From a virus, in UHGV virus genome UHGV-0120054: DNA of 10,308 nucleotides. The stretch is one strand, 5' to 3'. Shown in pieces: positions 1 through 10,308 of the stretch. The first letter of the stretch is position 1; every line of letters starts with the position of its first letter. The position numbers were made by a program, and so were the translations under genes. The notes under the pieces were generated by a model that had not been told where the DNA came from, made no database searches, and worked only from the letters and a program-made list of their open reading frames with translations.

Positions 1-1
1 A

Positions 2-121
2 AGCCCAGGACTTACAGCAGATGCTGAACTCAATTATTACCGTCTACGAAGTGGAATCGACAGGATAACCGCGCAGGTTAACTACCTGCAGGAGTACATC
101 AGGACGCAATGCCTGAAATAA
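2..121 (+). CDS. 3' end of an upstream gene (partial, function unknown)
   Basis: Frame 2 is open from the window edge to TAA at 119-121 (…SPGLTADAELNYYRLRSGIDRITAQVNYLQEYIRTQCLK*). A second open frame overlaps it and ends at 66-68. Two intrinsic terminators follow. No family recognised. Confidence 0.3.
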   Translation, partial: SPGLTADAELNYYRLRSGIDRITAQVNYLQEYIRTQCLK

Positions 122-152
122 TTTTTTTGCAAATCACAAAGTCCATTTAATG

Positions 153-176
153 AGCCTCGCGATGCGGGGCTTTTTG
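153..176 (+). terminator. Rho-independent terminator (first of a tandem pair)
   Basis: GC-rich hairpin GCCTCGC-GATG-CGGGGC at 154-170, 6-7 bp stem with one G-U pair, followed directly by TTTTT at 171-175. Confidence 0.6.
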
Positions 177-182
177 CAATAA

Positions 183-207
183 ATGCGTACCGCAACGCAT
201 GTTTTTT
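183..207 (+). terminator. Rho-independent terminator (second of a tandem pair)
   Basis: Perfect 6-bp stem ATGCGT/ACGCAT at 183-188 and 195-200 with a 6-nt loop, followed by GTTTTTT at 201-207. Confidence 0.6.
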
Positions 208-322
208 ACACCGAACCTGCCCCTTTGGAATGGGCCTTTGAGGATACCAGTTAGTGCTGGCGAGCCTCGGTGGGCTGGTTTCCTGTGCGGCAAAGGTTCA
301 TTTCAAAGAGTAGGTACACGCT

Positions 323-820
323 ATGAAATCATTAACCCTCTTCAATCAACCAATTCGTATCGGTGAAGATGGCATGATCTGCCTCACTGATATGTGGAAA
401 GCCAGTGGTAAAAGTGAATCTGAATCGCCTTACCACTACCTGCGAAACAAGCAGACCAAAGAGTTCTTAGCCGAGCTGGAGAAAAACCACGAATCTGTGG
501 TTTTTACTGAGCGCGGTGTACACGGTGGAACATATGGCGGGAAGTTTGTTGCTTACGATTATGCGGCTTGGTTAAACCCCGGGTTCAAGTACGCGGCCTA
601 TAAAGTCCTCGATGACTACTTCACCGGAGAACTTCAGCATCGCAACAGCTTAAGTGCGCAGCTCAACATGAAATGTCATGAGTTTGACCAGAAGAAAGAC
701 ATGGCGAGCTTCTGCGGACAAGGGCTGGCAGCATGGCGCTATACGAAGCCAGTGTTGGTCGCTGAGATTAACTCCCTGGCTAACCAGTTGCAGATTACGA
801 TCCCCGGGCTTCCGGGATGA
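323..820 (+). CDS. KilA-N domain protein (possible antirepressor or DNA-binding regulator)
   Basis: 165-aa ORF. The N-terminal ~100 aa carry the KilA-N signature (LFNQPIRI…DGMICLTDMWKASGK…GTYGGKFVAYDYAAWLNPGFKYAAYKVLDDYF). Weak SD (AGGT) 7 nt upstream of the ATG. Confidence 0.8.
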   Translation: MKSLTLFNQPIRIGEDGMICLTDMWKASGKSESESPYHYLRNKQTKEFLAELEKNHESVVFTERGVHGGTYGGKFVAYDYAAWLNPGFKYAAYKVLDDYFTGELQHRNSLSAQLNMKCHEFDQKKDMASFCGQGLAAWRYTKPVLVAEINSLANQLQITIPGLPG

Positions 821-1074
821 GTGATCGTGTCATTGAATGCGCCTCCAGAGCGGGGCGTGACTTCTCAGAGTTCATGAAAGGTGAGAAGGGCATGATGGAA
901 GCATTGGCCTCGGTGGATGAGTTTGGCGAGCAGCTGCGCCTCAACGGCTGTGTCAATCATCACTTTGTTAGCTACATGATGCGGAACTCGATCATGCAGG
1001 CATTCATGGACATGGCAAAAGCCGAGAGGAAAGAAGAGCGCCGGCGTAAGCGAGCGGAAGCAAAAGCGAAGTAG
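817..1074 (+). CDS. hypothetical small protein with a strongly basic C-terminal tail, co-translated with the KilA-N gene
   Basis: 85-aa ORF whose ATG (817) overlaps the KilA-N stop (ATGA at 817-820). C-terminus is AKAERKEERRRKRAEAKAK. No family recognised. Confidence 0.5.
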   Translation: MSDRVIECASRAGRDFSEFMKGEKGMMEALASVDEFGEQLRLNGCVNHHFVSYMMRNSIMQAFMDMAKAERKEERRRKRAEAKAK

Positions 1075-1436
1075 CCATTACAAAGCCCATCTACGGGTGG
1101 GCTTGATAATGAAACCGGAGTTAATTTCTGGTCACTAATTAACGGCAGTACAGCGAAACAACCCAAGCCAGAAAGTGGGGAAATAACACTGGCAGCCACT
1201 GAAAGATGAACCTCCTGCCTGATGGCAAAAAAGATTCTTTGTGGTGGCGGACTGATGGAAAGACATCGGTTATTGCAGAGACCATTCAATGAGTGGTCTC
1301 GACAATGGCTTATACCCTACACGGGATAACTTAACTGATATCCCCACAAGCGGATAAAGAGATTCTCAATGTCAGGAATCTACTTTTAGTCCTAGTAATG
1401 ATGAACTAGATATCAGTTGAGTCGCTTGGGTGGTGA

Positions 1437-1673
1437 TTACGATTCTGCTTCAAACTCAGAAATTAGTTGATGAACACGTTCAGTATATGATGGGTTAGAA
1501 CCTAGAAACTCTTCCACTGTCTGAATGGTTTCATCACCCTCCCATTCAAAATGGCTCACAGGCGACGAATGACCAGCCCTGACTTGGTAGGAGCCATTGT
1601 CCAATTTGTCCAGGAATATATAAGTTTCATTATCATGAACTGTATTTCGGTAAAAAATTTGCTTTGAGTTCAT
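1437..1673 (-). CDS. hypothetical small acidic protein (moron, antisense to the late operon)
   Basis: 78-aa ORF on the minus strand with a good SD on that strand (AGAGGA, 8 nt before the ATG). Sits in a low-GC patch (about 25-45% GC in 60-bp blocks, against roughly 55% in the structural genes). Protein is net acidic. No family recognised. Confidence 0.55.
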   Translation of the reverse strand: MNSKQIFYRNTVHDNETYIFLDKLDNGSYQVRAGHSSPVSHFEWEGDETIQTVEEFLGSNPSYTERVHQLISEFEAES

Positions 1674-1697
1674 TAAAGAAATCCTCTAGAGAAAACT

Positions 1698-2249
1698 ATG
1701 GCACTCACCGACAAGCAAGAAATGTTCTGTCGCGAGTACCTCATCGATTTAAACGCCACGCAAGCGGCTATTCGGGCGGGGTACAGCGCAAAGACAGCTA
1801 ACCGTACCGCATCCGAAAACCTGTCAAAACCTGACATCAAGTTAAGAATCGCCGAACTGAAAGCGCAACGCAATGATCTTATTGGTATTAATGCAGAATA
1901 TGTACTTAATCGCCTTATTGAAATCGACCAGATGGATGTGCTCGACATTCTCCTGCAAAACGGTGAGCTAAAGCCCATTAAAGACTGGCCTAAGGTATGG
2001 CGCACAACGCTATCAGGAATGGATGTCGTGGAGATGGTATCCGCAGATAGCGCCGCACTTCTGAAGAAAATCAAATGGCCTGATAAGGTTAAAAACCTTG
2101 AGTTGCTTGGGCGTCATGTTTCTGTTCAGGCGTTTAAAGACAATGTCAAAAATGAAGTGACTGGTGCTGACGGAGGACCAGTCAGAACAGAAATTACCAA
2201 CTTAACGCCGGAGCAGGCTGCAGAGGCGTATAGAAAAATGATGGGCTAA
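1698..2249 (+). CDS. phage terminase small subunit (Terminase_2-like)
   Basis: 183-aa ORF. N-terminus [34 protein letters not shown]… matches the conserved HTH-like signature of this terminase small-subunit family. Lies immediately upstream of the large subunit. Confidence 0.8.
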
Positions 2250-2251
2250 GT

Positions 2252-3874
2252 ATGCCGTTACCATTCCCCTTCGATTTTAAACATCCTGATTACCAGATGG
2301 TTTTTGAATGGCGGATGGAACGCCTACAACGCATTCGCCAGAATCCTGAAATATTGCCTGCACTAAAACAGTTTTACCGAACCAATCCGGCTCAGTTCAT
2401 CATCGACTGGGGCATGACAACGGACCCGCGTAATATTGATTATGGCCTGCCGGTGACCATTCCGTTTTTACTCTTCCCTAAGCAGGAGGAGTGGATCCAC
2501 TGGATTATGGAACGCTGGAGTAATCGGGAGAATGGTATTACCGAAAAATCCCGTGAAATGGGGCTCAGTTGGACCGCGATCGGGCTGGCCTGCTCGCTTT
2601 GTCTCTTCAACAAAGAAATGGTTATCGGTTTCGGCTCCCGTAAAGAGGAATACGTCGACAGCACCGGTGACCCGAAGGCGCTGTTCTGGAAGGCGCGCAA
2701 GTTCGTGGAAACACTACCTGTAGAGTTTCGCGGTTCGTGGAGCGAGAAGAAGCACGCGCCATATATGCGTGTTGAGTTTCCTGAAACTGGTGCCGTTATC
2801 AAAGGCGAGGCTGGCGATAATATTGGTCGTGGTGACCGTACCACGCTTTATCTGGTTGATGAGGCTGCATTCCTTCAGCGTCCTCTGCTGATTGATGCGG
2901 CGTTGTCACAAACGACGCGTTGCCGTATCGACCTGAGTTCGGTTAACGGCATGGCGAACCCGTTCGCGCAGAAGCGTCACGGCGGGAAGATACCGGTATT
3001 CACATTCCACTGGCGGGATGATCCTCGCAAGGATGAAGAGTGGTATCGCAGGGAATGCGAGAAAATCGATAATCCGGTGGTGGTGGCACAGGAACTTGAT
3101 CTGAACTACAGCGCATCAGCGGAAGGCGTCCTGATTCCATCCGAATGGGTACAGGCTGCCGTTGATGCGCATATCAAACTGGGTATCCAGCCAACAGGCA
3201 AACGACTTGGCGCGATGGATGTCGCCGACGAAGGCAGGGACAAAAATGCCTTTTCCACCCGTCATGGCTTCCTCCTGGAGAATGTGCGGGAATGGTCCGG
3301 GGTGGGCAGCGACATTTATCAGTCCGTCGAGAAGGTCTTCGGCTTTTGCGAACAGGACAATCTTGATGAGTTTCGCTTTGACGAGGACGGGCTGGGCGCT
3401 GGCGTTCGCGGCGATGCACGCGCTATCAACGAACTGCGTAACGCTGCGCGCCGACCGTCAATACTCGCTACACCGTTTCGAGGTAGTGGCGCGGTATTTG
3501 ATCCGGATGATGAAGCTGTTCGCGGGGACAACGGGCAAGCCGCACGTCTGAACAAGGACTTCTTCGCTAACGCCAAAGCCCAGAGCTGGTGGCGGTTACG
3601 TAAACTTTTTCAGAATACCTGGCGCGCCGTGGTTGAAGGTATGGCTTACAACCCAGACGAAATCATCTCAATCAGCAGTAGCATGGCACTCAAAGATAAA
3701 CTCATCATCGAGCTTTCGCAGCCGACCTATTCCATTAATGGTGTGGGAAAAATCGTTATTGATAAACAGCCTGATGGAACCCGATCACCAAACCTTGCTG
3801 ACTCGGTGATGATCAACTATGCCCCAATGAATTCAGCCCTGAACATCTGGGAGCTGCTAGGGAGACAGGCCTGA
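2252..3874 (+). CDS. phage terminase large subunit (ATPase plus nuclease)
   Basis: 540-aa ORF. Deviant P-loop KSREMGLS (lambda gpA-like K-S-x-R-x-G-x-S, recalled from memory). Walker [12 protein letters not shown]-terminal RNase-H-like nuclease motifs [25 protein letters not shown] and [10 protein letters not shown]. Confidence 0.85.
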
Positions 3875-4392
3875 TGGCACGAAACAAGCAATCCTCTCAG
3901 CGAACGGCACAGGCCACCGCTGACGGCTACGAGAACTTCGTCGCCCGCGTTGGGATGAGCTCATTGCAGGAGCGCCGCTTACGGCTGCCGATGCGCCGGA
4001 TACTGGACATTATGCACCGCTCGGAACTCGGTAAGCCGCTGCCGGACGATTTCACGTTTGAGTTTAACCCGCTATGGCAAATGTCTGACGTTGACCGCTC
4101 AACGGTGGCCGTAAACACCACCAACGCGATCAGCACCGCGCTGGGCGACGGATTGATGACGCGTAAGGCGGCGATGACCGACCTGCGAGAAAACTCTGAC
4201 GTCACCGGCATCGGGGCATCCATTACCGACGAGGACGTAGAGAATGCCGAAGACGAAGCGCCGCCAGGCATCGGCGAACTTGGCGACAAACCGCCAGAGT
4301 CGCCAGGCGGAGATCCGATATCGAACGAGCCTACGGCAGATAGCGCGGGCGGTCGGGGATATCGTAAATGGGCGCTACGATGGTTCAAATGA
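3874..4392 (+). CDS. hypothetical protein in the position expected for the portal gene; possibly a portal remnant
   Basis: 172-aa ORF. ATG overlaps the terminase stop (TGATG at 3872-3876). Acidic C-terminal region (TDEDVENAEDEAPPG). Far too short for a portal (typically over 400 aa). The last 149 nt overlap the next gene in another frame, where that gene's frame has the higher third-position GC. Confidence 0.4.
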   Translation: MARNKQSSQRTAQATADGYENFVARVGMSSLQERRLRLPMRRILDIMHRSELGKPLPDDFTFEFNPLWQMSDVDRSTVAVNTTNAISTALGDGLMTRKAAMTDLRENSDVTGIGASITDEDVENAEDEAPPGIGELGDKPPESPGGDPISNEPTADSAGGRGYRKWALRWFK

Positions 4393-5017
4393 TAGCGTTA
4401 CCGAAATAATGGATGCGCTGGAGCGCTACAGCGAAATCATCACCCCCTGGGCGACGAAGGTTGCTGAGAACTTTACCGCCGACATTGCACGCCAGAATGA
4501 AAAGCAGTGGCGTCAGCACAGCCGGAACATCAGCGCAGAGCTGCGCAACATGGTCGACCGCGCCCCGGTAGGCCAGGTGATGAAATCCATCGTCGCCGAG
4601 CAAATTAAGTACATCAAGTCACTGCCTCTTGAGGCCGCCGATCGGGTGTATGACATTCAGAACAAGGCCATCGAGGCCGTTGTGTCTGGTGGCCGCGCTG
4701 AACCATTCGCGAAAGAGATAGCAGCGTCCGGTGACGTGTCACGCTCACGAGCGAACCTTATCGCCCGTACCGAGCTTGGACGTGCAACCGGCGCGCTGGA
4801 TCAGGCGCGTGCGCTGTCAATCGGCTCGAATGGTTATATCTGGCGTACAGCCGAAGATGGCGACGTCCGGCATTCTCATCGGGAGATGGAAGGTAAGTTT
4901 GTCGAATGGGGCAAACCTCCAACGCTTGATGGCATGACCGGTCACGCTGGCGAGCTCCCGAATTGTCGCTGTTATAAAGAAATCGTTTTTCCCAACCCTC
5001 ATTCTTATCTCGCCTGA
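4244..5017 (+). CDS. phage head morphogenesis protein, Mu F / SPP1 gp7 family
   Basis: 257-aa ORF. Hallmark C-terminal motifs LIARTELGRA … WRTAEDGDVRHSHREMEG … PNCRCY. SD GAGGA at 4231-4235, 8 nt before the ATG. The frame opens only one codon upstream (TAG 4238-4240). Alternative downstream start at 4409. Confidence 0.8.
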   Translation: MPKTKRRQASANLATNRQSRQAEIRYRTSLRQIARAVGDIVNGRYDGSNDSVTEIMDALERYSEIITPWATKVAENFTADIARQNEKQWRQHSRNISAELRNMVDRAPVGQVMKSIVAEQIKYIKSLPLEAADRVYDIQNKAIEAVVSGGRAEPFAKEIAASGDVSRSRANLIARTELGRATGALDQARALSIGSNGYIWRTAEDGDVRHSHREMEGKFVEWGKPPTLDGMTGHAGELPNCRCYKEIVFPNPHSYLA

Positions 5018-5031
5018 ATCGCAGGTAAACC

Positions 5032-6252
5032 ATGAAATATTTTTTCAATACCCGGCTGGGGGAAACCCGCTATCAGCTGGCTGACGGCTCGCTGCTGTGC
5101 AAAGACGTGCCGATAGGTCGAACGGGTAAGCAGCTCTACGGCGCTGCCGATCTGCCAAACCTCAAACCCGACAAGCTCGGTGAGATAGTCGTAACGCGTT
5201 CTCCTGAGCAGGTATTCCATCCGGCCACGCTCGCCTCATTCGAAGGGATGAGCATCACGATCCTGCATCCTGAAGATGAAAACGGGAATGTGCGGCTGGT
5301 AAATCCCGAGAACTGGAAAGAGCTTGCTGTCGGGCATCTTCAGAATGTGCGGCGCGGGACGGGTGACCAGTCTGATTTGATGCTGGCTGACCTTATCGTC
5401 AAAGACGAAAACGCCATTCAGCTTATCGAAGATGGCCTGCGTGAAGTGTCGTGCGGCTATGACGCGGAGTACGAGCAGACCGAGCCAGGTAAAGCCGAGC
5501 AGGTCGATATTACCGGAAACCATGTGGCTCTTGTCCCCAAAGGCAGAGCCGGAAATCGTTGTGCAATTGGAGACAGAGACACAATGGCAAATCAAAAGAA
5601 AAACTGGTGGAACCGCATGCGTGCAGCCATCAAGACAGGAGATGCCGACACCATGAACGAACTGGTGGAGTCGGCTCCCGCATCGGTTACAGGAGATGAG
5701 GGGGATTTGCCGCAGGGCGTTAATCTCAACATCAACCTGTCCCCGCAGCAACCACTACCGGACAAAGCACCAGAGATGGGTGGAGGTCCAACCGGCGACA
5801 GTGATGATGACCTCAAAACATTACTGAAAGCCCTGCTGGCTAAGCTGGAAGGAAATGCGACGGGCGATAACGACAATAATCCTGACGATAATCCGACCGG
5901 TGACGGCGAGGACTATGAAGAGGAAACCACGATTACTGGTGACTCAGCCTGGCGTGCCGAAGTTATCGTTCCGGGTATCGATCTGAGCCGTAAGATGAAA
6001 CCGACCGCGTTCAAACGCGAGGTTCTGGCTTCTGCTGACAAAACGCTGGTTCGCCAGATAGTCGGTGATGCGGATATCCGCAAATTACCGAAACAATCGG
6101 TCAACATGGCGTTTAATGCCGTGTCAGAGATTGCCAAAGGGCGAAACACCCGTACCACCATGGGCGATGCACAACGCCAAAATATGGGCATGACCAGCAT
6201 CGCTTCCCTGAACAAACAAAACGCCGAATTCTGGTCTAACCGCAAAGGATAA
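5032..6252 (+). CDS. putative head scaffold or maturation protein (DUF2213-like)
   Basis: 406-aa ORF directly after the MuF gene. Conserved N-terminal half followed by a long acidic low-complexity segment (GDSDDDLK…GDNDNNPDDNPTGDGEDYEEE). Family assignment is from memory of MuF/DUF2213/capsid head modules. Confidence 0.55.
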   Translation: MKYFFNTRLGETRYQLADGSLLCKDVPIGRTGKQLYGAADLPNLKPDKLGEIVVTRSPEQVFHPATLASFEGMSITILHPEDENGNVRLVNPENWKELAVGHLQNVRRGTGDQSDLMLADLIVKDENAIQLIEDGLREVSCGYDAEYEQTEPGKAEQVDITGNHVALVPKGRAGNRCAIGDRDTMANQKKNWWNRMRAAIKTGDADTMNELVESAPASVTGDEGDLPQGVNLNINLSPQQPLPDKAPEMGGGPTGDSDDDLKTLLKALLAKLEGNATGDNDNNPDDNPTGDGEDYEEETTITGDSAWRAEVIVPGIDLSRKMKPTAFKREVLASADKTLVRQIVGDADIRKLPKQSVNMAFNAVSEIAKGRNTRTTMGDAQRQNMGMTSIASLNKQNAEFWSNRKG

Positions 6253-6256
6253 TCCA

Positions 6257-6760
6257 ATGACTGCATATCTGTACCGGATGCCTGTTGGCATTGCCGGGGC
6301 TGTCTCTCGCCCGCAGGACTTAACCGTCGAACCGGTGGTCCTTAAATCCGATAACGCCTTCGCTGCCTATGGGCTGGCTGGTAAATACGATGCTGACGGT
6401 TTTTTCGTACCGCTGGCAGATGGTGATACCGCAGACAAGGTGAAGGGGATCTACGTGCGCCCTTATCCGACCACGTCGCAGCCGGACATGGTTCGCCAGG
6501 TGGGGAGTGGCAAGAACTTCCCGGGAGACGCCATGAAGCGTGGCTACGTGACCGTTAATCTCGGTTCTGATTTTGATGCCAGCACCATCAAAAAAGGCGA
6601 CCCGGTATACGTTGTCGTCTCCGCTGATGAATCCATCAAAGTGCCGCTGGGTGGATTCATGTCCACGTCAGTCAGTGGCAAAAATGTGGTGCTGACCAAC
6701 GCTGAATTCACAGGTGCCGGTGATGCTAACGGCAATGCAGAAATTTCCTGGAAGATTTAA
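6257..6760 (+). CDS. putative small head structural or decoration protein
   Basis: 167-aa ORF with SD AGGA, lying between the scaffold-like gene and the capsid gene. Gly/Val-rich, beta-rich-looking sequence. Confidence 0.45.
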   Translation: MTAYLYRMPVGIAGAVSRPQDLTVEPVVLKSDNAFAAYGLAGKYDADGFFVPLADGDTADKVKGIYVRPYPTTSQPDMVRQVGSGKNFPGDAMKRGYVTVNLGSDFDASTIKKGDPVYVVVSADESIKVPLGGFMSTSVSGKNVVLTNAEFTGAGDANGNAEISWKI

Positions 6761-6771
6761 GGAACAGACGA

Positions 6772-7584
6772 ATGATTACTTTTGATCAGGCAACCGTTGA
6801 CAGCTCTGGTGCCTTTCTCATCGGGGAGCTGGAGCGACTCGACCAGACGCTGAACCTGCCACTGGTGGGGTACACCTGGACCCGCGATATTCAGTTGCGT
6901 GAAGATGTCTCCATCGCAGATGACATTTCCAGCTGGACGAATACCAGCTTCGCCGCTGCGGGTACTGGCGCAAATCCGAATGGCAAAAACTGGGTAGGCA
7001 AAGACTCAACCGCTATTGCTGGCGTGAACGTGGATATCGGCAAATCCGGTAACCCGCTGAACCTGTGGGGGATGGAGCTTGGCTGGACGGTCATAGAATT
7101 GCAGGCTGCTCAGCAGGTCGGACGCCCGATTGATACGCAGAAGTATGACGGGATGCAACTGAAATGGCAGATGGATAACGATGAACAGGTGTATGTTGGC
7201 GATTCCGCATTAAACCTGAAAGGCCTTGTTACCCTGAACGGTGTTCCTGTCAACAACGCTGCCAAAACGTGGGCAACCTCAACACCGGACGAAATCCGCG
7301 CAAGCATTAACCAGGTGCTGTCTGATGCGTGGGCCGCTTCCGGTTACTCTGTGGTTCCGCGTGATTTGCTGATCCCACCTGAGCAGTTTGCTCTGTTGTC
7401 CAGCATCATCGTTTCATCTGCGGGTAACCAGTCCCTGTTGACGTACCTTCAGACCAACACCATCAGCTATCACCAGAACGGTGTTCCGCTGAATATCCGC
7501 GCGGTTAAATGGCTGAAAGGCCGTGGTGTGGGGAATAAGGATCGCATGGTTGCGTACACCAACGATAAAAAATACGTCCGCTAA
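6772..7584 (+). CDS. major capsid protein (DUF2184-like)
   Basis: 270-aa ORF with a strong SD (AAGGAA). Position after the scaffold and small head protein genes is that of a major capsid gene. Sequence is consistent with capsid proteins of this head-module type, recalled from memory. Confidence 0.6.
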   Translation: MITFDQATVDSSGAFLIGELERLDQTLNLPLVGYTWTRDIQLREDVSIADDISSWTNTSFAAAGTGANPNGKNWVGKDSTAIAGVNVDIGKSGNPLNLWGMELGWTVIELQAAQQVGRPIDTQKYDGMQLKWQMDNDEQVYVGDSALNLKGLVTLNGVPVNNAAKTWATSTPDEIRASINQVLSDAWAASGYSVVPRDLLIPPEQFALLSSIIVSSAGNQSLLTYLQTNTISYHQNGVPLNIRAVKWLKGRGVGNKDRMVAYTNDKKYVR

Positions 7585-8456
7585 CCGGTACGGCAGGCAC
7601 GACTATCTCGAATGGTTCTGCACGGGATAAAAACGGCATTATCTGGAATTTTCCAGCGAGTGTAGCGATCGGCGTTGATGGTACTGTGCTGGTGACGGCC
7701 ACATGTGCGAATAGCGGTTCGGTTGCGGCGCTGGCCGGGACTATTACCACTATCAACACCCCGACCCGAGGTTGGGTGTCGGTAACCAATCCTGCTGCAG
7801 CCACTGTGGGCACTCCGGCAGAAACTGATGCGGAGTTACGTATCCGCCAGTCGCAAAGTGTTGCGTTGCCATCAATAACCCCATTTGAAGCACTGGATGG
7901 TGCTGTTTCTAATGTTACCGGTGTAACCCGCCACAAACTCTATGAAAACGATACTGGTTCGGAGGACGGTAACGGGTTACCGCCACACTCTGTTGCTGTA
8001 ATTGTGGATGGCGGTGATGTGACGGATATTGCTCAGGCTATCAGAGGAAATAAAGGCCAGGGGACAGCCACTCACGGTACAACATCCGTTACGGTTCCGG
8101 ATAAATACGGCAATCCCCATGTAATCAAATTCTCGCGTTCCAGTGATGTGCCTGTTTATGCCCGGATTAAATTAAAAGTTTTTACGGGTTATACCTCACA
8201 GATAGGGCAGCAGATCCAGCAGGCTATTTCCGACTATATCAATAGTCTGACGATTGGTGATTCGGTCCTTTTAAGTCGCATTTACTCACCGGCGAATCTT
8301 GGCGTGGTGAGTGGCGGGAATGCACGCTATTACGATATTCAGGAACTGACGATTGGGAAATCCCCGGGGGCTTTGTCGTCATCAAACATTGATATCAGAT
8401 ACAACGAATCTGCGTCCTGTACCCCGGAAAATATCGTTATAACGGTGGAGTCATGA
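7569..8456 (+). pseudogene. baseplate J-like (gp47 / P2 gpJ family) gene, 5'-truncated
   Basis: Open frame of 296 codons starting inside the end of the capsid gene and containing no ATG at all. First possible start is GTG at 7686 with no convincing SD. Conserved J-family motif AETDAELRIRQSQS. No sheath, tube, tape-measure or other baseplate genes lie between capsid and this frame. Confidence 0.7.
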
Positions 8457-9133
8457 GCAAATACACCGAACTAATCACGAACTACCACGTCACCAAACCT
8501 AAATTTCTTGCACATGTTGATCTGATGACCCGGCCGCTTATTGATGTTGCGGCTGCCACCAGAGGGCTGATTACTGCATTTGATATTGACTCTGCGGTTG
8601 GTGTGCAACTTGACATTCTGGGATTGTGGATCGGGCGTAGCCGTGTTGTCAGCCAGCCTATCTCAGGTGTCTATTTCAGCTGGGATACCGACGGGCTTGG
8701 ATATGATCAGGGGGTATGGCAGGGGCCATATGATCCTGATTCCGGATACATGTATCTCAGCGATGAAACTTATCGTGTCATTCTTAAAGCGAAGATTGCG
8801 ATTAATAACTGGGACGGACGGAATGATTCGCTTCCAGCAATTCTTGACGCTGCAACAGCAGGATCCGGGCTGCGAATGCAGATAGTCGATAACCAGGACA
8901 TGACGATATCGGTCTGGGTCTTTCCTGATACTGATATTTCAGATGTATCGCGTGAGTTAATTGCGGCAATTAAACAGGGGTATCTCACAGTAAAAGCCGC
9001 CGGGGTGTGGGCAGGTGGCATTGAAACACCTTCGGTGGAAACCCCATCGGAAGGCTCAAATTTTTTTGGTTTTGATATGGATAATGAATTCATCAGTGGT
9101 TTTGATGTAGGAGCATGGGGAGTATTACTCTGA
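8453..9133 (+). CDS. gpI-like baseplate or tail protein (DUF2612-like)
   Basis: 226-aa ORF. ATG overlaps the J-like stop (ATGA at 8453-8456). Position between baseplate J and the tail fibre matches P2 gpI / Mu gp48 / e14 YmfQ-type proteins. Confidence 0.55.
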
Positions 9134-9933
9134 TGGCGAAAAATGACTTTAAAGCGTTTGCAACGGATCGAAATGCCAATGTTATGTCGCAGGAGGAATG
9201 GGAAGCGTTGCCTGCGCTTTTATCCGGATTTACAGCAGGGAAAGCATCCAGTGCGCAAGTCAATAAGGTTATTCGGCAGGCCAGCTTTATTACTGCAGCT
9301 CTGGCCCAGTTTGTAAGTGACAAAACGCAACGGGATGTGCTTGATAATGGTGATCTGCCCGGTTTTGTTGAATTGCTGGGATCGGGGTTTGCTGTTGAAT
9401 ACCTGAGTCGCAAGAATCCGTTTGGCGATATCAAATCGGATGGCACGGTGAAAACGGCTCTCGAAAACCTTGGTTTGGGAGAAGGCTCTGCATTACCTGT
9501 TGGTGTGCCTGTTCCATGGCCTTCAGCCACACCGCCAACAGGCTGGCTGAAATGCAACGGTGCGGCTTTTTCTTCTGAAAAGTACCCAAATCTGGCAAAG
9601 GTTTACCCAACGTTAAAATTACCTGATTTACGCGGTGAGTTTATCCGTGGTTGGGATGATGGGCGAGGTGTGGATGCGGGAAGGGTCATCTTAAGCATAC
9701 AGGGGTGGTTAACAGGAAGTCATTATCATAATATTCGGTCATGGGACGCGTGGGATAACACGGTATTGGTGCCAAATGACAGAGGGGGGGATAGTCTGTT
9801 GTCTACAGATAACGCCGTCCAAGAAGGAGCGATTAATGGTAAATTTACCAGTCAATACAGAACGGAGTTTTCAGGGGGAAATGAAACCCGCCCACGTAAC
9901 ATCGCCTTCAATTATATTGTGAGAGCTGCATAA
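9133..9933 (+). CDS. tail fibre protein with a C-terminal phage tail-collar domain
   Basis: Open frame runs from ATG 9115, but ATG 9133 is the better start: it overlaps the upstream stop (TGATG) and has GGGGAG 10 nt upstream. Tail-collar signature [33 protein letters not shown]…[17 protein letters not shown]. Confidence 0.8.
9458..9483. other. Gin/Hin/Cin/Pin-type serine-invertase crossover site inside the tail-fibre gene
   Basis: CTCTCGAAAACC-TT-GGTTTGGGAGAA: an imperfect dyad with the AAACC-NN-GGTTT core. Matches hixL/gixL-type sites at about 10 of 12 positions per half-site (consensus quoted from memory). Falls at tail-fibre codons ~109-117 (ALENLGLGE). Confidence 0.6.
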
Positions 9934-10308
9934 TGAATAACGCGATATTAAATAATGACCTTATTGCCGTACAGGCGGGAAACGTCATCGTTTATAACTA
10001 TGATGGTGAGACGCGGGAATATATTTCCGAATCAACTGAATATCTTGCTGTGGGTGTTGGTATTCCGGCATGTTCCTGTTTAGAGGCTCCTGGTACACAT
10101 AAGGATGGTTATTCAATTTGCCGCTCTGTGGATTTAAATTCATGGGAATATGTGCCGGACCATCGCGGTGAAATTGTCTTTAGCACCGAAACAGGAGAAT
10201 CAAAAGAAATCACAGCACCGGGTGATTACCCTGATAATACAACCACTCTCGCACCGTTAACGCCATACGATAAATGGGATGGTGAGAAATGGGTGACAGA
10301 TACTGAGA
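9933..10308 (+). CDS. tail fibre assembly protein (Tfa, Caudo_TAP family), 3'-partial
   Basis: ATG at 9933 overlaps the tail-fibre stop (TAATG). The frame is open for 125 codons to the window end, so it is absent from the ORF track. Tfa-like motifs DHRGEIVF and KWDGEKWV. Confidence 0.8.
   Translation, partial: MNNAILNNDLIAVQAGNVIVYNYDGETREYISESTEYLAVGVGIPACSCLEAPGTHKDGYSICRSVDLNSWEYVPDHRGEIVFSTETGESKEITAPGDYPDNTTTLAPLTPYDKWDGEKWVTDTE

Follow-up and report, generated by a model that had tools for sequence, protein, structure and literature searches.

A terminator-flanked KilA-N and PHROG 875 gene pair in the rha slot of a lambdoid prophage late operon

We analysed a 10,308-nt stretch of the virus genome UHGV-0120054, referred to here as the window, with attention to two open reading frames near its 5′ end. 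The first (gene 1; 323–820, + strand, 165 aa) and the second (gene 2; 817–1074, + strand, 85 aa) share the nucleotides ATGA at 817–820 of the + strand, where the ATG start codon of gene 2 overlaps the TGA stop codon of gene 1, as an earlier note on this DNA had read the junction. An Rz-like spanin gene, whose stop codon is at 119–121, precedes the pair, and the small terminase gene at 1698–2249 (Terminase_2) follows it; the regions of PhiR49_1 and HK620 collinear with the spanin gene are annotated Rz. The features of the locus are as follows:

1–121, + strand: final part of the Rz-like spanin gene, which is the last of the lysis genes and bounds the locus upstream (frame 2–121 is open and ends in AQVNYLQEYIRTQCLK followed by the stop codon)
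152–178, + strand: intrinsic terminator 1, a 9-bp GC-rich stem followed by UUUUU (−14.6 kcal/mol, z −2.75)
183–207, + strand: intrinsic terminator 2, a 6-bp stem followed by U6 (−6.9 kcal/mol, z −1.9)
218–316, + strand: conserved leader hairpin of approximately 95 nt (MFE −42.9 kcal/mol, covariation, model R1)
323–820, + strand: gene 1, KilA-N + ORF11CD3, equivalent to HK620 hkbK (Pfam, PHROG 129/10441)
817–1074, + strand: gene 2, 85 aa, PHROG 875, equivalent to HK620 hkbL (full-length phrog_875 match, dN/dS)
1076–1112, + strand: very stable hairpin directly 3′ of the gene 2 stop codon, closing the cassette at its 3′ end (−20.2 kcal/mol, z −6.5)
1132–1285, + strand: conserved non-coding stretch with homology to P22G, a small RNA of phage P22, flanking the cassette (95% identity to P22G 49–204)

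Together the two ORFs make up an accessory cassette flanked by terminators, which occupies the ‘rha slot’ of a lambdoid prophage late operon, between lysis and packaging genes. With two terminators upstream and the small terminase gene starting at 1698, this agrees with the accessory position between terminators and packaging genes that had been proposed before. A search of positions 1–1750 for repeats or operator-like motifs gave only short pairs at chance level.

Gene 1 encodes a two-domain protein. Residues 9–101 match the Pfam family KilA-N (PF04383; 57.6 bits against a cut-off of 23.8), the C-terminal residues 109–161 match ORF11CD3 (PF10549; 50.5 bits against a cut-off of 25), and the gene also matches PHROG 129/10441. 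The AF2 model (pLDDT 84.5) comprises an N-terminal strand/helix domain with an APSES-like fold, resembling the APSES DNA-binding domain of Mbp1, and a long C-terminal helical hairpin (H86–130, H132–156), the form in which the ORF11CD3 domain is modelled. The Pfam match and the predicted fold both bear out the KilA-N identity given in the earlier note, and on this model the KilA-N head is a putative DNA-binding domain. Pfam searches with E-values up to 1 gave no ANT, P22_AR_N or P22_AR_C domain in either window protein. A PADLOC scan of gene 1 gave no match to BstA or to any established defence family, and a weak match (E 1e-8, approximately 30 residues) to the candidate family PDC-S22. Copies of gene 1 that are 96–100% identical are found in HK620, ECP1, PhiR49_1 and Stx phages. 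The literature we found on ORF11CD3 and KilA-N consists of genome descriptions, an HE-PICI Bro-network list, work on BstA and a paper on PLE CapR, and in it we found no KilA-N+ORF11CD3 protein with a demonstrated activity.

The gene 2 protein is acidic over residues 1–66 (pI 5.2) and ends in AKAERKEERRRKRAEAKAK, a C-terminus with 10 Lys/Arg and 4 Glu among 19 residues and a pI of 11. It matches the phrog_875 profile over its full length (E 3e-54; residues 1–85 against profile positions 1–85 of 85), a PHROG whose category is unknown function. Profile searches, which had been suggested as a check on both proteins, therefore return KilA-N+ORF11CD3 for gene 1 and phrog_875 for gene 2; they gave gene 2 no Pfam, NCBIfam or PDB relative, and PADLOC gave only a chance-level match to QatB. 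The 85-aa ORF is a real gene. It is conserved with the KilA-N gene and has a dN/dS of 0.04–0.18 with synonymous sites near saturation, indicating purifying selection, and these two properties, conservation and coding signal, were the points on which the earlier reading was said to stand or fall.

In its AF2 model (pLDDT 92.7), the gene 2 protein is a three-helix bundle (helices 3–20, 26–42 and 48–84) from which the Arg/Lys-rich helix protrudes. A fold search returned generic helical bundles only (McpS, designed proteins, MIT domains) and was uninformative. We dropped a candidate zinc site at C8, C45, H48 and H49, as one homologue (L101) has Ser for C8 and Gly for H49, and another (L105) has Tyr for H49. 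The basic tail is conserved in character among homologues, and in distant homologues a T5orf172 domain stands in its place; the N-terminal 56 residues of gene 2 are homologous to the N-termini of T5orf172/MUG113 proteins (hhalign probability 96–97%). Such an exchange fits a nucleic-acid-binding role for the gene 2 protein, which is what its basic tail had already suggested.

Homologues of terminator 1, each with a U-run, are seen upstream of the pair in HK620, mEp235, Klebsiella RAH1 and an Enterobacter locus (L105), and the mEp235 counterpart is annotated as a rho-independent terminator. At the position of terminator 2, relatives carry a GCGCA...GCGCA inverted repeat without a U-run. Overall, terminators are present upstream of gene 1 in four independent contexts. 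A strict scan of the + strand over positions 1–1750, made for the sigma-70 consensus only, found no such promoter, between the terminators and gene 1 or elsewhere. A third ‘terminator’ that had been placed near 263–290 is instead the apex of the larger conserved leader hairpin at 218–316.

This hairpin pairs an anti-Shine–Dalgarno sequence, CCUUUGG (approximately 222–228), with the Shine–Dalgarno region of gene 1 (approximately 303–316). Six divergent homologues of the leader fold into the same shape, with compensatory double changes in 19 of the 26 pairs and 86% of cells paired, and the covariation score is 0.35 compared to 0.05–0.13 in slid controls. The covariance model R1 gives 78.3 bits on the window leader and 76.8 bits on the P22 rha leader, and it also matches leaders before Bro-network genes outside its training set, including P22 rha. 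Many loci have the R1 leader without the small gene, among them P22, ST104, phiEt88 and three copies in L192, and R1 found no leader at L101 and L104, where the small gene stands behind Phage_pRha genes. Rfam gave no family matching the leader, with a weak sub-threshold match to STnc470 at 116–246. Over 81 nt, window positions 229–309 are 100% identical to the published P22 small RNA P22F, and 1132–1285 are 95% identical to positions 49–204 of the published P22G (both PMC13397905). The leader, which has been seen experimentally as P22F without an assigned function, is the likely translational gate of Rha/KilA-N genes.

At the 3′ end of the cassette, a GC-rich hairpin follows the small-gene stop codon in the commonest downstream sequence variants of 169 intact copies, and in Klebsiella-type loci this hairpin is a canonical terminator with a U-run. 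The match to ECP1 ends at 1111, and the P22G-like region is conserved to approximately 1344 in Stx phages and HK620.

Judged from sequence, the window carries a form of the P22 rha locus, an allele in which the DNA-binding head has been exchanged; P22 rha, together with the rha gene of phi80, is among the closest known systems. P22 rha (orf201) is found at 39575–40180, after gene 15/Rz1, and the window pair likewise lies downstream of lysis genes in the late operon. The two loci share the ORF11CD3 tail, the leader (229–309 corresponding to P22F) and the P22G-like downstream region, which in P22 directly follows rha. They differ in that P22 Rha has a Phage_pRha head (79.8 bits) where the window protein has KilA-N, and in that P22 has no phrog_875 gene, the window segment 817–1112 being an extra block of approximately 300 nt between the ORF11CD3 stop codon and the P22G-like sequence. 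According to PMC4936722, which cites Henthorn & Friedman 1995, rha belongs to the late operon and encodes a product that inhibits the growth of phage in hosts deficient in IHF. The same pair as in the window, at 95–100% identity and with the same ATGA, is present in HK620 (hkbK/hkbL), Stx-converting phages, ECP1, PhiR49_1 and the Salmonella phages S107 and S135. HK620-type records annotate it only as a KilA-N protein and a hypothetical protein, with no substantial difference from the window, and a literature search gave no functional study of hkbK/hkbL. To our knowledge, no function has been established for the Rha/KilA-N late-operon genes since the Rha phenotype was described in 1985. The RBS-sequestering leader and the equivalence to P22 rha are additions to the earlier reading of the locus.

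The pair is found in approximately 7% of complete E. coli genomes. In a first survey, 81 of 87 small-gene matches had an ATGA overlap to a KilA-N+ORF11CD3 gene, and in a second, 67 of 79 loci were intact pairs. Overlaps of the 4-nt ATGA type are common in operons and are no proof of a unit when taken alone. Unlike the overlap, the tight juxtaposition goes beyond chance, as it is kept in 148 intact pairs from the two surveys and behind four unrelated types of upstream gene, namely KilA-N+ORF11CD3, KilA-N+P63C, Phage_pRha and Phage_pRha+ANT. The junctions are overlaps of 4 or 8 nt or gaps of 1–2 nt, different in sequence in each case, and a tight junction has arisen independently at least four times from different sequences. 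We also see that most junction types lack a good Shine–Dalgarno and offer only a weak Shine–Dalgarno-like sequence, as does the window itself, so translation of gene 2 probably depends on coupling to gene 1. This is in keeping with the co-translation that the overlap had been taken to imply.

Intact pairs are found in three genome slots: downstream of Rz, within the tail genes, and at the close of immI-like arc/ant operons. In each slot the upstream neighbour of the small gene is always a Bro-network gene, while the downstream neighbour varies. The proposal of a two-gene unit is supported in that the pair travels together between genomes. On co-occurrence, the 148 intact pairs speak for the unit, but the surveys also gave exceptions. 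Six solitary small genes were found, four of them intact and two broken. Partners without the small gene include P22 rha, ST104 orf45, SPN3UB gp71 and phiEt88 (same leader and/or domains, no phrog_875 gene) and KilA-N+ORF11CD3 relatives at ≤57% identity, and in six viral contigs an intact KilA-N+P63C gene is followed by a small gene cut to 10–16 codons. Co-occurrence across the surveyed loci is thus not obligate, as it would be in a type II toxin–antitoxin system. Nor is the small gene tied to KilA-N in particular, as it also stands behind Phage_pRha and Phage_pRha+ANT genes. In the same slot, homologous fusion proteins (P0135) are found alone, with no KilA-N gene, and relatives have other conflict genes there (HicAB in L099, an AcrIF11-like gene in L189).

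Small proteins only one residue apart occur behind KilA-N+ORF11CD3 and behind KilA-N+P63C genes, and the four partner types share no segment beyond the similarity of one KilA-N head to another. Near-identical small proteins with partners that share no segment argue against a specific protein–protein interface with gene 1. We had considered the small protein as a partner of the ORF11CD3 domain and rejected this, as genes ending in P63C, ANT or other C-terminal domains also precede it, and as P22 Rha, ST104 orf45 and D3 orf11 carry ORF11CD3 without it. What is new here is the occurrence of the small gene behind Bro-network genes of four architectures and in three slots, the replacement of its tail by T5orf172 in distant relatives, the description of the locus as a rha allele, and the terminator-bracketed form of the cassette.

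Several known systems show parts of this arrangement. In the Gifsy-1 isrK-orf45-anrP locus, AnrP is blocked translationally by an RBS-sequestering leader and is AUGA-coupled to a small ORF, a stable small RNA is derived from the leader, and expression of AnrP raises antQ transcription and induces the prophage (PMC4825925). Our domain search identifies AnrP as an ORF6N Bro-network protein, and both loci have a Bro-network gene in a late region with an RBS-sequestering leader and an AUGA-coupled small ORF. However, the Gifsy-1 small ORF is upstream and not conserved in sequence, whereas that of the window is downstream and strongly conserved, and the Gifsy-1 locus lies between Q and the lysis genes with its own promoter, whereas the window locus follows the lysis genes and gave no promoter in the strict sigma-70 scan. 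Homology between the two leaders was rejected, as R1 gave no match in Gifsy-1. With the P22 immI operon (mnt, arc, ant, sar) the locus shares the theme of a Bro-network gene that is controlled post-transcriptionally. At L101 and L104 an arc/ant-like operon ends in the small gene and its partner, with ANT or P22_AR-type domains in the partners or neighbours, and at L093 the pair adjoins an immI-like region carrying a sar-like antisense RNA. The window differs from immI in having no Arc/Mnt genes, no ANT/P22_AR domains and no sar match, and its control element is a cis hairpin and not an antisense RNA. By analogy, the immI-like arc/ant context of these relatives favours an antirepressor-like role.

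A further comparison is with the T5orf172-type Bro-network proteins, such as the ICP1 homing-endonuclease-like proteins and PLE CapR relatives. T5orf172 domains are members of the GIY-YIG superfamily, and what normally stands before them is a DNA-binding head (PMC8096241). A homologue of the helical domain of the small protein is found at the N-terminus of T5orf172/MUG113 proteins, in the slot usually taken by Bro-N, KilA-N or CapR heads (PMC8096241). The fusions are single proteins, whereas the window has a 19-residue basic helix in place of T5orf172, encoded by a separate, coupled gene. The T5orf172 fusion gene at L099 has the same leader hairpin (R1, 42.3 bits).

We propose, with moderate confidence, that the pair is a late-expressed and doubly gated cassette for a putative nucleic-acid-binding regulator of the Rha/antirepressor type. 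Gene 1 would be a Bro-network regulator, with its KilA-N (APSES-like) head set on the helical-hairpin tail of ORF11CD3. Given the terminators and the lack of a detectable promoter, the cassette should be open only to late transcription that resists terminators (Q-modified). The leader hairpin would then occlude the Shine–Dalgarno of gene 1 and, through coupling, also hold back gene 2, whose translation would rely on ribosomes that reinitiate on completing gene 1. Opening or processing of the hairpin would allow both proteins to be made together, and these would act on nucleic acid or on a repressor late in infection, in phage–phage or phage–host interplay. The small protein could serve as a generic nucleic-acid-binding accessory subunit for several kinds of Bro-network protein. 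We infer from the anatomy of the cassette and its relatives that transcription is late only, that translation is gated, that the two proteins cooperate and that their activity is regulatory or antirepressor-like.

The pairing might instead reflect two functionally independent genes, with the upstream slot acting as a recombination hot spot for Bro-network genes and the small gene as its conserved flank. In its favour, the small protein does not covary with its four unrelated partner architectures, and the small gene contains a recombination breakpoint (pS against mEp235 is 0 for the tail and 0.41 for the core). Solitary small genes, partners without a small gene and P0135 fusions alone in the slot all point the same way. 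Independence is nevertheless doubtful in our view, as it does not account for a Bro-network upstream neighbour in every intact pair across three slots with a variable downstream neighbour, for the separate formation of the tight junction at least four times, for the breakage of two of the six solitary copies, or for the lack of a good Shine–Dalgarno at the junction in most types. A toxin–antidote pair, in which the small protein neutralises or tempers a KilA-N protein that kills the host (like P1 KilA) or inhibits phage (like Rha), seems unlikely. Coupling would ensure co-synthesis, a cassette gated both by terminators and by an RBS-hiding hairpin suggests that its product is dangerous, and reports describe the expression of KilA (P1 annotation) and Rha (PMC4936722) relatives as harmful. 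Against this, the KilA-N+P63C gene stays intact in the six contigs with a truncated small gene, and P22 rha, ST104 orf45, SPN3UB gp71 and phiEt88 do without phrog_875; one small protein would moreover have to neutralise four unrelated architectures, and the strict sigma-70 scan found no autoregulated promoter.

A prophage-encoded defence or superinfection-exclusion module is still more improbable. BstA, a KilA-N-like abortive-infection protein from prophages, shows that such heads take part in phage–phage conflict (PMC8585504), and both the weak PDC-S22 match and the HicAB and AcrIF11-like genes in the same slot could be read likewise. PADLOC gave no match to BstA or an established defence family, however, and defence needs expression in the lysogen, whereas this cassette lies behind two terminators with no promoter match and a sequestered RBS, and is always oriented with the late operon. 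We regard as highly improbable an RNA-binding regulatory role for the small protein, in which its arginine-rich helix would recognise the leader or a different phage RNA hairpin and give feedback on translation or termination in the manner of lambda N/boxB. The tail of the protein resembles arginine-rich RNA-binding motifs in composition, such as those of lambda and P22 N, and the cassette does include a structured RNA that is conserved. Against this, the small gene and the leader do not strictly co-occur: many loci (P22, ST104, phiEt88, three in L192) have the leader and lack the small gene, and the small gene follows Phage_pRha genes without an R1 leader match (L101, L104). The geometry also differs, as N proteins have an N-terminal motif and nut/boxB upstream of the terminators, while here the motif is C-terminal on a folded helical bundle and the RNA is downstream of the terminators.

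The favoured reading, that of a late regulator cassette, has relevance beyond this genome, as a great many temperate enterobacterial phages, Shiga-toxin phages among them, carry Rha/KilA-N genes in their late operons. A gene pair present in approximately 7% of complete E. coli genomes is now tied to the rha locus, and its small partner is seen to be real and portable. As it stands, the module reads as an ordinary accessory module and a putative regulator. A broader idea, to which we give little weight, is that PHROG 875 is a Bro-network module in its own right, a portable in-trans subunit for KilA-N, Rha and ANT types, which together with a P22F-type leader would make a three-part late switch. 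The terminators, the RBS-hiding RNA and the two-subunit regulator may then decide whether resident prophages or satellites are derepressed late; in the boldest version, the arginine-rich helix may bind the leader or another phage RNA hairpin and feed back on its own expression. If the module does derepress other prophages or satellites, this would bear on Stx-phage induction and on phage–phage competition. Finally, a weak −10-like sequence, TATCAA or TATTAA, recurs upstream of the leader hairpin in relatives, and some expression of the cassette may occur in lysogens.

The gene pair is a variant of the rha/Bro-network accessory locus of temperate enterobacterial phages, of a known kind and functionally obscure. 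We infer its function from the comparisons below; no functional study of the pair was found in the literature. New here are the finding that the small gene is portable between Bro-network partners, the T5orf172 fusions of its product, and a conserved leader, predicted to be a translational gate, in common with P22 rha. The features concerned are as follows.

Features of the locus (window coordinates)
119-121, end of the Rz-like spanin frame, the upstream neighbour
152-178, intrinsic terminator with a U-run, -14.6 kcal/mol
183-207, second intrinsic terminator, with U6, -6.9 kcal/mol
323-820, plus strand, gene 1, ORF of 165 aa that overlaps the 85-aa ORF in ATGA
817-1074, plus strand, gene 2, ORF of 85 aa with its start in the ATGA overlap
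1076-1112, very stable hairpin directly 3' of the small-gene stop codon, -20.2 kcal/mol, z -6.5
1698, start of the small-terminase gene (Terminase_2), the downstream neighbour

The gene 1 protein has a KilA-N/APSES-like head (Pfam KilA-N, residues 9-101, 57.6 bits, cut-off 23.8) followed by an ORF11CD3 helical hairpin (residues 109-161, 50.5 bits, cut-off 25). The gene 2 product is a helical, basic small protein in which residues 1-66 are acidic and the C-terminal 19 residues hold 10 Lys/Arg and 4 Glu (pI 11). Searches of Pfam, NCBIfam and PDB gave no relative for it; PHROG 875, of unknown function, is a full-length match (E 3e-54). The earlier note had described an ATGA-overlapping KilA-N gene and basic-tailed partner between tandem terminators and packaging genes; since the ORFs, domains, tail and neighbours are as reported, this description is correct, the finding is real and its interpretation is broadly sensible.

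The 85-aa ORF is a gene. The absence of a coding signal in comparative alignments had been named as grounds for doubting it, but eleven homologues, each from a different locus, carry that signal.

Substitutions in the small gene, window against homologue
Comparison locus L086: 32 synonymous and 12 non-synonymous differences, dN/dS 0.04
HK022: dN/dS 0.09
Klebsiella phage RAH1: dN/dS 0.10
Enterobacter locus L105: dN/dS 0.18

More distant pairs have saturated synonymous sites and a protein that is still conserved. The family is narrow, with 22 matches at E up to 0.001 in a profile search of 1.84 billion representative proteins, and those of named source are from Enterobacterales. A metal site was considered and dropped, because the apparent Cys/His cluster is not invariant among homologues. 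The same pair, at 95-100% identity, is hkbK/hkbL of HK620 and is also carried by ECP1, PhiR49_1, several Stx1- and Stx2-converting phages, Shigella phage Ss-VASD and Salmonella phages S107 and S135. Matches were obtained in 521 of 5,426 complete E. coli genomes; at least 80% of the cassette is present in 389, and the annotation reads 'KilA-N domain-containing protein | hypothetical protein'.

Two surveys addressed the partners of the small gene. Among 87 matches to the E. coli-type gene, 81 overlap a KilA-N+ORF11CD3 gene through ATGA, four follow a KilA-N+P63C gene that stops 2 nt short of the ATG, and two have a truncated upstream gene. The 79 loci retrieved with the Klebsiella-type gene comprise 66 KilA-N+P63C pairs, one KilA-N+ORF11CD3 pair, six solitary small genes (four intact, two broken) and six intact KilA-N+P63C genes with the small gene shortened to 10-16 codons; the 60 nt 5' of the solitary genes are the leftover 3' end of a P63C gene. 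Divergent small genes lie behind a Phage_pRha gene with ATGA overlap (L101-103) and, in a Rouxiella locus (L104), behind a Phage_pRha+ANT gene with a 2-nt gap. Comparison of the four partner types found no segment common to all. The small proteins of RAH1 and ST11-VIM1phi8.1 differ by one residue; their partners are of the ORF11CD3 and P63C types, with KilA-N heads about 24% identical. Juxtaposition of the two genes is tight, and the Shine-Dalgarno (SD)-like sequence is weak at most junction types. The small gene is absent beside KilA-N+ORF11CD3 proteins at 57% identity or less (phiEt88, Cronobacter, Salmonella Kottbus, ST104 orf45, SPN3UB gp71, D3 orf11), and Salmonella Kottbus keeps its first 14 codons and nothing more. 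As to whether the two genes always co-occur, 81/87 loci have the KilA-N+ORF11CD3 pair and 67/79 an intact pair of either KilA-N type, and each gene can stand without the other. In phiEt88-type phages (L188 ~1193-1366, L189 3067-3183) the KilA-N+ORF11CD3 gene is overlapped through ATGA by a different, unannotated helical ORF of 57 aa (MTKTEYNRID...KRGVTK) with a basic stretch at its end, which may be a counterpart of the small partner, although no homology between the two is detectable.

Two distant homologues, P0132 (164 aa) and P0135 (179 aa), carry approximately the first 56 residues of the small protein at their N-terminus (hhalign probability 96-97%, E 4.5e-10 and 7e-9; whole-library E-values 3e-5 and 4e-4) and a T5orf172/MUG113 domain in place of the basic tail. 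The P0132 gene adjoins a KilA-N+P63C gene and an Arc/Arc/Bro-N region, and the P0135 gene lies alone between lysis and terminase genes. T5orf172 is a GIY-YIG superfamily member whose usual N-terminal heads are DNA-binding, such as Bro-N, KilA-N or CapR (PMC8096241); PMC10111431 gives a list of Bro-network Pfam domains. From the fusions and these usual heads, the helical bundle can therefore be read as a putative Bro-network module, and the basic helix as a predicted nucleic-acid-binding element exchangeable for T5orf172.

Both canonical terminators lie between Rz and the pair, and no sigma-70 consensus promoter was found on the plus strand of window 1-1750. HK620, mEp235, RAH1 and L105 similarly have a terminator 100-170 nt 5' of the Bro-network gene and no consensus promoter between the two. 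A GC-rich hairpin follows the small-gene stop codon in the commonest downstream variants among 169 intact copies examined, as a canonical terminator with a U-run in Klebsiella-type loci and without a U-run in the E. coli type. With terminators upstream and a hairpin downstream, the module is thus insulated at both ends, and we infer that most of its transcription is terminator-resistant and late. In most relatives (e.g. L001 2856-2900, L091 1120-1160) the interval between terminator 1 and the leader holds a GCGCA-N5-7-GCGCA inverted repeat, then a -10-like TATCAA/TATTAA; this element, in which no covariation was seen, corresponds to the second terminator of the window (183-207) and could be an operator, weak promoter or small hairpin.

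A third 'terminator' suggested near 263-290 did not hold up: alone it folds no better than shuffled sequence (z +0.4), and it is the apex of a larger leader hairpin. A conserved element of about 135 nt (window 191-325, hairpin 218-316), which belongs to no Rfam family, emerged when the non-coding DNA 5' of KilA-N genes was aligned across loci of E. coli, Klebsiella, Enterobacter, Erwinia, Cronobacter, Salmonella and Trabulsiella. Six divergent leaders, folded singly, share one long hairpin with imperfect pairing (-39 to -53 kcal/mol, z -2.1 to -5.9), at whose base the SD sequence (AAAGG) pairs with an anti-SD (CCUUU), followed by an asymmetric internal loop and an inner stem.

Covariation in the leader (structure derived from the tested sequences; the model-fitted alignment is biased towards the model)
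MAFFT alignment, 22 sequences: 80% of cells paired, compensatory double changes at 13/29 pairs, covariation score 0.268, slid controls at most 0.161
Model-fitted alignment, 34 distinct sequences: 86% of cells paired, compensatory double changes at 19/26 pairs, score 0.35, slid controls 0.05-0.13

The SD/anti-SD helix is 94.7% paired in the model-fitted alignment, with 8/9 pairs covarying. Outside its training set, the covariance model of the leader (R1) matches before ST104 orf45, SPN3UB gp71, the T5orf172 fusion gene of L099, P22 rha (39509-39646, 76.8 bits) and each of a run of three Bro-network genes in L192; the Phage_pRha partners in L101 and L104 lack the leader. It precedes many Bro-network genes, of KilA-N, Rha, P22_AR_N and T5orf172-fusion types. 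In L192 (60-3534), a Salmonella prophage, leader-preceded P22_AR_N+ORF11CD3, KilA-N+ORF11CD3 and KilA-N genes stand in a row after the lysis genes, and one leader copy overlaps a small-gene remnant; this array and overlap therefore suggest that the leader is also a recombination linker for cassette shuffling.

P22 rha (orf201) encodes Phage_pRha+ORF11CD3 and lies after the lysis genes. A 2026 study of P22 small RNAs during infection reported P22F (89 nt, 3' end 6 nt before rha) and P22G (204 nt, downstream of ORF201), neither with known function (PMC13397905). Window 229-309 is 100% identical to P22F, the SD-sequestering leader accumulating as a small RNA in P22, and window 1132-1285 is 95% identical to P22G positions 49-204. 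The locus thus runs from terminators through a P22F-type leader, the KilA-N/ORF11CD3 gene and a block of about 300 nt to a P22G-type region. Leader, ORF11CD3 tail and P22G-type region are common to both loci; the head is KilA-N in the window but Phage_pRha in P22, which also lacks the block (817-1112) formed by the small gene and its hairpin. Given the P22F/P22G identities and common tail, the window locus is, by sequence, an allele of the rha locus. A report citing Henthorn & Friedman 1995 places rha in the late operon and describes its product as harmful to lytic growth without IHF (PMC4936722). The non-coding stretch 1132-1285 also contains a terminator-like hairpin on the minus strand (1232-1211). 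In P22 (L194 39575-39646) the GTG annotated as the rha start falls within the leader hairpin, the model of the leader extends to an in-frame ATG (39644), and the match to the Pfam Rha domain starts at residue 48; translation probably starts 23 codons further downstream. Several loci show what resembles the same upstream-extended start artefact in the KilA-N gene (177-, 188- and 246-aa versions).

By analogy, the nearest experimentally dissected counterpart is Gifsy-1 isrK-orf45-anrP. AnrP, which we assign to the ORF6N Bro-network proteins, is transcribed and remains untranslated because its leader hides the ribosome-binding site (RBS); it is coupled to a small ORF through AUGA and, when made, increases transcription of the antQ operon and causes prophage induction (PMC4825925). 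The Gifsy-1 and window leaders are not homologous.

The pair follows late-gene orientation in all three kinds of genome slot.

Genome slots of the pair
Between Rz and the terminase genes: E. coli lambdoid and P22-like phages
Within the tail gene cluster: Klebsiella and Enterobacter prophages
At the end of an Arc(-)/Arc(+)/Ant-like operon, directly before the tailspike gene: layout of P22 immI

The downstream neighbour of the small gene varies, and the upstream Bro-network gene is its sole constant neighbour. A sar-like antisense RNA (RF00262, 37.6 bits, E 3e-4; gathering score 43) lies in the Arc/Bro-N region adjoining the pair of ST11-VIM1phi8.1, between the Arc and Bro-N genes (L093 4170-4234, minus strand), and marks a P22 immI-like region inside Klebsiella phage tail genes.

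On these grounds, transcription of the cassette would depend on Q-type antitermination, translation of gene 1, and of gene 2 by coupling, would require hairpin opening or processing, and both proteins may act jointly on DNA, RNA or a repressor as a late-infection regulator of Rha/antirepressor type. The two genes may instead be independent neighbours, since no covariation links the small protein to its partner and each gene can occur alone. A toxin-antidote pair is a weakened explanation, as intact partner genes exist without the small gene and a single small protein serves four partner architectures. A defence role like that of BstA (PMC8585504) is difficult to square with the terminators, the hidden RBS and the lack of a detected promoter. 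The idea that the arginine-rich helix is an RNA-binding feedback element is attractive, but leader and small gene do not strictly co-occur.

In relatives this accessory region also harbours other conflict genes, namely a HicAB toxin-antitoxin pair between the lysis genes and T5orf172 fusion gene (L099 3018-3652) and an AcrIF11-like ADP-ribosyltransferase gene upstream of the lysis cassette (L189 1-332). In the window, a 78-aa minus-strand ORF (1437-1673) between cassette and terS is without a Pfam family, has a chance-level PHROG match only, and may be a moron in its own right. A 540-aa ORF (2252-3874) occupies the large-terminase position; no Pfam family matches it at E up to 0.001, and its RefSeq relatives are annotated 'TerL protein'. 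The prophage looks defective. Its portal ORF (3874-4392) has 172 aa only and aligns with no more of the Phage_portal_3 profile than positions 299-355; over window 1-7587 the best E. coli relative has about 960 extra bases. A Baseplate_J-like ORF with a truncated N-terminus lies just behind the major capsid gene at 6772-7584 (7584-7686 region), so the intervening head-completion and tail genes are missing.

Follow-up and report, generated by a model that had tools for sequence, protein, structure and literature searches.

The 172-codon open reading frame (ORF) between the genes for the large terminase subunit (TerL) and the MuF-type head morphogenesis protein in viral contig UHGV-0120054 very probably (roughly 0.9) derives by deletion from the portal gene of a temperate enterobacterial myophage of the SEN34-like, Brunovirus type, a case of ordinary deletional decay. 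The contig was analysed over its whole length of 10,308 nt (the window, to which all positions refer), and the features given below with contig coordinates lie on the plus strand. The loss of the portal involves no new mechanism and no new family. Beyond annotation, the portal finding matters little; its by-products are a corrected MuF start with a conserved overlap and a possible recurrent breakpoint.

Portal ancestry of the 172-codon ORF

The TerL gene (2252-3874) is full length: it encodes 540 aa, matches PHROG 2 (terminase large subunit, 1.9e-32), equals the TerL of SEN34, 611R5, and E2348/69 in length and shares 86-97% nucleotide identity with them. Its TGA stop codon (3872-3874) overlaps by 1 nt with the ATG (3874-3876) of the following ORF (TGATG), as had been noticed when the sequence alone was read. 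That ORF (3874-4392) encodes 172 aa and sits directly 3' of TerL and 5' of MuF, which is the position of the portal gene in this family. In Salmonella phage SEN34 (a Brunovirus), Hafnia phage yong1, Escherichia phage vB_EcoM-611R5, and the E2348/69 prophage of E. coli, the same slot is taken by an intact gene for a portal of 481-489 aa, and the product therefore falls short of full portal length (~480-490 aa in close relatives). The sequence-only reading had also stated that this short ORF takes the place of a full-length portal between terminase and MuF, and both the ORF list and tblastn agree: with the SEN34 portal as the query, matches were obtained only at 3874-3963 (residues 1-30) and 3934-4389, and no second portal was found in either the 10.3-kb contig or a 13.5-kb sister contig (L003).

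Profile searches place the ORF in a portal family by its C-terminal part. Pfam PF06381 (Phage_portal_3/DUF1073) was matched at 1.4e-9 and 37.6 bits (cutoff 33.8), over profile positions 299-355 of 357 only, a stretch of 57 positions at the end of the model, and PHROG 146 (portal) at 3.2e-35 over profile positions 350-502 of 587. For the NCBIfam model TIGR01555, the remnant scored 34 bits, below the cutoff of 196.25, vs 256.3 for the intact SEN34 portal. When the 172-aa sequence was used as a tblastn query, its residues 21-172 aligned with the 3' end of ~1.45-kb portal genes in 45 phage records. The ORF thus appears to be derived from the DUF1073/Phage_portal_3/TIGR01555 family, without being a complete member of it. 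The 'acidic tail' noted earlier is roughly right, as the C-terminal tail of the product runs from an acidic segment (DEDVENAEDEA) through one rich in Pro and Gly to a basic end.

An in-frame deletion of 948 bp

BLAST and alignment against SEN34, Citrobacter phage Omnitron, and E2348/69 showed that exactly 948 bp, or 316 codons, are missing at 3957|3958 (junction feature 3956-3958). Codons 29-344 of 488 are gone and residues 1-28 are joined to residues 345-488 with the reading frame kept, which shortens the protein from 488 to 172 aa. The retained 5' piece (3874-3957, codons 1-28) is colinear with the 5' end of intact portal genes, and the retained 3' piece (3958-4392, codons 345-488 plus the stop) is the part recognized by PF06381 and PHROG 146 and is 96% identical at the amino acid level to the C-terminus of the Omnitron portal. 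Colinearity with the relatives extends over contig positions 2211-3957 on one side of the deletion and 3958-7586 on the other. The portals of SEN34 (SEN34_3, YP_009191609.1, 488 aa) and E2348/69 (WP_000113480.1, 481 aa) share the slot, the TGATG, and the overlap with MuF, are colinear with remnant residues 1-28 and 29-172 at 83-99% identity, and retain the 316 internal codons that the remnant lacks. The internal deletion in a portal gene that had been proposed as the explanation of the short ORF is hereby borne out and delimited: the two parts of the 172-aa sequence correspond to the two ends of a full portal (1-28 to 1-28 and 29-172 to 345-488), and comparison with each of the three intact relatives puts the junction at 3957|3958.

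At the junction, the TG at 3956-3957 can be assigned to either flank (left GTTGGGATG, right CCGGGTG), and the junction sequence ATGAGCTCAT is a perfect 10-bp palindrome. The flanks share 2-5 nt of microhomology (GGGATG left, GGG-TG right). Since only the TG is shared without interruption, the junction bears the mark of illegitimate, microhomology-mediated rather than homologous recombination. A single illegitimate recombination event at this microhomology probably removed the 948 bp from a SEN34-like portal gene. The lost segment is by chance a multiple of three in length, so that the native start, still coupled to TerL, leads into the native last 144 codons.

Structural losses and possible function of the product

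Portals form a dodecameric ring at one unique vertex of the capsid and are needed to assemble the packaging vertex; the wing, stem, and clip of their canonical fold come before the C-terminal crown. An intact portal of this type aligns over residues 15-405 with the Pam3 portal (gp3, 8hds; 5.3e-35) and over residues 58-387 with E217 gp19 (8fvh), while the remnant aligns only to ~Pam3 residues 331-389 and otherwise retains an unaligned tail. Hence, the deleted residues 29-344 make up nearly the whole region that aligns to solved portals. From this alignment coverage and the canonical domain order, we infer that the channel-forming parts, i.e., the wing, stem, and clip, are lost from the remnant; the main texts of the Pam3 (PMC9942802) and E217 (PMC10329688) papers give no residue ranges for the portal domains. 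With nearly all structure-aligned portal sequence absent, and given the known role of portals, the remnant would be unable to form a dodecameric ring. The AlphaFold2 (AF2) model of the 172-aa product is of moderate confidence (pLDDT 62.6). Residues 29-125 are modelled as a few helices (pLDDT 70-87) that form a compact unit, and the ends are predicted to be disordered, including residues 131-172, the tail encoded within the overlap with MuF. A Foldseek search of the model against the PDB returned no meaningful match (best E = 4.7).

A residual function of the fragment may exist, given the intact TerS, TerL, MuF, scaffold, and cement genes and the preserved reading frame. The product could, e.g., have been retained as a dominant-negative portal fragment that disturbs head assembly in superinfecting relatives, or its translation could be required for the expression of the overlapping MuF gene. 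The in-frame deletion, the native start with its coupling to the TerL stop, and the compact helical unit of residues 29-125 would be in line with such a role, as would the several degraded relatives that retain the same portal C-terminal piece fused to other genes. However, one third of deletions are in frame by chance, and the fusions in other genomes came from a search whose query favours that very piece, which makes them an ascertainment-biased sample. The allele is moreover rare. The exact 172-aa protein occurs on only three ENA contigs, which are near-identical and thus hold no diversity from which selection could be gauged. The exact 37-nt portal junction was not found in GTDB representative genomes, JGI metagenomes, or IMG/VR, and the junctions of both this deletion and the second one described below are absent from 5,426 complete Escherichia coli genomes. 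The head module is present in 382 of these 5,426 genomes, and in 338 of the 382, portal plus MuF is covered to at least 80%; intact portal alleles are the norm and the deletion allele is rare. Together with the adjoining capsid and baseplate genes, which are plainly broken, these observations make a retained functional protein highly improbable, and deletional decay of a portal gene remains the preferred reading.

Provenance of the contig and reality of the junction

The window constitutes an entire ENA metagenome contig (ERZ651857, NODE_2904) with a coverage of ~4.6x. With a coverage this low (4.6), and in a metagenome that may hold co-occurring related prophages, an assembler might have skipped 948 bp of a portal gene that is in reality intact. 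This is extremely improbable. Both deletion junctions recur in a separate assembly produced with another assembler, namely in L003, which comes from a human-gut metagenome (MEGAHIT k127 vs SPAdes NODE) and is 100% identical to the contig over positions 1-9443, and three contigs carry the exact protein. The 2-5 nt that the flanks share is far under the k-mer length, and a de Bruijn join needs reads that span the junction. Because the flanks share at most 5 nt and L003 is identical, an assembler artefact is for practical purposes ruled out. Differences between the contig and L003 are restricted to one SNP and a tail-fibre switch, and with such near-identity the two probably represent one strain, so that together they confirm the allele less strongly than two independent samples would.

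Host DNA is not reached in either the 10.3-kb contig or the 13.5-kb L003, and neither has an attachment site. Chromosomal prophages of E. coli are the closest intact relatives (97-99.5% identity), and on this basis the element is taken to be a prophage as well. Alternatively, it could stem from a mixed population that includes a defective phage genome.

The portal/MuF overlap and the start of MuF

The MuF (SPP1 gp7-like) head morphogenesis gene (4244-5017) encodes 257 aa and is well supported by PF04233 (Phage_Mu_F; 3.4e-18, 66.9 bits, cutoff 29.6), TIGR01641 (45.4 bits, cutoff 39.65), and phrog_324 (7e-90, residues 5-255 of 257). The first 149 nt of the gene (4244-4392) overlap with the portal ORF, with MuF in the +1 frame relative to portal. 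A GAGGA Shine-Dalgarno sequence (4231-4235) lies inside the portal coding sequence, 9 nt 5' of the ATG at 4244, and both elements are unchanged in five related phages. The alternative ATG at 4409, which is often chosen by gene callers, reads ATT in 611R5. Taken together, the sequence comparisons point to the ATG at 4244 as the true start of MuF. The overlap itself, its proper Shine-Dalgarno sequence and ATG, and the higher third-position GC content (GC3) of the MuF frame within it had all been reported from the sequence alone and were found again here, the latter with slightly different values (69% vs 52% for the portal frame, compared with 67% vs 54%).

The overlap is not restricted to the deletion allele. 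It occurs with the same MuF ATG in SEN34, Omnitron, yong1, vB_EcoM-611R5, and E2348/69, all of which are intact, and the position of the portal stop agrees within one codon in five relatives. In the ~50% identical phages Mulock, EKP1, and PSTCR3, the N-terminal extension of MuF is kept in a frame that overlaps with the portal 3' end; in EKP1, the overlap is likewise 149 nt and the protein begins with MP. It is thus an ancestral and normal feature of head-module architecture, unrelated to the deletion. A programmed frameshift from portal into MuF was considered and rejected, as the MuF frame has stops just 5' of 4244 and MuF has its own conserved Shine-Dalgarno sequence and ATG.

The two frames appear to be under different constraints. 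Upstream of 4244, 71 of 96 variable columns in an alignment of five phages fall at portal third positions. Over 4300-4408, the variable columns among five phages are distributed as 19/3/3 over MuF codon positions 3/1/2 (19/25, p = 3.6e-5), and over 4300-4389 the amino acid identity among five phages is 0.94 in the MuF frame vs 0.80 in the portal frame. This is consistent with purifying selection that from ~4300 onwards acts on the MuF frame but no longer on the portal frame. As the reading frame survives the deletion, the 172-aa product ends in the authentic portal C-terminus, a native, presumably translated, and weakly constrained tail. This tail is probably dispensable, as the portal frame of E2348/69 stops 7 residues early (TAG) while its 257-aa MuF ORF is unbroken. 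The earlier suggestion that the tail of the 172-codon frame is not genuine coding sequence is therefore upheld only insofar as constraint from ~4300 lies in the MuF frame; it fails on the native register of the tail, with the frame kept and the overlap shared by intact relatives. That the last ~50 codons are a spurious read-through caused by decay, and the overlap a symptom of damage, is barely conceivable: the lower GC3 of the portal frame, the substitutions at MuF third positions from 4300, and the lower portal-frame identity would fit, but the frame is preserved, the register of the tail is that of intact, plaque-forming or inducible phages, and the conserved stop and the overlap in ~50% identical phages speak against it.

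It follows that the MuF genes of a widespread enterobacterial head module would begin ~165 nt 5' of their usual annotated start, inside the portal gene, and that a 149-nt overlap of this kind should not be read as damage by gene callers or readers.

Further deletions in the element

Pfam assignments give the gene order on the contig as TerS, MuF, a DUF2213 scaffold-like gene, cement, and major capsid, followed by baseplate J, DUF2612, and tail fibre. The cement and capsid families of the head module are those of the E217/Pam3/XM1 type. The major capsid gene (MCP; 6772-7584) is truncated at its 3' end: it encodes 270 aa vs 313 aa in intact relatives such as 611R5, covers PF09950 over profile positions 4-207 of 251 only, and lacks its last 43 codons, with a TAA stop that arises at a second deletion junction (7583-7585). 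Terminase and capsid genes had both been regarded as intact on first reading, which holds for the full-length TerL and does not hold for the capsid.

At this second junction, ~10.7 kb is missing relative to 611R5, in which the positions equivalent to contig 7587 and 7671 are 23650 and 34476, respectively. The deletion extends from the 3' end of MCP to codon ~108 of baseplate J and takes with it every neck, sheath, tube, tape-measure, and baseplate-hub gene. The remaining baseplate J remnant (7585-8456) lacks the first ~107 codons and the start of the 399-aa protein of 611R5; its protein homology begins at ~7585 (LTGTAGTTI), out of frame with the capsid gene, and it covers PF04865 over profile positions 67-252 of 255. 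On L003, the longer of the two sister contigs, genes of the early left operon (abc2, dam, and others) directly adjoin a 5'-truncated Rz, and genes for immunity, replication, an antiterminator, a holin, or an endolysin are absent between them. Several virion-essential genes (portal, MCP, and the neck/tail genes) are therefore lost or broken, which is the type of gene loss by which prophages are classed as defective. Taken as a whole, the element is a phage remnant with several deletions, dead DNA that is decaying by deletion. Metagenome surveys should not include the contig among intact or inducible prophages, or among viral genomes.

Further deletion alleles of this head module

The portal fragment of E. 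coli B/BL21, which is annotated as 'anti-CBASS protein Acb1 family protein', is also truncated by deletion in a decayed prophage. There, the 5' 753 nt are kept and the 3' part is lost, whereas in the contig both ends are kept and the middle is lost. Public assemblies also contain an allele (L012) of the same head module in which portal residues 1-95 are joined to residues ~417 to the end. The microhomology-mediated deletions in L011 (O'::'portal), L013-15 (cro-like'::'portal), L016 (dam'::'portal), and L019 likewise have an endpoint in the 3' region of the portal gene. The left partners and gene content of the L011-L019 alleles are unlike those of the contig, and some retain a complete capsid and tail set.

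A candidate recurrent breakpoint in the portal 3' region

Several of these deletions end at nearly the same positions. They were collected in a protein homologue search in which all returned proteins were at most 293 aa, many of them decay products of the same module. Site 1 (codon 344, GGTG|AGCTCA) is part of the palindrome TGAGCTCA and was involved in three independent events with endpoints within 0-4 nt and different left partners: I) the portal's own 5' end in the contig, II) an HK97-type O gene in L011, and III) early-region sequence in L019, an E. coli prophage that adjoins sbcB and is present in at least 10 assemblies. Each of the three junctions reads GATGAGCTC, whereas the corresponding codon is GTN or ATT in six intact alleles; in L011, the ATG is native to the O gene. 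Site 2 (CGG(A/G)TA|CTGGAC), 42 nt 3' of site 1, accounts for two more independent events, with the cro-like and dam partners.

As the query was the retained portal piece, this sample of breakpoints is ascertainment-biased, and an unbiased DNA scan of complete E. coli genomes gave no support for a hotspot, since the only partial copies it returned were of the E. coli B type (nt 1-753). The coincidence of endpoints is thus suggestive only, and it is unlikely that the portal 3' region is a genuine recurrent deletion endpoint. If it were, it could reflect a site-specific source of DNA ends, or selection to keep the in-portal start of MuF and the downstream genes while lethal early, lysis, or packaging genes are dropped, and it would offer a small handle on prophage inactivation by deletion. 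A further short portal ORF (P0002, 146 aa, starting with MSSLQ) was considered as an allele of this kind and rejected, as its portal aligns end to end with the exception of one indel; this indel splits the gene into ORFs of 334 and 146 aa on low-coverage contigs.

Possible clustering of deletion endpoints in the portal gene

The right breakpoint of the portal deletion in the window reads GATG|AGCTC and lies within the palindrome TGAGCTCA. Its endpoint (window 3953-3962) was compared with those of other deletion and fusion alleles of the same head module in public assemblies (L011 7716-7732, L019 5985-6000, L013 4296-4310, and L016 213-227). In L011 and L019, independent deletions whose left partners differ, the endpoints fall 0-4 nt from the right breakpoint of the window, and two further deletions, in L013 and L016, share one endpoint, 42 nt downstream of it. 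The 3' breakpoint region of the portal gene may be a deletion hotspot, judged from a breakpoint sample that is ascertainment-biased; a scan of complete E. coli genomes lent the hotspot no support.

Annotation of the portal and MuF genes

The 28 N-terminal residues retained in the portal ORF (window 3874-3957) weakly resemble residues 317-344 of the intact protein (..QS..T..AD..N(F/Y)..RV..), i.e., the 28 residues directly before the right breakpoint. Because of this likeness, which is probably a matter of chance, aligners and tblastn merge the two portal pieces, and the portal deletion can be masked in protein-level searches; the tblastn matches in Klebsiella phages, for example, span query residues 5-171 without a break. 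Members and fragments of the portal family, DUF1073, are annotated by NCBI as 'anti-CBASS protein Acb1 family protein', e.g., in E. coli B/BL21 genomes (such as NZ_CP170101.1 753275-754027) and in several matches from the protein homolog search. The same family is named Phage_portal_3 in Pfam, and the intact DUF1073 protein aligns to the solved portals of Pam3 and E217. The Acb1 name looks misleading for the DUF1073/Phage_portal_3 family.

The MuF start in this head module is systematically mis-annotated. In public annotations it comes after the stop codon of the portal gene, and the annotated proteins have 176-202 aa; the pattern of conservation favours an upstream ATG and a protein of 257 aa (window 4244-4408 and the equivalents in SEN34, yong1, vB_EcoM-611R5, Mulock, PSTCR3, and the E2348/69 prophage). 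The downstream ATG in common use is absent from vB_EcoM-611R5.

Rz junction, block upstream of TerS, and tail fibre gene

A third junction of the element lies upstream of the window, at 2803-3857 of L003, a sister contig from a human gut metagenome. Here, the anti-RecBCD gene (abc2) of the early-left operon adjoins an Rz gene, whose homology to known Rz begins only at L003 3437, and no immunity, replication, or holin/endolysin genes were found between abc2 and Rz in this contig. The Rz 3' end occupies window 1-~120. Whereas TerS directly follows Rz in vB_EcoM-611R5, the window carries an extra block (323-1673) in between, containing a regulator-like gene of the KilA-N/ORF11CD3 type (323-820), a gene for an 85-aa protein of phrog_875, function unknown (817-1074), and a reverse-strand 78-aa ORF without a family match (1437-1673). 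Given its 95-99% identity to lambdoid phages, Stx-converting ones among them, the block looks like a mosaic moron insertion.

The tail fibre gene (window 9115-9933) contains a Gin/Cin/Hin-type invertase crossover site, CTCTCGAAAACC-TT-GGTTTGGGAGAA, at window 9458-9483 (L003 13194-13219). The window and L003, otherwise identical, diverge right after the central TT of this site, and the encoded fibre C-termini differ; vB_EcoM-611R5 has a DNA invertase nearby, and fibre/assembly genes in opposite orientation. On these grounds, the window and L003 appear to be two alternative states of one invertible host-range segment.

Follow-up and report, generated by a model that had tools for sequence, protein, structure and literature searches.

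A deletion scar between the capsid and baseplate J genes of a cryptic SEN34-like prophage of Escherichia coli

Gene order and the capsid-J junction

The window, i.e. the whole stretch of 10,308 nucleotides of the virus genome UHGV-0120054 that was analysed, carries a phage late operon on its plus strand, as judged from the ORF listing and Pfam searches. By exact protein look-up, the window corresponds to a metagenome contig, NODE_2904 of ENA ERZ651857. Its features are as follows:

323-820, plus strand: KilA-N domain gene (Pfam)
1698-2249, plus strand: terminase small subunit gene
2252-3874, plus strand: terminase large subunit (TerL) gene according to RefSeq, 540 aa
3874-4392, plus strand: portal remnant (DUF1073/Phage_portal_3; Pfam), 172 aa
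4409-5017, plus strand: MuF-like head morphogenesis gene, 202 aa (257 aa as the longest ORF, from 4244)
5032-6252, plus strand: DUF2213 gene (Pfam)
6257-6760, plus strand: cement protein gene
6772-7584, plus strand: major capsid gene (DUF2184/PF09950; Pfam Major_capside), 3'-truncated, codons 1-270 of 313
7582-7587, no strand: deletion junction, from the parent sequences, a three-way alignment and the BLAST breakpoints
7581-8456, plus strand: baseplate J/gp47 gene (Pfam Baseplate_J), 5'-truncated, codons 109-399 of 399, in a frame open from 7569
7686-8456, plus strand: GTG-started ORF of 256 aa reported by gene callers, corresponding to J residues 144-399
8453-9133, plus strand: DUF2612 (baseplate wedge 1) gene, intact (Pfam DUF2612, E = 1.8e-46)
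9115-9933, plus strand: tail fibre gene with a Collar domain (Pfam Collar match)
9933-10307: partial ORF after the tail fibre gene

The 540-aa protein annotated as TerL (2252-3874) gave no Pfam-A match at E <= 0.01. Gene calls differ between data sources in the portal region: the 172-aa portal remnant is called in ENA contigs only, while in NCBI assemblies it is uncalled and the MuF-like protein is given as 257 aa, compared with 202 aa elsewhere and in the intact relatives. The longer form (4244-5017), which was also found in other, differently decayed relatives, is probably an artefact of the portal deletion described below. At the left end, the KilA-N/ORF11CD3 gene and the 85-aa gene that comes after it (323-1074) encode proteins found in identical form in 16,610 blocks of the assembly collection. 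Since unrelated lambda-type prophages (L012-L015) also have this pair, placed between their lysis and terminase genes, the two genes look like a widely exchanged moron cassette.

The capsid ORF shows a strong match to PF09950 (245.6 bits), but the match covers only profile positions 4-207 of 251, compared with 4-251 in a full-length relative. According to the protein alignment, residues 1-270 of 313 are present and 99-100 % identical to those of the relatives, including 100 % identity to the E2348/69 protein, while the 43 C-terminal codons are gone. The preliminary description had let the capsid gene end at 7584; the ORF does stop there, but this is not its natural end, which lies 43 codons further on in the 313-aa protein.

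Comparison with the parent sequences of the Ecol_224 prophage resolves the join at base level. In the window, capsid codon 270 is joined straight to J codon 109, i.e. nucleotide 812 in the capsid gene (942 nt in full) to nucleotide 326 in the J gene (1200 nt in full), with capsid-gene sequence to the left of the junction and sequence from inside J to its right. The capsid-side parent reads ...AAATACGTGCGC-TA-TCCGCTGG..., the parent inside J reads ...CCTTCTGT-TA-ACCGGTACGG..., and the window reads ...AAATACGTCCGC-TA-ACCGGTACGG... across the junction. Both parents thus share a 2-bp exact microhomology, the TA at 7582-7583 (junction CGC-TA-ACCGG), within the hexamer TA(T/A)CCG, of which the window (TAACCG) and the capsid side (TATCCG) have five of six positions in common. 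Since the fusion of the two genes does not keep the reading frame, the capsid frame at once meets a TAA stop (7582-7584) made by the junction itself, the parent codon 271 being changed from TAT (Tyr271) to TAA. The BLAST breakpoints agree, with the left match ending at window position 7587 and the right match starting at 7582, and a search with the whole window gave the same break. The junction had previously been placed at about 7585-7600; from the parent sequences and the alignment it lies a few bases further left, at 7582-7584.

No longer in-register direct repeat was found at the two endpoints, and the longest word shared in the surrounding 200 nt has 8 nt and is off register. A deletion mediated by an insertion sequence (IS) was considered and rejected, as the left and right matches abut and overlap, with no IS, inserted or foreign DNA at the join. 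Across the junction runs an antisense ORF of 143 aa with a TTG start (7505-7936, minus strand), which is unsupported, overlaps capsid and J coding sequence along its full length and is probably spurious.

To the right of the junction, the frame 7569-8456 comprises 296 codons including the stop (295 sense codons, not one of them Met) and belongs to the Baseplate_J family (PF04865; 45.8 bits against a cut-off of 21.1). Its first 13 bases (7569-7581) are capsid 3' sequence read in another frame, which happens to be open. Residues 109-399 are kept at 98 % identity to the 399-aa J proteins of Ecol_224 and E89, while residues 1-108 are gone; the profile coverage falls accordingly from 4-252 in the full-length protein to 30-252 of 255 in the remnant and to 67-252 in the GTG-started ORF. 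The window thus has no complete J gene with an intrinsic start codon: the frame lacks ATG altogether, and the GTG at 7686, which corresponds to residue 144, is the first ATG, GTG or TTG codon of the frame, preceded by CGATCGGCGTTGATGGTACT, in which no AGGAGG-like Shine-Dalgarno sequence is present. Much of what had been proposed for this frame is therefore borne out by the ORF reading, Pfam and the alignment, i.e. that it is open from 7569 for 296 codons lacking ATG, that GTG 7686, with its poor Shine-Dalgarno sequence, is the sole candidate start, and that J is 5'-truncated, namely by 108 residues relative to the full-length, ATG-started protein of 399 aa. The alternative raised at the same time, i.e. 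that full-length J homologues also have 256-296 aa and a GTG start, fails, as the J proteins of the relatives have 399 aa and start with ATG. The lack of ATG is, however, not independent evidence of truncation, because residues 109-399 of full-length J proteins contain no Met either, or one in some alleles.

A scan of 7300-8000 revealed no promoter-like site and one terminator-like site, which is within chance expectation. With no start codon, no Shine-Dalgarno sequence and no promoter-like site nearby, the J remnant would not be translated, and the GTG-started ORF 7686-8456, given its weak ribosome-binding context, is probably not a real gene product. A short part of the remnant, 7588-7668 (81 bp, approximately residues 111-138), matches the Ecol_224, E89 and FJ_Ec_21 alleles and gave no blastn alignment to the E2348/69 allele, from which it differs by a clustered block of substitutions in the protein alignment; because of this clustering, it can be read as a mosaic segment within J.

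The DUF2612 gene next to J is found in synteny in all relatives. Its start codon, ATG, overlaps the stop codon of J (ATGA) and is preceded by the Shine-Dalgarno sequence GGTGGAG. Further downstream, the DNA match to the E2348/69 prophage ends at window position 9474, inside the tail fibre gene; the distal fibre and the partial ORF 9933-10307 apparently represent a different allele from that of E2348/69, in line with the usual mosaicism of fibre tips. In a longer copy of the locus (L005), the fibre genes are followed by an acyltransferase gene of the O-antigen-modifying type. In O157:H7 strains (hits H61-H67), an annotated 'phage replication protein' abuts the last 250 bp of the DUF2612 gene.

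Intact relatives and the extent of gene loss

The syntenic order terS, terL, DUF1073 portal, MuF-like, DUF2213, cement, DUF2184 capsid, J, DUF2612 and fibre gene is present in the window, and the same order and families of structural genes are found in the phages SEN34, vB_EcoM-606R2, -689R2, -611R5 and -683R1, with head-gene DNA identities to the window from 83.5 % (SEN34) to 96.8 % (vB_EcoM phages). In contrast to the window, these phages are complete and produce particles, have full-length capsid (313 aa), J (399 aa) and portal (488 aa) proteins, and possess 17 genes between capsid and J that are absent here. SEN34 combines myovirus morphology with lambdoid regulation (PMC5261728) and is assigned to the genus Brunovirus in its record. 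The initial comparison with Mu, P2 and e14 was thus a loose one, the true relatives being SEN34-like lambdoid myoviruses.

The intact argW/intS prophages of E. coli Ecol_224 (NZ_CP018948) and EPEC E2348/69 (NC_011601) show 97-99.5 % identity to the window to the left and to the right of the junction, and the two parent sequences of the join can be read from them. Unlike the window, they possess the 10.8-11.5 kb between the endpoints, the 948 bp of the portal gene and a full lambdoid region for immunity, replication and lysis. In the prophages of Ecol_224 and E2348/69 as well as in vB_EcoM-606R2 and SEN34, the capsid gene (313 aa) is followed by 17-18 genes and then by J (399 aa, starting with ATG). 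The deleted stretch amounts to 10,763 bp in the coordinates of the Ecol_224 prophage, and the interval derived from gene coordinates is approximately 10.7 kb in vB_EcoM-606R2, 11.1 kb in SEN34 and 11.5 kb in E2348/69. The preliminary description, which had proposed a large deletion of 8-12 kb that removed the tail module, is therefore supported in both kind and size by the 10,763 bp and 17-18 genes of the intact relatives.

The lost genes are those for head-tail connectors, neck terminator, sheath, tube, tail chaperone, tape measure, hub and plug, spike and a gp25-like wedge protein. In this interval, the SEN34 record names tail completion (Neck1), head-tail adaptor, sheath, chaperone, tape measure, hub, spike and wedge subunit proteins, and Pfam hits on relatives further include a tail terminator, a sheath of the E217 gp31 type, a tube of the PhiTE type, a Dit-like protein, an initiator of the sheath and an Apex spike. 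Neither the ORFs nor Pfam revealed a neck, sheath, tube or tape-measure gene between capsid and J in the window, where the complete contractile-tail module (sheath, tube, chaperone, tape measure, hub, spike) is thus missing. The extended flanks available from longer copies (up to 13.5 kb readable) contained no tail genes elsewhere in the element; within these flanks, the other explanation considered at the outset, i.e. tail genes in a non-canonical order, fails. The element in the window is a descendant of the SEN34-like (Brunovirus-type) family, and not a functional member of it.

In E. coli, the parent phage type lies between dsdC and argW and has the integrase IntS (relatives E2348/69, E89 and Ecol_224). 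The window and its longer copies stop short of an integrase gene, the furthest reaching copy (L005) extending to the acyltransferase gene; the acyltransferase gene directly precedes intS in E89 and the integrase gene in SEN34. The relic itself may be located at an argW/intS-type site.

The capsid-J junction is not the only lesion. The portal gene has undergone a 948-bp in-frame internal deletion with a junction at approximately 3953-3956, as seen from BLAST offsets and the alignment of the junction, and a short GGG(A)T microhomology is found at the join. The remnant has 172 aa compared with 481-488 aa, 316 internal codons being gone, and covers profile positions 299-355 of 357 in Pfam, compared with 7-355 in a full-length relative. 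This is a second, independent deletion in the element. Upstream of the window, longer copies show a minus-strand anti-RecBCD (Abc2-like) gene at approximately 340 bp from a 5'-truncated Rz gene (approximately 2589-2950 in L004 and 3096-3460 in L016), with no immunity, replication, holin or endolysin genes in between. The region of the intact relatives that comprises immunity, replication, nin, the antiterminator Q, the late promoter, holin and endolysin thus appears to be gone. Intact relatives have these genes upstream of Rz, so that their absence here suggests a third large deletion. Since Q and the late-promoter region appear to be deleted, late transcription of the relic would be weak. With its tail module deleted, its portal gutted and its capsid truncated, the element is a cryptic (defective) prophage, which, as far as its gene content allows us to judge, could form neither a tail nor a head.

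Relics of the same phage family at dsdC-argW (E. coli E89, L017, L019 and L020) likewise show multiple internal deletions that have left gene fragments, but their endpoints differ from those of the window and are independent. E89 and L019 retain a full J and lack the capsid gene and most genes of the tail, L020 has kept tail genes and lost the head genes, and L017 has no terminase and portal genes. A comparable arrangement exists in the cryptic prophage e14 of E. coli K-12, where the baseplate-J pseudogene jayE adjoins the portal pseudogene beeE, followed by ymfQ/DUF2612 and stfP. This is the same kind of scar, i.e. a J fragment followed by DUF2612 and tail fibre genes with the tail module gone, but e14 is another element and occupies another locus. 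Among the matches listed in the DNA search, which extended down to approximately 66 % identity, none was annotated as e14 or jayE, so that any relationship to e14 would exist at the protein level only.

Alternative readings and the distribution of the junction

While the deletion itself may be real, the cassette that it left behind (truncated capsid, J fragment, DUF2612, fibre and acyltransferase genes) could have been kept by selection, and might serve related phages as a recombination reservoir for host range or poison the assembly of superinfecting relatives. The ORFs downstream of the junction are intact, the Shine-Dalgarno sequence of the DUF2612 gene is good, the acyltransferase gene found after the fibre genes in L005 is of the O-antigen-modifying type, and the relic is present in many samples. 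Intact ORFs are, however, expected anyway after a recent deletion, and the copies are 100 % identical over 3 kb, leaving no divergence from which selection could be read; nor is there a promoter-like site near the junction, and the region of Q and the late promoter appears to be gone in the longer copies, as indicated by the proximity of the anti-RecBCD gene to the truncated Rz gene. We therefore consider retention of the cassette by selection quite improbable. The same low probability applies to the specific functions that may be imagined, i.e. that the capsid lacking 43 residues, the portal lacking 316 residues and possibly the J fragment started at GTG 7686 act as dominant-negative decoys, or that J'-DUF2612-fibre is a selected donor of host range. 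If true, such a decoy or donor role would explain the persistence of the exact relic in a widespread E. coli clone.

A tail-less, capsid-forming satellite resembling the cf-PICIs, which would form its own heads and use the tails of a helper, would lack tail genes by design, and in the window the tail genes are indeed absent while the ORFs for the small and large terminase subunits, the MuF-like, DUF2213 and cement proteins are intact. Such a satellite would need an intact portal and capsid, whereas here the portal is devoid of 316 internal codons and the capsid of its last 43, and because both are truncated, autonomous heads could not be formed. Moreover, the genes that remain share 97-100 % identity with their counterparts in complete phages, which argues for a recent loss and not for a separate lineage, baseplate and tail fibre remnants persist downstream, and the available flanks contain lambdoid early genes and no integrase, regulator or primase module of the PICI type. 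This leaves the satellite reading with a negligible probability.

A megablast search with positions 6700-8500 against 5,426 complete E. coli genomes from RefSeq gave matches in 352 genomes, in which the left and right parts were always separate; the joined capsid-J junction was found in none of the 5,426 (0/5,426). The recurrence of the break at precisely this point in several hundred genomes shows that the pattern is not due to chance. An exact 37-mer across the junction was likewise found in none of the GTDB species-representative genomes; the carrier of the relic is a non-representative E. coli strain. The exact 270-aa capsid product is present in 36 blocks of the assembly collection, and NCBI lists it as an E. 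coli protein. The six loci that were compared come from different samples and pipelines, i.e. human gut metagenomes (ENA), two NCBI isolate assemblies and one Logan assembly. That the join is a chimeric assembly of two parts of one intact prophage, as might be suspected in a metagenome contig with a stated coverage of approximately 4.6x, is hardly conceivable when the same junction recurs in these six independent assemblies with 3000 of 3000 surrounding bases identical, and the exact truncated protein is encoded on 19 contigs of up to 256 kb. Because of this complete identity of the junction and its 3-kb flanks in six independent assemblies, the junction is a genuine deletion, which is clonal and inherited vertically in one E. 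coli clone.

Origin and meaning of the scar

Taking together the endpoints, truncations, missing genes and clonality that were observed, we are confident that the junction is the scar of one illegitimate deletion of approximately 10.8 kb in a SEN34-like E. coli prophage, by which the neck, the tail and most of the baseplate were lost and the capsid and J genes were cut. The deletion may have arisen by an illegitimate event of the short-homology, RecA-independent type at the shared TA dinucleotide, with replication slippage or end joining at short homology as candidate routes. RecA-independent illegitimate recombination would thus be the mechanism of the break, while the 2-bp overlap is too short to discriminate between the routes. 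A single event of this kind would account for the loss of 17-18 genes, for a capsid product that is 43 aa short and for J residues 109-399 being left with neither start codon nor promoter; together with the gutted portal and the loss upstream, it would have resulted in a cryptic prophage that is passed on vertically in one E. coli clone.

The degeneration of grounded prophages by deletion is well described (PMC6379469). Since differently deleted relics of the same phage type are present in other E. coli strains, deletional decay is routine for this prophage family. The scar is therefore an ordinary feature of an already well-understood type, i.e. a deletion scar in a cryptic prophage, and, beside the relics of this prophage type that carry other deletions, it provides a clean, base-resolved example of decay by short-homology deletion. 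Judged by its gene content, the element would not be an inducible phage.

The significance lies mainly in annotation and in the use of the junction as a clonal marker. For this clone, public records list a 'DUF2184 protein' of 270 aa and a 'baseplate J' protein of 256 or 294 aa, both of which are fragments of pseudogenes. The exact sequence across the junction, AAATACGTCCGCTAACCGGTACGG, could be used as a marker specific to the clone.

Follow-up and report, generated by a model that had tools for sequence, protein, structure and literature searches.

The 26-bp sequence CTCTCGAAAACCTTGGTTTGGGAGAA at positions 9458-9483 of the viral contig UHGV-0120054 (10,308 nucleotides, analysed as a whole and called the window here) is probably the left crossover site of an invertible tail-fibre module of the e14 P-segment type, i.e. 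of the class that is flipped by the Hin/Gin/Cin/Pin ('Din') serine invertases. The source genome is likely to have retained the partner site, as judged from related loci; that its own invertase is intact is somewhat doubtful, given the condition of this gene in the relatives. In the prophage at hand the fibre module is likely a relic or an exapted element and not a working host-range switch.

In the Hin/Gin family, invertase dimers bind two inverted 26-bp sites and form a complex with an enhancer to which Fis is bound. The DNA is cut at the 2-bp core, rotated by 180 degrees and religated. Hallmarks of such systems are a second, inverted site with the same core about 1-4 kb away, a serine recombinase of about 184 amino acids (Resolvase plus HTH_7) and, towards the 5' end of the gene for this enzyme, a recombinational enhancer that depends on Fis.

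The crossover site and the fibre gene

The 26-mer is on the plus strand. It consists of two 12-bp imperfect inverted arms, CTCTCGAAAACC on the left and GGTTTGGGAGAA on the right, which enclose the 2-bp core TT at 9470-9471. The left arm agrees with the reverse complement of the right arm, TTCTCCCAAACC, at 9 of 12 positions. The window contains a single AAACC-NN-GGTTT dyad core, where dinucleotide-preserving shuffles lead one to expect 0.03; five of 200 shuffled sequences had one. A further copy of the 26-mer was absent from the window, which ends 825 bp past the site, on either strand and with up to 8 of 26 mismatches permitted.

The site lies in frame within a fibre gene (9133-9933, plus strand, 266 amino acids). 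It codes for ALENLGLGE, residues 109-117, and the core TT falls within the CTT codon of Leu113. The fibre probably starts with the ATG at 9133 and not at 9115, where the mechanically derived open reading frame of 272 amino acids begins, because this ATG overlaps with the stop codon of the DUF2612 gene as ATGA and because the gene calls in relatives and in the source record agree with it. The constant 5' part of the gene, Sc, runs from codon 1 to codon 113, where the crossover core lies (9133-9471, plus strand), and would stay the same in either orientation. Up to the core it is 99.7% identical to loci L003-L011 and 94-99% identical to relatives of the invertible type. The variable 3' part, Sv, comprises codons 114-266 and the stop codon (9472-9933, plus strand) and is the part that would be exchanged on inversion. 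It carries the tail-collar domain, C-terminal of the site (Pfam Collar, E=1.3e-14, residues 130-177 of the 272-residue frame, equivalent to about 124-171 of the 266-residue protein). The fibre stop codon overlaps as TAATG with the start, at 9933, of a TfaE-like tail-fibre assembly gene (Pfam Caudo_TAP). Its 5' 125 codons are in the window (9933-10308, plus strand) and the gene runs past the contig end; in relatives tfa has about 200 codons and is located within the invertible segment.

The window is an entire metagenome contig (ENA ERZ651857 NODE_2904, 4.62x coverage). Since it ends inside tfa, a partner site, a second tfa, an alternative fibre end and an invertase gene are out of view. The place to which the preliminary description had assigned them, directly past the window, has no counterpart in the source sequence. 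Within the window the preliminary description held up well. It had proposed a 26-bp site with the AAACC-NN-GGTTT core, and this is present on the plus strand. It had placed the site inside the fibre frame, between the N-terminal part and the collar domain and followed by tfa, and open reading frames and Pfam assignments gave exactly this order. The architecture invoked from the Mu G, P1 C and e14 P segments, Sc, site, Sv and tfa, is seen as well.

A look-up of the exact fibre protein with the 9133 start matched the window alone, and that with the 9115 start had no match. For Sv plus tfa, megablast returned nothing above 93% in complete E. coli genomes, plasmids and phages. The best DNA relatives of Sv are the e14-like loci L014/L015 with 93% and L172 with 94.5% identity; the closest protein is 96% identical. 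Exact-word scans of IMG/VR for the window junction and Sv yielded alleles of 88-89% at best, and a 40-mer that is specific to this contig (9780-9819) was without match in JGI metagenomes or IMG/VR. Window 9785-9823 is the only stretch of Sv plus tfa with 20-mers missing from all fetched loci; it holds a run of seven G residues, and at 4.6x coverage a sequencing error is possible.

Identity with the e14 site and likeness to other switches

The site had been described as a crossover site of the Gin/Hin/Cin/Pin type. This can be put more precisely: going by its sequence, window 9458-9483 is the Pin site of e14 itself. All 26 positions are identical to a sequence in stfP (ycfK) of the cryptic prophage e14 in E. 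coli K-12 MG1655 (locus L016, 4779-4804). According to annotated records, the P1 cix sites agree at 20 of 26 positions and likewise have TT as core; for the Mu gix sites the agreement is 18 of 26. The e14 partner, TTCTCCCAAACCAACGTTTATGAAAA, is inverted, lies 1,827 bp downstream of the left site and 54 nt before pinE. Both e14 sites have a common inner arm and core, with TT in the same sense. Experiments showed that PinE, PinQ and PinR invert the e14 P segment, whose flanking inverted repeats were given as TTGGTTTGGGAGAAGG and CCTTCTCCCAAACCAA (2025; PMC12529663). The former is identical to window 9470-9485. In MG1655 cultures whole-genome sequencing detected the two orientations side by side, confirmed by PCR (PMC4272514). 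Inversion is equally evident from pairwise comparisons. Between the e14 locus of K-12 (L016) and L082, a contig from IMG/VR, the flanks are 100% identical; so is the interior of 1,825 bp, but in inverted orientation. L082 and L140 give the same picture. Between K-12 e14 and L014/L015 the flanks are collinear and the interior is inverted, with the switch at both sites.

The e14 P segment (stfP/tfaP - tfaE/stfE - pinE) thus has the same left site as the window, in frame in a fibre gene and followed by a variable end and tfa. In the e14-like loci L014/L015 the module of Sv and a tfaE-like gene is 93% identical to that of the window at the DNA level. The partner sequence in the closest relatives of the window is that of e14 and lies 54-55 nt upstream of pin. 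Unlike e14, the window element belongs to a prophage family with a DUF2612 wedge/baseplate-J, myovirus-type tail module, and partner site and pin are absent from the contig, which ends first. The Mu G segment (gix/Gin) and the P1 C segment (cix/Cin) use the same switch logic, i.e. Sc, site, Sv plus tfa (U), together with a serine invertase and a second set in inverted orientation. Their segments are larger (3.0 kb in Mu and 4.2 kb in P1 against about 1.8 kb in the e14 type) and their fibre proteins differ.

Phage HK97 served as a non-invertible control. Its stf/tfa pair has a homologous collar-type fibre end plus tfa, and stf contains the site-like sequence CTCGCACAAACCTTGGTTTGGGAGAA at the same position of the gene. 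It agrees at 23 of 26 positions; the core is intact and all three changes are in the left arm, whereas the window copy is the unmutated e14 site. Downstream of HK97 stf follow att and int; neither a partner site nor an invertase, and hence no inversion system, was found there. HK97 demonstrates that the 26-bp sequence can survive as plain coding sequence. The record NC_041848.1 ('Escherichia phage P2', locus L169) had been the initial candidate for this control. It was dropped in favour of HK97 because it has an invertase and a pair of sites of its own. This record, which derives from O157:H43 T22, carries a fibre segment of the invertible kind, complete with an invertase gene; the sites at 3500-3525 and 5361-5386, TTCTCGCATACCTTGGTTTGGGAGAA and TTCTCCCAAACCAAGGTATGCGAGAA, are perfectly inverted.

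How often the site has a partner

The exact 26-mer was present in at least 120 IMG/VR contigs and in eight stretches of species-representative genomes, mostly from E. coli/Shigella. One copy (L144, 155-180) comes from a contig of 5.8 kb that goes by the label 'MAG: Bacillota bacterium'; this contig is probably a piece of an enterobacterial prophage which was assigned to the MAG by mis-binning. To obtain a base rate, 55 non-redundant loci with the exact 26-mer and at least 3.5 kb of downstream sequence each were taken from among the matches listed. An inverted partner half-site was found in 44 of these 55 loci (80%, among the matches listed). A collar-type Sv in expressed orientation, as in the window, was present in 38 loci among the matches listed. 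In this subset, again among the matches listed, 32 of 38 (84%) had the partner site; 19 had a full-length pin gene, 13 a truncated or partial one, and five had neither partner nor pin.

Eleven of the 55 loci among the matches listed were without partner, and ten of these were also without pin; the eleventh, L095, kept a full-length pin. Six partnerless loci (L047, L055, L056, L075, L120 and L136) have a collar-type Sv, a tfaE-like gene and, as the sole minus-strand remainder, a stub of tfa. They are decayed segments, frozen in one orientation. Other partnerless loci have unrelated long fibre ends. The objection that the motif is simply conserved coding sequence for an ALENLGLG-type stretch in non-invertible fibres thus has precedents in nature: such fibres occur in HK97 and in about 20% of the exact-site loci, among the matches listed.

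The closest relatives carry the full segment

A protein search identified the closest fibres with 96%, 93% and 92% amino acid identity. At the DNA level, L172 and L173 from E. coli isolates are 94.5% and L176 from a metagenome is 93.8% identical to window 7669-10307 in unbroken alignments. In all three the left site is identical to that of the window and a canonical partner is situated 1,839 or 1,820 bp downstream. They contain a tfa of 200 codons and a pin gene, and on the minus strand a further tfa and a Gp53-like fibre end are present. Thus, every closest-fibre locus of sufficient extent (three of three) has the partner; L174 and L175 stop too early. In total, inverted partners 1.8-1.9 kb away were observed in L001, L002, L014-L016, L172, L173 and L176. 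Phage vB_EcoM-606R2 and the prophage of O103:H2 strain 12009, which sits beside yfhH/tadA, have the same layout with a full invertible segment. The O103:H2 12009 family, vB_EcoM-606R2 and L172/L173/L176 share with the window the gene order baseplate-J, DUF2612, fibre, tfa, 94-97% nucleotide identity over window 7669-10307 and an identical left site. Within the prophage family of the window the interiors were mostly inverted in 21 locus pairs and in the same orientation in 53.

In the nearest relatives pin is damaged, with frameshifts in L002, L172, L173 and L176. L002 and L176 have a common 1-nt deletion (alignment column 300), and in L172 a run of A residues has independently gained 1 nt (column 338). 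The inactivated genes are at 9005-9558 in L002, 4160-4713 in L176 and 12245-12800 in L172. Consequently, these segments can invert only if another prophage provides a Pin-type enzyme in trans. Inversion of e14 by the enzyme of another prophage does happen (PMC12529663). Nucleotides 19-90 of the relatives' pin genes are identical at 55-57 of 72 positions to the enhancer annotated in P1 cin. Because this stretch is coding sequence, the similarity is no independent evidence for an enhancer.

We propose the following for the source locus. Inversion would flip about 1.8 kb, with the exchange in the Leu113 codon. In the state captured by the window, collar/TfaE-on, which is the flip of the K-12 reference, the N-terminus of 113 residues is joined to the collar-type C-terminus with its TfaE-like chaperone gene. 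In the other state the same N-terminus would be joined to a Gp53-like C-terminus, which has its own tfa on the opposite strand. A local invertase, if there is one, may be dead, in which case inversion would require a Pin-type enzyme that another prophage provides in trans.

A mosaic junction upstream of the core

Upstream of the site the window follows the L008-type prophage. It is identical to L008 from 1 to 9443 and from 9445 to 9471, with 9444 as the sole mismatch, and diverges fully thereafter. Loci L003-L012 are 99.9-100% identical to the window up to 9471. They possess a left half-site only, CTCTCGAAAACC TT CAATTGCGAGAG (e.g. L005 11006-11031). Their fibre of 364 amino acids is non-invertible and is followed by an acyltransferase and host genes; some members are intact. 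A tfa gene, a pin gene and a reciprocal half-site were all absent from the L003-L012 loci. The similarity of L003-L012 to fibres of the invertible type fades at the core; after the core, 7 of 12 bases still match between the window and the L003 type. Since the fibre end of these near-identical relatives is different and non-invertible, the module in the window was probably grafted in.

Two sets of diagnostic bases confine the junction. At 9292 and 9408 the window has the L008 base, where all fibres of the invertible type that were compared differ. At 9444, a position that precedes the core by 27 bp, it has the base of the invertible type, where L003-L012 differ. The bases at 9408 and 9444 put the mosaic junction in the interval 9409-9444, i.e. 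27-62 bp upstream of the core, with L008-type sequence upstream and invertible-type fibre from 9444 onward. This fits a homologous exchange within Sc; a chimeric assembly join is less likely. We also considered whether the window is simply a flipped L008/L010 locus. This was rejected because an inversion regenerates the full left 26-mer and the right arm of L003-L011 differs from it; the absence of tfa, pin and a reciprocal half-site from L003-L011 likewise speaks against it. A separate observation concerns the ends of L008-L011 (11098-11300): these independent assemblies stop 80-280 nt past the half-site, inside the fibre gene, which suggests a repeat or a graph branch at this point.

The prophage is defective

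Compared with its intact relative L171, the window lacks 944 bp of the portal gene (DUF1073) at 3952-3957. A second deletion, at 7582-7587, joins the 3' region of a truncated major-capsid gene to baseplate J, close to codon 144, and takes out all intervening genes, including those for sheath, tube and tape-measure protein. Both deletions are real, because they are the same in two independent assemblies, L008 and L010. Thus portal, capsid and baseplate-J genes are truncated. Unlike the O103:H2 12009 family, the window element has no tail genes and lacks parts of portal, capsid and baseplate-J, and upstream of 9444 it represents the L003/L008 sub-lineage, in which the fibre is non-invertible. 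Judged by its gene content, it is a defective, deletion-riddled prophage, unable to build a tail. It had been predicted that flipping of the fibre end swaps receptor specificity. Without sheath, tube and tape-measure genes no tail is possible, and host-range switching is no live function of a virion in this element.

Alternative explanations

The main competitor of an invertible segment is a frozen site. Partner and invertase may have been deleted or never transferred, the segment would be stuck in its collar/TfaE state, and the 26-mer would by now be no more than coding sequence for ALENLGLGE. There are precedents: the 11 of 55 partnerless exact-site loci among the matches listed, ten of them also without pin; the decayed segments of L047, L055, L056, L075, L120 and L136; and HK97 stf with its 23/26 copy and no inversion system. 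Moreover, L003-L012 are without any inversion machinery and the window element itself is decaying by deletions. Yet the partner is kept in 80-84% of the exact-site loci among the matches listed and in three of three closest-fibre loci, and the left arm of the window site is unmutated, unlike that of HK97. On balance we regard a frozen site as unlikely, and an invertible segment of the e14 type remains the preferred reading.

Two further possibilities concern the origin of the junction. The contig may be an assembly chimera, in which an L008-type prophage was joined via Sc to the fibre-tfa module of another prophage, possibly from an intact invertible element. The metagenome assembly with its 4.6x coverage, the contig end inside tfa, the L008 identity over 9,443 bp with the change of type inside 9409-9444 and the multi-copy nature of Sv/tfa-like sequence, which many E. 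coli genomes carry at several places (14 at most), are all compatible with such a join. However, if the donor resembles the 11 fibres of the invertible type compared, the stretch in which both types agree exactly measures no more than about 35 nt (9409-9443), which is shorter than the usual final k-mers of assemblers, and fibre genes are often naturally mosaic at precisely this module boundary. A chimera is therefore quite improbable. Alternatively, Pin itself may have made the graft, using the L003-type half-site as a secondary site for recombination with a full site in another prophage. The similarity between window and L003-L011 stops at the core TT, and homology to many unrelated fibre genes begins inside the site, which favours such an event. 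A graft exactly at the core was nevertheless downgraded, because the bases at 9408 and 9444 put the junction upstream, the invertible-type base at 9444 being 27 bp before the core. In addition, the L003-type loci have no reciprocal half-site, and with 7 of 12 matching bases after the core the break is not razor-sharp. We consider this reading very improbable. An e14-type module acquired by homologous exchange within Sc accounts best for the junction.

Implications

The site is base for base that of e14, probably in a further copy of an already known textbook phase-variation switch, and beyond correct annotation the significance is small. For annotation the numbers are instructive. Among the matches listed, the 26-mer alone goes with a complete invertible segment in about 80% and with a full-length adjacent invertase in about half of the cases. 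Because of this limited predictive value, annotation pipelines should demand the partner site. Metagenome contigs tend to stop inside multi-copy invertible fibre modules.

A further possibility is that the intact site survives in this tail-less prophage because the fibre module has been exapted. Pin-type invertases from other prophages would act on it in trans and thereby switch between fibre fragments at the cell surface that keep lytic phages from adsorbing. Fibre-based block of adsorption was reportedly seen recently with StfE2 of e14, for phage T2. We consider exaptation of this kind very improbable for the present locus. If it were true, the graft of the module onto an L008-type relic would have been selected and would not be accidental. 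In any case, fibre modules with intact sites last in heavily decayed prophages, and this bears on the recent proposal that fibre inversion in cryptic prophages serves anti-phage defence.
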